Virus genome (UHGV): UHGV-0853290 | Reading direction: 5' to 3' (one strand) | DNA from: a virus | Length of the DNA: 12,700 bases | Shown here: piece after piece, positions 1 through 12,700 of the stretch | How the letters are laid out: the number at the start of each line of letters is the position of its first letter | Numbering within the stretch: position 1 is the stretch's first letter | The notes under the pieces: generated by a model | Told to the model about the DNA's origin: nothing | The model's database searches: none | What the model saw: only the letters and a program-made list of their open reading frames with translations | Made by a program: the position numbers and the translations under genes

Positions 1-18
1 ATAGATGGAAATTTCACA

Positions 19-180
19 ATGAAAAAAGCATTTGCTGCACTGTTCGTTTTGTTGTCTCTGGTAGCTTCAACTCAGGCCTTTGCCGGTCGTTGCCAGCACG
101 ACAGCGACACTGCTGCTGACGGCTCCCGCTGCGGTGGGCGTTCTGCGGATTCCCGTCCGGGTGGCGGTGGCATTCGTTAA
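19..180 (+). CDS. small exported protein (53 aa), function unknown
   Basis: ATG 19-21 to TAA 178-180, below the ORF-track size cutoff. N-terminus MKKAFAALFVLLSLVASTQAFA looks like a Sec signal peptide; mature part is Gly/Cys-rich. Weak SD (GGAA). Confidence 0.4.
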   Translation: MKKAFAALFVLLSLVASTQAFAGRCQHDSDTAADGSRCGGRSADSRPGGGGIR

Positions 181-202
181 AAACAAGGCCGCGAAAGCGG
201 CC
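178..202 (-). terminator. rho-independent terminator downstream of the antirepressor gene
   Basis: Hairpin GGCCGCGAAAGCGGCC (187-202) followed on the minus strand by TTGTTTTTA (rc of 178-186). No U-run in the plus orientation. Confidence 0.55.
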
Positions 203-253
203 TGTGACATGTCACGATAGTTCCGTTTTGCACATCCCTGTGCCGCCGTTCTG

Positions 254-964
254 TCAGAAGAACCCTGCCTTGTCGTTGATGTACTCCGCGTGCGTCTGGA
301 TATCACGCAGGCATTTGCTCACACCGACGATGTAGCAGAACATGGTGGTCAGTTCCGCCGCCGCGCCCGATACGTCGTGCCCGTCTTCCTGTAACTGGTT
401 AAGCAGATTCATCAGCAGTGAGTTCTCCGTCAGGCCGAGAACACCAGACGGCGAGTGAATCAGGCTGCGGTAGCCTGGCTTCAGCGGGGCGCTGTAGGTT
501 TTGTTCTCTATCTTCATTGCCTGCAGCACTGCTGACGCCGTGGCGTTGGCTACCTGGTCGGCAACCATCTTTATACGTTCTTCCTGCGGGAGCGAGTTTT
601 TAATGTAACTTCCGGTGCGGCGGATCTGAGGAAGAACCTCACCTGTAACCCATTTACGAAAGCGGTAGGGGATAGTGCCTGGTGTCACCGCATCGCGGCA
701 GCGGAGGATCAGTGTGTAGAGGCCTGACTCGGAGATGATGTTGATCTCTTTTACTCGGCTGTCAAAAATTGCACGATGTTCATGCCCTATGTTGAACATA
801 GACCTTTCATCATCATCCAGTTTTTCAAGTGCTTGGGTGACGTTTTGGATACGCAGCGCACTACAAACGTCTTGGGCTACAAACCATGGTTGGCCATCGA
901 TAATGATGGAACGGATAGGGTTAACAGATTCAAATTTGAAGATGGCAGTTTGAGCATTAGCCAT
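254..964 (-). CDS. phage antirepressor, Bro-N N-terminal domain plus KilAC/ANT C-terminal domain
   Basis: ORF 254-979; preferred start is the ATG at 964 (MANAQTAIFKF...) preceded by GGAGAT. N-terminus matches the Bro-N pattern (PWFVAQDVCSAL, ISESGLYTLILR, KWVTGEVLPQIRRTGSY). Confidence 0.85.
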   Translation of the reverse strand: MANAQTAIFKFESVNPIRSIIIDGQPWFVAQDVCSALRIQNVTQALEKLDDDERSMFNIGHEHRAIFDSRVKEINIISESGLYTLILRCRDAVTPGTIPYRFRKWVTGEVLPQIRRTGSYIKNSLPQEERIKMVADQVANATASAVLQAMKIENKTYSAPLKPGYRSLIHSPSGVLGLTENSLLMNLLNQLQEDGHDVSGAAAELTTMFCYIVGVSKCLRDIQTHAEYINDKAGFF

Positions 965-1120
965 GGTGGTTATCTCCACTTAGTGATTTTAATCACCACC
1001 GCAACGCCAATTACTGGTGGTGAACTGGACAAGGTTGGCGTACCGGCCTAAGTGGTACCGGCGTCCTTTCGGACCCCTGCCCAGCCCACCATAATTCGGA
1101 TATAGCTGTGCTTAACGCAT

Positions 1121-1143
1121 AAAAAAACCACGTCTGGCGTGGT
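1121..1143 (-). terminator. minus-strand intrinsic terminator or attenuator upstream of the antirepressor gene
   Basis: Stem ACCACG / CGTGGT (1127-1132 / 1138-1143) with a 5-nt loop, followed on the minus strand by U7 (rc of A7 at 1121-1127). Confidence 0.4.
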
Positions 1144-1233
1144 ATGCGCCACTTAGTAACTCGGGACGCCAATCCCGGCACTGGATTTTGCCAGTGCCTG
1201 ATTACTATGGCACAAGAGGAGTGCGATGTAAAT

Positions 1234-1248
1234 TTACCTCAAAGGTAA
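1234..1248. promoter_or_regulatory. box A palindrome TTACC-N5-GGTAA (copy 1)
   Basis: TTACCtcaaaGGTAA, perfect half-sites; same motif at 2755, 5365, 12558, 12620 and near-perfect at 1359 and 7539. Confidence 0.5.
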
Positions 1249-1277
1249 TAATAAATTCATAGCTCACGTTATTTCAA

Positions 1278-1290
1278 CCCTATGTGGTTT
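1278..1290 (+). promoter_or_regulatory. box B CCCTATGTGGTTT (copy 1)
   Basis: Lies 29 nt downstream of box A; near-identical 13-mers at 2798-2810 and 5410-5422 with similar spacing from a box A. Confidence 0.45.
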
Positions 1291-1326
1291 GATTGATCCC
1301 ATTTCAGAAAATACCTGCCTATTTTT

Positions 1327-1356
1327 TTGCCAGTATGCGTATACTTTCGATAGAAT
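1327..1356 (+). promoter_or_regulatory. sigma70-type promoter of the two-gene cassette
   Basis: -35 TTGCCA (1327-1332), 18-bp spacer, -10 TAGAAT (1351-1356); about 30 nt upstream of the ATG at 1386. Confidence 0.55.
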
Positions 1357-1358
1357 GT

Positions 1359-1373
1359 TTACCCTAGAGGTAG
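1359..1373. promoter_or_regulatory. box A-like operator TTACC-N5-GGTAG at the predicted transcription start
   Basis: TTACCctagaGGTAG immediately downstream of the -10 hexamer; one mismatch to the palindrome. Confidence 0.4.
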
Positions 1374-1385
1374 TTGGGGGTGCCC

Positions 1386-1901
1386 ATGAACACGAAGAGA
1401 GTTGCAGCGATGAGGCATAGACGCTTGACCTTGAAAAAGTCTGAAAAAGAAAAAGAGAAAAAGATGGTGATTGAAGCAGCCGCTTATGCTGCTGCCATAG
1501 CAACTGCCAATGCCATCAGGATTCATGATGAAGAAGTTGAGCAAAAATACCCGGTTATGTTCATCACTGAATACGACCAGCATGAGGCATTGTTAAAAAT
1601 CCGGGGCACATCTTTTGAAGGAATCTTGGCAGATAAGCTTCATCGTGCCTCATGTCAAACGAATATAATGCGACCTTACGAGTCAAGGCTAATCGAAACT
1701 GGACGCTCCAAGGATAAGCAGCAATTAGTTGAGATGATAAAGCGGTATTATAAGCCATCTTTTAAGCCTACAGCGTCACATGAGGTTGTAATGCGAGAAG
1801 TACCAAAGATGTCTGTTGAAAAATCGCATGCAATCTCGCGCAGGATGTTTGCACGCACTGCTGAAGATATGGCTCAGGAGCTCTACGACGATGCCGAATA
1901 A
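1386..1901 (+). CDS. hypothetical protein (171 aa), candidate antitoxin/partner of the downstream toxin-like gene
   Basis: ATG 1386 preceded by GGGGG; ORF open to TAA 1899-1901. Basic N-terminus (KRVAAMRHRRLTLKKSEKEKEKK) and acidic C-terminus (ELYDDAE). No family recognised. Its 3' end overlaps the start of the next gene by 11 nt. Confidence 0.6.
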   Translation: MNTKRVAAMRHRRLTLKKSEKEKEKKMVIEAAAYAAAIATANAIRIHDEEVEQKYPVMFITEYDQHEALLKIRGTSFEGILADKLHRASCQTNIMRPYESRLIETGRSKDKQQLVEMIKRYYKPSFKPTASHEVVMREVPKMSVEKSHAISRRMFARTAEDMAQELYDDAE

Positions 1902-2397
1902 ATTCCAGGGGTTGGTTCACCCTGGAATTTTTGGGAAGGACCCTGAGCTAATACCTATCAAAAACGCGTTCATAGATCACTGGCGCTACGGTCATCATAA
2001 GGATTTCGGAAAGGACACTCTGTTTCGGGATCCACCGAAAGAGATGCTGGAATATCACATACGCCACGTTCACGTAAACATCGGAAACTATACTGACAAG
2101 TTTGGTGAGAGCGGTACGGAACAATGCTGGAAAAACTGGGCATCCGGGAAGAAAGACAAGACCACCAACAAGCATAAAAAAATACCAACCAGTGATGTAT
2201 ATGTGATTTATCTTGTAACGTCTGAGCGACATGCGTTTCTTCTGGATTACTGGGATGAGCCAGCACACAAAAAAGTAGAAATTGACGAACAGAAACAAAA
2301 ACTTCTTGTCGAGTGTGACAGAATTTTGCGGCTGAAAAAGTTAGAATCCATGCCGCGCGATGCAAGTTTGTGGGACCCAGAATTTTACGACTGTTAA
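1891..2397 (+). CDS. YafO-family type II toxin-like protein (168 aa)
   Basis: ATG 1891 with AGGAG 10 nt upstream, overlapping the upstream stop. Motifs FGKDTLFRD, HIRHVHVN and VYVIYLVTSERHAFLLDYWDEPAHKK line up in order with my recollection of E. coli YafO (FGRDALYDD, HIHLAN, HLVYCQGAFDEQAWLLIAILKPEPHK). Confidence 0.55.
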   Translation: MPNKFQGLVHPGIFGKDPELIPIKNAFIDHWRYGHHKDFGKDTLFRDPPKEMLEYHIRHVHVNIGNYTDKFGESGTEQCWKNWASGKKDKTTNKHKKIPTSDVYVIYLVTSERHAFLLDYWDEPAHKKVEIDEQKQKLLVECDRILRLKKLESMPRDASLWDPEFYDC

Positions 2398-2398
2398 T

Positions 2399-2422
2399 GG
2401 CCGCTTTCGCGGCCTTTTCTTT
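2399..2422 (+). terminator. rho-independent terminator of the two-gene cassette
   Basis: Hairpin GGCCGCTTTCGCGGCC (2399-2414) followed by TTTTCTTT. The hairpin is the exact reverse complement of the one at 187-202. Confidence 0.7.
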
Positions 2423-2678
2423 ATGTGGTTTGTTTTCGTAATTGTTCGGCACAATAGTCGAGATGTGTTTGCAGATCCTGCATAGACATCTGCGAGCTGG
2501 TGACGTAGTTAATCAGTGCAGTCAGTTCGGCAAGTGGGCCATCGACATTAAATCCATCCTTATCGAGATCCCGGAGTAATTTCATCAAGTGCGATCCCTC
2601 CACCAGTGACCTGACGCCTCCCGGCGTGTGAATCCTTTCGGTAAATCCGTCTTCCAGTGGATAGTGATACTGCTGCAT
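2421..2678 (-). CDS. small KilAC/ANT C-terminal-domain protein (85 aa), paralog of the antirepressor C-terminus
   Basis: Start ATG at 2678 (MQQYHYPLEDG...) with GGAG 8 nt upstream. Aligns with the C-terminus of the 254-964 product (LAELT, DLQTH shared). The longer ORF-track version (to 2801) would run through the promoter and LexA box. Confidence 0.6.
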   Translation of the reverse strand: MQQYHYPLEDGFTERIHTPGGVRSLVEGSHLMKLLRDLDKDGFNVDGPLAELTALINYVTSSQMSMQDLQTHLDYCAEQLRKQTT

Positions 2679-2699
2679 CTTATCTTCTCCATGCAATAA

Positions 2700-2715
2700 C
2701 TGTATATTTATACAG
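2700..2715 (-). promoter_or_regulatory. LexA (SOS) box
   Basis: CTGTATATTTATACAG fits CTGT-N8-ACAG with an AT-rich centre; lies 22-37 nt upstream of the start codon at 2678. Confidence 0.65.
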
Positions 2716-2754
2716 TAGCAAATAATTTGTTTGCTATCCAGCACGTTTTGCAAA

Positions 2755-2769
2755 TTACCCGTAAGGTAA
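2755..2769. promoter_or_regulatory. box A palindrome TTACC-N5-GGTAA (copy 2)
   Basis: TTACCcgtaaGGTAA in the divergent intergenic region between the KilAC gene and the tailspike gene. Confidence 0.5.
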
Positions 2770-2797
2770 TATCTATTCTTATTCACATTCTTTCTAT

Positions 2798-2810
2798 CCA
2801 TATGTGGTTT
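2798..2810 (+). promoter_or_regulatory. box B CCATATGTGGTTT (copy 2)
   Basis: Lies 28 nt downstream of box A copy 2 and 64 nt upstream of the tailspike ATG. Confidence 0.45.
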
Positions 2811-2873
2811 TTAAGGTAATAAAATAACCGGATATGCGGCGCAACGGGTGCTGCGACTATCTGGAGATTTAAC

Positions 2874-4271
2874 ATGACGGTCTCAACCGAAGTTGACCAC
2901 AACGAATACACAGGTAACGGCGTTACGACATCGTTTCCGTATACCTTCAGGATTTTCCAGAAATCTGATCTGGTAGTACAAGTGGTTGACCTTGATGAAA
3001 ATATCACTGTTCTTGCTCTTGATACTGATTACGCAGTTACCGGGGCGGGAGGGTATAACGGTGGTAATGTAATTCTGTCGAAGGCGTTGGCTAACGGTTA
3101 TCAGATTTCTATATCTCGAGAGCTGCCGGTTACGCAGGAAACCGATCTGCGCAATCAAGGCAAGTTCTTTGCAGAGGTACATGAGGATGCGTTTGATAAG
3201 CTAACGATGTTGATCCAGCAGGTTAGAAGTTGGTTTAGCCTAGCGCTTCGCAAGCCATCATTCGTGGCAAACTATTATGATGCTCTGGGTAATTACATTC
3301 GCAATCTTCGTGACCCGTCACGACCTCAGGATGCGGCCACCAAGAATTATGTCGACTCTCTGGCAAATATTAACCTGTCGAGAACGTTGAGAACTCCAGA
3401 GGCAATACCTGAACTGCCTGGTGTAGAGCTGAGAAAAAATAAAATTGTAGCAATGGATAATGATGGCAATCCTATTATGGTATTGCCTGAATCAGGATCT
3501 GCTGCAGATGTTCTCATAGAGCTTGCAAAGCCAACTGGCGGCAGCCTGATTGGTTTACCTAACGGAACAGTGAGTGATGCAATTAATTATGTTACTCCAG
3601 AGATGTTTGGGGCAATAGGAGATGGTACTTTTCACGCTCTTTCTGAGCGTTTTGCGACACTGGCAGATGCGCAGGTTGTATACCCTCACGCCACATCACT
3701 TAGTCAGTCAATAGACTGGGCAGCAATGCAATCAGCTTTAAATTCTGGTTCTCAGACTCTGGATGTGAGTAAAGGAAATTATGTAGTAAACAGTAATTTA
3801 ACGGGAAACAAATCACTTCACTGGATCGGTGGAAGTGGTAAAAAGGTACAGATGATTGACGGATCTTTTATTCTTTTATCCGGGAGTCTTACTGCATTAC
3901 CTAAAATAACTGGCGGCATTAATCGCGTATCAAGGACGTTTACATTTGCATCTGTACCAGACTTATCAGCTGGCGATTCTTTTGTTGTATACAATCCGAC
4001 AGACTATAGTTGGTCTCATCACCGTGCCTACTACCGTGAAGGGGAGTTTTTCAAGGTTTTCAGCGCAACAGGAACCACGGTTAGCATCTACGGATTACCC
4101 TCGGATAATTATGTCGCCTCTGCGCTGGACGTTTATAAACTAAACGGAATTCGTGTTGTTCTTGATAATCTACACGTTGAAGGGGAAGACACATTAGATA
4201 GCGCACCTATAATTATCCGTTTCGGTCTTGATGTGGCGGTTAATAATTTTACCGGTAAAAAAATCAAATAA
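2874..4271 (+). CDS. tailspike/tail fiber protein, N-terminal fragment (T7 gp17-like N-terminal domain plus start of beta-helix), truncated by a frameshift
   Basis: ATG 2874 with GGAG 7 nt upstream. N-terminal pattern YTGNGVTTSFPYTF and NYIRNLRDPSRPQDAATKNYVDSL recalls the T7 tail-fibre N-terminal domain. Frame ends at TAA 4269-4271 just after an A7 run (4257-4263). Confidence 0.7.
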   Translation: MTVSTEVDHNEYTGNGVTTSFPYTFRIFQKSDLVVQVVDLDENITVLALDTDYAVTGAGGYNGGNVILSKALANGYQISISRELPVTQETDLRNQGKFFAEVHEDAFDKLTMLIQQVRSWFSLALRKPSFVANYYDALGNYIRNLRDPSRPQDAATKNYVDSLANINLSRTLRTPEAIPELPGVELRKNKIVAMDNDGNPIMVLPESGSAADVLIELAKPTGGSLIGLPNGTVSDAINYVTPEMFGAIGDGTFHALSERFATLADAQVVYPHATSLSQSIDWAAMQSALNSGSQTLDVSKGNYVVNSNLTGNKSLHWIGGSGKKVQMIDGSFILLSGSLTALPKITGGINRVSRTFTFASVPDLSAGDSFVVYNPTDYSWSHHRAYYREGEFFKVFSATGTTVSIYGLPSDNYVASALDVYKLNGIRVVLDNLHVEGEDTLDSAPIIIRFGLDVAVNNFTGKKIK

Positions 4272-5355
4272 TTATCAAATAGAGTTTGACCGTTGTTTTG
4301 GGGTTAATGTAAATACAGGTTCAGTAATAAACAATTCGCAAGGTTCTGATGAAGAATACGGGATTGTTATTTCAAACTGTACCGATGTTGTGGTTAATGG
4401 CGGTTCACATTACGCTAATCGCCACTGCATTGCAATTGGCGGACGAGGGGAAGTCTGCTCAATCCCTAACCGCAATATAAAAATTATTGGGGCTACTCTG
4501 CGTAACAATAGTGATGGGATTGGTGCTGCTGATATCCACGGAAACTCTGATAACATAGAATACTCCAACTGTGAATTATCATCAGCTAATATGGCTGGTC
4601 GTAACGTTAGGTACAAAAACTGCCGTATATTTCAAAGGCTGCGAGCAGACGGTTTATGTATTTACGGCTCTGAAATTGTCGGCGGGGTGTATGAAGTATC
4701 TAACTGCACTCTTATCACCCAGGGTGATCTCGACGCTTTTGGTGCTATAGCGTTGCAGGCTGCTAAGCCTATGAGAGAGAAATTCTCTCTCATAGTACGC
4801 AACATTACTGTTACTGGCGGTAATGGTGGCCCAAATGCAAAGTTAGTACATATCTTCTCTGCTGTTGGGGAAACACTCCCGATGGATGTTGATATCAGAG
4901 GAGTTCGCAATGAACTAACGGCGAGTATCGCAGTTCTTTACGCAAGACATACAACCAGCGCGGCAACCACGTTTATTTCCAATGGTTTCATTGTTGATGA
5001 TGTATACGGCCCACAAAATATGTATCTGGTGTATCCAAGTGGCACAGGTATTTCATCAATACCAACAAGGGAAATGGCACAAACAGGAAGCGTCACGATA
5101 ACATCGGCAGCAAATGCATTTAATACAGCTAGTGGCACTACGTCATTCAGGTACGGATACTCAAAGAAACCTAAATGCTCGTTTGGTGTTTCTTCGCCAA
5201 CAGGTTCGGCATTTACTAATCCTGGTCAGCCACCAGTGGCTCTCGCGTATAAGATATCAGGCACGGGTATCATACCAGCTATTACTGCGGCATCGGCATT
5301 CACAGCAGGTGTGGATGTTGATGTGAGCTGGAGCGTGAAAATATCTGACATTTAA
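4231..5355 (+). CDS. tailspike C-terminal fragment (right-handed beta-helix, depolymerase-like), in the +1 frame
   Basis: Frame open from 4228 to TAA 5353-5355; repeated Gly/Asn/Cys-rich beta-helix-like turns (VVNGGSHYANRHCIAIGG, NCTLITQG). Removing one A from the run at 4257-4263 fuses it to 2874-4271. Confidence 0.65.
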   Translation: MWRLIILPVKKSNNYQIEFDRCFGVNVNTGSVINNSQGSDEEYGIVISNCTDVVVNGGSHYANRHCIAIGGRGEVCSIPNRNIKIIGATLRNNSDGIGAADIHGNSDNIEYSNCELSSANMAGRNVRYKNCRIFQRLRADGLCIYGSEIVGGVYEVSNCTLITQGDLDAFGAIALQAAKPMREKFSLIVRNITVTGGNGGPNAKLVHIFSAVGETLPMDVDIRGVRNELTASIAVLYARHTTSAATTFISNGFIVDDVYGPQNMYLVYPSGTGISSIPTREMAQTGSVTITSAANAFNTASGTTSFRYGYSKKPKCSFGVSSPTGSAFTNPGQPPVALAYKISGTGIIPAITAASAFTAGVDVDVSWSVKISDI

Positions 5356-5364
5356 ATTTATCGT

Positions 5365-5379
5365 TTACCTTAATGGTAA
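5365..5379. promoter_or_regulatory. box A palindrome TTACC-N5-GGTAA (copy 3)
   Basis: TTACCttaatGGTAA, 10 nt after the tailspike stop codon. Confidence 0.5.
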
Positions 5380-5409
5380 AATTTATAACGGCTAACTTAA
5401 AATTTTAAT

Positions 5410-5422
5410 CCATATATGGTTT
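5410..5422 (+). promoter_or_regulatory. box B CCATATATGGTTT (copy 3)
   Basis: Lies 30 nt downstream of box A copy 3; followed 6 nt later by the -10-like hexamer TATGAT (5429-5434). Confidence 0.45.
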
Positions 5423-5483
5423 ATTGTGTATGATGAACTCACCAACTAAGGGGGTTCATTATGCACGGTAAACGGTGGTTTAT

Positions 5484-5888
5484 ATGTCAGCTCAGCTAAC
5501 CAGTGAGTCTTTAAATCAGTGGCTTAGCATGGGTTCTCTGGCTGCGGTTATCGCTGGGGTTCCTCCCGAGGTAGCTCTTGGTGCTTTATCAGGTGCGGTA
5601 ATATTTATTACCTCAGCCGTTGAGTATCCAATACGCCGCCGGGTTCTGCTGTCGATGCTCAGCTTTCTCTGCGGGCTTCTCTTCTACAAACCAACTGCAT
5701 CAATCCTTATCGGCTTAGCCAGCCTGATCCCAACTATCACGCAGGATTCATTCGAGAAAGGGATCGTCTTCTCTGCTGGCGCGTTCGTGTCGGCAATCGT
5801 CGCAGTACGTATTGGTATCTGGCTCTATCACCGTTCAGACAATCCACGCGATTTAATCCCGGGGAGAAAAGACGATGGTAACGCATGA
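5484..5888 (+). CDS. putative holin (three predicted transmembrane segments, charged C-terminus)
   Basis: ATG 5484 with GGTGG 5 nt upstream (GTG at 5475 is an alternative). Hydrophobic stretches LAAVIAGVPPEVALGALSGAVIFI, LLSMLSFLCGLLFY, IVFSAGAFVSAIVAVRIGIWLY. First gene of the lysis cluster. Confidence 0.55.
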   Translation: MSAQLTSESLNQWLSMGSLAAVIAGVPPEVALGALSGAVIFITSAVEYPIRRRVLLSMLSFLCGLLFYKPTASILIGLASLIPTITQDSFEKGIVFSAGAFVSAIVAVRIGIWLYHRSDNPRDLIPGRKDDGNA

Positions 5889-6182
5889 CCTTTTTTTACT
5901 ATCACCAATGCAGTTATTTGTACTGGCATAGCAATTCGCGTTGTCACTTTCCAGCGTAATGGATCTCAACACCGAAGATGGGGTGGGTGGATTGCTTATT
6001 TCCTGATTGTTGCTGCGGCCAGTATTCCTGTTCGTGTCGTTTATGCAATCTGGTTACGCACGCCAATGGCTGTGGATTTATCTGAGGTCATTATCAACGC
6101 TGTCATGCTTGCTGCGGTTATTAAAACGCGCGGTAACGTCGTTCAGATTTTCAAAATAACGAGGTCTAAACATGGAGATTAA
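5875..6182 (+). pseudogene. second small membrane protein of the lysis cluster (holin/antiholin-like), out of frame with its start codon
   Basis: ATG 5875 with GGGGAG 8 nt upstream gives only 18 codons. A hydrophobic frame with no start codon runs from 5889 to TAA 6180-6182. The two frames meet at a T7 run (5891-5897). Confidence 0.4.
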
Positions 6183-6798
6183 ACAATTCCAGCGAGCTGC
6201 TGGTATTAGCGAGGCGCTGGCCGCTCGCTGGTTCTCGCATATAACTTCTGCGATGAAAGAGTTTGGTATCAGCAAAGCAGAAGATCAGGCAATGTTTATT
6301 GCTCAAGTCGGGCATGAGTCTGGAGGCTTCACCCGGTTGCAGGAAAATTTCAACTACAGCGTCAGCGGACTGGCTAACTTCGTTCGGGCTGGGCGTCTCA
6401 CTCAGGGACAGGCTAATGCACTTGGTCGCCGTGCTGGTGAACCACCATTGCCACTCGAGCGCCAGAGAGCGATCGCCAATCTGGTGTACAGCAAACGCAT
6501 GGGGAACAATGCCTCTAGTGATGGCTGGAATTACCGTGGCCGCGGACTTATCCAGATTACCGGTTTGAATAACTATCGTGATTGCGGAAACGGCCTGAAA
6601 GTGGACCTGCTGGAGAATCCTGAACTGCTGGCGCAGGACGAATATGCGGCTCGTAGCGCGGCGTGGTTTTTCTCCAGCAAAGGCTGCATGAAGTATTCCG
6701 GAGATATTGTACGTGTAACTCTGATTATCAATGGTGGCAGGAACGGCATCGACGACAGGCGGGCGCGTTACTGTGCTGCTCGTAAGGCGCTGTTATGA
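6172..6798 (+). CDS. endolysin, glycoside hydrolase family 19 (chitinase-like) type
   Basis: ATG 6172 with GAGG 7 nt upstream. Motifs GHESGGF and [12 protein letters not shown] are as I recall for GH19 phage endolysins. Stop overlaps the next start (ATGA at 6795-6798). Confidence 0.75.
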
Positions 6799-6995
6799 TC
6801 TGGGCATTCGTAAAAGCATATTGGAAACAGTTGGTTATCATGGCGATCCTTGCTGTTCTGGTCATGTCAGGAGTTGTAGCCTGGAATGCACACGGCAGTC
6901 GTCAGTACGACGCCGGGTATGCGCAGGCGAAAGAAGACCGCAAAGCCGAAGAAGAAAAAGTTACGTCAGCACTACGAACAGGAGAAAGCGACTAA
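6795..6995 (+). CDS. i-spanin (Rz-like) N-terminal fragment with transmembrane anchor
   Basis: [30 protein letters not shown] is a single TMD; frame terminates at TAA 6993-6995, while the rest of an Rz-like protein continues in the +1 frame. Confidence 0.55.
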
Positions 6996-7278
6996 TGAAC
7001 GTGAAGCGCAGCAGAGGATCGATCAGGCGCGCAGCGATGCTCTTGATGCTGCCGCTCGCGCTGGCAGGTTGCAGCAACAGCTCGTTGCCATCCGTGAGCA
7101 GCTCAGGCAGTATAACGCCACTGTCGGCGCTGGGACGTCAGCCGCAGACACCGGGGTTTTGCTTGCCGACGTGCTCAGCAAATCTCTCGAGCGAAACAGA
7201 CAACTGGCAGAGTACGCTGACCGGGCATCCGAAGCCGGACGAGTCTGTGAAAAGCAGTACGATTCGCTGACCAGGTGA
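6886..7278 (+). CDS. i-spanin (Rz-like) C-terminal fragment (periplasmic coiled-coil part)
   Basis: Frame open 6886-7278; Rz-like sequence from about 6961 ([40 protein letters not shown] ... CEKQYDSLTR). Junction with the TMD frame is in the A-rich stretch GAAGAAGAAAAAG (6948-6960). Confidence 0.55.
   Translation: MHTAVVSTTPGMRRRKKTAKPKKKKLRQHYEQEKATNEREAQQRIDQARSDALDAAARAGRLQQQLVAIREQLRQYNATVGAGTSAADTGVLLADVLSKSLERNRQLAEYADRASEAGRVCEKQYDSLTR
6995..7270 (+). CDS. o-spanin (Rz1-like) outer-membrane lipoprotein, embedded in the +1 frame of Rz
   Basis: ATG 6995 with GGAG 10 nt upstream. Signal peptide with lipobox (MLLMLPLALAGCSN), Pro/Ser-rich mature part. Confidence 0.6.
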   Translation: MNVKRSRGSIRRAAMLLMLPLALAGCSNSSLPSVSSSGSITPLSALGRQPQTPGFCLPTCSANLSSETDNWQSTLTGHPKPDESVKSSTIR

Positions 7279-7289
7279 CATGGCATTTT

Positions 7290-7570
7290 TCATGGTACTG
7301 ATTTCCGGTGACGGTATATAAAACGGTACGGTAAAAATCTGTTTTTGGAAAGTTGTTACCAGTCAATTGGTTATGCTTACCGTAAATAATTGAGTGGGAA
7401 TGATTAACAGCTAACTCATAGCAACTCATTCCTATTCAGATACTAATTTAACCCTCTGTTTTTACAGAGGGTTTTTGTTTTTATGTATTCATTTCTATTC
7501 ACTCTACACCATATTTTTCTGCGGTACAGGTGACGGTATTACCTTAAAGGTATACTCTCATACCGTCATG
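7290..7570. other. attP-like region with clustered integrase arm-type repeats
   Basis: GGTGACGGTAT at 7307-7317 and again at 7529-7539; inverted copy ATACCGTCA at 7560-7568; further ACGGTA/CGGTAA units at 7323-7334 and TTACCGTAA at 7377-7385. Sits directly upstream of the integrase gene. Confidence 0.4.
7451..7482 (+). terminator. rho-independent terminator of the lysis operon
   Basis: Stem ACCCTCTG / CAGAGGGT with loop TTTTTA, followed by TTTTTGTTTTT. Confidence 0.8.
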
Positions 7571-8851
7571 AAAATGGTTTCTATACGGGTGAATTGTGCT
7601 TACCGATACAAAATTAAAAACCTCAAGCCGCAGGACAAACTGTACAAGGTCTCCGATCGTGACGGGCTGTATGTAGCTGTGCTTACGTCAGGCACGGTCT
7701 CGTTTCGCTATGACTACCGTATCAACGGTCGCCGCGAAACACTGGTAATCGGGCAGTATGGGCGTGACGGTATCAGCCTGGCAGAAGCGCGAGAAGAACT
7801 GATTGCTGCAAAGAAGCTGCTTAAAGCAGGCCAGTCACCGGCTGCGGCTAAACGTGACGGTATCAAAAAGATTCGTGGTGCAGAGACGTTTACGGTACAT
7901 ACCGACAGTTATATGAAACGCGTCATCCTGGCTGACAGTACCCGCGCAATGAAGCAGGCGGTGATCGACCGTGACATACTTCCAGTTCTTGGCAACAAAA
8001 TGATGACTGAAATTACCACATCGATGGTTCGTGATTTGTGTGACCGGATTGTCGAACGCGGTGGTCGGGCAACAGCAGTACAGGCAAGGGAGATCATCAG
8101 CAGCGTATACCGTCACGCCAATGACCGTGGTCATGGTTTGTTTAATCCTGCGGCTGACATTAAACCTTCGTCTATCGCCATATTTAAACCAAGAGAGCGA
8201 ACACTGACACCAGAAGAAATTGGCCTGTTCTTCCGCAAGCTGGATGCCATTGGTGCTATGGGCACTATGAAAATGGCTTTAAAGCTGGTGCTTATCACTA
8301 TGGTTCGTAAAGGCGAATTCACCAACGCAACGTGGGATGAAATAGATTTTAAAAAATGGACATGGACAATTCCTTCAGACCGCATGAAGGGAAGCCGGGC
8401 GCACGTTATTTACCTGCCTAAACAGGCTCAGGATATATTGGTCGGGTTGCAGATGTGCGCTGGTGGAAGTGAATATCTGGTTCCTGGTCGTTACAATTTC
8501 CGGAAGACATTATCTAATGCCGCGCTGAACTCTCTGATCGACAGAACGGTGAAAATAATAAATGAAGATGGTGAGCATATTCAGGGCTTCACCGTACACG
8601 ATATGCGCCGTACAGCCAGTACATTGTTGCATGAGGCTGGTTATCCTTCAGACTGGATTGAAAAGGCTCTGGCACATGAGCAGAAAGGTGTGCGCGCCGT
8701 ATATAACAAAGCGGAATACGCCAGACAGCGCGCCTACATGTTGCAGCAGTGGGCCGATATGATTGATTCCTGGATTGACGGGGAGCATACGGATCTGATT
8801 CCGTTCTCCCCGTCGAAGTTTGAGAAGTGGATGGCGGAGAATAACGTTTAA
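7568..8851 (+). CDS. int: tyrosine-type phage integrase
   Basis: Frame 7475-8851; preferred start ATG 7568 (7574 also possible), since 7475 is a TTG inside the terminator U-run. N-terminal arm-binding pattern (LKPQDKLYKVSDRDGLYVAV...FRYDYRINGRRE) and C-terminal HDMRRTAST ... VYNKAEY. Confidence 0.85.
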   Translation: MKMVSIRVNCAYRYKIKNLKPQDKLYKVSDRDGLYVAVLTSGTVSFRYDYRINGRRETLVIGQYGRDGISLAEAREELIAAKKLLKAGQSPAAAKRDGIKKIRGAETFTVHTDSYMKRVILADSTRAMKQAVIDRDILPVLGNKMMTEITTSMVRDLCDRIVERGGRATAVQAREIISSVYRHANDRGHGLFNPAADIKPSSIAIFKPRERTLTPEEIGLFFRKLDAIGAMGTMKMALKLVLITMVRKGEFTNATWDEIDFKKWTWTIPSDRMKGSRAHVIYLPKQAQDILVGLQMCAGGSEYLVPGRYNFRKTLSNAALNSLIDRTVKIINEDGEHIQGFTVHDMRRTASTLLHEAGYPSDWIEKALAHEQKGVRAVYNKAEYARQRAYMLQQWADMIDSWIDGEHTDLIPFSPSKFEKWMAENNV

Positions 8852-9042
8852 TTATTCTGCTGATTTTCTTCCATCTCGGCTTCTGCTGCCAGTGATTCAA
8901 TTTTATCTGTGAATATTGCTGACAGTGTTGCAAATTCAGCATCAGTGACAGCGGGAATTGGAACAAACCTGATCCCGCTGTGTGCAAGCATGTTTGCAGT
9001 TTCAAGGCATTTCCTTAAATCTGCTGGTGATGCCCTGTTCAT
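8848..9042 (-). CDS. hypothetical protein (64 aa), coupled to the methyltransferase gene
   Basis: ATG 9042 overlaps the methyltransferase stop (ATGA); GGGAG upstream. Acidic C-terminus. Its stop overlaps the integrase stop on the opposite strand. Confidence 0.45.
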   Translation of the reverse strand: MNRASPADLRKCLETANMLAHSGIRFVPIPAVTDAEFATLSAIFTDKIESLAAEAEMEENQQNN

Positions 9043-9689
9043 GCTGCACGCTCCCGCCCCTGGTTGTCTGTTGGTGACAGCGGAGCATTGCTGAATGCAT
9101 TTGTTAATCTGGCAATATCCAACGCGTATCCAGGGTGTAGTTGCACTGCCTGGTCTTCGCACTGATTACCCCAAACATCGAAACCATGAGACGACTGGCG
9201 GGCGAACAGTTCAATGCGAGAAACATCGCCTAACAATTGCACAAGTTTTTCACGAACGACATCTGGTTTTCTTGAATGCTCAAGCCGCGGTGCGGTAAAT
9301 GACTGAACGATCCCTGCATTAATGCGCGGAGGTAGTTTTCCCTTTACTGCAAACAGGCAATCTTCACTATTGGCGCGAGTCATGTGTCCCATACCCATAA
9401 CCAGTTTATCTGGTTGTCGACTACCACATTTTATCCACGTGAAGCCCTTCATGGTCATCAGACGGAATCCCCAGGCTTCAACAACTTTTAGCGCTTCGAG
9501 TGGTTGTGTTGGCACCCACCACATGGCCAACAGACAGTTTTCATCGGCCAAATCCCACACAGGAAGGCGGCAGATATCCAGCACACTCATAACCGGATAT
9601 TTAAAACCGGCACCGCGATTACCATCTGCGGCTTTATCCCGGTATACCCAGGGTGGATCTGCATAGATTAGCGTGTATTTCTTAGTCAT
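9039..9689 (-). CDS. DNA N6-adenine methyltransferase, MT-A70 family
   Basis: ATG 9689 with GGGTGG upstream; N-terminal IYADPPW motif (DPPW) typical of the MT-A70 family. Confidence 0.8.
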   Translation of the reverse strand: MTKKYTLIYADPPWVYRDKAADGNRGAGFKYPVMSVLDICRLPVWDLADENCLLAMWWVPTQPLEALKVVEAWGFRLMTMKGFTWIKCGSRQPDKLVMGMGHMTRANSEDCLFAVKGKLPPRINAGIVQSFTAPRLEHSRKPDVVREKLVQLLGDVSRIELFARQSSHGFDVWGNQCEDQAVQLHPGYALDIARLTNAFSNAPLSPTDNQGRERAA

Positions 9690-9981
9690 AAACCACCCCG
9701 CAACATCCTATGCCGCTATAGTCGCCACGGCGAAGGACGTTACCTTTTGTGATACATTGGTCCCTGCGAACCGCGATCCTTGCACGCTCAACATCACCAG
9801 AAGCAACATCCATACACTGAAGCCAAAGGTGGGCGGCAATGCGGAACTGCCCTTTTTTCTCTCTTTCAATTGCGCGTTTTTCGATCTCTATCGCCGCAGG
9901 AGTAACGGCAACAACCTTTGAAGGGCTGCGCATTGAAACCTTGTTCATGTGATATTTTTCAAGTCGGCTTAACTTTCTCAC
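9682..9981 (-). CDS. hypothetical small protein, possibly a PerC/ANR-like regulator
   Basis: GTG 9981 with GAGAGGG upstream (ATG 9948 is an alternative). Stop overlaps the methyltransferase start by 8 nt. Family assignment is a weak recollection only (AAHLWLQCMDVA). Confidence 0.45.
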   Translation of the reverse strand: MRKLSRLEKYHMNKVSMRSPSKVVAVTPAAIEIEKRAIEREKKGQFRIAAHLWLQCMDVASGDVERARIAVRRDQCITKGNVLRRGDYSGIGCCGVVYD

Positions 9982-10090
9982 TTAATCCAACCCTCTCAGA
10001 AAATTAATGCCAGCAGATAAAGCCATGCTGAAACAGAGGCCAGGAATAAGTACCATCCTGACCATTTGCTCCAGTGCCTTAGCAGCACAC

Positions 10091-10339
10091 TCATGCAGCG
10101 TTGCTCACAGGACGATATACACGTTGCTGAACCGGAGGCTTTTTACCCTGGAACACTGCCGGGCTTGCTGCCTGACGTTCATCAAGCCAACGCTCAATTT
10201 CGTCACGGTTCCATGCGCAGCGTTTGTCAGTGATATACCAGCGTTTAGGAAATTCACCTGCGCGCTCCATACGGTCGATAGTGCTCCATGACAGTGGCAC
10301 CACCGCCAGGAGTTCCTTCTTACCTAATGCACCTTTCAT
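10091..10339 (-). CDS. AlpA-family HTH protein (excisionase/transcriptional regulator-like)
   Basis: ATG 10339 with GAGAGG upstream. LSWSTIDRMERAGEFPKRWYITDKRCAWNRDEIERWL matches the AlpA/Xis-type winged-helix pattern. Confidence 0.6.
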   Translation of the reverse strand: MKGALGKKELLAVVPLSWSTIDRMERAGEFPKRWYITDKRCAWNRDEIERWLDERQAASPAVFQGKKPPVQQRVYRPVSNAA

Positions 10340-10388
10340 AAATACCTCTCTTGGTTGCAGTGCGGCGCGCGTGGCGCCGCGGTGGTGG

Positions 10389-11270
10389 TTACATAGATGT
10401 TTCGTTTAATTCTTCCCGACGAACGCTGTAAACGTCGGTGGCTTTTGCCAGCAGTTCGTCATCATCTGAAAGTTTTTGTGCAATGTATTTGTAAGCCTTA
10501 TCCAGTTCGGAGACAGTGCTGTAATTCATCGCTGCGCTGGTAAAGGCCATCAGCATTTCTTCTGGATCACGGCTATCCGCTTTACGCGTTTGCTCATCAG
10601 GCTTTTTCACTGTTTTAGCGTTGATCAGACTATTCATTCCCGCAGCCGTAGTTGTTTGCGGAGTAATGTCTCGTTCAACGCGCGGTGCCGTTTCCTGTAA
10701 TTCGTCAGGGGTGTAAACACCGAGAAGTACATCAGGAGCGTGCAGGCGAGCCCATCGTTTCGTGCAAAGATAGGCAAGCTGCTGGCGCGGATCCTGTTCC
10801 CACAATGGAGAGTTACGCACTCCGGCTTGCGCCATACTGATGGTAAGCTCACGGGGTTCTGCTTCTCCTTTAAGAACTGCTGACACAGTTACCGTCAGAT
10901 TCGGTGATTTATCTGTATTGCCGTTAACATTCGACCAGTCACCGCTCCAGCGATAATTCAGGCGTGTCGCTAGCAGGCTGGAAGAAGATACGACCGCGTT
11001 TACCAACTGTGCTTCGTAGCCTAACGTTCCGTTTACCACATGCGTTTTCTGCGCCACGGCGAAAGGGTTCATTCCCCACTGTGCCGCCTGCATGGTCACC
11101 GCCAGACAATCGGCAGGTTTGCCTTCAAGATGTTTCGGTACAGTCGCTTTGCTTTGTGACATCAACTCTGCGAAACGCACCAGTTGATTCATGCCCTCCG
11201 GGCTGAAGATTGCCGCAGCAGTACCTACAGTTGCGCCTGGTTGTGATGTGATTGCGATATCATTGCTCAT
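10389..11270 (-). CDS. RecT/Redbeta-family single-strand annealing protein
   Basis: ATG 11270 overlaps the upstream stop (ATGA). AAQWGMNPFAVAQKTHVVNG resembles the Redbeta/RecT core (lambda Bet, from memory, has ANQYGLNPW). Confidence 0.75.
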   Translation of the reverse strand: MSNDIAITSQPGATVGTAAAIFSPEGMNQLVRFAELMSQSKATVPKHLEGKPADCLAVTMQAAQWGMNPFAVAQKTHVVNGTLGYEAQLVNAVVSSSSLLATRLNYRWSGDWSNVNGNTDKSPNLTVTVSAVLKGEAEPRELTISMAQAGVRNSPLWEQDPRQQLAYLCTKRWARLHAPDVLLGVYTPDELQETAPRVERDITPQTTTAAGMNSLINAKTVKKPDEQTRKADSRDPEEMLMAFTSAAMNYSTVSELDKAYKYIAQKLSDDDELLAKATDVYSVRREELNETSM

Positions 11271-12106
11271 ACGTACATATCCTGTTTACGTGCCCAGTCA
11301 GGGCGTTTAATAATTTCCACTCCGCCCCACTCATCGTTGATGCGGCATTCGTGATAGGTATTCAGATCCCGGCGGAACAGAGCGTGCCCGGCATCGACAT
11401 CCGGAGCATCCAGCTCGAACACGCGTACCGGATATCGACCACAATCAATGCTTTCGCTCACGGCAAGAAAGAAAAAACCATGCGGCTGACCAGTAACCCT
11501 CATTGCGCCTTCGCGATACATTGCGTCCTGCACGTGGTAGCGGAATTCCTCGATGTGGCGTGCAAAACGGTCCATATCTGCAACCTTTTTCACGTCGACG
11601 ATCACGTTGTGCTCGTTCAGCCATTTGTCTGGACGAATGCGGCACAACTCACCAGTCTCTTCATCGTTCCAGTACATTGATGCTTCGCAGTAACCAGGTG
11701 CTTCCAGCATCCAGCGTGCCGCCGGGTGAGCCATTGCGCTATCACGCATCAGCTCCAGTTTCCGCCACTGCTCGGCATCAAGTACCGTAATCCCCATATC
11801 CGCTACATCACGAAGAAATGCTTCTTCGTCAGCTTTACCTTGTTTCGTCCGACGATCGAACTTTGGTGAAACAATGAAGCGTTTGTCGAATTCTCCAGGT
11901 TCCAGAAGCAGACAGTGCAGAGCAGTACCCATGTCCAGTGCAGATTTCTTCTCTTCGTCTTCTGGTGCTGCCTGAACCCATTTAAGAAGCGCCGGATTCT
12001 TGGCAACCATGTCCAGTTGCGACTTACTCACGCCGTCACCGGCGTGGTAGTCATCGTTGCTGATGTCGAATAAATTCCCGGTTTCATGCCGCGTCCCTCT
12101 GTCCAT
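11267..12106 (-). CDS. PD-(D/E)xK exonuclease (RecE/YqaJ/exonuclease VIII-like partner of RecT)
   Basis: ATG 12106 (TTG 12109 alternative). Motifs GTALHCLLLE, RIRPD, IVDVKKV, YHVQDAMY fit a RecB-like nuclease fold; directly upstream of and coupled to the annealing protein. Confidence 0.7.
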   Translation of the reverse strand: MDRGTRHETGNLFDISNDDYHAGDGVSKSQLDMVAKNPALLKWVQAAPEDEEKKSALDMGTALHCLLLEPGEFDKRFIVSPKFDRRTKQGKADEEAFLRDVADMGITVLDAEQWRKLELMRDSAMAHPAARWMLEAPGYCEASMYWNDEETGELCRIRPDKWLNEHNVIVDVKKVADMDRFARHIEEFRYHVQDAMYREGAMRVTGQPHGFFFLAVSESIDCGRYPVRVFELDAPDVDAGHALFRRDLNTYHECRINDEWGGVEIIKRPDWARKQDMYV

Positions 12107-12383
12107 CAAGCTGATCCGCCAGATCCCAGCGGGCGATAATTGCCATTGCCTCGCGCCGGTAGGAATCCATCAGTTCTTCGAACTCAGGGCTGTCTTTAGC
12201 TGCTTCCAGCACTTCCTGGCGAACGCCTTTGCCTGTTACAACGTCGAAAGCTGAGGCCAGTTGATGAAGCCGGATACTCTCAATCAGTTCGACTTGTCGG
12301 TCATATAGCTGTTCTGACAGGCGGTAGTCCTTGTCGAATGCCAGCATGATTTTTTGAAGATTTTTCTGCTGATTAACGTTCAT
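12084..12383 (-). CDS. hypothetical protein (99 aa)
   Basis: ATG 12383 with GGGAGGG upstream (ATG 12398 alternative); overlaps the exonuclease start by 23 nt. No family recognised. Confidence 0.5.
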   Translation of the reverse strand: MNVNQQKNLQKIMLAFDKDYRLSEQLYDRQVELIESIRLHQLASAFDVVTGKGVRQEVLEAAKDSPEFEELMDSYRREAMAIIARWDLADQLDGQRDAA

Positions 12384-12385
12384 TA

Positions 12386-12538
12386 TCAGCCCTCCCATAT
12401 CTCGTTATCGTTGGCCACATCTCGAGCTTCTTTGCTGACGAAAGCCCACTTAATACCTTCCTGTAAGGTGCGGAACTTCCAGCTCATGAATCCGCATGCA
12501 GTAACGCAGTACCAACCGTTGATGATTTTCCACTGCAT
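12386..12538 (-). CDS. hypothetical small protein (50 aa), first gene of the minus-strand early operon
   Basis: ATG 12538 with AGGT 7 nt upstream; ends TGA 12386-12388 next to the following start. Below the ORF-track cutoff. Product MQWKIINGWYCVTACGF... Confidence 0.35.
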   Translation of the reverse strand: MQWKIINGWYCVTACGFMSWKFRTLQEGIKWAFVSKEARDVANDNEIWEG

Positions 12539-12557
12539 AACTTGTTACCTCGGTTTG

Positions 12558-12572
12558 TTACCGTCGAGGTAA
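12558..12572. promoter_or_regulatory. box A operator TTACC-N5-GGTAA overlapping the early promoter -10/+1
   Basis: TTACCgtcgaGGTAA; nested in a larger inverted repeat TTACCTCG-N12-CGAGGTAA (12545-12572). Confidence 0.5.
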
Positions 12573-12600
12573 TGATTATGCGTATCTGGTTTGATGTCAA
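12572..12600 (-). promoter_or_regulatory. sigma70-type early promoter (minus strand)
   Basis: On the minus strand: -35 TTGACA (rc of 12595-12600), 17-bp spacer, -10 AATCAT (rc of 12572-12577); about 35 nt upstream of the start at 12538. Confidence 0.45.
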
Positions 12601-12619
12601 TAGATATGAGTTAAAAAAA

Positions 12620-12634
12620 TTACCCATAAGGTAA
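12620..12634. promoter_or_regulatory. box A operator TTACC-N5-GGTAA upstream of the early promoter -35
   Basis: TTACCcataaGGTAA, 19 bp upstream of the -35 hexamer. Confidence 0.5.
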
Positions 12635-12641
12635 TCTTGCT

Positions 12642-12671
12642 GGCAATAAAAAAGCCGCCATGAGGCGGCTT
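12642..12671 (-). terminator. rho-independent terminator for a minus-strand transcript entering from the right
   Basis: Stem AGCCGCC / GGCGGCT with loop ATGA; on the minus strand it is followed by TTTTTTATTG. Confidence 0.7.
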
Positions 12672-12700
12672 ACTTACTGAAAAATATGATTTTATTTTTG

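What the first reader, a model, noticed from the sequence alone, without database searches (positions are those of the whole stretch)
1121..1277. Possible small structured RNA or attenuated leader on the minus strand upstream of the antirepressor gene
Read on the minus strand, the region has a candidate promoter (-35 TTGAAA at rc 1272-1277, 18-bp spacer, -10 TATTAT at rc 1248-1253) whose predicted start falls inside box A (1234-1248). It is followed by an 8-bp-stem hairpin (1177-1198) and then a hairpin plus U7 terminator (1121-1143), all before the antirepressor start at 964. That would give a roughly 100-120 nt RNA ending at an intrinsic terminator, or an attenuated leader controlling ant read-through. 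No convincing ORF occupies the interval. The promoter call is weak.
Basis: inference. Interest (0 to 1): 0.4.

Follow-up and report, generated by a model that had tools for sequence, protein, structure and literature searches.

The report
IsrK leader RNA of antirepressor operon

Summary
The two hairpins and the U7 terminator are real. On the minus strand, 1197..1121 is a full-length match to Rfam isrK (67.2 bits, gathering score 50).

Both RNAs belong to the P1 immI / P4 seqA-CI / Gifsy-1 IsrK immunity module. IsrK carries boxes a1 and b1. C4 carries the complements a' and b'. The ant leader repeats the boxes as a2 and b2, and b2 overlaps the ant Shine-Dalgarno.

In 109 related loci the variable triplet of a1 equals that of a2 and the reverse complement of a' every time, in six versions. 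The b boxes covary in the same way.

The 5' end by homology is 1197. It is set by a positionally conserved promoter, TTTACA-17-TGcCATAGT (1232..1204), so the RNA is 77 nt, not 100-120.

Most likely mechanism: C4 masks the ant ribosome site, and short IsrK acts as a decoy that frees it. A conserved alternative hairpin hints that C4 also promotes termination.

This is an already known family. Interest is low.

The parts
1248..1277 (-). It may be an upstream, operator-controlled second promoter, analogous to P2c4/P51a of P1.
   Evidence: 10 of 12 positions match. The hexamers are kept in relatives while the spacer sequences differ. The same geometry, a -10 hexamer abutting the palindrome, recurs at 12600..12558. 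Function is untested.
1234..1248 (.). It covers the predicted start of the upstream promoter and ends 1 nt from the -35 hexamer of PisrK.
   Evidence: There are 5 exact copies of TTACC-N5-GGTAA in the window against 0.01 expected. The palindrome is conserved upstream of IsrK in many homologues. The binding protein is not identified.
1204..1232 (-). PisrK: -35 TTTACA (1232..1227), 17-nt spacer, extended -10 TGcCATAGT (1212..1204). It predicts +1 at 1197.
   Evidence: A -10 hexamer ending 7 nt before IsrK +1, with a -35 hexamer 17 nt upstream, is kept in 101 distinct upstream contexts. Gifsy-1 numbering confirms that +1 equals Rfam model position 1.
1121..1197 (-). IsrK small RNA, 77 nt. It is also the 5' leader of the read-through C4-ant transcript.
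   Evidence: Rfam RF01394, 67.2 bits against a gathering score of 50, model positions 1-77. It also matches RF03163 (c4-a1b1) at 42.8 bits, below the gathering score of 46.7.
1178..1197 (-). IsrK hairpin 1: a 7-bp stem with loop GCAAAAUC.
   Evidence: In covariation, 5 of 7 pairs change on both sides and 99.8% of cells are paired.
1162..1177 (-). IsrK hairpin 2, which presents box a1 (AUUGGCGU, 1173..1166) in its loop.
   Evidence: D5, I3. The a1 triplet equals the a2 triplet and the reverse complement of the a' triplet in 109 of 109 loci.
1149..1157 (-). Box b1 (ACUAAGUGG), in the single-stranded linker of IsrK.
   Evidence: I8. Cognate b1:b' duplexes average -12.6 kcal/mol against -6.5 for non-cognate pairs, with 0 of 2000 permutations as low.
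1135..1151 (-). Alternative hairpin UGGCG(1151..1147)/CGCCA(1139..1135). It overlaps the 3' end of b1 and the 5' arm and loop of the terminator, so it is a candidate antiterminator.
   Evidence: Its energy is -28.7 against -29.7 kcal/mol for the terminator fold, and it is the minimum-energy fold of the nascent 64-66 nt. It covaries among homologues. In 71 of 72 homologues the nascent fold scored z below 0, mean z -1.56. P1 has the equivalent UGCGG/CCGCA by inspection of the sequence. Function is inferred.
1121..1143 (-). Intrinsic terminator of IsrK: stem ACCACG/CGUGGU, loop CCAGA, then a U7 run.
   Evidence: A hairpin plus U tract is present in 72 of 73 distinct homologues.
1013..1096 (-). 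C4-type antisense RNA. It has a long tRNA-acceptor-like closing stem followed by ACCA, and two internal hairpins.
   Evidence: Rfam RF01695, 66 bits against a gathering score of 45, model positions 1-87. Fold.
1048..1055 (-). Box b' (CCACUUAG), in the loop of the second C4 hairpin.
   Evidence: I6, I8.
1035..1041 (-). Box a' (ACGCCAA), in the single-stranded junction of C4.
   Evidence: I2, I3. The homologous Gifsy-1 residues C159 and C162 were shown by compensatory mutation to pair with IsrK G31 and G28 (PMC4825925; mapped).
1004..1011 (-). Box a2 (AUUGGCGU) in the ant leader. It is an exact repeat of a1.
   Evidence: D5.
974..984 (-). Box b2 (ACUAAGUGG, 984..976), overlapping the ant Shine-Dalgarno GGAG (977..974).
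   Evidence: D1, I6. Cognate b2:b' duplexes average -16.9 kcal/mol against -10.1 for non-cognate pairs, with 0 of 2000 permutations as low. In most homologues b2 sits directly on the Shine-Dalgarno.
254..964 (-). ant, an antirepressor with a Bro-N domain. It is the regulated gene.
   Evidence: Pfam Bro-N, E-value 1.1e-19. PHROG 130 'anti-repressor Ant', E-value 4.7e-57.

Best explanation
The interval encodes IsrK. IsrK is the a1/b1-bearing leader RNA of a P1-immI-type anti-immunity operon in a phiV10-like (Uetakevirus) E. coli prophage.

Proposed sequence of events:
1. Transcription starts at 1197 from PisrK.
2. Most transcripts stop at the intrinsic terminator (1143..1121) and give the 77-nt IsrK.
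3. Some transcripts read through into the C4-type RNA (1096..1013) and ant.
4. C4 acts either within the read-through transcript or after processing. It pairs its a' and b' boxes with a2 and b2 in the ant leader. This covers the first two bases of the Shine-Dalgarno and keeps the antirepressor untranslated.
5. Short IsrK carries the same a and b boxes. It therefore acts as a decoy that binds C4, which frees the ant ribosome site and allows Ant synthesis and prophage induction.
6. C4 pairing with a1/b1 on the nascent leader probably also removes a small antiterminator hairpin and so favours termination. That would make a feedback loop.

What is shown here: family membership, the box complementarity and its three-way covariation, promoter conservation, and the existence and covariation of the alternative hairpin.
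What is shown in relatives only: the short and read-through transcripts, a1:a' pairing, and activation by IsrK in trans (Gifsy-1); translational repression through a2/b2 (P1).
What is inferred: that this copy is expressed, that it works as a decoy, and that C4 promotes termination.
For: Family membership:
- Rfam isrK scores 67.2 bits and C4 scores 66 bits, both full length and above their gathering scores.

Boxes in the window:
- a1 equals a2 exactly (8 nt).
- b1 equals b2 (9 nt).
- Both are complementary to a' and b' of C4.

Covariation across 109 loci:
- The variable triplet of a1 equals that of a2 and the reverse complement of a' in 109 of 109 loci, in six versions.
- Cognate b1:b' and b2:b' duplexes are about 6-7 kcal/mol better than non-cognate ones, with 0 of 2000 permutations as low.
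- There are 47 b versions and 54 a/b combinations.

Comparison with known systems:
- The P1 record annotates the same order: Oc4, P51a, P51b, a1, b1, c4, a2, b2. The P1 leader also matches isrK weakly.
- Gifsy-1 has the same layout.
- The published compensatory pairs G28-C162 and G31-C159 are a1:a' pairs.
- In Gifsy-1, IsrK supplied in trans raised the anrP transcriptional fusion 8-fold and the translational fusion 139-fold.

Promoter and structure:
- Promoter position is conserved.
- Hairpin 1 covaries.
- The alternative hairpin is supported, plus inspection of the P1 sequence.
Against: - There are no expression data for this locus.
- RF03163 (c4-a1b1) scores 42.8 bits, just under its gathering score.
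- The Gifsy-1 mechanism invokes translational coupling through orf45. That ORF is not present here: the equivalent ORF has 14 codons and stops at 1050..1048. The published mechanism therefore cannot be transferred unchanged.
- In Gifsy-1, constitutive co-expression of the C4 region (STnc1160) made IsrK toxicity stronger rather than weaker. This does not fit a simple titration model.
- The alternative hairpin has only 4-6 bp, and its cognate advantage over non-cognate pairs is small (-7.8 against -7.0 kcal/mol).
- The homologue set was gathered with a pattern inside IsrK. Conservation of the pattern positions therefore carries no information.
Confidence: 0.82

Rival explanations
1. The main transcript starts near 1241 from TTGAAA-18-TATTAT and gives an RNA of about 121 nt that ends at the same terminator, or a longer attenuated leader.
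For: - The site matches 10 of 12 consensus positions.
- Its hexamers persist in relatives while the spacer sequences differ.
- Its -10 hexamer abuts an operator-like palindrome, in the same geometry as a second site at 12600..12558.
- P1 has tandem promoters P51a and P51b ahead of a1/b1.
Against: - This promoter is absent from most of the 101 upstream contexts that still keep the downstream promoter at a fixed distance from IsrK +1.
- The Rfam model and the Gifsy-1 numbering both place +1 at the base of hairpin 1.
- It is probably an additional, repressor-controlled promoter rather than the source of IsrK.
Confidence: 0.25
2. A purely cis-acting attenuator. The hairpins and terminator only limit read-through into C4-ant, and the short product is an inert by-product with no role in trans.
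For: - The terminator precedes the regulated genes.
- An alternative hairpin competes with the terminator.
- P4 and P1 relatives are described mainly through the C4/CI RNA.
Against: - In Gifsy-1, IsrK supplied in trans activates anrP, and IsrK mutants G28A and G31A lose this activity.
- a1 and b1 are displayed in a loop and a linker, as expected for a pairing RNA.
Confidence: 0.12
3. IsrK is chiefly a trans-acting, Hfq-dependent sRNA that regulates host chromosomal mRNAs. Its position next to ant is incidental.
For: - Rfam labels the family 'Hfq binding RNA'.
- It ends in a terminator with a U tail, which is typical of Hfq sRNAs.
Against: - The variable parts of IsrK covary with the adjacent C4 and ant leader in every locus. 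A conserved host target would not produce this.
- The module sits in front of unrelated antirepressor genes.
Confidence: 0.05

Closest known systems
IsrK / STnc1160 / anrP locus of Salmonella prophage Gifsy-1 (Hershko-Shalev et al. 2016, PMC4825925; Rfam RF01394)
   Same: - The 77-nt, three-hairpin RNA is the same, as is the promoter spacing.
- The order is the same: IsrK, then a C4-like RNA, then a2/b2 on the antirepressor Shine-Dalgarno.
- The a box is the same (UUGGCGU).
   Different: - The b box differs.
- There is no orf45-type upstream ORF ending on the ant start codon. Here the ORF has 14 codons. AUGA coupling occurs in only 6 of 88 distinct loci.
- The Ant protein is unrelated to AnrP.
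- The genomic setting differs: a phiV10-like podovirus prophage rather than a lambdoid phage with the module next to its Q gene.
immI operon of phages P1/P7: a1, b1 - c4 RNA - a2, b2 - icd - ant1/2 (Citron and Schuster 1990, 1992, cited from my own knowledge; annotated in NC_005856; Rfam RF01695 and RF03163)
   Same: - The order of boxes is the same, and b2 lies at a ribosome-binding site.
- The C4 fold is the same, with b' in a loop and a' in a junction.
- A promoter region with an operator lies upstream.
- The leader has two hairpins, then a hairpin followed by a U run.
   Different: - There is no icd gene here. b2 overlaps the Shine-Dalgarno of ant itself.
- The leader terminator is a stronger canonical one, so a discrete short RNA is expected.
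- The operator is a TTACC-N5-GGTAA palindrome, not a C1 site.
- The Ant proteins are unrelated.
Satellite phage P4 immunity (seqA - CI RNA - seqC), and N15 CA RNA (N15 from my own knowledge)
   Same: - IsrK and C4 are recognised structural homologues of seqA and CI (PMC3632133; PMC10111431; PMC4825925).
- The antisense RNA has target copies both upstream and downstream of itself.
   Different: - In P4 the outcome is premature transcription termination, not masking of a ribosome site.
- Whether C4 promotes termination here is only inferred, from the alternative hairpin.
P22 immI (sar antisense RNA, arc, mnt, ant)
   Same: A small RNA limits antirepressor translation.
   Different: - sar is transcribed from the opposite strand of the ant leader.
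- There is no C4 fold, no a/b boxes and no sequence relationship.

Membership tests
Rfam isrK (RF01394) | Full-length covariance-model match above the curated gathering score. | tested here: met
   67.2 bits against 50, model positions 1-77, E-value 6.5e-13.
Rfam isrK (RF01394) | Hairpin 1 with a GCAAAAUC loop, hairpin 2 with a UUGG-containing loop, and a 3' intrinsic terminator. | tested here: met
   Hairpin 1 covaries. Hairpin 2 was fixed by the search pattern, so it is uninformative.
Rfam isrK (RF01394) | Its own sigma-70 promoter, placing +1 at the base of hairpin 1. | tested here: met
   The consensus match is at 1232..1204. Its position is conserved in 101 upstream contexts. No transcript mapping was done.
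Rfam isrK (RF01394) | Expressed as a stable RNA of about 77 nt, with read-through into the antirepressor gene. | not testable with these tools
   Shown only for Gifsy-1.
Gifsy-1 IsrK dual-function mechanism | An upstream ORF (orf45) over the C4 region whose stop codon overlaps the antirepressor AUG, giving translational coupling. | tested here: not met
   The ORF from ATG 1092 has 14 codons and stops at 1050..1048. No ORF ends at 964.
Gifsy-1 IsrK dual-function mechanism | The middle of IsrK pairs with the downstream C4/orf45 region. | tested here: met
   a1:a' forms 7 bp and b1:b' forms 8 bp. These pairings covary. The Gifsy-1 mutational pairs map to a1:a'.
P1-type immI (C4 RNA, RF01695, plus targets) | C4 covariance-model match above the gathering score. 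| tested here: met
   66 bits against 45, model positions 1-87.
P1-type immI (C4 RNA, RF01695, plus targets) | a' and b' are complementary to downstream a2 and b2, with b2 at the ribosome-binding site of the regulated ORF. | tested here: met
   a2 lies at 1011..1004. b2 lies at 984..976 and overlaps GGAG at 977..974.
P1-type immI (C4 RNA, RF01695, plus targets) | An upstream a1/b1 copy (RF03163, c4-a1b1). | tested here: inconclusive
   The boxes are present and covary. However, the RF03163 score is 42.8, under the gathering score of 46.7.
P1-type immI (C4 RNA, RF01695, plus targets) | An icd-like ORF between b2 and ant, coupled to ant. | tested here: not met
   ant starts 9 nt after the Shine-Dalgarno that b2 overlaps, and no ORF intervenes.
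P1-type immI (C4 RNA, RF01695, plus targets) | C4 is matured from a precursor by RNase P. | not testable with these tools
   Only sequence hints are available: a long acceptor-like stem followed by ACCA.
P4 seqA-CI-seqC immunity | The antisense RNA causes premature transcription termination through the upstream target. | not testable with these tools
   An alternative hairpin overlaps b1 and the terminator, is conserved and covaries. No functional test was possible.

The most novel reading that the evidence does not exclude
The IsrK terminator may be riboregulated. A small antiterminator hairpin (1151..1147 with 1139..1135) forms first on the nascent RNA. C4 pairing with b1 strips it away. C4 would then set the ratio of short IsrK to read-through C4-ant mRNA, while IsrK in turn neutralises C4. 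That would be a two-RNA feedback switch conserved from P1 to phiV10-like phages. Its specificity would be written in a combinatorial a/b code: at least 6 a versions and 47 b versions, which reassort freely.
Probability: 0.3. Interest if true: 0.45.

Novelty: already known. Interest (0 to 1): 0.15.

Why it matters
For this window it matters mainly as annotation. The 700 bases upstream of ant hold two unannotated regulatory RNAs. The ten best-matching RefSeq records list only the BRO-N CDS under the match. The 281-nt region matches 457 of 5426 complete E. coli genomes, and related copies occur in Stx-converting phages.

The module probably gates antirepressor-driven prophage induction.

The comparative data gathered here go a little beyond the literature:
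- The three copies of each box covary perfectly.
- Upstream-ORF coupling is rare.
- A conserved alternative hairpin competes with the terminator.

Together these suggest one model that reconciles the P1 view (translational block), the P4 view (termination) and the Gifsy-1 view (activation by the short RNA).

Tried and rejected
- The first collection scan used a pattern with one N too many, which does not match the window itself. It returned 8 loci, several of them chance hits, and these were not used in the statistics.
- RT-7 RNA on the plus strand (1190-1377) scored 19.6 bits against a gathering score of 116.8. I rejected it as chance.
- I tested translational coupling of ant to an orf45-like upstream ORF and rejected it for this locus.
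- I tested homology of the window's Ant to Gifsy-1 AnrP and to P1 Ant1. Neither is significant, so the RNA module is portable and not tied to one protein family.
- The primary P1 papers (PMC312442, PMC196329, PMC523184) are not held. P1 anatomy was taken from the annotated GenBank record instead.
- The MAFFT alignment of the IsrK 3' half is too gappy for column-wise pair counts on the terminator and the alternative hairpin. I used cognate against non-cognate duplex energies and shuffles instead.

Full report
**What is there**

The window comes from a phiV10-like (Uetakevirus) temperate phage or prophage of E. coli.
- Its genes match phiV10, EC.W1-9, ZX5 and related records at 92-95% identity.
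- They include a Bro-N antirepressor, tailspike modules, a holin, an endolysin, an integrase and an MT-A70 methylase.
- The 281 bases around the finding are 100% identical to phage HEMP4.
- The same region matches 457 of 5426 complete E. coli genomes.

A scan of the whole window against Rfam gave exactly two matches above gathering score, both on the minus strand just upstream of ant:
- isrK (RF01394) at 1197..1121, 67.2 bits against a gathering score of 50, covering model positions 1-77.
- C4 antisense RNA (RF01695) at 1096..1013, 66 bits against a gathering score of 45, covering model positions 1-87.

Confirmed:
- The 8-bp hairpin at 1177-1198 is present. It is hairpin 1 of IsrK.
- Among 79 homologues, five of its seven pairs change on both sides while 99.8% of cells stay paired. 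The whole tested structure beat all 500 shuffles.
- The terminator is present: stem 1143..1127 followed by U7.
- There is no credible ORF in the interval.
- The promoter-like site TTGAAA-18-TATTAT exists.

Corrected:
- A different promoter-like site fits the IsrK 5' end: TTTACA(1232..1227)-17-CATAGT(1209..1204), preceded by TG, which predicts +1 at 1197.
- Across 101 distinct upstream sequences from related loci, many otherwise unalignable, a -10 hexamer ends 7 nt before IsrK +1 and a -35 hexamer lies 17 nt further up.
- In Gifsy-1, numbering from the Rfam model start reproduces every coordinate in the published paper. A107 is the orf45 AUG, G28 and G31 lie in IsrK, and C159 and C162 lie downstream. 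The homologous start in the window is therefore 1197.
- The RNA is 77 nt, not 100-120 nt.

- Its hexamers persist in close relatives whose spacers differ.
- Its -10 hexamer abuts the palindrome TTACCTCAAAGGTAA.
- The same arrangement occurs at 12600..12558.
- It may be a second, operator-controlled promoter. P1 has P51a with operator Op51 upstream of P51b.

**Anatomy**

All elements lie on the minus strand.

| Element | Sequence | Window coordinates | Location |
|---|---|---|---|
| a1 | AUUGGCGU | 1173..1166 | loop of IsrK hairpin 2 |
| b1 | ACUAAGUGG | 1157..1149 | linker before the terminator |
| b' | CCACUUAG | 1055..1048 | hairpin loop of C4 |
| a' | ACGCCAA | 1041..1035 | unpaired junction of C4 |
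| a2 | AUUGGCGU | 1011..1004 | ant leader |
| b2 | ACUAAGUGG | 984..976 | ant leader |

- b2 overlaps the ant Shine-Dalgarno GGAG (977..974), which lies 9 nt before ATG 964.
- This is the layout annotated in the P1 record: Oc4, P51a, P51b, a1, b1, c4, a2, b2, then icd-ant.
- The P1 leader itself matches c4-a1b1 (51 bits) and, weakly, isrK (35 bits), including a hairpin plus U run after b1.
- Gifsy-1 has the same layout.

**Comparative test**

A pattern from IsrK hairpins 1 and 2 retrieved 120 viral contigs. 109 loci could be parsed.
- The three variable bases of a1 equal those of a2 and the reverse complement of those of a' in 109 of 109 loci. There are six versions: CGU, UCU, AAC, CAU, UCG and AAG.
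- Cognate b1:b' duplexes average -12.6 kcal/mol against -6.5 for non-cognate pairs.
- Cognate b2:b' duplexes average -16.9 against -10.1 kcal/mol.
- None of 2000 permutations reached the cognate mean in either comparison.
- There are 47 b versions and 54 a/b combinations. The same b is found with different a versions.
- In most loci b2 lies directly on the Shine-Dalgarno of the downstream gene.
- These gene products are not homologous across systems. The window's Ant shows no similarity to AnrP or to P1 Ant1. The RNA module is therefore a portable cassette.

**Mechanism**

Evidence from relatives:
- In P1, c4 RNA blocks translation by pairing with a2 and b2 (annotation; review text).
- In Gifsy-1, the isrK promoter makes both a short IsrK and a read-through mRNA.
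- IsrK supplied in trans raises anrP transcription 8-fold and translation 139-fold.
- The compensatory pairs G28-C162 and G31-C159 were demonstrated experimentally. One search shows that these are a1:a' pairs.

The simplest reading for the window has two parts:
- C4 masks the ant ribosome site through a'/b' pairing with a2/b2.
- Short IsrK is an a1/b1 decoy that releases it.

The orf45 coupling step of the Gifsy-1 model does not apply here:
- The equivalent ORF has 14 codons and stops inside b'.
- An AUGA junction is found in only 6 of 88 distinct loci.

The published fusion data also fit a three-site model:

| Construct | Activity |
|---|---|
| Wild type | 4 |
| a1 mutant | 93 |
| a' mutant | 484 |
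| a1 + a' double mutant | 224 |

This pattern is as expected if the double mutant restores a1:a' but leaves a':a2 weakened. This is my reinterpretation, not the authors'.

**A possible extra layer**

- In IsrK, UGGCG (1151..1147) can pair with CGCCA (1139..1135). This overlaps the 3' end of b1 and the 5' arm and loop of the terminator.
- This fold lies within 1 kcal/mol of the terminator fold and is the minimum-energy fold of the nascent 64-66 nt.
- The pairing is kept through compensatory versions: GGCGC/GCGCC, AGAGC/GCUCU, UGAGC/GCUCA, GACGC/GCGUU and AGUGC/GCACU.
- The cognate mean is better than all 5000 permutations, although the margin is small.
- In 71 of 72 homologues the nascent segment folds better than its shuffles, with mean z -1.56.
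- By inspection of its sequence, P1 has UGCGG/CCGCA in the same place.
- C4 binding to b1 would dissolve this hairpin and favour termination. That is the P4-type outcome, and the Gifsy-1 authors raised it as a possibility. This step is inference only.

**Comparison with what is known**

- The equivalence of IsrK with P4 seqA, and of C4 with P4 CI RNA, is already in the literature (PMC3632133; PMC10111431; PMC4825925).
- So is the similarity to P1, P7 and N15.
- Rfam itself holds a 'c4-a1b1' family. It overlaps IsrK in Gifsy-1 and scores 42.8 bits here.
- The finding is therefore a typical, unannotated member of a known family.
- It is not a member of the orf45-coupled Gifsy-1 subtype, nor of the icd-containing P1 subtype. 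In both cases the defining feature was tested and not met.

**Verdict**

The start site and length need correcting, and the partner RNA needs adding. Novelty is low, and interest is 0.15. The most novel reading still open is the riboregulated terminator with a combinatorial a/b specificity code. I put its probability at about 0.3.

Noticed in passing
window 1234-1248, 2755-2769, 5365-5379, 12558-12572, 12620-12634 (exact); 1359-1373, 7539-7553 (1 mismatch): The palindrome TTACC-N5-GGTAA occurs 5 times exactly, against 0.01 expected. Most copies appear to lie in or near gaps between ORFs. It looks like a dispersed operator for one phage repressor, as with C1 of P1. The copy at 1359-1373 sits just after the -10 hexamer of a plus-strand promoter (TTGCCA-18-TAGAAT, 1327-1356), ahead of the ORF at 1386.
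   Followed up: partly
window about 1279-1291, 2813-2825, 5408-5420 and 12583-12595 (minus strand): A companion motif, AAACCAnATAnGG (for example AAACCACATAGGG and AAACCACATATGG), lies roughly 10-45 nt from four of the palindromes when read on the minus strand. In two cases it overlaps or abuts a -35-like hexamer. This may be a repeated promoter-operator cassette. The binding factor is unknown.
   Followed up: no
window 2421-2801 (minus strand): This 126-aa ORF shares the C-terminal module of the Ant protein (PHROG 450 and PHROG 15539, E-values 1.7e-47 and 2.3e-33) but lacks the Bro-N domain. It has its own palindrome and companion motif at its 5' end. It may be a second, truncated antirepressor-like gene.
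   Followed up: no
related loci L011-L130: In 36 of 88 distinct loci, the ORF that starts at the AUG in the 5' end of C4 stays open for as far as the sequence was read. This suggests that in those phages the C4 RNA may lie inside a 5' extension of the antirepressor ORF, as described for P4 CI within eta. In the window it does not.
   Followed up: partly
window 19-180 (plus strand): A 53-aa ORF matches PHROG 14503 ('membrane associated protein', moron category) at E-value 2.3e-40 over its full length. A strong terminator-like hairpin lies at 186-203.
   Followed up: no
window 1178-1197 and 985-990: The invariant loop of IsrK hairpin 1 (GCAAAAUC) has no complement in C4 or in the leader. The hexamer AAAAUC recurs in the ant leader just before b2. 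The role of this conserved loop is unexplained.
   Followed up: no

What the first reader, a model, noticed from the sequence alone, without database searches (positions are those of the whole stretch)
1234..5422. Recurring composite motif: TTACC-N5-GGTAA palindrome followed about 30 bp later by CCATATRTGGTTT, three copies upstream of plus-strand units
The pair occurs at 1234-1248/1278-1290 (before the toxin cassette), 2755-2769/2798-2810 (before the tailspike) and 5365-5379/5410-5422 (before the holin), with 28-30 bp between the boxes each time. Box A also occurs alone at promoter-proximal positions (1359-1373, 12558-12572, 12620-12634, and imperfectly at 7539-7553), and a box B-like TATGTGGTTTG sits at 2422-2432. 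Seven copies of a 15-bp palindrome with fixed spacing are unlikely by chance in 12.7 kb. I do not recognise it as the site of a known enterobacterial or phage regulator. Inference: it marks the regulon of an unidentified phage-encoded dimeric DNA-binding protein; box B may be an activator site or unusual promoter element for late or accessory genes.
Basis: partly seen in the sequence, partly recalled or inferred. Interest (0 to 1): 0.7.

Follow-up and report, generated by a model that had tools for sequence, protein, structure and literature searches.

The report
Known phage repressor operators plus promoter dyad
The repeated 15-bp palindrome is the already-described operator of the Rep repressor of epsilon15/phiV10-like phages, placed at almost every promoter, while the second box is a conserved 14-bp dyad inside those promoters whose binding partner is still unknown.

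Summary
Box A (TTACC-N5-GGTAA) occurs 7 times in the window against 0.24 expected, and box B follows it after 29, 28 and 30 bp at three loci. The window comes from an epsilon15/phiV10-like (Uetakevirus) temperate podophage.

Box A is not an unknown site. The epsilon15 RefSeq record annotates the same ATTACC-N5-GGTAAT sequence as "repressor" binding sites at homologous positions. It fills the rep-cro and pL regions, and the cognate repressor is a homolog of the structurally solved Rep of phage SPC32H (PDB 5D50). Each genome has 13-18 copies, essentially all at promoters.

Box B is a genuine 14-bp dyad (AACCATA|TATGGTT), enriched in intergenic DNA (6 against 0.24). It is conserved at 7 promoter classes across the genus and always lies inside or against a core promoter (about -41 to -19). 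It sits about 2, 4 or 5 helical turns from a box A. Its binder is unresolved; Cro and gp55 are disfavoured.

The first copy (1234-1290) belongs to leftward promoters of an isrK/C4/Bro-N antirepressor module, not to the "toxin cassette".

Verdict: a known regulon with a modestly interesting unexplained companion element.

The parts
1234..1248 (.). Box A (Rep operator), perfect. It lies at about +1 of a predicted leftward promoter (TTGAAA 1277-1272, TATTAT 1253-1248). It is 1 nt upstream of the -35 of the predicted isrK promoter (TTTACA 1232-1227).
1278..1290 (.). Box B copy (CCCTATGTGGTTT). It abuts the -35 of the leftward promoter. Its 11 bp TATGTGGTTTG (1281-1291) is repeated at 2422-2432, flanking the inserted moron.
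1327..1356 (+). Predicted sigma70 promoter of the two-gene moron (TTGCCA-18-TAGAAT).
1359..1373 (.). Box A (1 mismatch) covering the predicted start site of the moron promoter. It is 125 bp centre-to-centre from the box A at 1234.
2419..2431 (-). Box B-like sequence that is the 3' coding end (KQTT plus stop) of the small antirepressor gene (2678->2421). It is not an independent regulatory box here.
2700..2715 (.). LexA box CTGTATATTTATACAG in front of the small ant gene.
   Evidence: Sequence. The LexA control of ant in SPC32H is recalled from Kim and Ryu 2013, which is not held in the library.
2755..2769 (.). Box A, perfect. It is centred about -70 from the predicted tailspike promoter start and 1 nt from TTGCAA (2748-2753), a possible -35 for leftward ant transcription.
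2798..2810 (+). Box B at the tailspike promoter. Its 5' part is the -35 hexamer position (TCCATA 2797-2802; TTCATA in most lineages).
2820..2825 (+). Predicted -10 hexamer of the tailspike promoter (TAAAAT; TAGAAT in relatives).
5365..5379 (.). Box A, perfect, centred about -69 from the predicted lysis-operon start. It lies in DNA that is not homologous between relatives, yet it recurs 30-32 bp before box B in most lineages examined.
5410..5422 (+). Box B at the lysis (holin) promoter, with a perfect CCATATATGG core. It marks the left edge of the conserved lysis module.
5429..5434 (+). Predicted -10 hexamer of the lysis promoter (TATGAT; TATAAT in phiV10). There is no recognisable -35.
7539..7553 (.). 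Box A (1 mismatch) overlapping the -10-like TATACT (7551-7556) in front of the integrase gene. It is nested in the inverted repeat TGACGGTAT / ATACCGTCA.
12558..12572 (.). Box A, perfect, at the start site of the leftward early promoter pL (TTGACA 12600-12595, AATCAT 12577-12572).
12580..12592 (.). Degenerate box B core inside the pL spacer (perfect in Tyrion; absent from the Salmonella lineages).
12620..12634 (.). Box A, perfect, centred about -62 from pL and 62 bp from the box A at 12558. It lies next to the terminator that ends rep.
12692..12700 (-). Last two codons and the stop codon of the rep (repressor) gene, which continues beyond the window edge.
   Evidence: collinear with phiV10 rep 32087-32671

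Best explanation
The composite is the standard promoter-control cassette of epsilon15/phiV10-like phages.

Box A (ATTACC-N5-GGTAAT) is the operator of the prophage repressor Rep, and by inference also of Cro. Instead of one immunity region that controls a cascade, these phages place the operator at almost every transcription unit. In this window those are pL, the integrase promoter, both antirepressor promoters, the moron, the tailspike promoter and the lysis promoter. Outside the window they include PR/Prep, terS, gp06, gp42 and gp45. Rep can therefore silence each unit directly.

Where box A overlaps the core promoter (pL, int, moron, PR), simple occlusion is enough. At the tailspike, lysis and head promoters, box A sits too far upstream (about -70 or -82) to block RNA polymerase. 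There the core promoter carries box B, a 14-bp dyad (AACCATA|TATGGTT) on the same DNA face, about 4 or 5 helical turns away.

The most likely mechanism is that box B is an auxiliary, lower-specificity operator-like site, and that A-bound tetrameric Rep, or a partner protein, also engages it. That would bend the 28-40 bp of unconserved spacer DNA and cover the -35 region.

Shown: the identity, enrichment, placement, conservation and phasing of the boxes. Inferred: the transcription start sites, Rep occupancy of each site, and everything about who binds box B.
For: Box A is the Rep operator:
- The epsilon15 RefSeq record annotates 'protein_bind repressor' at 7 positions, and all read ATTACC-N5-GGTAAT.
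- Two or three copies fill the rep-cro intergenic region and two or three flank pL in every genome.
- It is the most enriched palindrome in three Rep clades.
- Rep's recognition helix NLVNRW is invariant.
- phiV10 Rep matches PDB 5D50 at E = 4e-42.
- PMC9638917 reports that Rep binds palindromic DNA sites as a tetramer.
- All 14 phiV10 copies are intergenic, which is 6.5% of the genome.

Cro also reads box A-type sites: phage pOW20-A has a Cro homolog but an unrelated repressor, and its operators are ATACC-N5-GGTAT.

Box B:
- It is a dyad, with near-invariant C5, G12, G13 and T15 in 43 instances from 7 promoter classes.
- It is enriched in intergenic DNA.
- It is retained in a Klebsiella phage whose Rep is only 45% identical.
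- It always lies in the RNA polymerase contact zone of a predicted promoter.

Geometry:
- A-B centre distances are 19.5-20.5, 40.5-43.5 or 52.5 bp. The long ones have phase about 0 at 10.5 bp per turn.
- 76 of 78 unique tailspike promoters keep an identical A-to--10 length although the gap sequence is scrambled.
- In most lineages, box A upstream of the lysis promoter recurs at 30-32 bp in non-homologous DNA.
Against: - No binding data for this phage were accessible. The primary Rep papers (PMC3807360, PMC4983836) and the epsilon15 genome paper (PMC2698709) are not held.
- Box B differs from box A. Its ACC/GGT cores are 1 bp further apart and the outer bases differ, and no N6-spaced TTACC/GGTAA variants exist. 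Rep's N-terminal domain pair is therefore not an obvious reader of B.
- Rep's two HTH domains show no sequence similarity.
- Box B is missing from pL in the Salmonella lineages, so it is dispensable there.
- In the tailspike promoter the best-conserved part of B coincides with a plausible -35 hexamer, so part of its conservation may be ordinary promoter function.
- All start sites are predictions. The window has fewer consensus promoter matches than its shuffles (11 against 18).
- The distance statistics rest on only about 6 independent promoter classes.
Confidence: 0.55

Rival explanations
1. Box B is the site of a separate, still unidentified dimeric regulator (phage early or middle protein, or a host factor) that works as a temporal switch. 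It would activate the late-type promoters that lack a good -35 (tailspike, head, lysis; B centred about -27 to -30). It would shut down early promoters where B lies in the spacer (pL, P_gp45). Box A would be only the Rep/Cro operator nearby.
For: - The lysis promoter has a conserved -10 but no -35, and B lies 19 bp before the -10 in all lineages, including an otherwise unrelated module in EC.W1-9.
- Lysis and virion genes normally need delayed expression (established phage biology).
- The dyad symmetry implies a dimer.
- B is unlike A in spacing.
Against: - No candidate protein emerged.
- gp55 homologs occur in ZF40 and Chlobot without box B, and gp55 instead travels with a different palindrome, GTGACATGTCAC.
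- Cro appears to read box A-type sites.
- gp42 belongs to a family that is widespread in lytic phages.
- Positions of -19.5 and -26.5 are unusual for activators.
- The tight phasing of B with A has no role in this model.
Confidence: 0.22
2. Box B is not a protein site of its own. It is ordinary promoter sequence: a -35 hexamer TTCATA plus spacer at late promoters, and spacer DNA at early ones. The copies look alike because the phage's promoters descend from one another and act as recombination joints between modules.
For: - In an unbiased set, the conserved part of B at the tailspike promoter is tTCATAT, 17 bp from TAGAAT, while the 3' TGGTT is only moderately conserved.
- pL and P_gp45 are clearly paralogous designs.
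- Mosaic breakpoints fall at B: lysis-module homology starts at 5401-5409, and the moron is inserted at TATGTGGTTTG with an 11-bp duplication.
- One B-like copy is simply coding sequence.
Against: - Dyad symmetry with near-invariant C5/G12/G13/T15 across 7 classes is not expected of an asymmetric -35 or of spacers.
- At P_gp42 and the leftward antirepressor promoter, B lies upstream of a separate good -35.
- At the lysis promoter B cannot be the -35, because it would be only 14 bp from the -10.
- B has been conserved over long divergence while the flanks are scrambled.
Confidence: 0.15
3. The upstream box A copies (centred about -60, -62, -70 and -82) are activator positions. Cro, or Rep, bound there would stimulate the weak promoters by contacting RNA polymerase in the manner of a class I activator, so the composite would be an activated rather than a repressed promoter.
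For: The predicted positions resemble the helical-face series used by class I activators such as CRP (-61.5, -71.5, -82.5; established knowledge).
Against: - The positions depend on unverified start sites.
- The same box A overlaps core promoters elsewhere, which is a repressor arrangement.
- Nothing links Cro or Rep to activation.
- This model does not explain box B.
Confidence: 0.06
4. One reading: box A is the site of an unknown regulator unrelated to the prophage repressor.
For: None beyond the absence of direct binding data for this particular phage.
Against: - The annotated repressor sites in epsilon15 are identical.
- The sites cluster in the rep-cro and pL regions.
- The motif is absent from phages that lack the Rep/Cro module.
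Confidence: 0.02

Closest known systems
Rep repressor / operator system of Uetakeviruses (epsilon15 gp38, SPC32H Rep; PDB 5D50 and 5D4Z)
   Same: - The operator sequence is the same (ATTACC-N5-GGTAAT).
- The positions are the same (pL, tail fibre, terS, gp3, gp24 upstream regions) as annotated in NC_004775.2.
- The relatives collinear with the window encode a Rep that is 42-45% identical to the Salmonella and Klebsiella Reps, with an identical recognition helix.
- The small LexA-controlled Ant gene with its LexA box is present in the window.
   Different: - The window's phage additionally carries a Bro-N antirepressor behind isrK/C4 RNAs, and a two-gene moron with its own box A.
- Box B and its phasing with box A are not annotated in any record I could read.
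Phage P1 C1 repressor with operators dispersed over the genome, and the P1 immI (c4 RNA / ant) region (own knowledge, plus the Rfam C4 hit)
   Same: - One repressor directly controls many scattered transcription units.
- A C4-type antisense RNA precedes an antirepressor gene.
   Different: P1 operators are asymmetric 17-mers read by a different protein. Here the operator is a palindrome read by an HTH protein that works as a tetramer.
Mycobacteriophage L5/L1 repressor with many sites ('stoperators'); PMC1934351 describes binding to multiple asymmetric operators
   Same: - There are many repressor sites per genome.
- The two box A copies placed between a leader terminator and terS could act as a roadblock.
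   Different: The L5 sites are asymmetric, orientation-dependent and lie within transcription units. Box A is symmetric and lies at promoters.
Cooperative binding of lambda CI to operators separated by integral helical turns (own knowledge: Hochschild and Ptashne 1986)
   Same: The site pairs lie about 4, 5, 6 and 12 turns apart on one face of the helix.
   Different: In lambda both sites are the same kind of operator. Here the partner of box A is often the dissimilar box B.
Promoters in which a factor site replaces the -35 (T4 MotA box at -30; P1 late promoters with a dyad near -22; own knowledge)
   Same: The tailspike, head and lysis promoters combine a -10 hexamer with a conserved element centred at about -27 to -30.
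   Different: Box B also occurs at -41 and -19.5 in promoters that have good -35 hexamers. No MotA/AsiA-like or Lpa-like factor was identified.

Membership tests
Rep (SPC32H / epsilon15 gp38) operator regulon | Operator sequence ATTACC-N5-GGTAAT, as annotated for epsilon15 | tested here: met
   All 7 window sites match TTACC-N5-GGTAA with at most 1 mismatch. The epsilon15 annotated sites read the same.
Rep (SPC32H / epsilon15 gp38) operator regulon | The genome encodes a Rep homolog next to pL | tested here: met
   The window ends in the last codons of rep (12692-12700, minus strand). Window 10986-12699 is collinear at 92% identity with phiV10 up to 32094, inside rep 32087-32671. That Rep matches PDB 5D50 at E = 4e-42. 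The gene body itself lies outside the window.
Rep (SPC32H / epsilon15 gp38) operator regulon | Operators flank the early promoters of the immunity region | tested here: met
   pL has box A at its start site and at about -62. The rep-cro region of all relatives holds 2-3 copies. PR itself lies outside the window.
Rep (SPC32H / epsilon15 gp38) operator regulon | Rep physically binds the sites and Ant releases it | not testable with these tools
   Only secondary descriptions are available (PMC9638917, PMC9986798). The primary papers are not held.
P1 C1-type dispersed operators | Asymmetric 17-bp operator | tested here: not met
   Box A is a perfect inverted repeat. The P1 operator form is recalled from memory.
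Fixed-position -35-replacing activator box (T4 MotA-like or P1 late-promoter-like) | Constant distance of the box from the -10 hexamer in all regulated promoters | tested here: not met
   The box B centre lies at about -41 (P_gp42, leftward antirepressor promoter), -29.5 (tailspike, gp06), -26.5 (lysis) and -19.5 (pL, P_gp45). These positions rest on predicted -10 hexamers.
gp55 (phrog_536) late-regulator target | The motif co-occurs with the gene in other phage backbones | tested here: not met
   ZF40 and Chlobot carry the gene but no box B. A different palindrome, GTGACATGTCAC, follows the gene in all 8 genomes examined.
Cro operator distinct from the repressor operator | Box B present where Cro must act (PR/Prep), and Cro relatives associated with B-like sites | tested here: not met
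   No conserved box B lies in the rep-cro region. The Cro homolog of pOW20-A sits beside ATACC-N5-GGTAT operators, which are box A-like.

The most novel reading that the evidence does not exclude
Box B is a second class of operator that a different DNA-binding surface reads together with box A. One candidate surface is the XRE-type HTH inside Rep's C-terminal domain, the domain that tetramerises and is the target of the antirepressor. One Rep tetramer would then clamp a bipartite A+B operator across 2, 4 or 5 helical turns, and Ant would release both contacts at once. Alternatively, B belongs to an undiscovered early-to-late switch protein of this phage genus.
Probability: 0.2. Interest if true: 0.55.

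Novelty: new member of a known kind. Interest (0 to 1): 0.3.

Why it matters
- Annotation: the palindrome can be labelled as the Rep operator. It shows that in this phage group one repressor sits at nearly every promoter, including both antirepressor promoters, integrase, tailspike, lysis and an accessory cassette. This is a flat control scheme unlike the lambda cascade.
- Engineering: phiV10-like phages are used as reporter and typing phages for E. coli O157. It helps to know which short elements control tailspike and lysis expression.
- Open point: box B is a conserved dyad with strict phasing to the operator and no known binder. Resolving it would show how late genes are timed in a genus for which I found no late-gene control described.

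Tried and rejected
- Primary literature: Kim and Ryu 2013, Kim et al. 2016 and Kropinski et al. 2007 are not held. Text searches for the motifs returned nothing.
- Covariation test for Rep and box A: impossible. Every phage on this backbone has a Rep with the same recognition helix and the same box A.
- gp55 as the box B binder: rejected.
- Cro as the box B binder: disfavoured.
- gp42: uninformative, because its family is widespread in lytic phages.
- Rep N-terminal and C-terminal HTH paralogy: none detectable.
- Sigma54, extended -10, IHF, CRP and DnaA-box readings of box B: considered by eye against remembered consensus sequences. None fits, and none was formally tested.
- Leftward promoters inside the A-B gap as a general explanation of the 28-30 bp spacing: this holds only for the 1248-1277 copy. 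The hexamers in the tailspike and lysis gaps are weak and not conserved.
- 'Toxin cassette': no support from Pfam, PHROGs (both unknown function), NCBIfam or PADLOC.

Full report
**What the window is.** The 12.7-kb window matches epsilon15/phiV10-like temperate podophages (genus Uetakevirus) over about 70% of its length at 92-95% identity. The matches include phiV10, EC.W1-9 and vB_EcoP_ZX5. By collinearity with annotated relatives and by domain searches, it holds the following features in order:
- a small membrane-protein gene (19-180);
- a Bro-N antirepressor gene on the minus strand (964->254);
- a two-gene accessory cassette of unknown function (1386-2397);
- the small antirepressor gene ant (2678->2421);
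- the tailspike gene (2874-5355, interrupted);
- the lysis genes (about 5484-7270);
- attP and the integrase gene (to 8851);
- the leftward early operon (12538->8848);
- the last codons of the repressor gene rep at the right edge.

TTACC-N5-GGTAA occurs at exactly the seven stated positions, five perfect and two with one mismatch. Shuffles predict 0.24. CCATATRTGGTTT occurs at the three stated positions, and the gaps to box A are 29, 28 and 30 bp. Whole genomes of six relatives have 13-18 box A copies against 0.35-0.8 expected. Two unrelated temperate phages have 2 and 0, none of them at promoters. In phiV10 all 14 copies lie in the 2.5 kb of intergenic DNA, where 0.14 are expected. This counts the two copies directly before the likely terS start codon as intergenic.

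**Box A is a known site.**
- The RefSeq record of epsilon15 carries 'protein_bind: repressor (lysogeny)' features before terS, gp3, the tail fibre gene, pL (three copies) and gp24. Every one reads ATTACC-N5-GGTAAT.
- In all relatives two or three copies fill the rep-cro intergenic region and two or three flank pL.
- An unbiased palindrome count puts TTACC-N5-GGTAA first in phiV10, SPC32H and the Klebsiella phage BUCT711. The repressors of these three are only 42-45% identical but share the helix NLVNRW.
- The phiV10 repressor matches the crystal structure of SPC32H Rep (5D50) at E = 4e-42.
- Citing papers report that Rep binds palindromic sites as a tetramer and is taken off the DNA by the small antirepressor Ant (PMC9638917, PMC9986798).
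- I could not read the primary papers.

Cro probably reads the same sites. The only Cro homolog outside the genus, in Psychrobacter phage pOW20-A, sits beside an unrelated CI-type repressor, and its operators are ATACC-N5-GGTAT.

**How box A sits at each promoter in the window (start sites are predictions).**
- pL is TTGACA-17-AATCAT (12600->12572). One box A lies on the start site and one is centred near -62.
- The integrase promoter has box A over a TATACT hexamer.
- The accessory cassette has its own promoter TTGCCA-18-TAGAAT (1327-1356), followed at once by box A at 1359.
- The box A at 1234 belongs to leftward transcription. Rfam finds an isrK-type sRNA (1197->1121) and a P1-type C4 antisense RNA (1096->1013) between it and the Bro-N antirepressor gene.
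- The predicted promoter TTTACA-17-CATAGT (1232->1204) puts the start at about 1197, which is the 5' end of isrK. Box A lies one base upstream of its -35.
- A second predicted leftward promoter, TTGAAA-18-TATTAT (1277->1248), exactly fills the A-B gap.
- The box A at 2755 is likewise one base from TTGCAA on the ant side, and a LexA box (2700-2715) lies before ant.
- At the tailspike and lysis promoters, box A is centred near -70 and -69. That is too far upstream to block RNA polymerase on its own.

**Box B is real, is a dyad, and is not explained.**
- Forty-three instances from seven promoter classes give aAnyCATATAtGGTT, the dyad AACCATA|TATGGTT. C5, G12, G13 and T15 are nearly invariant.
- In phiV10 intergenic DNA it occurs 6 times against 0.24 expected.
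- It is kept at homologous promoters even in BUCT711.
- An unbiased sample anchored on box A and the -10 region shows that 76 of 78 distinct tailspike promoters have the same length while the 28-bp gap is scrambled in 15 lineages. There the best-kept part of B is tTCATAT, a -35 hexamer 17 bp from TAGAAT.
- At the lysis promoter B starts 19 bp before TATGAT/TATAAT, so it cannot be the -35. This geometry survives in an otherwise unrelated module of EC.W1-9.
- At P_gp42 and at the leftward 1277 promoter, B abuts the upstream side of a good -35.
- At pL and P_gp45, which are the same design (A, 19 nt, TTGAyW, 5 nt, B core, -10, A), B lies inside the spacer. Salmonella lineages have a different pL spacer without B.
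- B therefore always lies in the polymerase contact zone but at different registers (about -41, -29.5, -26.5 and -19.5).
- Its centre is 19.5-20.5, 40.5-43.5 or 52.5 bp from a box A. The long distances are in phase at 10.5 bp per turn. Box A pairs are 17-18, 30-31, 62 or 125 bp apart. Only about six promoter classes are independent, so this is suggestive rather than proof.

**Who binds box B.**
- gp55 is a small protein with a Cys cluster, encoded just before terS. I rejected it for two reasons. Its homologs in ZF40 (66% identical) and Chlobot (89%) come without box B. And in all eight genomes the gene is followed within a few bases by a different palindrome, GTGACATGTCAC.
- Cro is disfavoured by the pOW20-A comparison and by the lack of a conserved B in the rep-cro region.
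- gp42 is a widespread small domain and gives no information.
- Rep remains the simplest candidate. It is the only phage regulator present in a lysogen, it is tetrameric, and B is always phased with its operator.
- Against Rep: B's half-sites are one base further apart than those of A, no such variants of A exist, and Rep's two HTH domains are not detectably related.
- I therefore hold 'auxiliary operator used together with A-bound Rep' as the best explanation with moderate confidence. The rivals are 'separate switch protein' and 'plain promoter sequence'.

**Evolutionary footprints.**
- The B-like copy at 2419-2431 is the coding end of ant (KQTT plus stop), which is conserved in relatives.
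- Tyrion's single TTATGTGGTTTG aligns to both 1280-1291 and 2421-2432. The accessory cassette (about 1292-2420) is therefore an insertion at that sequence with an 11-12 bp duplication.
- Homology of the lysis module starts at 5401-5409 in five relatives, just before box B. The box A upstream lies in non-homologous DNA yet is present 30-32 bp away in most lineages (in EC.W1-9 only a GGTAA half-site remains), which argues for selection on the pair.

**Verdict.** The motif is genuine, but its main component is an already annotated repressor operator in a characterised phage genus. The residual novelty is box B and its phased pairing with the operator. I could not find this described in any record or open paper available to me.

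Noticed in passing
window 1013-1197 (minus strand): Rfam finds an isrK-type Hfq-binding sRNA (1197->1121, 67 bits, ending at terminator 1143-1127) and a P1-type C4 antisense RNA (1096->1013, 66 bits) directly upstream of the Bro-N antirepressor gene (964->254). This is a P1 immI-like RNA-controlled antirepressor module inside an epsilon15-like podophage. It comes in addition to the small LexA-controlled Ant.
   Followed up: partly
window 204-215; phiV10 L001 39101, 2262, 19493; ZF40 L007 14944; Chlobot L008 17494: A 12-bp palindrome, GTGACATGTCAC, lies within a few bases after the stop codon of the gp55-family gene (Cys-cluster 'transcriptional regulator', phrog_536) in all eight genomes examined, on three unrelated backbones. 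Further copies sit next to the terminators after terL and at the end of the virion operon (the window copy). Upstream of terS it is followed by a -10-like hexamer, a leader terminator and two box A copies. That layout resembles a Q/pR'/tR' arrangement.
   Followed up: partly
window 1292-2420: The two-gene accessory cassette (phrog_9503 and phrog_1651, both of unknown function; no Pfam, NCBIfam or PADLOC hit) is an insertion flanked by the 11-bp direct repeat TATGTGGTTTG (1281-1291 and 2422-2432). It has its own promoter, its own box A and a terminator (2399-2414). Nothing supports calling it a toxin cassette.
   Followed up: partly
window 4228-4271: The tailspike reading frame is split. ORFs 2874-4271 and 4228-5355 overlap at a run of seven A (about 4258-4264). 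This could be a frameshift, a pseudogene or a sequencing error.
   Followed up: no
window 2700-2715: A perfect LexA box, CTGTATATTTATACAG, lies in front of the small ant gene. This matches what I recall for SPC32H, where LexA controls Ant.
   Followed up: no
window 7531-7568: The box A at the integrase promoter is nested in a 9-bp inverted repeat, TGACGGTAT / ATACCGTCA. The epsilon15 record annotates GTGACGGTAT-type sequences as integrase binding sites and the hairpin as an RNase III site.
   Followed up: no
window about 7390-7406: The sequence attgagtgggaatgatt equals the attP core reported for phage vB_EcoP_ZX5, which integrates at the 3' end of guaA (PMC9782041).
   Followed up: no
L162 (Psychrobacter phage pOW20-A) 1282-1296 and 2140-2215: A marine Psychrobacter phage with a CI-type repressor and a Cro homologous to the Uetakevirus Cro uses operators ATACC-N5-GGTAT. 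These have nearly the same core as box A.
   Followed up: partly

What the first reader, a model, noticed from the sequence alone, without database searches (positions are those of the whole stretch)
1327..2422. Self-contained two-gene cassette: unrecognised 171-aa protein coupled to a YafO-family toxin-like protein
Seen directly: a sigma70-like promoter (TTGCCA-N18-TAGAAT, 1327-1356) drives two plus-strand genes (1386-1901 and 1891-2397) whose reading frames overlap by 11 nt, ending at a strong hairpin terminator (2399-2422). The unit is bracketed by operator-like TTACC-N5-GGTAA boxes (1234-1248 and 1359-1373) and sits between antirepressor-type genes on the opposite strand. From memory of the family: the second product shares ordered motifs with E. 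coli YafO, a ribosome-dependent mRNA interferase toxin. Inference: the first product, with a strongly basic N-terminus and acidic C-terminal tail, resembles nothing I know, including YafN-type antitoxins, so this may be a toxin-antitoxin or abortive-infection module with a new partner protein, carried as a phage moron.
Basis: partly seen in the sequence, partly recalled or inferred. Interest (0 to 1): 0.8.

Follow-up and report, generated by a model that had tools for sequence, protein, structure and literature searches.

The report
Phage YafO-type toxin with unrecognised partner
A temperate E. coli phage carries a two-gene unit made of a YafO-family RNA-cutting toxin and an upstream protein from no described family. 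The upstream protein probably blocks the toxin with its conserved 38-residue tail, so this looks like an ordinary kind of toxin-antitoxin pair with a new, interchangeable partner.

Summary
Two plus-strand genes (1386-1901, 171 aa; 1891-2397, 168 aa) overlap by 11 nt. They lie behind a sigma70-like promoter (1327-1356) and end at a GC hairpin terminator (2399-2422), between an Ant/BRO-N gene and an Ant-C-terminal paralogue in an epsilon15/phiV10-like (Uetakevirus) phage.

ORF2 is a distant, long-form member of the YafO family:
- It has no direct Pfam hit, but 25 of 46 profile-retrieved relatives hit PF13957.
- hhalign to K-12 YafO gives 94.5% probability.
- RefSeq already labels it a YafO-family toxin.

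ORF1 matches nothing in Pfam, NCBIfam, PADLOC or PDB.
- In 51 of 51 loci an upstream gene overlaps the toxin start by 11 or 14 nt.
- Only its last ~38 residues are conserved. They track toxin divergence and are under strong purifying selection (dN/dS 0.03-0.08).
- The rest of the protein is swapped among unrelated forms. There are three discrete alleles in the 58 E. coli genomes that carry the toxin.

The "operator boxes" are real, but they are a phage-wide motif: 7 in the window against 0.24 expected, and 17 in a full genome. They cluster around the repressor gene, so the cassette is probably controlled by the phage repressor.

Verdict: a new variant of a known kind, of moderate interest. Toxicity and neutralisation are untested.

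The parts
1327..1356 (+). Sigma70-like promoter of the cassette, TTGCCA-N18-TAGAAT, preceded by a T-run
   Evidence: Found by the scan, 10 of 12 matches. The T-run, TTGCCA, the spacer and the -10 hexamer are conserved in diverged loci. Not shown experimentally.
1359..1373 (.). TTACC-CTAGA-GGTAG box (one mismatch to TTACC-N5-GGTAA), 2 nt after the -10 hexamer and over the expected transcription start. Candidate operator for the phage's general repressor.
   Evidence: A box occupies the same position in loci with unrelated partner N-termini. The identity of the binding protein is inferred.
1376..1380 (+). Ribosome-binding site (GGGGG) for ORF1
   Evidence: Read from the sequence.
1386..1901 (+). 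ORF1, 171 aa. Putative antitoxin or inhibitor from an undescribed family (PHROG 9503, function unknown).
   Evidence: No Pfam, NCBIfam, PADLOC or PDB match. The AlphaFold model is all-helical and of low confidence, pLDDT 62.7.
1386..1523 (+). ORF1 residues 1-46: basic N-terminal helix, +7 net charge over residues 1-30. Conserved within the 'MNTKR' class of partners.
   Evidence: dN/dS 0.33-0.56 for the three same-class pairs (L008, L015, L016).
1524..1784 (+). ORF1 residues 47-133: replaceable central region. This allele is in 4 of the 58 E. coli genomes that carry the toxin.
   Evidence: DNA identity to L008 and L011 falls to 16-60% here, while the flanks are mostly 90-100%. Allele counts are 4, 15 and 39.
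1785..1898 (+). ORF1 residues 134-171: conserved C-terminal tail (VMREVPKMSVEKSHAISRRMFARTAEDMAQELYDDAE) with an acidic end. Inferred toxin-binding module.
   Evidence: Nearly invariant across partners with unrelated N-termini. 24 distinct tails align without gaps. Tail identity tracks toxin identity. dN/dS 0.03-0.08 where dS is 0.55-2.3.
1876..1880 (+). Ribosome-binding site (AGGAG) for ORF2, inside the ORF1 tail codons
   Evidence: Read from the sequence.
1891..2397 (+). ORF2, 168 aa. Long-form YafO-family toxin with a RelE/ParE (BECR) fold, a putative translation-dependent mRNA endonuclease (PHROG 1651).
   Evidence: dN/dS 0.02-0.16.
2399..2422 (+). Intrinsic terminator: GGCCGCTTTCGCGGCC hairpin followed by TTTTCTTT
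   Evidence: The same hairpin, inverted, lies at 187-202 after the ant gene.
1234..1248 (.). Perfect TTACC-N5-GGTAA box at the start of the divergent minus-strand promoter (1277-1248) of the isrK/c4/ant operon. This is context, not part of the cassette.

Best explanation
The unit is a type II toxin-antitoxin-like pair carried by an epsilon15/phiV10-like temperate podophage.

ORF2 is a long-form YafO-family protein with the RelE/ParE (BECR) fold. It most likely cuts mRNA during translation, as E. coli YafO does. This activity is inferred from family membership and retained family-invariant residues; it was not assayed.

ORF1 is made first and is translationally coupled to ORF2 through the 11-nt overlap. 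It most likely holds the toxin inactive by binding it with its conserved, acidic-ended C-terminal ~38 residues. This is inferred from co-variation and selection.

The rest of ORF1 is a basic N-terminal helix plus a ~90-residue centre. This part is exchangeable: unrelated versions are joined to the same tail and toxin, and E. coli genomes hold three discrete alleles.

Transcription starts at a private sigma70-type promoter whose start site is covered by a copy of the phage-wide TTACC-N5-GGTAA motif. That motif clusters around the repressor gene, so expression is probably set by the phage repressor rather than by a DNA-binding domain in the antitoxin (inference). Transcription stops at the hairpin at 2399-2422.

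The biological role is not resolved. The options are exclusion of other phages, prophage retention, or mRNA turnover after derepression. I rank exclusion or abortive infection first, but weakly.
For: Toxin identity:
- Relatives at 41-66% identity give PF13957 hits of 18-25 bits.
- 25 of 46 full-length proteins from an exhaustive profile search hit PF13957, best E 5.5e-14.
- hhalign of the family profile against K-12 YafO gives 94.5% probability, E 8e-8, over 111 columns.
- The F, G, FG[KR]D, HxH, Y and [AP]H positions are shared with YafO.
- The antitoxin-then-toxin gene order is the one listed for the YafO family (PMC11980606).
- K-12 YafO is toxic and cleaves translated mRNA (PMC2814082).

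Pairing:
- 51 of 51 loci have an upstream co-oriented ORF that overlaps the toxin start by 11 or 14 nt.
- Tail identity tracks toxin identity, Spearman 0.75. When toxins are 60-80% identical, tails are 71% identical on average and the N-parts 20%.
- Selection: toxin dN/dS is 0.02-0.16 and tail dN/dS is 0.03-0.08 where dS is 0.55-2.3, so the conservation is at the protein level and not just recent shared DNA.
- More distant relatives have a small upstream ORF. TL-2011b gp44 has the 59-aa gp45, overlapping by 26 nt. Acinetobacter plasmid copies have 47-73-aa ORFs.

Regulation:
- The promoter and terminator are found by the scan.
- The box geometry at the transcription start recurs at two other promoter-like sites in the window, so at three in all.
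- The motif occurs 7 times against 0.24 expected in the window, and 17 times against 0.85 expected in a complete related phage, including five sites around the repressor gene.
Against: - The window's ORF2 gives no direct Pfam or NCBIfam hit even at E<=10. Membership rests on profiles and fold.
- Compared with K-12 YafO it has a ~33-residue insertion and a ~22-residue C-terminal extension, so its activity could differ.
- No binding, toxicity or neutralisation was tested, and no complex could be modelled.
- ORF1 is long for an antitoxin at 171 aa. It has no recognisable DNA-binding domain and only a low-confidence model.
- The tail profile does not detect YafN, TL-2011b gp45 or the Acinetobacter small partners; the best is E 0.66. 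A common origin of these partners is therefore not shown.
- The tail lies directly next to the toxin gene, so part of the co-variation reflects linkage.
- Some Klebsiella-type loci lack a full box at the cassette promoter.
- PADLOC does not recognise the pair.
Confidence: 0.7

Rival explanations
1. The unit is a lytic-programme RNase, not a toxin-antitoxin addiction or defence module. ORF2 would be a phage mRNA endonuclease, comparable to T4 RegB, which is reported to have a RelE/YoeB-like fold (from my own knowledge; not checked here). It would be switched on when the repressor is lost, to degrade host or early phage mRNA. ORF1 would time or target it.
For: The cassette promoter carries the same box as the ant, tailspike-side, lysis, int and early-left promoter regions. 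This suggests co-repression in the lysogen and expression on derepression. ORF2 has the RelE/ParE fold. The partners are larger and more varied than typical antitoxins.
Against: The box at the cassette is imperfect in the whole E. coli group (GGTAG) and absent from that position in some Klebsiella loci. That is compatible with leaky or constitutive expression. The tight overlap, the upstream position and the co-evolving tail of the partner are the classic toxin-antitoxin layout. Distant relatives sit on small plasmids with small upstream ORFs, a maintenance-type context with no lytic programme. The cassette is optional: few phages of this group carry it.
Confidence: 0.15
2. The two genes are only neighbours. 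ORF1 would have its own unrelated function, for example a regulatory or nucleic-acid-binding moron product. ORF2 would be a degenerate or repurposed YafO-like protein without toxicity.
For: ORF1 has no similarity to any antitoxin. ORF2 fails the direct Pfam test and carries a large insertion.
Against: Pairing with an overlap is seen in 51 of 51 loci. Purifying selection on ORF2 is very strong, dN/dS 0.02-0.16, and the family-invariant residues are retained. Only the tail of ORF1 is conserved, and it diverges in step with ORF2 while everything else is swapped.
Confidence: 0.1
3. The cassette is a chance arrangement of ORFs and consensus matches and does not encode expressed genes.
For: A promoter-like match alone is no more frequent than in shuffled sequence.
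Against: Both ORFs are intact and full length in all 51 loci and in 58 of 58 E. coli genomes that carry the toxin gene. dN/dS is well below 1. Both belong to PHROG families. ORF2 gives a confident fold.
Confidence: 0.01

Closest known systems
E. coli K-12 YafN-YafO (type II TA; toxin family Pfam PF13957, RelE/ParE BECR superfamily)
   Same: The order is antitoxin gene first, then the toxin. The toxin shares the F, G, FG[KR]D, HxH, Y and [AP]H positions, and profile-level homology is 94.5% probability. By inference the activity is the same, translation-linked mRNA cleavage (PMC2814082).
   Different: Pairwise identity is only 31% over 54 aa, and there is no direct Pfam hit. The toxin is 168 aa against 132 aa, with a ~33-residue insertion and a ~22-residue C-terminal extension. 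The partner is not a Phd/YefM-type YafN; it is a 171-aa protein from no described family. The pair is phage-borne with a phage-type operator, not part of the LexA-controlled dinB operon.
HigB2 (V. cholerae, PDB 5mje) and HigB1 (M. tuberculosis, PDB 7nbu), ribosome-dependent mRNases
   Different: Sequence identity is 13-15%. higBA loci have the reverse gene order, with the toxin first. HigA antitoxins are HTH proteins.
Escherichia phage TL-2011b gp45-gp44
   Same: It is a related phage with a YafO-family toxin (32% identical to ORF2) next to a Bro-N gene. A small upstream gene overlaps the toxin gene.
   Different: The partner is only 59 aa (PHROG 6685): a basic N-terminus plus a short C-terminal part. 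Similarity to the ORF1 tail is not significant, E 0.66. The pair is in the opposite orientation and at a different position in the immI region.
Modular type II antitoxins in general (exchangeable N-terminal domain plus C-terminal toxin-neutralising segment)
   Same: A conserved C-terminal neutralising segment is joined to interchangeable N-terminal parts. The toxin and the neutralising segment are inherited together.
   Different: None of ten N-terminal classes has a recognisable DNA-binding fold (HTH, RHH, AbrB or Phd). The promoter's operator is a phage-wide motif that stays the same while the N-terminal class changes.
Phage P1 immunity: C1 operators scattered over the genome plus the immI c4-ant module
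   Same: The window has a c4 antisense RNA, its a1/b1 targets and an ant gene. It also has one palindromic motif at many transcription units and around the repressor gene. By analogy the cassette would belong to the repressor regulon.
   Different: The motif (TTACC-N5-GGTAA) is symmetric and unlike the asymmetric P1 C1 operator (recalled from memory). The phage is a podovirus of the epsilon15 group. Binding by the repressor is not shown.

Membership tests
YafO toxin family (Pfam PF13957) | Direct significant match of the protein to the PF13957 model at or above the gathering score (25 bits) | tested here: not met
   No hit for ORF2 at E<=1 or E<=10, with either start codon. No NCBIfam hit.
YafO toxin family (Pfam PF13957) | Homology to YafO demonstrable through intermediates or profiles | tested here: met
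   Relatives at 41-66% identity score 18-25 bits on PF13957. 25 of 46 family members hit it, best E 5.5e-14. hhalign of the family profile against K-12 YafO gives 94.5% probability, E 8.3e-8.
YafO toxin family (Pfam PF13957) | Retention of the residues invariant across the family (F27, G34, G40-K-D42, H59/H61, Y107, H126 in ORF2 numbering) | tested here: met
   Invariant columns. The same positions are occupied in K-12 YafO in the joint alignment. Their catalytic role is not established.
RelE/ParE (BECR-fold) toxin superfamily | RelE-like alpha/beta fold | tested here: met
YafN-YafO type pair | Partner is a Phd/YefM-family antitoxin (YafN) | tested here: not met
   ORF1 has no Pfam hit. The tail profile does not find YafN among the ORFs of the K-12 locus.
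Type II toxin-antitoxin system | Two small adjacent co-oriented genes, closely spaced or overlapping, in one transcription unit | tested here: met
   The layout is conserved in 51 of 51 loci.
Type II toxin-antitoxin system | Toxin arrests growth; antitoxin neutralises it by direct binding | not testable with these tools
   Support is indirect only: tail-toxin co-variation and purifying selection on both.
Type II toxin-antitoxin system | Antitoxin carries a DNA-binding domain and autoregulates the operon | tested here: inconclusive
   No DNA-binding domain was recognised in ORF1 or in the nine other partner classes with full Pfam-negative scans. The operator-like box is a phage-wide motif that does not depend on the partner class. 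A basic N-terminal helix exists, but DNA binding is untested.
Known anti-phage defence systems (PADLOC-DB v2) | Match of either protein to a defence-system model | tested here: not met
   No hit at E<=1 for either protein.

The most novel reading that the evidence does not exclude
ORF1 may be the founding member of an undescribed antitoxin family built as a fixed C-terminal toxin clamp plus an interchangeable N-terminal/central module. That module would be the trigger sensor of a prophage-borne abortive-infection system, with different alleles responding to different invading phages. Transcriptional control would be handed over to the prophage's own genome-wide repressor instead of an antitoxin DNA-binding domain.
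Probability: 0.2. Interest if true: 0.65.

Novelty: new variant of a known kind. Interest (0 to 1): 0.42.

Why it matters
The toxin side adds little. It is a divergent YafO-family member that RefSeq already names.

The partner is the useful part. It defines an unannotated protein family (PHROG 9503 and several unrelated sister forms). The only shared element is a ~38-residue C-terminal tail under strong selection, joined to at least six unrelated N-terminal bodies.

If the tail is the neutralising element, it gives a compact handle for finding more YafO-type pairs that current antitoxin models miss. It would also be a natural system for asking what the variable part of an antitoxin does: sensing, stability or targeting.

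The cassette promoter shares a motif with most transcription units of the phage. This suggests a toxin-antitoxin pair wired into a phage repressor regulon, which would be an uncommon regulatory arrangement worth a simple reporter test.

The YafO family has no solved structure, so a complex structure would be new information.

Tried and rejected
- Direct family scans of both proteins (Pfam, NCBIfam, PADLOC) gave nothing. PHROGs gave only unknown-function families.
- PDB sequence searches with single sequences and with profiles gave only chance-level hits.
- The afdb50 fold library was unavailable. The BFVD viral fold library gave nothing with E<=0.001.
- The ORF1 AlphaFold model was too poor (pLDDT 62.7, pTM 0.23) for a fold search.
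- A profile of 24 partner tails, searched against the ORFs of distant loci, did not significantly detect TL-2011b gp45 (E 0.66), the Acinetobacter small partners or YafN. I therefore do not claim that these partners share an origin.
- The long multi-stretch hits in the representative search (P0084, P0096, P0104, P0113) are RCC1-repeat proteins and were rejected as spurious.
- I first read the centre of ORF1 as 'hypervariable'. Counting alleles in E. coli showed three discrete forms, each at least 99% uniform (4 + 15 + 39 = 58). Cassette exchange fits better than continuous diversification.
- I considered the boxes as a private autoregulatory operator bound by ORF1 and rejected it. The same motif sits at the cassette promoter in loci with unrelated partner N-termini, and at many other promoters.
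- Literature searches found no paper on this cassette, on YafO-like toxins in this phage group, or on the motif.
Full report
**1. What is in the sequence**

The window is part of a temperate podophage of the epsilon15/phiV10 group (Uetakevirus). It carries:
- a BRO-N/Ant anti-repressor gene (254-979, minus strand);
- a tailspike region;
- holins, a GH19 endolysin and a spanin;
- an integrase;
- a methyltransferase;
- RecT and a YqaJ-type exonuclease.

A 99%-identical prophage lies in E. coli E275a, and a related free phage is EC.W1-9.

The finding's coordinates are correct. ORF1 runs 1386-1901 (171 aa) and ORF2 runs 1891-2397 (168 aa), and they overlap by 11 nt. Each has a ribosome-binding site: GGGGG at 1376-1380 and AGGAG at 1876-1880.

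The scan reports TTGCCA-N18-TAGAAT at 1327-1356 and a six-GC-pair hairpin with a T-run at 2399-2422. A promoter-like match alone is not above chance here (3 found, 4.3 expected). However, the T-run, TTGCCA, the spacer and the -10 hexamer persist in loci whose neighbouring DNA has diverged.

The left flank is an Ant gene. The right flank (2424-2678, minus strand) is an 85-aa paralogue of the Ant C-terminal domain, 42% identical over 74 aa, E 1e-15.

**2. ORF2 is a distant YafO-family toxin**

The window protein itself gives no hit in Pfam, NCBIfam or PADLOC. BLASTP against K-12 YafO gives only 31% over 54 aa. RefSeq nevertheless names the orthologue 'type II toxin-antitoxin system YafO family toxin'. 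The name stands up at profile level:
- Relatives at 41-66% identity score 18-25 bits on PF13957.
- An exhaustive profile search of 1.84 billion representatives returns only 69 clusters. 25 of the 46 full-length ones hit PF13957, best E 5.5e-14.
- hhalign of that family profile against K-12 YafO gives 94.5% probability, E 8e-8, over 111 columns.

In a joint alignment the family-invariant positions are all shared with YafO. These are F27, G34, G40-K-D42, H59/H61, Y107 and H126. ORF2 also has a ~33-residue insertion (residues 66-98, containing the subfamily's conserved W80 and W83) and a ~22-residue C-terminal extension.

The YafO family is one of 13 BECR-fold toxin families and has the antitoxin-then-toxin gene order (PMC11980606). 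K-12 YafO arrests growth and cleaves translated mRNA (PMC2814082). No relative of ORF2 was found among solved structures by sequence search.

**3. ORF1 is unrecognised, but its tail is tied to the toxin**

ORF1 matches only PHROG 9503, of unknown function, and nothing in Pfam, NCBIfam, PADLOC or PDB. Its AlphaFold model is helical but unreliable (pLDDT 62.7).

Homologue searches showed that proteins with unrelated N-terminal ~130 residues share its last ~38 residues almost exactly.

I collected 51 loci: the window, an E. coli prophage, and Klebsiella and other phage contigs. In every one, an upstream co-oriented ORF of 108-190 aa overlaps the toxin start by 11 or 14 nt. The 24 distinct tails align without gaps. 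The shared pattern is P-[KR]-x-[KN]-x-[ML]-[ST], then E, then [LI]-S, ending in [FY]-D-x-x-E at the C-terminus.

Tail identity follows toxin identity (Spearman 0.75):

| Toxin identity | Tail identity | Rest of partner |
|---|---|---|
| 60-80% | 71% on average | 20% on average |
| >=95% | >=89% | as low as 24% |

Selection analysis shows this is not just recent shared DNA. Tail dN/dS is 0.03-0.08 where dS is 0.55-2.3, and toxin dN/dS is 0.02-0.16. The N-terminal and central parts are at 0.2-0.56.

At the DNA level, L008 and L011 are mostly 90-100% identical to the window (82-100% per bin) across the promoter, tail and toxin. Identity drops to 16-60% across the central part of ORF1, roughly 1486-1786.

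Ten partner classes were scanned. None has a Pfam domain.

**4. Distribution**

The toxin gene is present, full length and chromosomal, in 58 of 5426 complete E. coli genomes. Their partners fall into exactly three discrete central alleles, each at least 99% uniform:
- the window type in 4 genomes;
- the L008 type in 15;
- the L011 type in 39.

Among deposited phages only EC.W1-9 has the same cassette. TL-2011b has a 32%-identical YafO-family toxin with a 59-aa overlapping partner next to its Bro-N gene.

More distant relatives sit on small Acinetobacter plasmids behind 47-73-aa ORFs. A tail profile does not significantly detect these small partners or YafN, so a common origin is not shown.

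**5. The 'operator boxes' are a phage-wide motif**

TTACC-N5-GGTAA, allowing one mismatch, occurs 7 times in the window against 0.24 expected. The sites are:
- the ant/c4 promoter (1234);
- the cassette promoter (1359, with one mismatch, GGTAG);
- the divergent region before the tailspike (2755);
- before the lysis genes (5365);
- before int (7539);
- twice at the early-left promoter (12558 and 12620).

At three sigma70-like promoters the box starts at or just after the -10 hexamer.

In the complete EC.W1-9 genome there are 17 boxes against 0.85 expected. Nearly all are intergenic, and five lie on the two sides of the putative repressor gene.

A box sits at the same position of the cassette promoter in phages whose partner N-termini are unrelated: L021, L027, L029, L031, L033, L045 and L046. 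Some Klebsiella loci lack it.

I infer that this is the operator of the phage's immunity repressor and that the cassette belongs to that regulon. The antitoxin's own N-terminus is unlikely to be what binds the box. The binding itself is not shown.

**6. Most likely mechanism and rivals**

Best explanation (0.7): a type II toxin-antitoxin-like pair.
- ORF2 is a YafO-type mRNA endonuclease linked to translation.
- ORF1 is made first, is translationally coupled to ORF2, and neutralises it through its C-terminal tail.
- The rest of ORF1 is an exchangeable module of unknown role.
- Transcription is from a private promoter gated by the phage-wide operator.

Shown: the gene structure, family and fold of ORF2, conserved pairing, tail-toxin co-variation and selection, and motif enrichment.

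Inferred: toxicity, binding, repressor control and biological role.

Rivals:
- A lytic-phase RNase with a regulator (0.15). The shared operator favours it. The classic toxin-antitoxin layout, the plasmid relatives and the optional nature of the cassette count against it.
- Unrelated neighbours, or a dead toxin (0.1). The 51-of-51 pairing and the strong selection count against it.
- Chance ORFs (0.01).

**7. Comparison and novelty**

It works like YafN-YafO and other RelE-type pairs. ORF2 is a YafO-family member by profile, motif and fold, but not by the direct Pfam threshold. ORF1 is not YafN.

The toxin call is already in RefSeq. The partner family, its clamp-plus-exchangeable-body design and the apparent wiring to a phage repressor are the new elements. 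I rate it a new variant of a known kind, interest about 0.4.

The most novel reading that the evidence does not exclude is that the exchangeable body is a trigger sensor of an abortive-infection system. I give that about 0.2 probability.

Noticed in passing
window 1234-1248, 1359-1373, 2755-2769, 5365-5379, 7539-7553, 12558-12572, 12620-12634; L061 (EC.W1-9), 17 sites: The palindrome TTACC-N5-GGTAA is strongly over-represented: 7 against 0.24 expected in the window, and 17 against 0.85 expected in a whole phage genome. It lies in nearly every intergenic or promoter region, with five sites around the repressor gene. This looks like a P1-style scattered-operator regulon for an epsilon15-group phage. 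I found no description of it in the papers searched.
   Followed up: partly
window 1013-1210, minus strand: Rfam finds isrK (1121-1197, 67 bits), the C4 antisense RNA (1013-1096, 66 bits) and its a1/b1 target element (1158-1210, just below the gathering score) upstream of the BRO-N ant gene. This is a P1/P7-type immI antisense control of the anti-repressor, transcribed from the minus-strand promoter at 1277-1248.
   Followed up: partly
window ~1281-1293, ~2798-2810, ~5418-5430: A second recurring motif, CC(A/C)TAT(G/A)TGGTTT, lies 30-40 nt from three of the TTACC boxes. On the minus strand it reads AAACCAyATAkGG just upstream of -35-like hexamers. It could be an UP-like or activator site, or a module-boundary sequence.
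   Followed up: no
window 187-202 and 2399-2414: The same 16-nt hairpin, GGCCGC-N4-GCGGCC, closes both the ant gene (minus strand) and the toxin cassette (plus strand). This suggests a shared terminator or module boundary.
   Followed up: no
window 2424-2678 (minus) versus 254-979 (minus): The 85-aa gene to the right of the cassette is a paralogue of the C-terminal domain of the Ant protein to its left (42% over 74 aa; both match PHROG 450). The cassette therefore sits between a full Ant gene and a stand-alone Ant-C domain gene.
   Followed up: partly
window 2874-5355: The tailspike region reads as two overlapping ORFs in different frames (2874-4271, 465 aa; 4228-5355, 375 aa), whereas related prophages have one tail-protein gene. 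This could be a frameshift, a sequencing error, or a genuine two-gene spike.
   Followed up: no
L003-L005 and L007 (Klebsiella-type phage loci): The same Ant-to-tailspike interval in related phages also holds DUF1902 genes, paired with a HicA-toxin gene in L005. This stretch therefore seems to be a general landing site for toxin-antitoxin cassettes.
   Followed up: no
one search hits P0084, P0089, P0096, P0104, P0113: Large RCC1-repeat proteins score up to E 1e-9 against the YafO-like profile through many short stretches. Pfam shows four of them (P0084, P0096, P0104, P0113) to be RCC1 propellers, so these are spurious repeat-driven hits; P0089 was not scanned. This is a caution for anyone reusing the profile.
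   Followed up: yes

What the first reader, a model, noticed from the sequence alone, without database searches (positions are those of the whole stretch)
2679..2873. Consensus LexA box directly upstream of a small KilAC-only paralog of the antirepressor
CTGTATATTTATACAG (2700-2715) is a near-consensus SOS box and lies 22-37 nt upstream of the start of the 85-aa gene at 2421-2678. That product is only the C-terminal domain of the full Bro-N/KilAC antirepressor (254-964), at roughly half identity by eye. LexA-controlled antirepressor-like genes are the known route by which some temperate phages (186 Tum, Gifsy-type) couple induction to DNA damage. No LexA box was seen upstream of the full-length antirepressor. 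Inference: the short paralog is the SOS-responsive element, perhaps acting as a decoy or modulator of the full-length protein or of the repressor.
Basis: partly seen in the sequence, partly recalled or inferred. Interest (0 to 1): 0.6.

Follow-up and report, generated by a model that had tools for sequence, protein, structure and literature searches.

The report
LexA-controlled small phage antirepressor (SPC32H-type Ant)
The palindrome is a genuine, near-perfect SOS (LexA) box on the promoter of a small antirepressor gene that has already been characterised and crystallised in the related Salmonella phage SPC32H, so this is an ordinary E. coli copy of a known DNA-damage induction switch.

Summary
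CTGTATATTTATACAG (2700-2715) is the only exact CTGT-N8-ACAG in the window. It scores above every reference E. coli LexA box in my weight matrix. It lies 22-37 nt upstream of the 85-aa gene at 2421-2678 (-).

That gene is the ortholog of ant of Salmonella phage SPC32H: 88% identity, and E=1e-47 to PDB 5D50 "Anti-repressor protein". SPC32H Ant is a published LexA-repressed antirepressor that inactivates a non-cleavable repressor, Rep.

The box is in register in 10 epsilon15-like phages from four host genera. In 119 of 120 viral contigs chosen by flanking sequence alone, both arms are intact while the centre and the neighbouring spacer vary. SPC32N, the published constitutive mutant, differs from SPC32H by one C-to-A change in the ACAG arm.

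Rep co-occurs with Ant in 35 of 35 phage records, and its gene starts at the window's right edge.

The "KilAC" label is wrong: neither protein hits Pfam KilAC. The large protein is Bro-N plus an Ant-like C-terminal domain (42% identity). It has its own control, a P1-type C4 antisense RNA/isrK module. The decoy idea has no support.

Verdict: already known, low interest.

The parts
2698..2717 (.). LexA (SOS) box, 20-mer AACTGTATATTTATACAGTA; core CTGT-N8-ACAG at 2700-2715
   Evidence: 18/20 to consensus. Scores 26.9 bits, above all 20 reference boxes. Only exact match in the window. In register in 10 related phages. Arms intact in 119/120 IMG/VR contigs chosen by flanks only.
2421..2678 (-). ant: 85-aa SPC32H-type antirepressor
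   Evidence: 88% identical to SPC32H_020 'ant: anti-repressor protein'. E=1.3e-47 to PDB 5D50 chain E 'Anti-repressor protein'. PHROG 450.
2687..2690 (-). Shine-Dalgarno GGAG, 8 nt before the ant ATG
   Evidence: Read from the sequence. GGAG is invariant in the 10-phage alignment.
2712..2740 (-). Inferred ant promoter: -35 TGGATA (2740->2735), 17-nt spacer, -10 TACTGT (2717->2712) overlapping the left arm of the LexA box
   Evidence: The only promoter candidate found at the same alignment columns in all 10 orthologous regions. Weak score (5.2); the transcription start is not mapped. An alternative, TTGCAA 2753->2748 / CAAATT 2729->2724, would put the box at about +1 to +18.
2754..2770 (.). Palindrome ATTACCCGTAAGGTAAT, predicted operator of the phage repressor (Rep)
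   Evidence: TTACC-N5-GGTAA occurs 7 times in the window against 0.24 expected. The orthologous epsilon15 site is annotated 'protein_bind: repressor, lysogeny'. There are 15 such sites in epsilon15.
2399..2414 (.). GC-rich hairpin between the convergent genes 1891-2397(+) and ant(-). It has a T-run only on the + strand.
   Evidence: Terminator scan. The same hairpin follows ant in SPC32H.
254..964 (-). 236-aa Bro-N protein with an Ant-like C-terminal domain (residues about 155-231, window 272-502)
   Evidence: Pfam Bro-N 1e-19, no KilAC. C-terminus is 42% identical to small Ant and hits 5D50_E at 1e-13. Its C-terminal 98 aa are 99% identical to the vB_EcoP_ZX5 gene annotated 'anti-repressor'; I take this to be that paper's Bro-N ORF4, whose overexpression lowered lysogen counts about 1000-fold (PMC9782041).
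1013..1096 (-). C4 antisense RNA (P1 immI type) upstream of the Bro-N gene
   Evidence: Rfam RF01695, 66 bits against a gathering score of 45. Its unpaired CCACUUAG and ACGCCAA are complementary to 1149-1156/976-983 and 1166-1172/1004-1010.
1121..1210 (-). isrK-like leader RNA (1121-1197) with the a1/b1 C4 targets (1158-1210), ending in a hairpin plus U-run at 1143->1127
   Evidence: Rfam isrK, 67 bits against a gathering score of 50. c4-a1b1 scores 42.8, just under its gathering score of 46.7. Terminator scan.
976..1010 (-). Second C4 target pair (UUGGCGU 1010->1004, CUAAGUGG 983->976) abutting the SD of the Bro-N gene
   Evidence: Exact complementarity to the C4 loops.
12558..12634 (.). Two more Rep-operator palindromes beside the 3' end of rep, which starts at the window's right edge
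   Evidence: In EC.W1-9 the repressor match begins 6 nt beyond the end of the window match. Epsilon15 has three annotated repressor sites at the same place.

Best explanation
The window comes from an epsilon15-like (Uetakevirus) temperate phage or prophage of E. coli. The interval 2679-2873 is the divergent control region between the tailspike gene and ant.

**Proposed mechanism**
1. In an undamaged lysogen, host LexA sits on the box at 2698-2717. The box overlaps the -10/start region of the ant promoter, so ant stays silent.
2. DNA damage activates RecA, LexA cleaves itself, and the 85-aa Ant is made.
3. By homology with SPC32H, Ant tetramers bind the phage repressor Rep. Rep is a two-HTH protein with no S24 self-cleavage domain. 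Ant strips it from its TTACC-N5-GGTAA operators, which sit in front of most phage transcription units.
4. The lytic programme then starts.

**What is shown here:** the box, its quality and its conservation; the orthology of Ant and Rep to the crystallised SPC32H pair; and their strict co-occurrence.

**What is inferred:** LexA binding, the exact transcription start, and Ant-Rep binding in this E. coli lineage.

The larger Bro-N protein is a second, separately regulated carrier of the same Ant-type domain. It is gated by a C4 antisense RNA rather than by LexA.
For: - **Orthology.** 88% identity to SPC32H ant, with the same position divergent from the tailspike gene. PDB 5D50_E E=1.3e-47.
- **Box quality.** 26.9 bits, above all reference boxes.
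- **Box conservation.** In register in Escherichia, Salmonella, Enterobacter and Klebsiella phages. In 120 IMG/VR contigs selected only by flanking TGCTGGATAG...GCATGGAG (38 distinct sequences), the arms TACTGTA/ATACAGT are essentially invariant while the box centre and the upstream spacer vary.
- **Natural mutant.** SPC32N differs from SPC32H by C->A in the ACAG arm. This matches the published constitutive-Ant mutant (Kim & Ryu 2013 abstract, from memory).
- **Promoter.** A position-conserved -35/-10 candidate overlaps the box.
- **Repressor.** Rep homologs are in all 35 Ant-bearing phage records. phiV10 Rep hits 5D50_A at 4e-42 and has HTH domains but no Peptidase_S24.
- **Literature.** PMC7380047 states that LexA self-cleavage leads to synthesis of Ant, which inhibits the repressor, citing Kim & Ryu 2013. 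[quoted passage not shown] A 2026 preprint shows E. coli Uetakevirus phiV10-type prophages induced 21- to 47-fold by a DNA-damaging microcin.
Against: - Nothing was measured in this phage.
- E. coli-lineage Rep is only 42% identical to epsilon15/SPC32H Rep, while Ant is 84-88% identical. Transferring the Ant-Rep contact is therefore an inference.
- The conserved promoter candidate is weak (TGGATA/TACTGT, score 5.2), and stronger non-conserved candidates exist.
- The Klebsiella members have ATGT instead of CTGT in one arm.
- The two primary SPC32H papers are not in the held library. Their content is cited from memory of the abstracts and from secondary papers.
- The only functional study of a near-identical E. 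coli phage credited antirepression to the Bro-N protein and ignored the small gene.
Confidence: 0.85

Rival explanations
1. The small Ant is SOS-induced but works mainly through the large Bro-N/Ant-domain protein. It could form mixed oligomers with that protein's homologous C-terminal domain and so act as an activator, decoy or modulator, rather than acting directly on Rep.
For: The two share a 42%-identical domain. The SPC32H domain is reported to form tetramers (PMC9638917). Both genes are present together in most E. coli members. The Bro-N protein showed antirepressor-like effects when overexpressed in ZX5.
Against: SPC32H, epsilon15 and the other Salmonella members have the small Ant and Rep but no Bro-N fusion, and there Ant alone suffices. 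In phiV10 the Bro-N gene is broken into two pieces while ant is intact. 42% identity gives no assurance of hetero-oligomerisation.
Confidence: 0.07
2. In the E. coli lineage the diverged Rep is no longer the target of small Ant. The Bro-N fusion has taken over antirepression, and the small gene is a conserved SOS-induced gene with another role.
For: Rep is 42% identical but Ant 88% identical between lineages. ZX5 ORF4 overexpression lowers lysogeny.
Against: Ant and Rep co-occur in 35/35 records. The Ant gene, the box and the operator palindromes are all retained. The Ant-type domain, free or fused, is found only in Rep-bearing phages. The Rep recognition-helix stretch NLVNRW and the C-terminal end are conserved.
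Confidence: 0.05
3. The palindrome is a chance AT-rich inverted repeat, or serves another purpose such as a site for a phage protein or control of the divergent tailspike gene. It is not a LexA operator.
For: 18% of shuffles contain an exact CTGT-N8-ACAG. The region is AT-rich and holds other palindromes.
Against: The score exceeds all reference boxes and all shuffles. The arm-conserved, centre-variable pattern holds in 119/120 independent contigs. The SPC32H/SPC32N one-base difference lies in the arm. The box is 158 nt from the tailspike start and adjacent to ant.
Confidence: 0.03

Closest known systems
Salmonella phage SPC32H Rep-Ant-LexA antirepression switch (Kim & Ryu 2013, J Virol 87:11775; Kim et al. 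2016, PNAS 113:E2480; PDB 5D50/5D4Z)
   Same: - Ant is orthologous (88% identity, 85 vs 86 aa).
- The gene is in the same position, divergent from the tailspike.
- The LexA box is in the same register, about 22 nt before the ATG.
- The GGAG/ATG context is the same.
- A homologous two-HTH Rep without an S24 domain is present.
- The TTACC-N5-GGTAA palindrome lies in the same place in the intergenic region.

   Different: - The host is E. coli.
- Rep is only 42% identical.
- The box centre differs (ATAAATAT vs ATGTTTAT).
- About 2.2 kb of extra genes lies between ant and the tail genes: a two-gene cassette, plus a second Ant-domain protein fused to Bro-N behind a C4 RNA module. SPC32H has none of these.
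LexA-controlled antirepressors of other temperate phages: coliphage 186 Tum, Fels-2 Tum, Gifsy-1/3 GfoA/GfhA (Shearwin 1998; Lemire 2011)
   Same: The logic is the same: a non-cleavable repressor, a small antirepressor, and a LexA box on the antirepressor promoter (PMC7380047).
   Different: No sequence relationship was detected. A tblastn of Ant against 50,697 phage records finds only 35 epsilon15-like or related Klebsiella records. The SPC32H authors described Ant as structurally distinct from the Sipho-/Myoviridae antirepressors (abstract, from memory).
P1/P7 immI module (c4 antisense RNA - icd - ant) and Salmonella Gifsy-1 IsrK-AnrP
   Same: This applies to the large Bro-N gene only. Rfam C4 and isrK hits are above gathering score. 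Two C4 loops are complementary to duplicated target pairs, the second abutting the ribosome-binding site. A repressor-operator-like palindrome lies at the upstream promoter.
   Different: There is no icd-like ORF between C4 and the antirepressor. The antirepressor is Bro-N plus an SPC32H-Ant-like domain, not P1 Ant1/2. None of this concerns the LexA box.
Pfam KilAC / ANT domain (PF03374) antirepressors
   Different: No KilAC hit at E<=0.01 in either protein. The C-terminal domain is instead the SPC32H-Ant fold family (PHROG 450).

Membership tests
SPC32H-type LexA/Ant/Rep antirepression module | Small (~86 aa) Ant protein homologous to SPC32H Ant | tested here: met
   88% identity by tblastn. 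phmmer E=1.3e-47 over residues 2-85 to PDB 5D50_E.
SPC32H-type LexA/Ant/Rep antirepression module | LexA box immediately upstream of ant, overlapping its promoter | tested here: met
   The box is present, scores 26.9 bits and is in register with the SPC32H box. Overlap with the promoter is inferred from a position-conserved -35/-10 candidate. The transcription start is not mapped.
SPC32H-type LexA/Ant/Rep antirepression module | Cognate Rep repressor (two HTH domains, no RecA-dependent cleavage domain) in the same genome | tested here: inconclusive
   rep lies just outside the window. In EC.W1-9 and phiV10 it starts 6 nt beyond the matched end. Rep is in 35/35 Ant-bearing phage records. phiV10 Rep hits 5D50_A at 4e-42 and has no Peptidase_S24. 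Predicted Rep operators are in the window.
SPC32H-type LexA/Ant/Rep antirepression module | Synteny: ant divergent from the tailspike gene, at the end of the tail/injection gene block | tested here: met
   In the window the block is interrupted by inserted genes at 254-2397.
SPC32H-type LexA/Ant/Rep antirepression module | LexA binds the box and represses ant; Ant binds Rep and releases it from DNA | not testable with these tools
   Needs a gel shift or footprint, reporter assays and binding assays.
KilAC / ANT domain (Pfam PF03374) | Significant match to the KilAC profile | tested here: not met
   No hit at E<=0.01 for the 85-aa or the 236-aa protein. Only Bro-N (1.1e-19) hits, in the large one.
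Bro-N domain proteins (Pfam PF02498) | Match to Bro-N above gathering score | tested here: met
   Large protein residues 17-112, 71.3 bits against a cut-off of 25.6. Absent from the small protein.
186 Tum / Gifsy GfoA-type antirepressors | Sequence homology to Tum/GfoA | tested here: not met
   tblastn of Ant against the phage collection at E<=1e-5 returns only epsilon15-like and related Klebsiella records. No profile or structure comparison was run, so very remote homology is not excluded.
P1 immI-type C4 antisense control (large Bro-N gene only) | C4 RNA with two loops complementary to duplicated a/b targets, the second at the ribosome-binding site of the regulated gene | tested here: met
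   Rfam C4, 66 bits (gathering score 45). isrK, 67 bits (gathering score 50). a1b1, 42.8 bits (gathering score 46.7, just missed). Exact 7-8 nt complementarities at 1166-1172/1149-1156 and 1004-1010/976-983.

The most novel reading that the evidence does not exclude
E. coli epsilon15-like phages may run two independent inputs into one repressor through the same Ant-type domain.

- **Input 1:** a free 85-aa Ant released by LexA cleavage (SOS).
- **Input 2:** a Bro-N-Ant fusion held off by a C4 antisense RNA and a Rep-operator-overlapped promoter. It could act as a feed-forward lock once Rep starts to fall, or as an anti-immunity function on superinfection.

The two might also form mixed tetramers. 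The paralogy between the Bro-N protein's C-terminus and SPC32H Ant did not appear in the papers I could search. The one E. coli study (ZX5) overlooked the small gene altogether.
Probability: 0.3. Interest if true: 0.4.

Novelty: already known. Interest (0 to 1): 0.15.

Why it matters
The finding adds no new biology. It matters mainly for annotation.

- The gene is named 'hypothetical protein' in RefSeq E. coli genomes, and 532 of 5,426 complete genomes carry the locus.
- It has no Pfam or NCBIfam family and sits in a PHROG of 'unknown function'.
- Yet it is the ortholog of a crystallised, genetically proven SOS-controlled antirepressor.
- Recognising it explains why phiV10-type prophages respond to DNA-damaging agents.
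- It also corrects the view, taken in the ZX5 study, that the Bro-N protein is the phage's only antirepressor.

Tried and rejected
- **KilAC assignment.** Rejected: no PF03374 hit in either protein.
- **Longer ORF.** The 126-aa ORF from the ATG at 2801 would span the box. Rejected because all annotated orthologs and the 86-aa crystallised protein start at the downstream ATG, and only that ATG has a conserved GGAG.
- **Other LexA boxes.** The next best site (7891-7910, 11.5 bits, inside the integrase gene) scores below the weakest reference box. None lies upstream of the Bro-N gene.
- **LexA control of the tailspike gene.** Rejected: the box is 158 nt from its ATG and sits on the ant side.
- **Homology to Tum/Gifsy antirepressors.** No hits.
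- **Defence-system or TA identity of genes 1386-2397.** PADLOC, Pfam and NCBIfam give nothing. Only a RefSeq name ('YafO family toxin') on a 98%-identical protein.
- **Reading the primary papers.** Kim & Ryu 2013, Kim et al. 2016 and Kropinski 2007 are not held.
- **Tailspike split.** I tried to resolve it by comparison with fetched loci, but no homolog of the distal part was among them.
- **Searches not run.** I did not run the large protein-database or structure-prediction searches. An 88%-identical solved structure made them unnecessary.

Full report

Yes. CTGTATATTTATACAG lies at 2700-2715. It is the only exact CTGT-N8-ACAG in the window. Shuffles give 0.21 per window and 36 of 200 contain at least one, so the bare pattern is only mildly unusual.

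The full 20-mer, AACTGTATATTTATACAGTA (2698-2717), is much more telling. It matches the E. coli consensus at 18 of 20 positions. I built a symmetrised weight matrix from 20 E. coli SOS boxes, listed from memory and therefore approximate. The site scores 26.9 bits. The reference sites themselves score 13.5-26.6 bits. The next best site in the window scores 11.5, and the best of 200 shuffles 17.8.

The box is 22-37 nt upstream of the ATG at 2678 of the minus-strand ORF 2421-2678 (85 aa). A GGAG lies 8 nt before that ATG.

The 85-aa product aligns with residues 155-228 of the 236-aa protein encoded at 254-964(-), at 42% identity, E=1e-15. No LexA-like site precedes that larger gene.

**2. What is the small gene?**

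A tblastn against 50,697 phage genomes finds it in 35 records. All are epsilon15-like podoviruses (Uetakevirus) or related prophages of Escherichia, Salmonella, Enterobacter and Klebsiella.

In Salmonella phages SPC32H and SPC32N the 88%-identical gene is annotated 'ant: anti-repressor protein'. The protein matches PDB 5D50 chain E, 'Anti-repressor protein', at E=1.3e-47 over its whole length.

This is the system described by Kim & Ryu (J Virol 2013) and Kim et al. (PNAS 2016). Neither paper is in the held library. As I recall the abstracts:
- The SPC32H repressor Rep is not cleaved during the SOS response.
- Rep is inactivated by the small Ant, whose expression LexA represses.
- SPC32N carries a single-base change in the LexA box that makes Ant constitutive.

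Secondary sources held here say the same:
- PMC7380047 states that LexA self-cleavage leads to synthesis of Ant, which inhibits the repressor.

**3. Is the box conserved as a LexA site should be?**

I aligned the tailspike-ant intergenic region of ten phages from four host genera. The box is in the same register in all of them, about 22 nt before the ATG.

SPC32H and SPC32N differ in this region at one base, ATACAG versus ATAAAG, in the right arm. This independently reproduces the published mutant.

As a test that does not select on the box itself, I scanned IMG/VR for TGCTGGATAG-N39-GCATGGAG. The 120 contigs returned hold 38 distinct sequences. The arms TACTGTA and ATACAGT are invariant except for one contig with ATATAG and one with GTACAG. 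The six central positions and the 12 nt upstream of the box vary freely. That is the signature of selection on LexA half-sites.

The three Klebsiella members aligned have ATGT for CTGT in one arm.

**4. Promoter geometry (inferred)**

A simple sigma-70 scan of all ten orthologous regions finds one candidate at the same alignment columns everywhere. It has -35 TGGATA (2740->2735), a 17-nt spacer and -10 TACTGT (2717->2712), which is the left arm of the box. It is weak by score (5.2).

In the window an alternative exists: TTGCAA 2753->2748 / CAAATT 2729->2724, score 7.7. It would start transcription at about 2717.

Either way the box covers the -10-to-+20 region, where LexA would occlude RNA polymerase. 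This agrees with the published statement that the site overlaps the ant promoter. No start site has been mapped.

**5. The partner repressor**

Rep is not in the window, but it is adjacent. In EC.W1-9 and phiV10 the repressor match begins 6 nt past the point where the window alignment ends.

Rep homologs occur in all 35 Ant-bearing records. phiV10 Rep matches 5D50 chain A 'Repressor' at 4e-42. It has HTH domains but no S24 peptidase domain, which fits a repressor that needs an antirepressor.

The palindrome TTACC-N5-GGTAA occurs seven times in the window against 0.24 expected, at 1234, 1359, 2755, 5365, 7539, 12558 and 12620. It occurs 15 times in epsilon15. There the GenBank record labels these sites 'protein_bind: repressor, lysogeny'; this is an annotation, not an experiment. 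One copy (2754-2770) lies inside the finding's interval, about 40 nt upstream of the LexA box.

One caveat applies. E. coli-lineage Rep is only 42% identical to epsilon15/SPC32H Rep, although the NLVNRW helix and the C-terminal end are kept. Ant, by contrast, is 84-88% identical. Ant-Rep binding in this lineage is therefore inferred, not shown.

**6. The 'full-length antirepressor'**

Pfam finds Bro-N (1.1e-19) and nothing else. There is no KilAC/ANT match in either protein. The C-terminal 80 residues of the large protein instead match the SPC32H Ant structure sequence (5D50_E, 1.2e-13) and PHROG 450. The large protein is therefore Bro-N fused to an Ant-type domain.

In the phage collection this domain, free or fused, is found only in the same Rep-bearing genomes.

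The large gene has its own, different control. Rfam finds three elements between 1013 and 1210 on the minus strand:
- an isrK-like RNA at 1121-1197 (67 bits, gathering score 50), ending in a hairpin plus U-run;
- a C4 antisense RNA at 1013-1096 (66 bits, gathering score 45);
- the a1/b1 C4 target element at 1158-1210 (42.8 bits, just under its gathering score of 46.7).

The unpaired C4 segments CCACUUAG and ACGCCAA are exactly complementary to two target pairs:
- 1166-1172 with 1149-1156;
- 1004-1010 with 976-983, the last abutting the GGAG of the Bro-N gene.

That is the P1/P7 immI logic. A Rep-type palindrome (1234-1248) overlaps the -10 of a leftward promoter-like site upstream. This explains positively why no LexA box is seen there.

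For the near-identical E. coli phage vB_EcoP_ZX5, a Bro-N 'ORF4 anti-repressor' was overexpressed and lowered lysogen counts about 1000-fold. I take ORF4 to be the ZX5 gene annotated 'anti-repressor', whose C-terminal 98 aa are 99% identical to those of the window's large protein. That paper mentions neither the small Ant nor LexA (PMC9782041).

**7. Mechanism**

The most likely mechanism (confidence about 0.85):
1. LexA holds ant off in the lysogen.
2. DNA damage removes LexA.
3. Ant accumulates and, by homology to SPC32H, binds Rep and releases it from its operators across the genome.
4. Lytic genes fire.

A 2026 preprint reports 21- to 47-fold induction of phiV10-type Uetakevirus prophages of E. 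coli by a DNA-damaging microcin. This agrees with the model, although that work proposes no mechanism.

The Salmonella members work with Ant and Rep alone and lack the Bro-N fusion. In phiV10 the fusion gene is split while ant is intact.

**8. Novelty and score**

This is an E. coli ortholog of an experimentally and structurally characterised switch, so I rate it already known.

The residual points of interest are small:
- **Annotation gap.** The locus is in 532 of 5,426 complete E. coli genomes and is named 'hypothetical protein' there. It has no Pfam or NCBIfam family, and its PHROG is of 'unknown function'.
- **Two regulatory routes.** The same Ant-type domain sits under two different controls in one phage: LexA for the free form, and C4 RNA for the Bro-N fusion.

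Interest 0.15.

**9. Limits**

- The promoter calls are consensus matches only.
- The content of the primary papers comes from memory and from citing papers.
- No binding or expression was or could be measured.

Noticed in passing
window 976-1210 (-), upstream of the Bro-N gene 254-964: A complete P1-immI-like antisense module. It has an isrK-like leader RNA with terminator (1121-1197), a C4 RNA (1013-1096), and duplicated C4 target pairs (1166-1172/1149-1156 and 1004-1010/976-983), the last abutting the ribosome-binding site of the Bro-N/Ant-domain gene.
   Followed up: yes
window 1234-1248, 1359-1373, 2755-2769, 5365-5379, 7539-7553, 12558-12572, 12620-12634: The palindrome TTACC-N5-GGTAA occurs 7 times against 0.24 expected, in front of most transcription units. 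It is the site that the epsilon15 GenBank record annotates as the lysogeny-repressor operator. It is conserved between E. coli and Salmonella phages even though their repressors are only 42% identical.
   Followed up: partly
window 1281-1290, 2422-2431, 2801-2810 (+); one-mismatch copies at 2200, 5413, 12583: TATGTGGTTT is repeated on the + strand: 6 matches with one mismatch or fewer, against 0.97 expected. Three copies lie 46-48 nt to the right of a repressor-type palindrome. One copy lies inside the 3' end of ant. Function unknown; it may be part of the rightward promoters.
   Followed up: no
window 1386-1901 and 1891-2397 (+): A two-gene overlapping cassette is inserted between the Bro-N gene and ant. 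It has a promoter-like site at 1327-1356 followed by an operator-like palindrome. RefSeq names a 98%-identical copy of the second protein 'type II toxin-antitoxin system YafO family toxin'. Pfam, NCBIfam and PADLOC give no hit here; PHROGs 9503 and 1651 are of unknown function.
   Followed up: partly
window 2874-4271 and 4228-5355 (+), A7 run at 4257-4263: The tailspike reading frame is split into a 465-aa ORF and a 375-aa ORF that overlap at a run of seven A. Reading across it with a one-base shift gives a continuous ...FTGKK/SNNYQIEF... sequence. This could be a sequencing error, a pseudogene or slippage. No close homolog of the distal part was among the fetched loci, so it was not resolved.
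   Followed up: partly
phage records; window right edge about 12690-12700: Ant is 84-88% identical between the E. coli and Salmonella lineages, while its presumed target Rep is only 42% identical. This asymmetry is unexplained. The stop codon of rep appears to lie within the last few bases of the window.
   Followed up: partly
L012 (phiV10) 1052-1731; rows H111-H114: In phiV10 and the O157 typing phages 9 and 10, the Bro-N/Ant-domain gene is broken into two ORFs (p23 and p22), so its Ant-like C-terminal domain is probably not made. The small LexA-controlled ant is intact.
   Followed up: no
E. coli genome search; L133: The ant/LexA-box locus is present in 532 of 5,426 complete E. coli genomes. 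It lies next to tailspikes with many different enzymatic heads: GH28-like, SGNH/GDSL hydrolase, endosialidase and beta-helix. ant is uniformly annotated 'hypothetical protein'.
   Followed up: partly

What the first reader, a model, noticed from the sequence alone, without database searches (positions are those of the whole stretch)
4247..4271. Tailspike gene split by a +1 frameshift inside an A7 run embedded in a 14-bp palindrome
The tailspike frame from 2874 ends at TAA 4269-4271 while the beta-helix continues in the +1 frame to 5355. Removing one A from the run at 4257-4263 gives a single protein of about 826 aa (...NNFTGKKSNNYQIEFDRCFGVNVN...). The run sits within the perfect palindrome TTTTACCGGTAAAA (4247-4260). 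Possible explanations: a homopolymer sequencing error, a genuine inactivating mutation in a decaying prophage, or slippage at the A-run giving partial or phase-variable expression of the receptor-binding enzyme.
Basis: partly seen in the sequence, partly recalled or inferred. Interest (0 to 1): 0.5.

Follow-up and report, generated by a model that had tools for sequence, protein, structure and literature searches.

The report
Tailspike split by probable homopolymer error
A phage tailspike gene looks broken in two by one extra A in a run of A's, but the same stretch of DNA carries several other one-base slips that different assemblies disagree on, so the break is most likely a sequencing artefact (or at most a trivial slip mutation) and not a regulatory device.

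Summary
A7 lies at 4257-4263. The 465-codon frame from 2874 stops at TAA 4269-4271. The +1 frame carries the lyase beta-helix to 5355, and deleting one A gives an 826-aa protein.

The gene is a Gp49/LKA1-type polysaccharide-lyase tailspike of an epsilon15-like temperate phage that integrates at guaA. Every full-length relative (E. coli, E. albertii) is one 826-aa ORF, and every one whose DNA was read has A6. An E. albertii protein is residue-for-residue identical to the A6-corrected window protein across the break.

The 14-bp palindrome is chance: about 0.9 are expected per window, and it is present in intact alleles and absent from a diverged one.

The frameshift is not alone. The window has at least four more one-base indels that break or re-start neighbouring genes (second holin, Rz-like DUF2514, integrase, PDDEXK nuclease). 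These differ from sequences with zero substitutions over 2.6-5.3 kb (about 1.1 kb for one contig). Assemblies apparently from one sample (ERR975268 / GCA_001292545.1) disagree with each other at such sites.

A7 is shared by those assemblies, so a real slip mutation is not excluded. Nothing supports programmed frameshifting or phase variation. Low interest.

The parts
2874..4271 (+). N-terminal part of the tailspike gene as it reads in the window. It is 465 codons and ends at TAA 4269-4271. It holds the virion-anchor domain, a linker and the Ig-like domain.
   Evidence: PF20745 at residues 335-422; weak T7-tail-fibre N-terminal hit. The first ~190-340 aa are shared by 80 IMG/VR loci with other C-terminal modules.
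4257..4263 (+). A7 run. Intact alleles have A6 here (GGT AAA AAA TCA = G K K S).
   Evidence: L001, L002 and L094 have A6. L005 (CYGL01000937.1) and L006 (Logan ERR975268_787) have A7.
4247..4260 (+). Perfect 14-bp palindrome TTTTACCGGTAAAA, judged incidental. It encodes F-T-G-K.
   Evidence: 0.89 expected per random sequence. It is present unchanged in the intact A6 alleles and absent from the diverged allele L095.
4264..5355 (+). C-terminal part of the tailspike in the +1 frame: the Gp49 pectate-lyase-like beta-helix and the C-terminal domain. The mechanical ORF starts at TTG 4228 / ATG 4231, with no obvious ribosome-binding site by eye.
   Evidence: PF22442, E = 5e-50; 4RU5 gp27, E = 1e-122, over residues 232-826 of the intact protein.
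5875..6183 (+). Second holin gene (Phage_holin_3_7). Its start is put out of frame by a missing T at 5900 (TT to T).
   Evidence: CYGL01000937.1, Logan ERR975268_440 and L001 all have the extra T.
6795..7278 (+). DUF2514 (Rz-like) gene, split by an extra A at 6963.
   Evidence: The A is absent from CYGL01000937.1, Logan ERR975268_440 and L001.
7596..8851 (+). Integrase. The run at 7616-7620 is A5 where relatives have A6, which puts the canonical GTG start (7596) out of frame.
   Evidence: L009 (SRR1999316) is identical at all 5311 aligned bases except this indel and the one at 12069-12070.
11270..12109 (-). PDDEXK (DUF3799) nuclease gene. AA at 12069-12070 replaces AAA (TT for TTT on the coding strand) at codon 7.
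   Evidence: CYGL01002017.1 and SRR1999316 both have AAA.
7389..7405 (.). attP core ATTGAGTGGGAATGATT, which matches the 3' end of guaA. It shows that the window is in circular/phage gene order.
   Evidence: Similarity to L001 (attR side) ends at 7405, and similarity to L007 (guaA-int attL side) begins at 7389.

Best explanation
The tailspike is in reality one 826-aa gene. It encodes a Gp49/LKA1-type O-polysaccharide lyase spike of an epsilon15-like temperate podophage that integrates at guaA. The extra A at 4257-4263 is most likely a homopolymer-length error carried by an indel-prone read set and its assemblies. It is one of at least five one-base indels in this 12.7-kb window. It does not mark a recoding or switching site.

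Shown here:
- The split, and its repair by removing one A.
- Intact A6 alleles in other genomes.
- The other indels, and the absence of substitutions beside them.
- Disagreement between assemblies at homopolymers.

Inferred:
- That the window derives from the same sample or strain as ERR975268 / GCA_001292545.1.
- That the sequencing chemistry was homopolymer-error-prone.
For: 1. Intact alleles exist.
- E. coli Z1323CEC0003 and Z1323CEC0011 carry a 2481-nt CDS that differs from the window by 4 substitutions and one A (A6).
- The 90% cluster has 26 members, and 13 of the 15 listed are 826 aa.
- L094, a 93% allele, also has A6.
- P0128 from E. albertii is an exact substring (residues 241-826) of the A6-corrected window protein and runs straight through the break.

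2. The window has other one-base indels that break genes: T missing at 5900 (second holin), extra A at 6963 (DUF2514), A5 instead of A6 at 7616-7620 (integrase), and AA instead of AAA at 12069-12070 (nuclease).

3. These indels come without substitutions.
- Against SRR1999316_257: 5311 aligned bases, 0 mismatches, 2 indels.
- Against ERR975268_127: 4690 bases, 0 mismatches, 1 indel.
- Against CYGL01002017.1: 2591 bases, 0 mismatches, 1 indel.
- Against CYGL01000937.1, outside two mosaic patches, the differences are only indels and one dinucleotide swap.

4. Each assembly has private indels.
- CYGL01000937.1 has nine inserted bases between window positions 7136 and 7327.
- Logan ERR975268_127 has A5 at 11472-11477, where CYGL01002017.1 and the window have A6.
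- One Logan contig ends exactly at an indel site (12070), and another ends one base past the missing-T site at 5900, with the next contig overlapping it there.

5. The two indels shared by all assemblies (tailspike A7, integrase A5) both sit in A6 runs.
Against: - A7 appears in three assemblies: the window, CYGL01000937.1 and the Logan re-assembly of ERR975268. The majority of reads in at least one run therefore say A7, which is what a real mutation would also give.
- The window and CYGL01000937.1 differ by two natural-looking mosaic patches (1002-1199 and 2718-2985, and for the coding part of the second patch). They may therefore be two different genomes sharing A7.
- I could not see reads, the sequencing platform or coverage.
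- The extra A at 6963 is not in a homopolymer.
Confidence: 0.65

Rival explanations
1. This is a real replication-slippage mutation (A6 to A7) that inactivates the tailspike in this phage lineage. The 465-aa product keeps the virion anchor and Ig-like domain but lacks the lyase beta-helix and the C-terminal domain, so particles would be non-infectious. The phage would be a defective or recently damaged temperate phage, with reversion possible at the usual low rate for a 7-nt run.
For: - A7 is reproduced in CYGL01000937.1 and in an independent k-mer re-assembly of run ERR975268.
- The window and the CYGL contig differ upstream by 14 natural-looking substitutions in the first 112 nt of the gene, so A7 may be inherited by two genomes.
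- All four substitutions against the Z1323 alleles are non-synonymous. However, three of them are shared with the intact P0126 and all four with P0128.
- Really broken copies of this tailspike exist elsewhere: P0130 is a 207-aa fragment in an E. albertii complete genome.
Against: - The same window carries four further frameshifting indels and no accompanying substitutions against three independent contigs. That is not how natural decay looks.
- The assemblies disagree at homopolymers.
- The window is in attP order, which does not fit a long-resident decaying prophage.
- The identical protein allele exists uninterrupted in another assembly.
Confidence: 0.28
2. The A run is a functional switch. 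One version is a contingency locus that toggles the tailspike on and off by DNA slippage. The other is a site where +1 ribosomal slippage of tRNA-Lys, or RNA-polymerase slippage, produces some full-length spike together with a 465-aa anchor-only protein.
For: - The +1 shift AAA_A to AAA re-pairs perfectly for tRNA-Lys (direct reading).
- The Gly-Lys-Lys A run is kept in a diverged allele, where it is an in-frame A7.
- Homopolymers of 6 nt or more have been proposed as phage contingency loci (bioRxiv 10.1101/2025.10.21.683753).
Against: - The two-ORF arrangement is not conserved. All 13 full-length cluster members read are single 826-aa ORFs, and the three read at DNA level carry A6.
- The run is shorter than the 8-9 A/T at which productive transcriptional slippage is described (PMC1088944).
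- The 0-frame A-site codon is a common AUC. By eye there is no SD-like element upstream. There is no significant RNA structure.
- The same preprint finds such runs under-represented in tail-fibre genes.
- The neighbouring genes carry similar indels that nobody would call programmed.
Confidence: 0.04

Closest known systems
Tailspikes gp27 of Pseudomonas phage phi297 (PDB 4RU5) and gp49 of phage LKA1 (PDB 4RU4), described from my own knowledge as O-specific-polysaccharide lyases; also the particle-associated lyase of PDB 4Y9V, which I recall as belonging to Acinetobacter phage AP22
   Same: The A6 protein aligns to 4RU5 over residues 232-826 (E = 1e-122), to 4RU4 (E = 3e-77) and to 4Y9V (E = 2.5e-59). 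It has the same Pfam pair, TSP_Ig-like plus Gp49_Pectate_lyase_like.
   Different: The host is enterobacterial (E. coli / E. albertii). The N-terminal anchor is of the epsilon15-like type. In the window the ORF is interrupted at residue 462, just before the beta-helix domain.
Modular tailspikes of epsilon15 / phiV10 / TL-2011b-like temperate podophages
   Same: The first ~480 nt match tailspike or tail-fibre genes of Escherichia phages PAS61 and TL-2011b and Salmonella phage E15. Eighty IMG/VR loci share only the N-terminal 200-340 aa. The neighbourhood is the same: two holins, a GH19 endolysin, DUF2514, and an integrase at guaA.
   Different: The C-terminal receptor-destroying module is the rare Gp49-like lyase rather than the modules of those phages.
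Homopolymer contingency loci in phages (polyG tracts in Campylobacter phage receptor-binding proteins; A-run loci in T2 agt and T4 rIIA)
   Same: A +/-1 change in a mononucleotide run inside an ORF turns the product off.
   Different: Here length variation is seen only in one indel-prone data set plus the window. No population heterogeneity or reversibility is shown, and the run is at the lower limit (6-7 nt).
Programmed +1 frameshifting or transcriptional slippage (for example 9A runs in IS elements and T. thermophilus dnaX; PMC1088944)
   Same: There is an A run at the junction of two overlapping frames.
   Different: The overlapping-ORF organisation is not conserved in homologues. The run is only 7 nt, and no stimulators were found.

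Membership tests
Gp49/LKA1-type tailspike polysaccharide lyase | Gp49_Pectate_lyase_like beta-helix domain (PF22442) scoring above the gathering cut-off | tested here: met
   170.6 bits against a cut-off of 27 in the +1-frame ORF.
Gp49/LKA1-type tailspike polysaccharide lyase | Tailspike Ig-like insertion domain (PF20745), and end-to-end homology to solved spikes | tested here: met
   62.5 bits against a cut-off of 27.9. 4RU5 E = 1e-122 over residues 232-826; 4RU4 E = 3e-77.
Gp49/LKA1-type tailspike polysaccharide lyase | Anchor and catalytic parts encoded in one uninterrupted ORF | tested here: not met
   The gene is split at codon 462 in the window. This feature is met in the A6 alleles L001, L002 and L094.
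Gp49/LKA1-type tailspike polysaccharide lyase | Lyase activity on a defined O-antigen or capsule, and the catalytic residues | not tested
Programmed frameshift / transcriptional slippage site | Two-ORF organisation and run length conserved among homologues | tested here: not met
   All 13 full-length members read are single 826-aa ORFs. The DNA shows A6 in L001, L002 and L094.
Programmed frameshift / transcriptional slippage site | Slippery run long enough (8-9 A/T) or recognised stimulators (SD-like element, slow or stop codon in the A site, flanking RNA structure) | tested here: not met
   The run is 7 nt. The next 0-frame codon is AUC. The fold z-score is -0.66. The length criterion is from PMC1088944.
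Programmed frameshift / transcriptional slippage site | Full-length product or heterogeneous mRNA from the A7 template | not testable with these tools
   This needs cDNA sequencing or a western blot.
Phase-variable contingency locus | Run-length polymorphism among close relatives or within a population, well above background | tested here: inconclusive
   A7 occurs only in the window and in the ERR975268 / GCA_001292545.1 assemblies, and A6 everywhere else. The same data set shows indels at many other sites.
Phase-variable contingency locus | Reversible switching with a phenotype | not testable with these tools
   This needs phage propagation.
Sequencing/assembly homopolymer artefact | Other one-base indels in the same sequence, without substitutions, against near-identical references | tested here: met
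   0 substitutions and 1-2 indels over 2.6-5.3 kb against L009, L010 and L011. Window-private indels at 5900 and 6963 were polarised with L001, L005 and L008.
Sequencing/assembly homopolymer artefact | Different assemblies of the same data disagree at homopolymers | tested here: met
   Logan ERR975268_127 has A5 at 11472-11477 where CYGL01002017.1 has A6. CYGL01000937.1 has nine private inserted bases. That ERR975268 and GCA_001292545.1 are one sample is inferred from their being the only records with these exact proteins.
Sequencing/assembly homopolymer artefact | Read-level evidence (platform, depth, A6/A7 counts) | not testable with these tools

The most novel reading that the evidence does not exclude
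The Lys-Lys A run of this tailspike is a genuine phage contingency locus. A6/A7 slippage during replication keeps part of the population of a temperate epsilon15-like phage spike-less. Such particles might act as decoys or escape host defences keyed to the spike. Ready reversion, or low-level tRNA-Lys +1 slippage, would restore the spike.
Probability: 0.04. Interest if true: 0.45.

Novelty: not a real feature. Interest (0 to 1): 0.08.

Why it matters
It matters mainly as a caution. An apparently elegant split tailspike with a slippery run and a palindrome turns out to be one of several one-base indels in a low-fidelity sequence, so it should be annotated as a single 826-aa tailspike and not as a pseudogene or recoding site. 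If the A7 were real and heterogeneous in reads, it would add a temperate-phage receptor-binding protein to the recently proposed phage contingency loci. Nothing here points that way.

Tried and rejected
- Exact-pattern scans for the A-run context (run lengths 4-10) found nothing in IMG/VR or in the GTDB representative genomes. The metagenome scan found only CYGL01000937.1, which has A7.
- The tailspike has no match in PLSDB plasmids. In the phage collection only its N-terminal part (at most about 670 nt) matches. The source record of the window was therefore not identified.
- Exact look-ups found nothing for the window's 465-aa product, its re-started integrase, its nuclease or its DUF2514 fragment.
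The DNA of the identical intact allele could not be read.
- Protein-guided locus searches returned only loci sharing the N-terminal anchor. They were useless for the A run.
- The palindrome as a hairpin or slippage stimulator was rejected. It is expected by chance, the RNA fold is not significant, it is present in intact alleles and it is absent from a diverged allele.
- A -1 frameshift was rejected, because the downstream frame is +1.
- Separate expression of the C-terminal ORF from ATG 4231 was rejected. I saw no ribosome-binding site by eye, and the product would lack the virion anchor.
- 'Decaying integrated prophage' was rejected, because the window spans attP.
- A literature search for ERR975268 found nothing.

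Full report
**Observation**

The window reads ...GTTAATAATTTTACCGGTAAAAAAATCAAATAATTATC....
- The A run is 4257-4263 (seven A).
- TTTTACCGGTAAAA (4247-4260) is a perfect palindrome.
- The frame opened at ATG 2874 ends at TAA 4269-4271 after 465 codons.
- The +1 frame is open from 4228 to 5355.
- Removing one A gives an 826-aa protein reading ...NNFTGKKSNNYQIEFDRCFGVNVN....

**What the gene is**

Pfam finds the tailspike Ig-like domain (PF20745, residues 335-422) in the first ORF. It finds the Gp49 pectate-lyase-like beta-helix (PF22442, E = 5e-50) in the second ORF.

The intact protein aligns to three solved proteins:
- tailspike gp27, entry 4RU5: residues 232-826, E = 1e-122
- tail spike protein gp49, entry 4RU4: E = 3e-77
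- particle-associated lyase, entry 4Y9V: E = 2.5e-59

I know 4RU5 and 4RU4 as the spikes of Pseudomonas phages phi297 and LKA1. I recall 4Y9V as belonging to Acinetobacter phage AP22.

The first ~200-340 residues are the virion anchor. Many epsilon15-like podophages share it, and 80 IMG/VR loci carry it with other C-terminal modules.

The genes around the tailspike are:
- BRO-N
- a YafO-like toxin pair
- two holins
- a GH19 endolysin
- DUF2514
- an attP core (ATTGAGTGGGAATGATT, 7389-7405, matching the 3' end of guaA)
- an integrase
- MT-A70, PerC, RecT and a PDDEXK nuclease

The window therefore runs across attP. It is in circular-phage order and is not an integrated prophage.

The break at residue 462 lies just before the beta-helix. 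A 465-aa product would keep the anchor but lack the enzyme and the C-terminal domain.

**Intact relatives**

- Two complete E. coli genomes (Z1323CEC0003 and Z1323CEC0011) carry a 2481-nt CDS that differs from the window by four substitutions and one A, so they have A6.
- The 90% protein cluster has 26 members from E. coli and E. albertii, and 13 of the 15 listed are 826 aa.
- A 93% allele (L094) also has A6.
- P0126 differs from the A6-corrected window protein by one residue.
- P0128, a contig-end partial protein from E. albertii, is an exact substring (residues 241-826) of the corrected protein. It reads straight through the break.
- A more diverged allele (P0002, L095) encodes the same Gly-Lys-Lys as GGA AAA AAA. 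That is an in-frame A7, and the palindrome is absent.

**The palindrome and local structure**

First-order Markov random sequences generated from the window's base transitions contain on average 0.89 perfect palindromes of 14 bp or more, and 58% contain at least one. The palindrome is present unchanged in intact A6 alleles and is lost in L095. As an RNA hairpin it could at most form five A-U pairs around a four-base loop. The local fold is not better than shuffles, with z = -0.66. It is incidental coding sequence (F-T-G-K).

**The frameshift is not alone**

I compared the window with its closest relatives and found further one-base indels that disrupt neighbouring genes.

| Site | Change in the window | Gene affected | Comparison sequences |
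|---|---|---|---|
| 5900 | T missing (TT to T) | Second holin; its start ATG 5875 goes out of frame | CYGL01000937.1, Logan ERR975268_440 and L001 all have the T |
| 6963 | Extra A | DUF2514, split | A absent in the same three |
| 7616-7620 | A5 | Integrase; canonical start GTG 7596 goes out of frame | L003, L007 and L009 have A6 |
| 12069-12070 | AA | PDDEXK nuclease, shifted at codon 7 | L007, L009 and CYGL01002017.1 have AAA |

These indels come with no substitutions.
- Against Logan SRR1999316_257 the window has 0 mismatches and 2 indels in 5311 bases.
- Against Logan ERR975268_127 it has 0 mismatches and 1 indel in 4690 bases.
- Against CYGL01002017.1 it has 0 mismatches and 1 indel in 2591 bases.
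- Against CYGL01000937.1 it differs, outside two mosaic patches (1002-1199 and 2718-2985), only by indels and one dinucleotide swap.

Natural divergence or pseudogene decay does not give an indel-only spectrum. Sequencing error does.

**The data set is indel-prone**

- CYGL01000937.1 has nine private inserted bases between window positions 7136 and 7327. L001 and the window both lack them.
- Logan's re-assembly of ERR975268 has A5 at 11472-11477, where CYGL01002017.1 and the window have A6.
- One Logan contig (L010) ends exactly at an indel site (12070). Another (L006) ends one base past the missing-T site at 5900, where the next contig (L008) overlaps it.

ERR975268 and GCA_001292545.1 are the only records holding several of the window's exact proteins. 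I infer that they are one sample. I also infer that the window is another assembly of that sample, or of a very close strain. Both points are inference and are not shown.

The two indels common to all these assemblies are the tailspike A7 and the integrase A5. Both lie in runs that are A6 in clean relatives. From my own knowledge, runs of that length are the most prone to consensus errors in flow-based chemistry.

**What argues the other way**

- A7 is reproduced by three assemblies, including a k-mer re-assembly from reads. Most reads of that run must therefore carry A7, which is what a real slip mutation would also produce.
- The window and CYGL01000937.1 differ by natural-looking mosaic patches. 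One patch has 14 substitutions in the first 112 nt of the tailspike. A7 might therefore be shared by two genomes.
- I could not read the raw data, so a real A6-to-A7 mutation keeps a substantial probability (about 0.28).

**Programmed or phase-variable expression**

The criterion of Baranov et al. (PMC1088944) is a run and a two-ORF arrangement conserved across homologues. This fails here, because the homologues are single ORFs and those read at DNA level have A6.
- Seven A is below the 8-9 at which productive transcriptional slippage is described.
- A +1 slip of tRNA-Lys from AAA to AAA is geometrically possible. However, the next 0-frame codon is a common AUC, I saw no SD-like element upstream by eye, and there is no significant RNA structure.
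- A recent preprint proposes homopolymers of 6 nt or more as phage contingency loci, but it finds them under-represented in tail-fibre genes.
- Similar indels in the holin, Rz-like, integrase and nuclease genes of the same window make a special role for this one unlikely.

I give this reading about 0.04.

**Verdict**

The most likely explanation (0.65) is a homopolymer-length artefact in an indel-prone assembly of an otherwise ordinary Gp49-type tailspike. The next most likely (0.28) is a trivial real slip mutation. The finding is ordinary and of low interest. Its decisive test is a read pile-up or a Sanger read across 4257-4263.

Noticed in passing
window 7389-7405: The attP core ATTGAGTGGGAATGATT is identical to the 3' end of guaA. 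Similarity to the attR side of an integrated relative (L001) ends here, and similarity to the guaA-integrase attL side (L007) begins here. The window is therefore in circular/phage order: lysis genes, then attP, then integrase.
   Followed up: partly
window 5900, 6963, 7616-7620, 12069-12070: Four further one-base indels break or re-start the second holin, DUF2514, the integrase and the PDDEXK nuclease. The comparison sequences have no substitutions against the window. In the integrase and the nuclease an upstream in-frame ATG happens to keep a long ORF open.
   Followed up: yes
window 1386-2394: Two overlapping ORFs of 171 aa and 168 aa sit between the BRO-N gene and the tailspike. The second is 98.8% identical to a RefSeq-annotated YafO-family type II toxin. 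This looks like a toxin-antitoxin moron. Neither ORF has a Pfam hit.
   Followed up: partly
window 1002-1199 and 2718-2985, against L005: Two patches of clustered substitutions interrupt otherwise identical sequence between the window and CYGL01000937.1. The second patch gives 4 amino-acid changes in the first 38 tailspike codons. This is either recombination mosaicism or an assembler switching between two co-resident related phages.
   Followed up: partly
L095:2678-4927 (protein P0002): The same lyase module (89% identical) is fused to a P22-type head-binding N-terminus (PF18668). This allele encodes Gly-Lys-Lys as GGA AAA AAA, an in-frame A7 run, and has no palindrome.
   Followed up: partly
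protein P0130 (E. albertii complete genome, WDC19111.1): This is a 207-aa fragment of the same tailspike with unrelated residues at both ends. It looks like a genuinely disrupted copy in another genome.
   Followed up: no
L005 (CYGL01000937.1), corresponding to window 7136-7327: Nine single inserted bases within about 200 bp are absent from the window and from L001. This stretch of that public contig is clearly erroneous and corrupts the C-terminus of its DUF2514 gene.
   Followed up: yes
L003 (E. coli GPEC1186 chromosome record) and the 41,027-bp 'plasmid' records of strains HL15 and SF10: Related phages also appear in lysis-to-integrase (attP) order inside a scaffolded chromosome record and as 41-kb extrachromosomal records. 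This suggests that excised or episomal forms of this phage group are often assembled.
   Followed up: no

What the first reader, a model, noticed from the sequence alone, without database searches (positions are those of the whole stretch)
5861..6182. Second lysis-cluster membrane protein is out of frame with its start codon at a U UUU UUA heptamer
An ATG at 5875 with an ideal Shine-Dalgarno (GGGGAG, 8 nt spacing) opens a frame that stops after 18 codons. Immediately after the holin stop, a start-less frame runs 5889-6182 and encodes a three-TMD-like protein (FFTITNAVICTGIAIRVV..., WGGWIAYFLIVAAASIPVRVVYAIWL, VIINAVMLAAVI). The frames overlap at a T7 run where the translated frame reads CTT TTT TTA, that is the heptamer U UUU UUA, a canonical -1 slippery site. 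A -1 shift there would yield a roughly 100-aa membrane protein (MVTHDLFFTITNAV...). This is either a one-base deletion or error (T8 to T7) or a frameshift-controlled holin/antiholin-like gene, which would be unusual for a lysis cassette.
Basis: partly seen in the sequence, partly recalled or inferred. Interest (0 to 1): 0.5.

Follow-up and report, generated by a model that had tools for sequence, protein, structure and literature searches.

The report
One-base deletion in phage holin gene
The second membrane-protein gene of this epsilon15-like phage lysis cluster is an ordinary, widely conserved holin gene that has lost one T just after a run of seven Ts. This is most likely an assembly error or a very recent null mutation, not a programmed ribosomal frameshift.

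Summary
ATG 5875, with GGGGAG 8 nt upstream, opens a frame that stops after 18 codons (TAG 5929-5931). The start-less frame 5889-6182 encodes the rest of a three-helix Phage_holin_3_7 protein (PF05449, E 3e-27). The ATG frame reads CTT TTT TTA across a T7 run.

The recoding interpretation is not supported. None of the related genes examined shares the frame break: 31 phages, every E. coli genome checked out of 420 with a match, 5 IMG/VR contigs and 2 metagenome contigs. All those inspected have an intact 309-nt gene. The E. coli KFu019 allele matches the window at 308 of 308 bases, apart from one extra T.

That T is not in the run. Intact alleles read TTTTTTTACTTATC and the window reads TTTTTTTAC-TATC. 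So T7 is the normal in-frame length, and the lesion is TT to T at position 5900. Epsilon15 and phiV10 have CTGCTTTTAC/G there, so the heptamer is not conserved. No downstream structure stands out, and U_UUU_UUA is not among the efficient E. coli shift motifs.

Two other assemblies of what looks like the same sample carry the intact gene. They differ from the window only by single-base indels near homopolymers. The window also has one-base indels in Rz (+A, 6963) and in the tailspike (A7, 4257-4263).

Verdict: ordinary frameshift lesion, low interest.

The parts
5484..5888 (+). First lysis-cluster membrane protein gene (134 aa, Phage_holin_8 family). Its stop, TGA 5886-5888, overlaps the start region of the next gene.
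   Evidence: Pfam PF16931 at 42.5 bits and PHROG 198 'holin'. The 405-nt gene is annotated in all relatives. tblastn covers the full length at 94.8% identity.
5861..5866 (+). Shine-Dalgarno GGGGAG, 8 nt upstream of ATG 5875.
   Evidence: Read from the sequence. Invariant in the four-sequence alignment A1.
5875..5931 (+). Native start and first 8 codons of the Phage_holin_3_7 gene. After the deletion at 5900 the frame is wrong and ends at TAG 5929-5931.
   Evidence: Translation. The start is the one annotated in TL-2011b, epsilon15, phiV10 and E. coli prophages.
5891..5897 (+). T7 run (CTT TTT TTA, coding Leu-Phe-Leu). This is the normal length in intact alleles of this clade.
   Evidence: The gene alignment shows T7 in L001, L004 and L005, all with intact 309-nt genes. 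Five IMG/VR and two metagenome contigs have T7 followed by ACTTATC.
5900..5900 (+). Site of the lesion: a single T where every relative examined has two bases (TT, or TC in some alleles).
   Evidence: Alignments. L004 is 308/308 identical apart from this gap.
5901..6182 (+). Remainder of the holin gene (codons 10-102 and the stop), in the reading frame that is open from 5889.
   Evidence: Translation. It is identical to residues 10-102 of WP_000256098.1. Pfam PF05449 at 94.7 bits.
6172..6798 (+). GH19-type endolysin, intact.
   Evidence: Pfam PF00182. tblastn 207/209 aa at 94.7% identity.
6795..7278 (+). Rz (i-spanin, DUF2514) gene, 484 nt where relatives have 483. An extra A at 6963 stops the frame at 6993-6995 after 66 codons. 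Rz1 (6995-7270) lies downstream of the insertion and is open.
   Evidence: Alignment and three-frame translation. Among 147 E. coli genomes with a match to the 96-nt junction none is 100% identical; in all 12 listed rows the record is one base shorter than the query.
4257..4263 (+). A7 run that splits the tailspike gene into 2874-4271 and 4228-5355. It is context for judging sequence quality or phage decay.
   Evidence: E. coli Z1323CEC0003 has A6 and a single 826-aa ORF at 99.5% identity.

Best explanation
This is the ordinary second holin-family gene of an epsilon15/phiV10-type (Uetakevirus-like) lysis cassette. The cassette order is Phage_holin_8 gene, Phage_holin_3_7 gene, GH19 endolysin, Rz/Rz1.

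The gene carries a single-base deletion in codon 9 (CTT to CT-, window 5900). The native start therefore reads into a stop after 18 codons, and the rest of the gene sits start-less in the neighbouring frame. The T7 run and the U UUU UUA heptamer are just the normal coding sequence for Leu-Phe-Leu at the start of helix 1, and they occur in intact alleles. No recoding signal is present.

The most likely cause is a single-base indel error in the consensus of an indel-prone data set. On this reading the real phage has the intact gene WP_000256098.1, translated normally by coupling to the upstream gene.

What is shown: the deletion, its position, its uniqueness and the family assignment. What is inferred: that it is an artefact rather than a real mutation.
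For: 1. The repaired gene is the common allele.
- E. coli KFu019 is 308/308 identical apart from the missing T.
- The repaired protein occurs on at least 1000 contigs. Neither possible slippage product is on record anywhere.

2. The deleted form was found nowhere else.
- 0 of 31 phage records.
- 0 of 420 E. coli genomes at 100% identity for the 90-nt junction.
- All 60 records sampled evenly down the ranking are consistent with the intact gene. In 58 the matched stretch is exactly one base longer than the aligned part of the query; two have a 92-base span and were checked and carry intact 309-nt genes.
- No exact match to the deleted junction in IMG/VR.
- GTDB representative genomes gave no match to either the intact or the deleted form, so that scan is uninformative.
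- In JGI metagenomes only intact forms were found.

3. Source tracing.
- The window's exact holin8, endolysin, integrase and BRO-N proteins occur only in NCBI assembly GCA_001292545.1 and in the Logan assembly of run ERR975268. The one exception is a further genome that shares BRO-N.
- Those assemblies are identical to the window over about 11 kb. Both carry TT at 5900 and lack the A at 6963.

4. The differences between these assemblies look like sequencing error.
- Apart from one adjacent AT/TA swap, every difference is a single-base indel private to one assembly.
- The window has -T at 5900 and +A at 6963. The Logan contig has A5 where the window has A6 at 11472-11477, which breaks the Logan copy of the RecE-like gene. 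The NCBI contig has 8-9 insertions between 7136 and 7327 that break its Rz.
- 6 of these 10 indel sites lie within 4 nt of a homopolymer of 4 or more bases, against a 14% background.
- The window's +A (AAAAAGTT[A]C) has the same form as the NCBI contig's AAAAG[A]C and TTTTTC[T]A insertions.
Against: - The deletion is not inside a homopolymer.
- The Logan contig ERR975268_787 ends exactly at ...TTTTTTTACT and the next contig begins TTATC. This could mean the reads hold two continuations at this very base, that is, a real polymorphism.
- The tailspike A7 frameshift is reproduced in all three assemblies. The phage lineage may therefore be truly defective and accumulating real frameshifts.
- Both of the window's private indels hit lysis genes. 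The chance of that is roughly 0.03 if indels fell at random over the coding sequence.
- I had no reads and do not know the sequencing platform.
Confidence: 0.57

Rival explanations
1. The deletion is a genuine, very recent loss-of-function mutation. The window would then come from a defective or decaying phage copy, possibly one of two related phages in the same sample. Its holin_3_7 gene is a pseudogene, along with frameshifted Rz and tailspike genes. Any holin made would come only from accidental events. These are -1 ribosomal slippage on U UUU UUA, or RNA polymerase adding a U in the T7 run, two bases upstream of the lesion. Either would give a full-length 102-aa protein with one or two substitutions (L9T, or L8F+L9T).
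For: - Three genes in 12.7 kb are broken by one-base indels. The other genes with a homologue to compare are intact.
- The tailspike A7 is shared by three assemblies.
- The Logan contig ends exactly at the indel position.
- The sample holds two related phages. Two different BRO-N regions occur in GCA_001292545.1, on contigs 937 and 1958.
- Loss of lysis genes in resident prophages is a familiar outcome (established knowledge).
Against: - There are no substitutions alongside three indel differences between otherwise identical sequences. That is not what mutation accumulation normally gives.
- The other assemblies of the same sample have their own private indels that are evidently errors.
- No other genome carries the allele.
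- U_UU.U_UU.A is not in the efficient class in E. coli, and the U_UUA tetramer is only 1.8-3.6 times background even with a pseudoknot (PMC4066793). Any rescue would be well under 1%.
Confidence: 0.38
2. Programmed -1 ribosomal frameshifting (or programmed transcriptional slippage) at the T7 run. On this reading the gene is meant to be read in two frames, giving an 18-aa peptide and a roughly 100-aa holin/antiholin in a set ratio that tunes lysis timing.
For: - A formally correct X XXY YYZ heptamer (U UUU UUA) sits in the ATG frame, and the -1 frame is open for 94 more codons.
- The shifted product would be a complete family member.
Against: - The arrangement is not conserved. Every related gene examined is a single in-frame ORF, including alleles identical at 308/308 bases.
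- The heptamer is present in those intact genes, where slipping would only truncate the protein. It is replaced by CTGCTTTTA/G in epsilon15 and phiV10.
- No downstream hairpin or pseudoknot stands out: -9.3 kcal/mol with z -0.74 over 52 nt, and z -1.27 over 92 nt.
- The only SD-like element lies about 26 nt upstream of the heptamer and serves the start codon.
- The motif is in the weak class in E. coli.
- A second and a third one-base indel in neighbouring genes show that the lesion is not special to this site.
Confidence: 0.02
3. Read-through fusion. Because of the deletion, the holin_3_7 body is now in frame with the upstream holin_8 gene, separated only by TGA 5886-5888. Read-through of that stop would give a 233-aa fusion of the two membrane proteins.
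For: The two frames coincide (both codon phases equal 0 mod 3) with a single TGA between them. UGA is the leakiest stop codon in E. coli (established knowledge).
Against: - The in-frame relation exists only in this window and is a by-product of the deletion. In all relatives examined the genes overlap by 14 nt in different frames.
- There is no selenocysteine or read-through signal to point to, and no such fusion protein turned up among the cluster members listed.
Confidence: 0.01

Closest known systems
Phage holin family protein WP_000256098.1 (same as Escherichia phage TL-2011b gp51, YP_007002002.1). Orthologues are epsilon15 p04 (NP_848232.1) and phiV10 p28 (YP_512282.1). Pfam PF05449 Phage_holin_3_7.
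   Same: - Same position in the cassette: after the Phage_holin_8 gene, overlapping it by 14 nt, and before the GH19 endolysin.
- Same SD and ATG.
- 308/308 identical bases to the KFu019 copy of WP_000256098.1.
- Same three hydrophobic segments.
   Different: One T is missing in codon 9, so the window has no intact ORF for it.
Bacterial programmed -1 frameshift sites (dnaX A AAA AAG; IS911/IS3 A AAA AAG or A AAA AAA; phage tail-chaperone G/GT).
   Same: A heptamer of the X XXY YYZ form in the upstream frame, with an open -1 frame behind it.
   Different: - No conservation of the two-frame layout.
- No 3' hairpin or pseudoknot, and no SD-like stimulator 10-14 nt upstream.
- The motif is U_UU.U_UU.A. 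Efficient E. coli motifs are V_VV.A_AA.R and H_HH.U_UU.Y (PMC4066793).
- The 'zero-frame' product is an 18-aa fragment with no counterpart elsewhere.
'Savior indel' with low-level compensatory frameshifting, for example herpes simplex thymidine kinase G-run mutants (reviewed in PMC5009743).
   Same: If the deletion is real, a slippery homopolymer next to a one-base indel could let a trace of near-wild-type protein be made.
   Different: - In the TK case the indel lies in the run itself, and the leaky level has a demonstrated selective role.
- Here the indel lies 3 nt after the run.
- Nothing shows that the allele exists in nature or that leakiness matters.
Frameshifted lysis genes in defective prophages, and homopolymer-associated indel errors in draft assemblies.
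   Same: Single-base indels at or next to homopolymers break otherwise conserved genes (holin, Rz, tailspike). Sister assemblies show different private indels.
   Different: Nothing distinctive. This is the class the finding falls into.

Membership tests
Phage_holin_3_7 (Pfam PF05449) / PHROG 217 holin | Sequence match to the family profile above the curated threshold. | tested here: met
   The repaired 102-aa translation scores 94.7 bits against a 25.4 cut-off, covering profile positions 2-80 of 80. PHROG 217 gives E 1.5e-34. The matched residues 12-94 all lie in the start-less frame 5889-6182.
Phage_holin_3_7 (Pfam PF05449) / PHROG 217 holin | Small membrane protein with three predicted transmembrane segments. 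| tested here: met
   Kyte-Doolittle analysis finds hydrophobic segments at about residues 5-25, 37-61 and 65-86.
Phage_holin_3_7 (Pfam PF05449) / PHROG 217 holin | An intact ORF with its own start codon. | tested here: not met
   The frame from ATG 5875 stops at 5929-5931. The body frame has no ATG/GTG/TTG before 6066.
Phage_holin_3_7 (Pfam PF05449) / PHROG 217 holin | Demonstrated hole-forming or lysis-timing activity. | not testable with these tools
   Family names are annotations. I found no experimental paper on this protein in the library.
Epsilon15/phiV10-type lysis cassette | Gene order holin_8-like, holin_3_7-like, GH19 endolysin, Rz with embedded Rz1, followed by attP/integrase. | tested here: met
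   tblastn and annotation comparison with epsilon15, phiV10, TL-2011b, ZX5 and E. coli prophages.
Programmed -1 ribosomal frameshift site | Slippery heptamer X XXY YYZ in the incoming frame. | tested here: met
   T TTT TTA at 5892-5898 in the ATG 5875 frame.
Programmed -1 ribosomal frameshift site | Stimulatory element: a 3' hairpin or pseudoknot 5-9 nt downstream, or an SD-like sequence about 10-14 nt upstream. | tested here: not met
   Folding of 5899-5950 gives -9.3 kcal/mol with z -0.74, and 5899-5990 gives z -1.27. The only SD-like sequence (5861-5866) lies about 26 nt upstream. Pseudoknots were not modelled explicitly.
Programmed -1 ribosomal frameshift site | Conservation of the two-frame gene layout and of the shift site among relatives. 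| tested here: not met
   All relatives examined have one in-frame ORF. The heptamer is absent from epsilon15, phiV10 and most E. coli alleles.
Programmed -1 ribosomal frameshift site | Measurable frameshifting producing a trans-frame protein. | not testable with these tools
   This needs a reporter assay or mass spectrometry. Literature places U_UU.U_UU.A outside the efficient E. coli class (PMC4066793).

The most novel reading that the evidence does not exclude
The single-T allele is real, and the T7 run two bases upstream acts as an accidental suppressor. Rare -1 ribosomal slippage on U UUU UUA, or RNA polymerase adding one U, would make a full-length holin that differs from wild type only at residues 8-9. 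The phage copy would then be a leaky rather than a null holin mutant, with delayed or weakened lysis. That would be a bacterial-phage analogue of 'savior indel plus compensatory frameshifting'.
Probability: 0.05. Interest if true: 0.35.

Novelty: not a real feature. Interest (0 to 1): 0.07.

Why it matters
It matters mainly as a caution. A textbook-looking slippery heptamer next to a frame break is not evidence of recoding. Here the heptamer is ordinary coding sequence in thousands of intact copies, and the break is a private one-base loss three bases further on.

In practice this window should be annotated with a frameshifted or repaired holin gene. The same applies to Rz and the tailspike. 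The underlying assembly should be treated as indel-prone.

If the deletion turned out to be real, it would only document a defective phage copy with inactivated lysis genes, which is common.

Tried and rejected
1. T8-to-T7 contraction. Rejected because intact alleles have T7.

2. Programmed -1 frameshift. Rejected on conservation, lack of a stimulator and motif class.

3. Alternative start for the body frame. There is no ATG/GTG/TTG before 6066. The only candidates are AUC/AUU/AUA codons with no SD at a usable distance. Not pursued further.

4. Search for the deleted junction elsewhere.
- The exact 25-mer was searched in IMG/VR.
- A variable-gap pattern was searched in GTDB representatives (no match of either form), in IMG/VR and in metagenomes.
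- The 90-mer was searched against 5,426 E. coli genomes.
- No genome or contig carried the deleted form; wherever a match was found it was the intact form.

5. Look-ups of the truncated Rz products, the tailspike N-terminal ORF and Rz1 as exact proteins, to find the window's own source contig. Nothing is on record.

6. Literature search for the run or assembly accession, to learn the sequencing platform. No relevant paper was found.

7. Two E. coli hits with a 92-nt span, checked as possible further frameshifts. Both have intact 309-nt genes.

8. The 134-aa members listed in the protein cluster. They are copies of the upstream holin_8 gene and are not relevant.

9. De Bruijn-graph reasoning about why the Logan contigs end at 5900 and 6991. 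This was suggestive of heterogeneity in the reads, but I could not make it conclusive without knowing how those contigs were trimmed.

Full report
**1. What is in the sequence**

- GGGGAG (5861-5866) lies 8 nt before ATG 5875.
- That frame runs ATG GTA ACG CAT GAC CTT TTT TTA CTA ... GCA and stops at TAG 5929-5931 after 18 sense codons.
- The upstream gene (5484-5888) ends at TGA 5886-5888.
- The same phase then stays open from 5889 to TAA 6180-6182 (98 codons). It has no ATG/GTG/TTG until 6066.
- The two frames overlap on a T7 run (5891-5897). In the ATG frame the heptamer T TTT TTA lies at 5892-5898.

T7/A7 runs are not unusual here: 6 are found against 3.65 +/- 2.4 expected.

**2. What the gene is**

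The window is a mosaic relative of the epsilon15/phiV10 group of temperate podophages (Uetakevirus) and of the many E. coli prophages of that type.

In all relatives examined the cassette is as follows:
- a 405-nt membrane-protein gene;
- a 309-nt 'holin' gene that overlaps it by 14 nt;
- a 630-nt GH19 endolysin gene;
- Rz with Rz1 embedded in it.

In the window the first gene matches Pfam Phage_holin_8 (PF16931). The repaired second gene matches Phage_holin_3_7 (PF05449, 94.7 bits, profile 2-80 of 80) and PHROG 217 'holin'. It has three hydrophobic segments. The start-less frame is therefore a real gene body and the ATG at 5875 is its real start.

**3. Where the frame breaks**

I aligned the window gene with seven annotated orthologues. 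There is exactly one gap.
- Intact alleles of the closest clade (phage TL-2011b, E. coli KFu019 and 2015C-4498) read ATG GTA ACG CAT GAC CTT TTT TTA CTT ATC ACC.
- The window reads ... CTT TTT TTA C-T ATC ACC.

The T7 run is therefore the normal, in-frame length. The missing base is one T of the next codon (window 5900). The KFu019 copy is identical to the window at all 308 remaining bases.

Epsilon15 (CTG CTT TTA CTC), phiV10 (CTG CTT TTG CTT) and most E. coli alleles have no heptamer at all.

**4. Is the broken form found anywhere else?**

No.
- The 31 phage records that match span one base more than the aligned part of the query where I checked the coordinates, and an intact holin gene is annotated in most of them; five have no annotation and two list only a single holin feature.
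- Of 5,426 complete E. coli genomes, 420 match the 90-nt junction and none at 100%.
- I took 60 records at even steps down the ranking. In 58 the match is exactly one base longer than the aligned part of the query. The other two have a 92-base span and proved to have intact 309-nt genes.
- The exact deleted junction is absent from IMG/VR.
- A pattern allowing either form found five IMG/VR contigs and two metagenome contigs, all intact. The same pattern found no match of either form in GTDB representative genomes, so that scan is uninformative.
- The repaired protein is on record on at least 1000 contigs. The two conceivable slippage products are not on record.

**5. Test of the recoding idea**

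Besides the lack of conservation, three further points count against it.
- The RNA downstream of the heptamer folds no better than shuffled sequence. For 5899-5950 the energy is -9.3 kcal/mol with z -0.74, and for 5899-5990 z is -1.27.
- The only SD-like element lies about 26 nt upstream and belongs to the start codon.
- The systematic study of all heptamers in E. coli (PMC4066793) lists V_VV.A_AA.R, H_HH.U_UU.Y, U_UU.A_AA.G, C_CCC_CCC and A_AA.G_GG.G as the efficient motifs. U_UU.U_UU.A is not among them. The U_UUA tetramer was only 1.8-3.6 times background even with a pseudoknot.

The heptamer is 'canonical' for eukaryotic systems rather than for this host. In the intact alleles that carry it, a -1 slip would only give a truncated peptide.

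**6. Where the window comes from, and what that says about the deletion**

Exact-sequence look-ups place the window's proteins in very few assemblies.
- The holin_8 protein and the endolysin occur only in NCBI assembly GCA_001292545.1 (contig CYGL01000937.1) and in the Logan assembly of run ERR975268.
- The integrase occurs only in ERR975268.
- The BRO-N protein occurs in GCA_001292545.1 (contig CYGL01001958.1) and in one other genome.

At the DNA level the window matches these contigs as follows.

| Window stretch | Contig | Difference |
|---|---|---|
| 1-1238 | CYGL01001958.1 | none |
| 1200-2717 | CYGL01000937.1 | none |
| 2986-7135 | CYGL01000937.1 | two single-base indels |
| 3442-5900 | Logan ERR975268_787 | none |
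| 5900-6991 | Logan ERR975268_440 | one base |
| 7381-12070 | Logan ERR975268_127 | one base |

The window is therefore another assembly path through what appears to be the same sample, or a virtually identical isolate. Both other assemblies have TT at 5900, so their holin gene is intact.

Apart from one adjacent AT/TA swap in the NCBI contig, every difference between the three versions is a single-base indel private to one version.
- The window lacks the T at 5900.
- The window has an extra A at 6963.
- The Logan contig has A5 where the window has A6 (11472-11477). This splits the Logan copy of the RecE-like gene, while the window's copy is intact.
- The NCBI contig has 8-9 insertions between 7136 and 7327 that wreck its own Rz.

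Six of these ten indel sites lie within 4 nt of a homopolymer of four or more bases, against a 14% background. The window's extra A (AAAAAGTT[A]C) has the same form as the NCBI contig's AAAAG[A]C and TTTTTC[T]A. In each case a spurious copy of the run's base appears just after the run.

Indels without substitutions, each private to one assembly and each beside a homopolymer, are the signature of sequencing or consensus error rather than of divergence. This is my main reason for ranking 'artefact' first.

**7. Why a real mutation is still a serious rival**

- The Logan contig ERR975268_787 ends exactly at ...TTTTTTTACT and the next contig begins TTATC.... This is what a branch in the read graph at that very base would give.
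- The sample contains two related phages, since there are two BRO-N versions in one assembly.
- The tailspike gene is split by A7 in all three assemblies, whereas E. coli Z1323CEC0003 has A6 and a single 826-aa ORF. The lineage may therefore be truly defective.
- Both of the window's private indels fall in lysis genes.

If the allele is real it is a null or nearly null allele. The only route to protein would be accidental slippage at the T7 run two bases upstream. That would give a full-length protein with L9T (ribosomal slippage) or L8F+L9T (an extra U in the mRNA). The published motif data suggest a level well under 1%. The review PMC5009743 describes such 'savior indel plus compensatory frameshifting' cases. 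Nothing here shows that this is one.

**8. Comparison with known systems, and verdict**

The gene is a member of PF05449 by sequence and by cassette position, but it fails the trivial criterion of an intact ORF. It fails two of the three testable criteria of a programmed -1 site (stimulator and conservation) and meets only the heptamer criterion.

My probabilities are:
- about 0.57 for an assembly or sequencing indel;
- about 0.38 for a real recent deletion in a defective phage copy;
- about 0.02 for programmed recoding;
- about 0.01 for a read-through fusion with the upstream gene. That last possibility exists only because the deletion happens to put the two genes in one frame.

Either of the two leading explanations makes the finding ordinary. 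Interest is low.

Noticed in passing
window 6795-7278 (extra A at 6963): The Rz (i-spanin, DUF2514) gene is 484 nt where relatives have 483. GTTCGT has become GTTACGT, so the frame stops at 6993-6995 after 66 codons. The rest of Rz continues in the next frame, and Rz1 (6995-7270) is open. None of the 147 E. coli genomes with a match to this junction, nor the two sister assemblies, has the extra A.
   Followed up: yes
window 2874-5355 (A7 run at 4257-4263): The tailspike is split into a 465-aa ORF (TSP_Ig-like N-terminus, ending FTGKKIK*) and a 375-aa ORF (pectate-lyase-like). E. coli Z1323CEC0003 and Z1323CEC0011 match at 99.5% over one base less than the query; in Z1323CEC0003, which was aligned, the difference is A6 there and the gene is one 826-aa ORF. 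The A7 form is shared by CYGL01000937.1 and Logan ERR975268_787. It is therefore either real in this lineage (a defective phage, or a homopolymer on/off switch) or a systematic homopolymer miscall.
   Followed up: partly
window 11472-11477, compared with L022 position 4091: The Logan contig of ERR975268 has A5 where the window has A6, inside the PD-(D/E)XK / RecE-like gene (window 11267-12109, minus strand). Here the window's gene is intact and the Logan copy is split into 64-aa and 203-aa ORFs.
   Followed up: partly
L015 (CYGL01000937.1) 7458-7667, equivalent to window 7136-7338: The NCBI contig carries 8-9 private one-base insertions and an AT/TA swap within 200 nt. These break its Rz/Rz1 region, while the window agrees with all other relatives there. 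This shows that assemblies of this sample are indel-prone.
   Followed up: partly
L019 end (window 5900); L021 (window 5900-6991); L022 start (window 7381): Logan contigs of run ERR975268 break exactly at the holin indel site. No Logan contig that I retrieved covers window 6992-7380 (Rz 3' part, Rz1, attP region). This may reflect heterogeneity in the reads (two related phages, or integrated and excised forms) or low coverage.
   Followed up: partly
window 1-1238 and 230-1199, compared with L024 and L015: Assembly GCA_001292545.1 contains two different versions of the BRO-N antirepressor region. Contig 1958 is identical to the window and contig 937 is divergent. The sample therefore holds two related epsilon15-like phages, and the window may be one path, or a chimeric path, through them.
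   Followed up: partly
window 5886-5888 and 5889-6182: Because of the deletion, the holin_3_7 body is in the same frame as the upstream holin_8 gene, separated only by TGA. Read-through would give a 233-aa fusion. In the relatives examined the genes overlap by 14 nt in different frames.
   Followed up: no
window 7279-7600, compared with L017 (E. coli KFu019): In KFu019 the prophage ends right after Rz, next to host yfgI, as expected if attP lies between Rz and int as annotated in epsilon15. In the window, and in E. coli GPEC1186, Rz is followed directly by the integrase gene. That is the unintegrated (phage or circular) arrangement, or a different attachment layout.
   Followed up: no
window 1374-2397: A YafO-family toxin gene (1891-2397, 98.8% identical to WP_000932553.1) with a small upstream ORF sits between the antirepressor region and the tailspike gene. 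It is a toxin-antitoxin-like moron also present in E. coli GPEC1186.
   Followed up: no

What the first reader, a model, noticed from the sequence alone, without database searches (positions are those of the whole stretch)
7290..7570. attP-like cluster of direct and inverted (A/G)CGGTA repeats upstream of the integrase, with phage genes on both sides
GGTGACGGTAT occurs at 7307-7317 and 7529-7539, with an inverted copy at 7560-7568 overlapping the integrase start and further ACGGTA/TTACCGTAA units in between, around the lysis-operon terminator. Such arrays are typical arm-type integrase binding sites. Both flanks are phage DNA (lysis genes left, early genes right), so the window shows the vegetative or circular arrangement, or the integrase belongs to an adjacent element in a tandem or composite array. 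The last repeat also overlaps a box A-like palindrome (7539-7553), suggesting coupling of int expression to the box A regulator.
Basis: partly seen in the sequence, partly recalled or inferred. Interest (0 to 1): 0.45.

Follow-up and report, generated by a model that had tools for sequence, protein, structure and literature searches.

The report
Known attP of a phiV10/epsilon15-like phage
The repeat cluster is the phage attachment site (attP) of a phiV10/epsilon15-type phage that integrates at the end of the host guaA gene; its core has been shown by experiment and its repeats are already annotated in relatives, so the finding is correct but ordinary.

Summary
GTGACGGTAT occurs exactly at 7308, 7530, 7764, 7854 (+) and 8107 (-), with a 1-mismatch inverted copy at 7560-7569; 0.58 such matches are expected by chance.

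The window is 92-95% identical to Escherichia phage phiV10 (Uetakevirus) and has the same gene order. In 572 E. coli genomes, related prophages break at window 7389-7405. This 17-mer, ATTGAGTGGGAATGATT, is the last 15 nt of guaA plus 2 nt. It is the published attP/attB core of phiV10, epsilon15 and ZX5.

The epsilon15 GenBank record already marks four of these 10-mers as integrase-binding sites. It also marks the "box A" dyad (ATTACC-N5-GGTAAT) as repressor sites.

Points this analysis adds:
- Across 80 guaA-linked integrase homologues, the repeated hexamer tracks the integrase arm-binding domain (ACGGTA with FRYDYR..GRRET, ATGGTA with FRYNYS..GRQET).
- The two copies inside int are the most invariant DNA in the gene, so they are constrained as DNA.
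- The terminator copies the host guaA terminator.
- The window has frameshifts in holin, Rz and the 5' end of int.

No Int binding has been measured. Verdict: already known; low interest.

The parts
7308..7329 (+). P-arm tandem arm-type sites: GTGACGGTAT (7308-7317) and AAAACGGTAC (7320-7329). The ACGGTA hexamers are 12 bp apart.
   Evidence: Exact repeat. TGACGGTATATAAAACGGTA is invariant in 8 phages of 78-97% identity. It stays with attR in E. coli prophages. The first 10-mer is annotated as an 'integrase' protein_bind site in epsilon15.
7361..7373 (+). IHF-like site AGTCAATTGGTTA (1 mismatch to WATCAANNNNTTR). A second such site lies on the minus strand at 7383-7395.
   Evidence: Consensus scan. 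TCAAT..GTTA is conserved in the 8 phages. epsilon15 annotates IHF sites at the homologous place. This is a consensus match only.
7389..7405 (+). attP core ATTGAGTGGGAATGATT: the last 15 nt of guaA (I-E-W-E-stop) plus 2 nt.
   Evidence: Right-hand matches in E. coli prophages begin at 7389 next to guaA. Left-hand matches end at 7405 next to yfgI. The empty attB rebuilt from attL and attR is uninterrupted in 4463 of 5426 E. coli genomes. The same 17-mer is published as the attP/attB core of ZX5, phiV10 and epsilon15 (PMC9782041).
7426..7438 (+). TCATTCCTATTCA: an inverted near-copy of the core (11 of 13) and the first of a direct-repeat pair. Candidate site for the excision factor (RDF) or another accessory protein.
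   Evidence: Repeats D6 and I1. Conserved in the 8 phages. Pairs with the core when folded as RNA, -18.8 kcal/mol, z -4.6. Each lineage of the integrase family has its own repeat pair at this place. The function is inferred.
7450..7483 (+). Rho-independent terminator whose stem is identical to that of the host guaA terminator.
   Evidence: Terminator scan. Fold -15.9 kcal/mol, z -5.8. Phage AACCCTCTGTTTTTACAGAGGGTT against host AACCCTCTGTTACTACAGAGGGTT in attR and attB. All nine guaA-adjacent family members examined by eye carry a terminator just after the guaA stop.
7489..7501 (+). TCATTTCTATTCA: second copy of the pair that flanks the terminator.
7521..7539 (+). P'-arm tandem arm-type sites: GCGGTA (7521-7526) and GTGACGGTAT (7530-7539). 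The hexamers are 12 bp apart.
   Evidence: CGGTA.A..TGACGGTATTACC is invariant in the 8 phages. A tandem pair about 130-150 nt past the guaA stop recurs across the family. The second site is annotated as 'integrase' in epsilon15.
7538..7556 (+). Repressor-operator-like dyad ATTACC-TTAAA-GGTATA ('box A') overlapping the likely int -10 hexamer TATACT (7551-7556).
   Evidence: TACC-N5-GGTA occurs 7 times in the window against 0.08 expected, 10 times in phiV10 and 13 times in epsilon15. Seven epsilon15 copies are annotated as 'repressor' sites. The half-sites are invariant and the spacer varies in the 8 phages. The -10 is read by eye; the strict promoter scan found no promoter here.
7560..7569 (-). 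Inverted arm-type site (ATGACGGTAT on the minus strand).
   Evidence: An inverted copy 28-38 nt after the tandem pair recurs across the family. Changed in 3 of the 8 phages, one of them only to a G-U wobble; two have uncompensated mismatches.
7568..8851 (+). Integrase gene as it reads in this window, from ATG 7568. The start conserved in relatives is GTG 7596, which is out of frame here.
   Evidence: Pfam Arm-DNA-bind_3, Phage_int_M and Phage_integrase. About 98% identical to phiV10 Int from residue 6 on. One A is missing at 7616-7620, whereas 82 of 82 relatives have the extra base.
7764..7775 (+). In-gene arm-type copy GTGACGGTATCA (codons for R-D-G-I).
   Evidence: The longest invariant run of nucleotides (12 nt) in the first 975 nt of 13 int genes, where only 12% of amino-acid-invariant degenerate codons are themselves invariant. 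GAC GGT is kept in the Pantoea, Pseudomonas, Buttiauxella, Proteus and Tolumonas homologues. Annotated as 'integrase' in epsilon15.
7854..7865 (+). Second in-gene arm-type copy GTGACGGTATCA.
   Evidence: GACGGTAT is one of three next-longest invariant runs, 8 nt each. GAC GGT is kept in the distant homologues that have D-G here. Annotated as 'integrase' in epsilon15.
7893..7906 (.). In-gene palindrome-like CGGTA-C-ATACCGAC.
   Evidence: CGGTA and ATACCGAC are invariant runs in the enteric clade. In Proteus the same region holds GACGGTAT at +287 and ATACCGTC at +304.
10091..10339 (-). AlpA-family gene, the likely excisionase (RDF).
   Evidence: Pfam Phage_AlpA, E 1.6e-05. The epsilon15 homologue gp33 is annotated 'excisionase and transcriptional regulator'.

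Best explanation
This is the attP of a phiV10/epsilon15-type (Uetakevirus) temperate phage.

How it most likely works:
- Int is a tyrosine recombinase with an N-terminal arm-binding domain. It exchanges strands within the 17-bp core ATTGAGTGGGAATGATT (7389-7405), which is shared with the 3' end of host guaA.
- The (G)TGACGGTAT repeats are arm-type sites for the Int N-domain. There is a tandem pair in the P arm (7308-7329). In the P' arm there is a tandem pair (7521-7539) and an inverted copy (7560-7569). Probably two to three further copies lie inside int (7764, 7854, 7893-7906).
- IHF-like sites (7361-7373, 7383-7395) would bend the P arm.
- After integration, guaA keeps its last five codons and its stop codon, and gains a near-copy of its own terminator (7450-7473).
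- The int promoter (-10 TATACT, 7551-7556) lies between P' sites and under a repressor-type dyad. Int would therefore be shut off by its own product and by the prophage repressor.

Shown: the core, the junctions and the empty attB; repeat excess and conservation; the Int domains. Inferred: that Int binds the repeats, the promoter position, autoregulation, and repressor control.
For: Identity of the phage:
- 95% identical to phiV10 over lysis-att-int, and collinear with phiV10 19550-32096.

Core:
- Junctions in 572 E. coli genomes lie at 7389 and 7405. The flanks are guaA and yfgI. The attB is intact in 4463 of 5426 genomes.
- The same 17-mer was verified by PCR and sequencing as attP/attB for ZX5, and is cited as proven for phiV10 and epsilon15 (PMC9782041).

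Repeats:
- 7 matches against 0.58 expected.
- Invariant blocks in 8 phages of 78-97% identity.
- Annotated as integrase-binding sites in epsilon15.

Int:
- Int has the Pfam Arm DNA-binding domain.
- In 80 guaA-linked homologues (52-90% aa identity), the repeated hexamer follows the N-domain signature without exception. The 20 with FRYDYR..GRRET repeat ACGGTA; the 60 with FRYNY[SAT]..GRQET repeat ATGGTA. The tandem, inverted, direct layout is shared.

In-gene copies:
- They are the most invariant DNA in int.
- They keep GAC GGT in homologues of about 60% identity despite differing codon usage.

Precedent:
- An int promoter inside attL with negative autoregulation is established for KplE1 IntS (PMC2951348).
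Against: - No Int footprint or minimal attP has been found for this family. The GIsul2 paper does not analyse arm sites.
- The link between motif and N-domain rests on two clades, so shared ancestry could produce it.
- The strict sigma-70 scan found no promoter in 7100-7700; the -35 is poor.
- The inverted copy varies in 3 of 8 phages, and the 8107 copy is not conserved.
- The IHF sites are 1-mismatch consensus matches only.
- In this window Int itself may be defective, because of the frameshift at 7616-7620.
Confidence: 0.85

Rival explanations
1. The repeats around the int start are RNA elements. The inverted repeat 7531-7568 would form a hairpin that is processed by RNase III, as the epsilon15 record annotates for the homologous 26874-26912. 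They would not be DNA sites for Int.
For: The predicted hairpin is -16.1 kcal/mol with z -3.9. epsilon15 carries an 'RNaseIII' annotation over this stretch.
Against: - No pair shows a compensatory change in the 8 phages, and the variation that exists breaks pairs: 3 cells in the outer helix and 4 in the inner.
- The same 10-mer also occurs as direct copies in the P arm and inside int.
- In distant relatives the inverted copy lies 28-38 nt from the tandem pair with unrelated sequence in between.
- If the -10 is at 7551-7556, the int mRNA would lack the left arm of the hairpin.
- No Rfam family reaches its threshold.
Confidence: 0.07
2. The GTGACGGTAT repeats are bound by another phage protein rather than by the Int N-domain. 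Candidates are the AlpA-type excisionase or the repressor, whose dyad half-site RGGTAA resembles the repeat.
For: An AlpA-family gene is present. The repressor-type dyad shares GGTA with the repeat and abuts it at 7538-7554. No binding data exist.
Against: - The motif class follows the Int N-domain signature in elements that are otherwise unrelated, phages and genomic islands alike.
- The sites lie on both arms, in tandem pairs 12 bp apart.
- The repressor dyad occurs only in Uetakevirus-like members of the family.
- A separate, lineage-specific repeat pair (7426-7438 and 7489-7501) is a better excisionase candidate.
Confidence: 0.08
3. The integrase and its repeats belong to a separate element, such as a satellite or island, inserted next to the phage lysis genes. 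They would not be the phage's own attP.
For: P4-type integrases are common on satellites and islands. Homologues on GIsul2-like islands use the same guaA site.
Against: - The same lysis-att-int-early gene order is found in the packaged genomes of phiV10, epsilon15, SPN1S, ZX5 and others.
- Prophage ends fall exactly at the core, with int at one end and the lysis genes at the other.
- A head-to-tail pair of the same kind of prophage is possible and does not change what the site is.
Confidence: 0.02

Closest known systems
attP of Salmonella phage epsilon15 and Escherichia phages phiV10 and vB_EcoP_ZX5 (Uetakevirus), which integrate at the 3' end of guaA
   Same: The 17-bp core is identical and sits between Rz and int. 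The same GTGACGGTAT 10-mers lie at homologous positions, together with the same terminator and the same int. The block from 7309 to 7328 and the core region are invariant.
   Different: Sequence identity is 95% (phiV10) and 83% (epsilon15). The window has a 1-nt deletion at the 5' end of int. The epsilon15 record marks four Int sites; this analysis adds the tandem partners, the inverted copy and the 7893-7906 element, and finds the 8107 copy not conserved.
KplE1 (and HK620) IntS/TorI module: the attL arm overlaps the int promoter, and int is negatively autoregulated (Panis et al. 2010, PMC2951348). From my own knowledge, phage P4 int is also repressed by Int and Vis.
   Same: int is transcribed away from the core, from a promoter inside the P' arm. 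Arm-type sites flank or overlap the -10. The excision factor gene is separate and lies in another operon.
   Different: The target is a protein-coding gene (guaA), not a tRNA. Autoregulation has not been tested here. A repressor-type dyad is added at the promoter. Extra arm-type copies lie inside int.
Phage lambda attP (P and P' arm-type sites, IHF sites, core)
   Same: A heterobivalent tyrosine integrase; arm repeats on both sides of a short core shared with attB; IHF-like sites in the P arm.
   Different: The arm-binding domain belongs to a different Pfam family (Arm-DNA-bind_3, P4 type). int points away from att and has its own promoter. The core is longer (17 bp of identity). The P' sites extend to, and probably into, the int coding region.
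GIsul2-family genomic islands at guaA (core GAGTGGGA; PMC9376610)
   Same: The integrase is homologous (about 54% aa identity). It uses the same guaA 3' target and core motif. The layout downstream of guaA is the same: terminator, then tandem, inverted and direct repeats.
   Different: The repeat is ATGGTA rather than ACGGTA, and the N-domain signature is FRYNYS..GRQET. No copies lie inside int. The int start is 320 nt from the guaA stop rather than about 190 nt. The element is an island, not a phage.

Membership tests
phiV10/epsilon15-type attP (guaA-specific) | Core ATTGAGTGGGAATGATT shared with the 3' end of guaA, with the prophage junctions at that core | tested here: met
   Exact 17-mer at 7389-7405. 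attL and attR junctions seen in E. coli genomes, and the empty attB is intact. Published core.
phiV10/epsilon15-type attP (guaA-specific) | Location between the Rz/Rz1 lysis genes and a P4-type int, within a Uetakevirus gene order | tested here: met
   Collinear with phiV10 19550-32096. Every phiV10 protein tested was found in the window, in phiV10 order.
Lambda-type (heterobivalent) attP with arm-type sites | Tyrosine recombinase with a separate N-terminal arm-binding domain | tested here: met
   Pfam Arm-DNA-bind_3 (E 5e-18), Phage_int_M and Phage_integrase.
Lambda-type (heterobivalent) attP with arm-type sites | Repeated motif, different from the core, on both sides of the core and conserved among relatives | tested here: met
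Lambda-type (heterobivalent) attP with arm-type sites | Int N-domain physically binds the repeats, and the repeats are needed for recombination | not testable with these tools
   No footprint or mutational data were found. The only support is that the repeat class tracks the N-domain signature.
Lambda-type (heterobivalent) attP with arm-type sites | IHF or another bending-protein site between the arm sites and the core | tested here: inconclusive
   Two 1-mismatch matches to WATCAANNNNTTR, at 7361-7373 and 7383-7395. Partly conserved.
Lambda-type (heterobivalent) attP with arm-type sites | A cognate excision factor (RDF) is encoded by the element | tested here: met
   AlpA-family ORF at 10091-10339 on the minus strand. 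The epsilon15 homologue is annotated as excisionase. Its function is untested.
Autoregulated int with its promoter inside attL (KplE1/P4 type) | The int promoter overlaps Int arm-type sites | tested here: inconclusive
   A conserved TATACT/TATAAT lies between the sites at 7530-7539 and 7560-7569. The strict promoter scan found nothing, and no transcription start data exist.
tRNA-targeting P4-type integration site | The core matches the 3' end of a tRNA gene | tested here: not met
   No tRNA gene in the window. The core is the end of guaA.

The most novel reading that the evidence does not exclude
The arm-type copies inside the int coding sequence (7764-7775, 7854-7865, 7893-7906) are working Int-binding sites. 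Either the P' arm reaches about 500 bp from the core, or Int blocks or loops its own gene. In addition, Pint carries a prophage-repressor operator, so int would be under double control. The support is strong synonymous-site constraint on these copies. The epsilon15 record had marked two of them from sequence pattern alone.
Probability: 0.4. Interest if true: 0.4.

Novelty: already known. Interest (0 to 1): 0.18.

Why it matters
It matters little as a discovery. The site, its core and its host target are published, and the repeats are already annotated in a close relative.

It has some practical value. phiV10-type phages are used as reporter and typing phages. The wider guaA-specific integrase family also moves resistance islands such as GIsul2. 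A sequence-level map of likely Int, excisionase, IHF and repressor sites, together with the ACGGTA/ATGGTA specificity split, gives clear targets for footprinting and for engineering integration vectors.

Tried and rejected
- tRNA target: ARAGORN finds no tRNA gene in the window.
- Known RNA family: nothing in Rfam comes near a gathering score in 7000-8200.
- RNA hairpin at 7531-7568: it folds well but shows no compensatory changes.
- The 8107-8116 (-) exact copy, and the units at 7328-7333, 7378-7383 and 7715-7720: not conserved in relatives, so probably chance or lineage-specific.
- Separate inserted element: rejected on gene order.
- Exact source of the window: not found. The best matches are 99% in E. 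coli and 98% in phages. The int variant with five A's is absent from IMG/VR. It is present in one noisy metagenome contig.
- The epsilon15 genome paper could not be read: the PMC id I guessed is not held. What that paper says about attP is therefore known only through the GenBank features and through PMC9782041.
- Core-type Int sites around the overlap region: no convincing dyad could be defined by eye.

Full report
**1. The observation**

The sequence is as described. GGTGACGGTAT lies at 7307-7317 and 7529-7539, and ATACCGTCA at 7560-7568.

GTGACGGTAT with up to one mismatch matches 7 times in 12.7 kb, against 0.58 expected; no shuffle out of 200 reaches 7. Six of the seven lie in 7308-8116: exact copies at 7308, 7530, 7764 and 7854 (+) and 8107 (-), and a one-mismatch copy at 7560-7569 (-). 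Twelve of the window's 27 RCGGTA hexamers lie in 7311-8113.

A 10-bp-stem terminator sits at 7450-7473. The palindrome TACCTTAAAGGTA sits at 7540-7552.

**2. What the region is**

The window is a phiV10/epsilon15-like phage (genus Uetakevirus). The stretch 6700-8900 is 95.5% identical to phiV10 and 83% identical to epsilon15. The whole window is collinear with phiV10 19550-32096.

The gene order is Bro-N antirepressor, tailspike, holin, endolysin, Rz/Rz1, att, int, DUF1382, MT-A70 methylase, PerC, AlpA, RecT, RecE-like nuclease.

**3. Where integration happens**

In 572 of 5426 complete E. coli genomes, related prophages are present and split the window. The right part starts at window 7389, directly after guaA. 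The left part ends at 7405, next to yfgI.

Aligning attP, attL and attR from one strain gives a shared 17-mer, ATTGAGTGGGAATGATT (7389-7405). This is the last 15 nt of guaA (I-E-W-E-stop) plus 2 nt.

The attB rebuilt from attL and attR is found uninterrupted at 100% identity in strains such as LF82, and is uninterrupted in 4463 of 5426 genomes.

The same 17-mer is the published attP/attB core of vB_EcoP_ZX5, verified there by junction PCR and sequencing. That paper states it was proven for phiV10 and epsilon15 as well (PMC9782041).

The target is guaA, not a tRNA, and the window has no tRNA gene.

**4. The repeats were already annotated**

The epsilon15 GenBank record carries four 10-bp 'integrase' protein_bind features. 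They are GTGACGGTAT at the positions homologous to 7308, 7530, 7764 and 7854. The record also carries IHF, RNase III and terminator features in the same region.

**5. Conservation in relatives**

I aligned eight phages from E. coli, Salmonella, Enterobacter and Klebsiella, 78-97% identical. The invariant blocks are:

| Block | Window coordinates |
|---|---|
| TGACGGTATATAAAACGGTA (two ACGGTA, 12 bp apart) | 7309-7328 |
| TCAAT..GTTA (IHF-like) | 7364-7376 |
| GTAAATAATTGAGTGGGAATGAT (core region) | 7382-7404 |
| TCATTYCTATTCA, two copies flanking the terminator | 7426-7438 and 7489-7501 |
| CGGTA.A..TGACGGTATTACC | 7523-7543 |
| TACC and GGTA half-sites, with a variable 5-nt spacer | 7540-7552 |
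| -10-like TATACT / TATAAT | 7551-7556 |

The inverted copy at 7560-7568 differs in three of the eight phages. The units at 7328-7333 and 7378-7383 and the copy at 8107 are not conserved.

**6. Evidence that Int reads the repeats**

Int has the Pfam Arm DNA-binding domain, the central domain and the catalytic domain.

A scan of one genome per species returned 80 homologues with 52-90% amino-acid identity, from Enterobacterales to Pseudomonas, Xanthomonas and Burkholderiales. In 77 of them the int start lies 200-350 nt downstream of a guaA stop.

Each homologue has a hexamer repeated upstream of int. The hexamer follows the N-domain signature without exception:
- All 20 with FRYDYR..GRRET repeat ACGGTA.
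- All 60 with FRYNY[S/A/T]..GRQET repeat ATGGTA. This is the GIsul2-like group.

The layout is shared. A terminator follows guaA, then a tandem pair 12 bp apart at about 130-150 nt from the stop, then an inverted copy 28-38 nt later, then a direct copy.

This fits recognition by the Int N-domain. It rests on only two clades, and nobody has measured binding. The GIsul2 paper does not discuss arm sites.

**7. The copies inside int**

I compared 13 int genes of the enteric clade over their first 975 nt. Only 12% of amino-acid-invariant degenerate codons are themselves invariant. Yet the longest invariant nucleotide run is GTGACGGTATCA (window 7764-7775, 12 nt). Three runs of 8 nt come next, and two of them are GACGGTAT (7856-7863) and ATACCGAC (7899-7906).

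GAC GGT is kept at both D-G positions in the Pantoea, Pseudomonas lundensis, Proteus and Tolumonas homologues, which are about 60-70% identical and have differing codon usage. Only Aggregatibacter uses GGC at the first position.

These copies are therefore constrained as DNA. Whether they extend the P' arm or serve regulation is open.

**8. The int promoter and 'box A'**

TACC-N5-GGTA occurs 7 times in the window against 0.08 expected, 10 times in phiV10 and 13 times in epsilon15. In phiV10 all ten lie at the heads of transcription units or between genes; in epsilon15 most do.

The epsilon15 record marks seven of them (ATTACC-N5-GGTAAT) as 'repressor' sites. It does not mark the one at int. 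The repressor of the related phage SPC32H binds palindromic sites as a tetramer (PMC9638917).

At int the dyad (7538-7554) overlaps the -10 and lies between two arm-type sites. It is present only in Uetakevirus-like members of the integrase family.

The regulator is most likely the prophage repressor. By analogy with KplE1 IntS, whose promoter lies in attL and is repressed by IntS and TorI (PMC2951348), Int probably also represses itself. Neither point has been tested. The strict sigma-70 scan found no promoter here.

**9. Rival readings**

An RNA hairpin spanning 7531-7568 folds well (-16.1 kcal/mol, z -3.9), and epsilon15 labels it RNase III. However, none of its 14 pairs shows a compensatory change, and seven cells are broken. 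No Rfam family matches.

A separate inserted element is excluded by gene order.

**10. Provenance of the window**

The arrangement is that of free or circular phage DNA. It is also exactly the internal junction of two prophages in tandem. Seven E. coli chromosomes hold it. One of them, FDAARGOS_1301, was checked and reads guaA-int...lysis-attP-int...lysis-yfgI. The window alone cannot tell these two cases apart.

**11. Quality of the window**

Relative to phiV10 and the other relatives, the window has single-base indels in conserved genes:
- -1 at about 5901, which splits holin.
- +1 at 6963, which splits Rz.
- -1 in the A-run at 7616-7620. The conserved GTG start at 7596 then runs into a stop at 7674, and the long ORF is instead in frame with ATG 7568.
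- -1 at 8836, in the last codons of int.

The int variant is shared by one noisy metagenome contig and is absent from IMG/VR. The cause is either sequencing error or decay of the element.

**12. Verdict**

The feature is already known. The additions are modest: the family-wide match between repeat class and N-domain, the constraint on the in-gene copies, the guaA-terminator look-alike, and the repressor-type dyad at Pint.

Noticed in passing
window ~5901, 6963, 7616-7620, 8836: Single-base indels relative to phiV10 and the other relatives split holin and Rz. They also put the conserved GTG start of int (7596) out of frame and change the last codons of int. The cause is either sequencing error or a decaying element.
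   Followed up: partly
window 1235, 1360, 2756, 5366, 7540, 12559, 12621: The dyad TACC-N5-GGTA occurs 7 times against 0.08 expected, at the heads of transcription units. At three sites (1235, 2756, 5366) a CCATATGTGGTTT-like motif follows about 30 nt later. The same dyad is annotated as the repressor site in epsilon15. phiV10 has 10 copies and epsilon15 has 13, so this looks like one repressor acting on many dispersed operators.
   Followed up: partly
window 7450-7473, compared with L004 (attR of E. coli MS20659): The phage terminator stem (AACCCTCTGT/ACAGAGGGTT) is identical to the stem of the host guaA terminator. All nine guaA-adjacent members of this integrase family examined by eye supply a terminator right after the guaA stop.
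   Followed up: partly
window 7391-7403 with 7426-7438, and 7489-7501: TCATTCCTATTCA is an inverted near-copy of the core (11 of 13). Folded as RNA it pairs with the core at -18.8 kcal/mol, z -4.6. It has a direct partner on the other side of the terminator. Other lineages of the family carry different repeat pairs at the same place, which makes these candidate excisionase sites.
   Followed up: partly
L092-L171 (genome-contig loci): 77 of 80 integrase homologues from many Proteobacteria sit 200-350 nt downstream of guaA. This is a very widespread family of guaA-specific integrases. It has two repeat classes (ACGGTA and ATGGTA) that match two N-domain signatures.
   Followed up: yes
E. coli FDAARGOS_1301, NZ_CP070111.1 4835180-4917885 (L175, L176): Two Uetakevirus prophages lie head to tail between guaA and yfgI, with an intact attP-type junction between them. 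Six further E. coli genomes also hold the lysis-attP-int junction in one piece.
   Followed up: partly
window 10389-12109 (-): RecT and the RecE-like PDDEXK nuclease are two separate ORFs here, as in epsilon15. phiV10 annotates a single 586-aa fusion.
   Followed up: no

What the first reader, a model, noticed from the sequence alone, without database searches (positions are those of the whole stretch)
12539..12671. Early minus-strand promoter flanked by two TTACC-N5-GGTAA operators and preceded by a terminator
On the minus strand a TTGACA -35 and AATCAT -10 (17-bp spacer) precede the first small ORF. One 15-bp palindrome overlaps the -10/+1 position (12558-12572) and a second lies 19 bp upstream of the -35 (12620-12634). 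The proximal box is nested inside a longer inverted repeat TTACCTCG-N12-CGAGGTAA. This is the classic layout of a repressor-controlled promoter. A strong minus-strand terminator (12642-12671) insulates it from upstream transcription. Inference: the operon (small ORFs, exonuclease, RecT, AlpA-like, methyltransferase) is under control of the same factor that recognises box A elsewhere.
Basis: partly seen in the sequence, partly recalled or inferred. Interest (0 to 1): 0.5.

Follow-up and report, generated by a model that had tools for sequence, protein, structure and literature searches.

The report
Repressor-controlled early-left promoter of phiV10-like phage

Summary
On the minus strand these are TTGACA-17-AATCAT (12600..12572), TTACC-N5-GGTAA boxes at 12558-12572 and 12620-12634, and a strong terminator (12671..12642).

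The window is a Uetakevirus (epsilon15/phiV10-like phage). The terminator ends the repressor gene rep, whose last codons lie at 12692-12700. The promoter drives the recombination, AlpA and methylase operon, so it corresponds to lambda's PL/OL.

TTACC-N5-GGTAA is the top palindrome in the window and in five complete relatives (5-11 exact copies against 0.01-0.04 expected). Every exact copy is intergenic. The epsilon15 GenBank record already labels the homologous sites "protein_bind: repressor".

The repressor of close relatives is 43% identical to SPC32H Rep (PDB 5D50). Secondary sources describe that protein as a tetramer that binds palindromic sites and is inactivated by a LexA-controlled antirepressor. 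An Ant homolog with a perfect SOS box lies in this window.

Across 13 loci the box half-sites, CTATTGAC and the -10 are conserved, while box centres and the promoter spacer vary. The longer TTACCTCG/CGAGGTAA repeat is not conserved; its 3' arm is the ribosome-binding site.

Two side observations stand out. The box pair keeps a 62-bp centre-to-centre spacing at two different promoters across the genus. A second promoter-associated motif, CCATATRTGG, is unexplained.

The parts
12692..12700 (-). Last two codons and the TAA stop of the phage repressor gene rep (homolog of phiV10p40, epsilon15 gp38 and SPC32H rep). The rest of the gene lies beyond the window end.
   Evidence: Alignment with ZX5, phiV10 and EC.W1-9, where the annotated repressor CDS ends at the aligned position.
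12642..12671 (-). Intrinsic terminator of rep: stem AAGCCGCC/GGCGGCTT, loop TCAT, then a T-tract.
   Evidence: -21.1 kcal/mol, z = -6.1. phiV10 annotates a terminator at the homologous position.
12620..12634 (.). Distal operator (OL2-like), TTACCCATAAGGTAA. With its flanks it forms a perfect 17-bp ATTACC-N5-GGTAAT. Its centre lies 62 bp from the proximal box.
   Evidence: Half-sites are invariant in 13 loci. The homologous epsilon15 site 32616-32632 is annotated protein_bind repressor.
12613..12619 (-). Conserved T-run directly downstream of the distal box, at about -48 to -54. It could be a UP-element-like or intrinsically bent tract.
   Evidence: The tract is TTTTT(T) in most of the 13 loci and diverges in four (BUCT711, K. 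pneumoniae ATCC 13883, Superficieibacter, Scandinavium). The function is inferred only.
12595..12600 (-). -35 hexamer TTGACA.
   Evidence: CTATTGAC is invariant in 13 loci.
12572..12577 (-). -10 hexamer AATCAT, after a 17-nt spacer.
   Evidence: The aligned hexamer is AATCAT, AATTAT, GATTAT or TATTAT at the aligned position, 17 bp from the -35 in 10 of 13 loci, 18 bp in the two Klebsiella loci and 16 bp in Scandinavium.
12558..12572 (.). Proximal operator (OL1-like), TTACCGTCGAGGTAA. It starts on the last base of the -10 and covers the predicted transcription start (about 12565).
   Evidence: The homologous epsilon15 site 32554-32570 is annotated protein_bind repressor.
12545..12552 (-). CGAGGTAA: the Shine-Dalgarno sequence (GAGG) of the first ORF. 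It also forms the 3' arm of the non-conserved longer inverted repeat and carries an orphan GGTAA half-site.
12386..12538 (-). First ORF of the early-left operon (50 aa, epsilon15 gp37 homolog). It is followed by a gp36-like ORF, RecE-like exonuclease, RecT, AlpA, a small membrane protein, PerC-like protein, adenine methylase and a DUF1382 protein, down to 8848.
   Evidence: tblastn of annotated proteins of relatives against the window. Annotations.
1234..1248 (.). Same box. It abuts the -10 of a minus-strand promoter-like site (TTGAAA-18-TATTAT, 1277..1248) that faces the small ORF and the Bro-N/Ant-like antirepressor gene (254..961).
1359..1373 (.). One-mismatch box, 2 nt after the -10 of a plus-strand promoter-like site (TTGCCA-18-TAGAAT, 1327..1356).
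2755..2769 (.). Same box between the divergent ant gene (2421..2678, minus) and the tailspike gene (2874.., plus).
   Evidence: The epsilon15 homolog 19895-19911 is annotated as a repressor site.
5365..5379 (.). Same box upstream of the lysis cassette (membrane protein, holin, endolysin, spanin).
7539..7553 (.). One-mismatch box (GGTAT) about 45 bp upstream of int. The same mismatch is conserved in all relatives. It lies inside a GACGGTAT/ATACCGTC inverted repeat, so it may be an integrase arm site rather than an operator.
   Evidence: epsilon15 annotates this spot as integrase and RNase III sites, not as a repressor site.
2421..2678 (-). Small antirepressor Ant homolog (85 aa). It is the likely inducer that inactivates Rep.
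   Evidence: 100% identical to the EC.W1-9 and ZX5 protein. It sits in the same position as SPC32H ant.
2700..2715 (.). LexA (SOS) box CTGTATATTTATACAG, 22 bp upstream of the ant start codon.

Best explanation
The region is the early-left promoter-operator (the PL/OL equivalent) of an epsilon15/phiV10-type temperate podovirus, genus Uetakevirus.

A sigma-70 promoter (TTGACA-17-AATCAT) starts transcription near 12565 on the minus strand. It drives a nine- to ten-gene operon: two small ORFs, RecE-like exonuclease, RecT, an AlpA-type regulator or excisionase, a PerC-like protein, adenine methylase and others.

Two palindromic operators of the type ATTACC-N5-GGTAAT bracket the promoter. One runs from the last base of the -10 across the start site. 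The other is centred 62 bp upstream, about six helical turns away and therefore on the same face of the DNA.

The prophage repressor Rep binds them. Rep is encoded immediately upstream and is an XRE-type helix-turn-helix protein with the invariant helix NLVNRW. It is reported to be tetrameric in phage SPC32H. Binding at the proximal site excludes RNA polymerase. I infer that the distal site adds cooperativity, possibly with one tetramer bridging both sites.

The hairpin upstream is the terminator of rep, which stops repressor transcripts from reading into the operon.

Induction is not by repressor cleavage. DNA damage removes LexA from the SOS box in front of ant (2700-2715). Ant then disassembles Rep, and PL fires together with all other box-carrying promoters.

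What is shown here: the sequence elements, their conservation, the genome-wide intergenic distribution of the box, and the homology of the neighbouring repressor to SPC32H Rep.

What comes from literature or annotation: Rep binds palindromic sites as a tetramer, Ant inactivates it, and epsilon15 annotators assigned these sites to the repressor.

What is inferred: the start site, occlusion, and bridging of the two sites.
For: 1. Identity of the element. The window is 92-95% identical to phiV10, EC.W1-9 and ZX5 over its shared parts. Gene order matches: rep, terminator, then the gp37-like ORF.

2. The box is real and regulatory. There are 7 copies against 0.24 expected. It is the top palindrome in an unbiased scan of the window and five genomes. 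All exact copies are intergenic, with binomial P from 8e-6 to 1e-13. Copies lie in the rep/cro intergenic region in every relative.

3. Prior annotation. NC_004775.2 marks the homologous epsilon15 sites 32554-32570 and 32616-32632, plus a third at 32479-32494, as protein_bind 'repressor / lysogeny'.

4. Phylogenetic footprint in 13 loci from Escherichia, Salmonella, Enterobacter, Klebsiella, Citrobacter, Superficieibacter, Erwinia and Scandinavium. Half-sites, CTATTGAC and the -10 position are conserved. The box centres and the -35/-10 spacer vary. The spacing between the boxes is 61-63 bp in all 13.

5. The same geometry, with the box starting on the last T of the -10, recurs in two places. 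One is the window's promoter-like site at 1277..1248. The other is the ZX5 promoter TTGATT-17-TTTAAT upstream of the DUF1064 gene, again with a partner box 62 bp upstream.

6. Repressor identity. Rep of ZX5, phiV10 and EC.W1-9 matches SPC32H Rep (PDB 5D50, 5D4Z) over its full length at E = 4e-42. The segment NLVNRW is invariant among Reps that are only 43% identical overall. Five distant loci with a different third helix lack the box.

7. Function in relatives. Overexpressing the ZX5 repressor, which is identical to the phiV10 protein, abolished free phage and cut holin and endolysin transcripts by more than 99.9% (PMC9782041). SPC32H Rep binds palindromic sites as a tetramer and is disassembled by Ant (PMC9638917; PMC9986798).

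8. An Ant homolog and a perfect SOS box are present in the window.
Against: - There is no direct evidence for this phage: no start-site mapping and no footprint.
- I could not read the primary SPC32H papers or the epsilon15 genome paper. That Rep binds exactly this 15-17-bp sequence therefore rests on the epsilon15 record's annotation, on secondary descriptions and on the comparative evidence here.
- The repressor gene of this particular phage is outside the window.
- The cro-like protein or another phage regulator could bind the same boxes.
- The absence of boxes in distant loci with another recognition helix is weak evidence, because those are unrelated elements.
- The -10 matches the consensus at only 4 of 6 positions.
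- The window's operators sit in front of late and accessory genes as well. The factor therefore acts as a global silencer rather than a classic two-operator immunity repressor.
Confidence: 0.82

Rival explanations
1. The boxes are operators, but the main binder is a different phage regulator that works alone or together with Rep. Candidates are the cro-like protein encoded divergently from rep, the AlpA-type protein, the PerC-like protein, or the gp49-type regulator.
For: In lambdoid phages CI and Cro share operators (established knowledge). Boxes lie between rep and the cro-like gene. No binding experiment could be read here.
Against: The epsilon15 annotation assigns them to the repressor. 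The Rep third helix is invariant wherever the box is invariant. Rep overexpression silences lysis genes that carry a box upstream (box at window 5365-5379). Secondary sources state that Rep binds palindromic sites.
Confidence: 0.1
2. The longer inverted repeat TTACCTCG-N12-CGAGGTAA acts at the RNA level. It would form a 5'-leader hairpin that sequesters the ribosome-binding site of the first ORF, giving translational control rather than, or in addition to, operator control.
For: The 3' arm contains the GAGG Shine-Dalgarno sequence. An 8-bp stem is predicted if the transcript starts at 12572.
Against: The hairpin is weak: -9.4 kcal/mol, z = -1.07, and 27 of 200 shuffles fold as well. With the predicted start near 12565 the 5' arm is not transcribed and the structure disappears. 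The outer pairs are broken without compensation in ZX5. The whole arrangement is absent from the Salmonella, Klebsiella and Citrobacter clade, where about 75 bp and a third box separate the proximal box from the ribosome-binding site.
Confidence: 0.04
3. The palindromes are sites for a host factor, or are repeat debris without regulatory function. On this view the promoter is constitutive and is limited only by the upstream terminator.
For: The half-site GGTAA(T) is A/T-rich and resembles part of a -10 hexamer. Intergenic DNA is A/T-rich, which inflates chance matches there.
Against: The box occurs 5-11 times exactly per genome against 0.01-0.04 expected, and only in intergenic DNA. The half-sites are invariant while the central 5 bp vary freely. 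Position relative to the -10 and the 62-bp pairing are fixed. The box co-occurs with the Rep gene in six further species.
Confidence: 0.03

Closest known systems
Repressor binding sites annotated in Salmonella phage epsilon15 (NC_004775.2: 32479-32494, 32554-32570, 32616-32632, upstream of gp37)
   Same: The locus is homologous, lying between the repressor gene and the gp37 homolog. The ATTACC-N5-GGTAAT sequence is the same. The CTATTGAC -35 is the same. The -10/box overlap and the 62-bp spacing of the two promoter-flanking boxes are the same.
   Different: epsilon15, SPC32H, Citrobacter and Klebsiella relatives carry about 75 extra bp of leader, with a third box next to the ribosome-binding site. 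The window, like phiV10, ZX5 and Tyrion, has only two boxes, and the proximal one is almost fused to the ribosome-binding site. That pattern is consistent with a deletion between boxes 2 and 3. epsilon15 has no clean intrinsic terminator aligned with the one here.
Rep/Ant lysogeny switch of Salmonella phage SPC32H (PDB 5D50, 5D4Z; Kim & Ryu 2013; Kim et al. 2016, known here only through PMC9638917 and PMC9986798)
   Same: The repressor is homologous (43% identity over its full length). The box set is identical in the SPC32H genome. A small Ant homolog and an SOS box are present in the window.
   Different: The window's own rep lies outside the window. Besides the small Ant, the E. coli clade carries a Bro-N protein whose C-terminal domain is Ant-like. 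According to PMC9986798, the structural mechanism of repression has not been characterised extensively.
Bacteriophage lambda PL/OL
   Same: The layout is the same (established knowledge): the repressor operon ends just upstream of a leftward early promoter that drives recombination and excision functions. Operators overlap the promoter and are the same sequence type as those between the repressor and cro genes.
   Different: Lambda has three adjacent 17-bp operators inside the promoter, bound by RecA-cleavable CI dimers. Here two operators lie 62 bp apart and bracket the promoter. The repressor is not related to CI beyond the helix-turn-helix. Induction is by an antirepressor. The same operator also sits in front of late, lysis, tailspike, packaging and antirepressor genes.
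Dispersed-operator prophage repressors (P1 C1; mycobacteriophage L5/L1 gp71)
   Same: One repressor has 10 or more sites spread over the whole genome, silencing many promoters directly (established knowledge; PMC1934351 abstract seen).
   Different: Those operators are asymmetric. Here they are symmetric palindromes, restricted to intergenic promoters, and often paired at a fixed distance.
Loop-forming tetrameric repressors (pLS20 Rco with a TetDloop domain; LacI; GalR)
   Same: PMC9986798 reports that Rep of SPC32H has the same TetDloop tetramerisation fold as Rco, which loops DNA. Paired, in-phase operators bracket the promoter here.
   Different: Looping by Rep has not been shown. The 62-bp distance is shorter than the classical lac (92 bp) or gal (about 113 bp) loops (established knowledge).

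Membership tests
Uetakevirus (epsilon15/phiV10/SPC32H) Rep operator | Sequence ATTACC-N5-GGTAAT with a variable centre | tested here: met
   Window 12620-12634 is a perfect 17-mer. Window 12558-12572 is a perfect 15-mer, with 16 of 17 positions when the flanks are counted. The sequence type is identical to the epsilon15 sites annotated as repressor binding.
Uetakevirus (epsilon15/phiV10/SPC32H) Rep operator | Homologous genomic position, between rep and the gp37 homolog, flanking the conserved promoter | tested here: met
   Alignment of 7 loci, extended to 13. Gene order.
Uetakevirus (epsilon15/phiV10/SPC32H) Rep operator | Presence of the cognate Rep gene with a conserved DNA-recognition helix | tested here: inconclusive
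   Only the last two codons and the stop of rep are in the window. In the closest relatives the adjacent gene is Rep, with invariant NLVNRW and E = 4e-42 to PDB 5D50.
Uetakevirus (epsilon15/phiV10/SPC32H) Rep operator | Physical binding of Rep to the site, and repression of the promoter | not testable with these tools
   This needs a gel shift, a footprint or a reporter assay. Indirect support: ZX5 repressor overexpression data and secondary descriptions of SPC32H Rep.
Sigma-70 promoter | -35 and -10 hexamers with a 16-18 bp spacer, conserved in relatives | tested here: met
   TTGACA-17-AATCAT matches 10 of 12 positions. TTGAC is invariant and the -10 is at a fixed position in 13 loci.
Sigma-70 promoter | Mapped transcription start | not testable with these tools
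   No transcript data are available.
Intrinsic (rho-independent) terminator | G+C-rich hairpin followed by a U-tract, placed after a stop codon | tested here: met
   An 8-bp stem with 6 G-C pairs, a 4-nt loop and TTTTTTATT. It folds at -21.1 kcal/mol, z = -6.1. It lies 21 nt after the rep stop codon. phiV10 annotates the homolog as a terminator.
Lambda-type OL (three tandem CI operators) | Tandem adjacent operators inside the promoter, bound by a RecA-cleavable CI-family repressor | tested here: not met
   Two boxes lie 62 bp apart and bracket the promoter. The repressor family is SPC32H Rep, which an antirepressor inactivates. The region works like OL/PL but is not a member of that family.
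LexA-controlled antirepressor module (SPC32H type) | Small Ant gene with an SOS box in its promoter | tested here: met
   Ant homolog at 2421..2678. CTGTATATTTATACAG at 2700-2715.

The most novel reading that the evidence does not exclude
The promoter is silenced by a clamp. One Rep tetramer would bridge two in-phase operators exactly 62 bp apart, one over the start site and one upstream of the -35, forming a very small loop or wrap around the promoter. I found this module at two unrelated promoters, the early-left one and the one upstream of the DUF1064/resolvase gene, in every genus member examined.

The operator sequence and the Rep recognition helix are frozen across phages of at least eight host genera, although the Reps are only about 43% identical. 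This may be because 10-14 dispersed operators would have to change together. If so, the whole genus would form one immunity group, unlike lambdoid phages.

A second palindromic element (CCATATRTGG), centred near -20 in many of these promoters, would be the site of a further, unidentified regulator.
Probability: 0.35. Interest if true: 0.45.

Novelty: already known. Interest (0 to 1): 0.2.

Why it matters
The result gives a secure functional annotation of this window's regulatory sites. It identifies the early-left promoter, its two operators, the rep terminator, and the SOS-controlled antirepressor that would switch them.

Related prophages are common: 598 of 5426 complete E. coli genomes hold a match to part of the window. 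They carry O-antigen-modifying genes, so knowing what silences and induces them is useful.

Beyond annotation, the result is confirmatory, because the operators were predicted in the epsilon15 record and the repressor family has been studied structurally.

Two comparative observations go a little further. One is the strictly conserved 62-bp operator pairing. The other is the genus-wide invariance of operator and recognition helix. Both offer a concrete, testable model for how the tetrameric Rep represses, which PMC9986798 says has not been characterised extensively.

Tried and rejected
1. Primary literature. The epsilon15 genome paper (DOI, PMC2698709, PMID 17825342), Kim & Ryu 2013 (PMC3807360) and Kim et al. 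2016 (PMC4983836) are not held. I relied on the GenBank annotation and on secondary descriptions instead.

2. RNA hairpin sequestering the ribosome-binding site. Rejected as the main mechanism (z = -1.07, not conserved, 5' arm upstream of the predicted start).

3. A third operator using the orphan GGTAA at 12549-12545. Rejected, because no TTACC-like left half lies at the right distance (direct reading).

4. An alternative -10, CATAAT, with a 14-bp spacer. Rejected, because the hexamer conserved across loci is the one 17 bp from TTGACA.

5. Search for the exact source genome. No phage record or complete E. coli genome covers more than 72% of the window. The window is a new mosaic of known modules. 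Its intact attP core shows that it is the non-integrated form.

6. Covariation between Rep specificity and operator sequence. No heteroimmune variant was found. All full-length Rep relatives keep both NLVNRW (TLVNRW in Scandinavium) and TTACC/GGTAA. The test is therefore only weakly informative.

7. The 7539-7553 one-mismatch box. It was not accepted as an operator, because it sits in an integrase-arm-type repeat and epsilon15 annotates it differently.

Full report
**Observation**

Reading both strands confirms every element at the stated coordinates. On the minus strand:
- TTGACA lies at 12600..12595, followed by a 17-nt spacer and AATCAT at 12577..12572.
- TTACCTCGACGGTAA lies at 12572..12558 and begins on the last T of the -10.
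- TTACCTTATGGGTAA lies at 12634..12620, 19 bp upstream of the -35.
- The hairpin AAGCCGCC-TCAT-GGCGGCTT followed by TTTTTTATT lies at 12671..12642.

The consensus scan lists this promoter first among its 10-of-12 matches, the only one with a perfect TTGACA, and lists the hairpin as the best terminator-like site. The hairpin folds at -21.1 kcal/mol, z = -6.1.

The longer repeat TTACCTCG-N12-CGAGGTAA is also present. Its 3' arm is the Shine-Dalgarno sequence of the first ORF (ATG at 12538).

**What the window is**

The window matches epsilon15/phiV10-type podoviruses (genus Uetakevirus) at 92-95% identity over 65-72% of its length: phiV10, EC.W1-9, ZX5 and others.

Mapping annotated proteins of relatives onto the window gives these genes on the minus strand:
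- a Bro-N/Ant-like antirepressor (254..961);
- the small Ant (2421..2678);
- an operator-controlled operon from 12538 down to 8848. It comprises gp37-like and gp36-like ORFs, RecE-like exonuclease, RecT, AlpA, a small membrane protein, a PerC-like protein, adenine methylase and a DUF1382 protein.

On the plus strand are the tailspike, the lysis cassette, attP and int.

The final nine bases of the window (12700..12692, minus) are the last two codons and the stop of the repressor gene. The terminator is therefore the repressor gene's own terminator. The promoter is positioned like lambda's PL, downstream of the repressor operon.

**The box is a genome-wide operator**

- TTACC-N5-GGTAA occurs 5 times exactly and twice with one mismatch in the window, against 0.24 expected.
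- In an unbiased count of every 5-mer half-site with spacers of 0-12, it is the top palindrome in the window and in epsilon15, SPC32H, ZX5, Tyrion and BUCT711, with 5-11 copies against 0.01-0.04 expected.
- All exact copies in the window and the four genomes checked (ZX5, SPC32H, epsilon15, BUCT711) are intergenic, although only 7-9.5% of the DNA is intergenic. Binomial P ranges from 8e-6 to 1e-13.
- Copies lie between the repressor gene and the divergent cro-like gene in every relative.
- Copies also lie in front of packaging, head, tailspike, lysis, antirepressor and replication-distal genes.

**Prior knowledge**

The RefSeq record of epsilon15 already carries protein_bind features labelled 'repressor / lysogeny' on exactly these palindromes. 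Three of them (32479-32494, 32554-32570, 32616-32632) lie in the region homologous to the finding. phiV10 annotates the homologous terminator.

The repressor of ZX5, phiV10 and EC.W1-9 (identical proteins) matches SPC32H Rep over its full length (PDB 5D50 and 5D4Z, E = 4e-42, 43% identity).

Secondary sources say three things about that Rep:
- It binds palindromic DNA sites as a tetramer.
- It is disassembled by the tetrameric antirepressor Ant.
- It carries a TetDloop tetramerisation domain like the DNA-looping repressor Rco.

These sources add that its mechanism of repression has not been characterised extensively (PMC9638917; PMC9986798).

For ZX5, repressor overexpression abolished free phage and reduced holin and endolysin transcripts by more than 99.9% (PMC9782041). 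I could not read the primary epsilon15 and SPC32H papers.

**Comparative footprint**

I aligned the region from seven phages and extended it to 13 loci. The extra six are prophages of Superficieibacter, Erwinia, Klebsiella, Citrobacter (two) and Scandinavium, found with the Rep alignment.

- Invariant or nearly so: both half-sites of both boxes, CTATTGAC, and the position of the -10 (AATCAT, AATTAT, GATTAT or TATTAT, with its last T shared with the box).
- Partly conserved: a T-run after the distal box, present in most loci.
- Variable: the five central bases of each box and the -35/-10 spacer.

This is the pattern expected of a promoter bracketed by two protein-binding sites.

The Salmonella, Klebsiella and Citrobacter clade has about 75 extra bp and a third box next to the ribosome-binding site. 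The window's clade looks like a deletion between boxes 2 and 3.

The long inverted repeat is not conserved. Its outer pairs are lost in ZX5, and the hairpin is ordinary as RNA (-9.4 kcal/mol, z = -1.07). It also vanishes if transcription starts about 7 nt after the -10.

**Mechanism**

The best-supported model has four steps.
1. Rep binds both boxes.
2. The proximal box (-7 to about +8) occludes RNA polymerase.
3. The distal box, 62 bp away (5.9 helical turns), adds cooperativity.
4. The rep terminator prevents read-through into the operon.

Derepression would follow the SPC32H route. LexA leaves the perfect SOS box CTGTATATTTATACAG at 2700-2715 in front of the Ant homolog, and Ant then inactivates Rep. 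Binding, the start site and bridging are inferred, not shown.

**Beyond the finding**

*Operator pairing.* The centre-to-centre spacing of the box pair is 62 bp (61-63) in 13 of 13 early-left regions. It is exactly 62 bp at a second promoter, upstream of the DUF1064 or resolvase gene, in 9 of 9 genomes. At that promoter (ZX5: TTGATT-17-TTTAAT) the box again starts on the last T of the -10. The window's promoter-like site at 1277..1248 has the same -10/box overlap. Fixed in-phase pairing around the promoter, combined with a tetrameric repressor, suggests one tetramer clamping both sites.

*Frozen specificity.* Operator half-sites and the Rep segment NLVNRW are invariant across hosts, although the Reps are only 43% identical. 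This suggests a single immunity specificity for the genus.

*Second motif.* A near-palindrome, CCATAT(A/G)TGG(TTT), is enriched in promoter regions: 4 copies in the window against 0.04 expected. It is centred near -20 in two promoters. A degenerate inverted copy lies in this promoter's spacer. Its binder is unknown.

**Verdict**

The feature is already known at the level of public annotation and of the repressor family, so interest is low. The conserved 62-bp pairing offers a modest, testable addition.

Noticed in passing
window 2700-2715 and 2421-2678 (minus): A perfect LexA/SOS box, CTGTATATTTATACAG, lies 22 bp upstream of the start codon of an 85-aa homolog of the SPC32H antirepressor Ant. 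The Ant homolog is 100% identical to the EC.W1-9 and ZX5 protein. This implies SOS induction through an antirepressor rather than through repressor cleavage.
   Followed up: partly
window 1281-1290, 2801-2810, 5413-5422 (plus); degenerate inverted copy at 12591-12580; relatives L003-L007: A second recurrent near-palindrome, CCATAT(A/G)TGG followed by TTT, occurs in promoter regions. TATRTGGTTT occurs 4 times against 0.04 expected, though one copy (2422-2431) lies inside the 3' end of ant. In the ZX5 DUF1064 promoter, and inverted in the early-left promoter spacer of the E. coli/Enterobacter clade (perfect in Tyrion), its core is centred near -20. The binder is unknown.
   Followed up: partly
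window 12565/12627 and 1241/1366 (box centres); L001, L003-L013: Box pairs keep a 62-bp centre-to-centre distance (61-63) at the early-left promoter in 13 of 13 loci. They keep exactly 62 bp at a second promoter, upstream of the DUF1064/resolvase gene, in 9 of 9 genomes. The divergent pair in the window is 125 bp apart, about twice 62.
   Followed up: yes
window 7389-7405: The attP core attgagtgggaatgatt reported for ZX5 (PMC9782041) is intact, with phage DNA on both sides. The window is therefore the non-integrated (phage or circular) form, not a prophage junction.
   Followed up: partly
window 254-961 (minus): The Bro-N 'antirepressor' carries a C-terminal domain about 40% identical to the small Ant protein, so the phage encodes two Ant-like modules. 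Its promoter-like site (1277..1248) carries a Rep box at the -10.
   Followed up: partly
window 7529-7568: The one-mismatch box TTACCTTAAAGGTAT upstream of int sits inside an inverted repeat GACGGTAT...ATACCGTC. GGTGACGGTAT recurs at 7307-7317. epsilon15 annotates the equivalent positions as integrase arm sites and an RNase III site, so this 'box' may serve recombination rather than repression.
   Followed up: partly
L003 32479-32569, L004 33528-33618 (compared with window 12545-12572): The Salmonella, Citrobacter and Klebsiella relatives have about 75 bp of structured leader (RNA fold z = -2.5) and a third box between the proximal operator and the ribosome-binding site. The window's clade lacks it, which looks like a deletion between two boxes.
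   Followed up: partly
window 2874-5355: The tailspike region is mosaic. Only the first 166 residues match relatives, at 70% identity. A second long ORF (4228..5355, 375 aa) has no counterpart in the annotated relatives used. No record covers more than 72% of the window.
   Followed up: no
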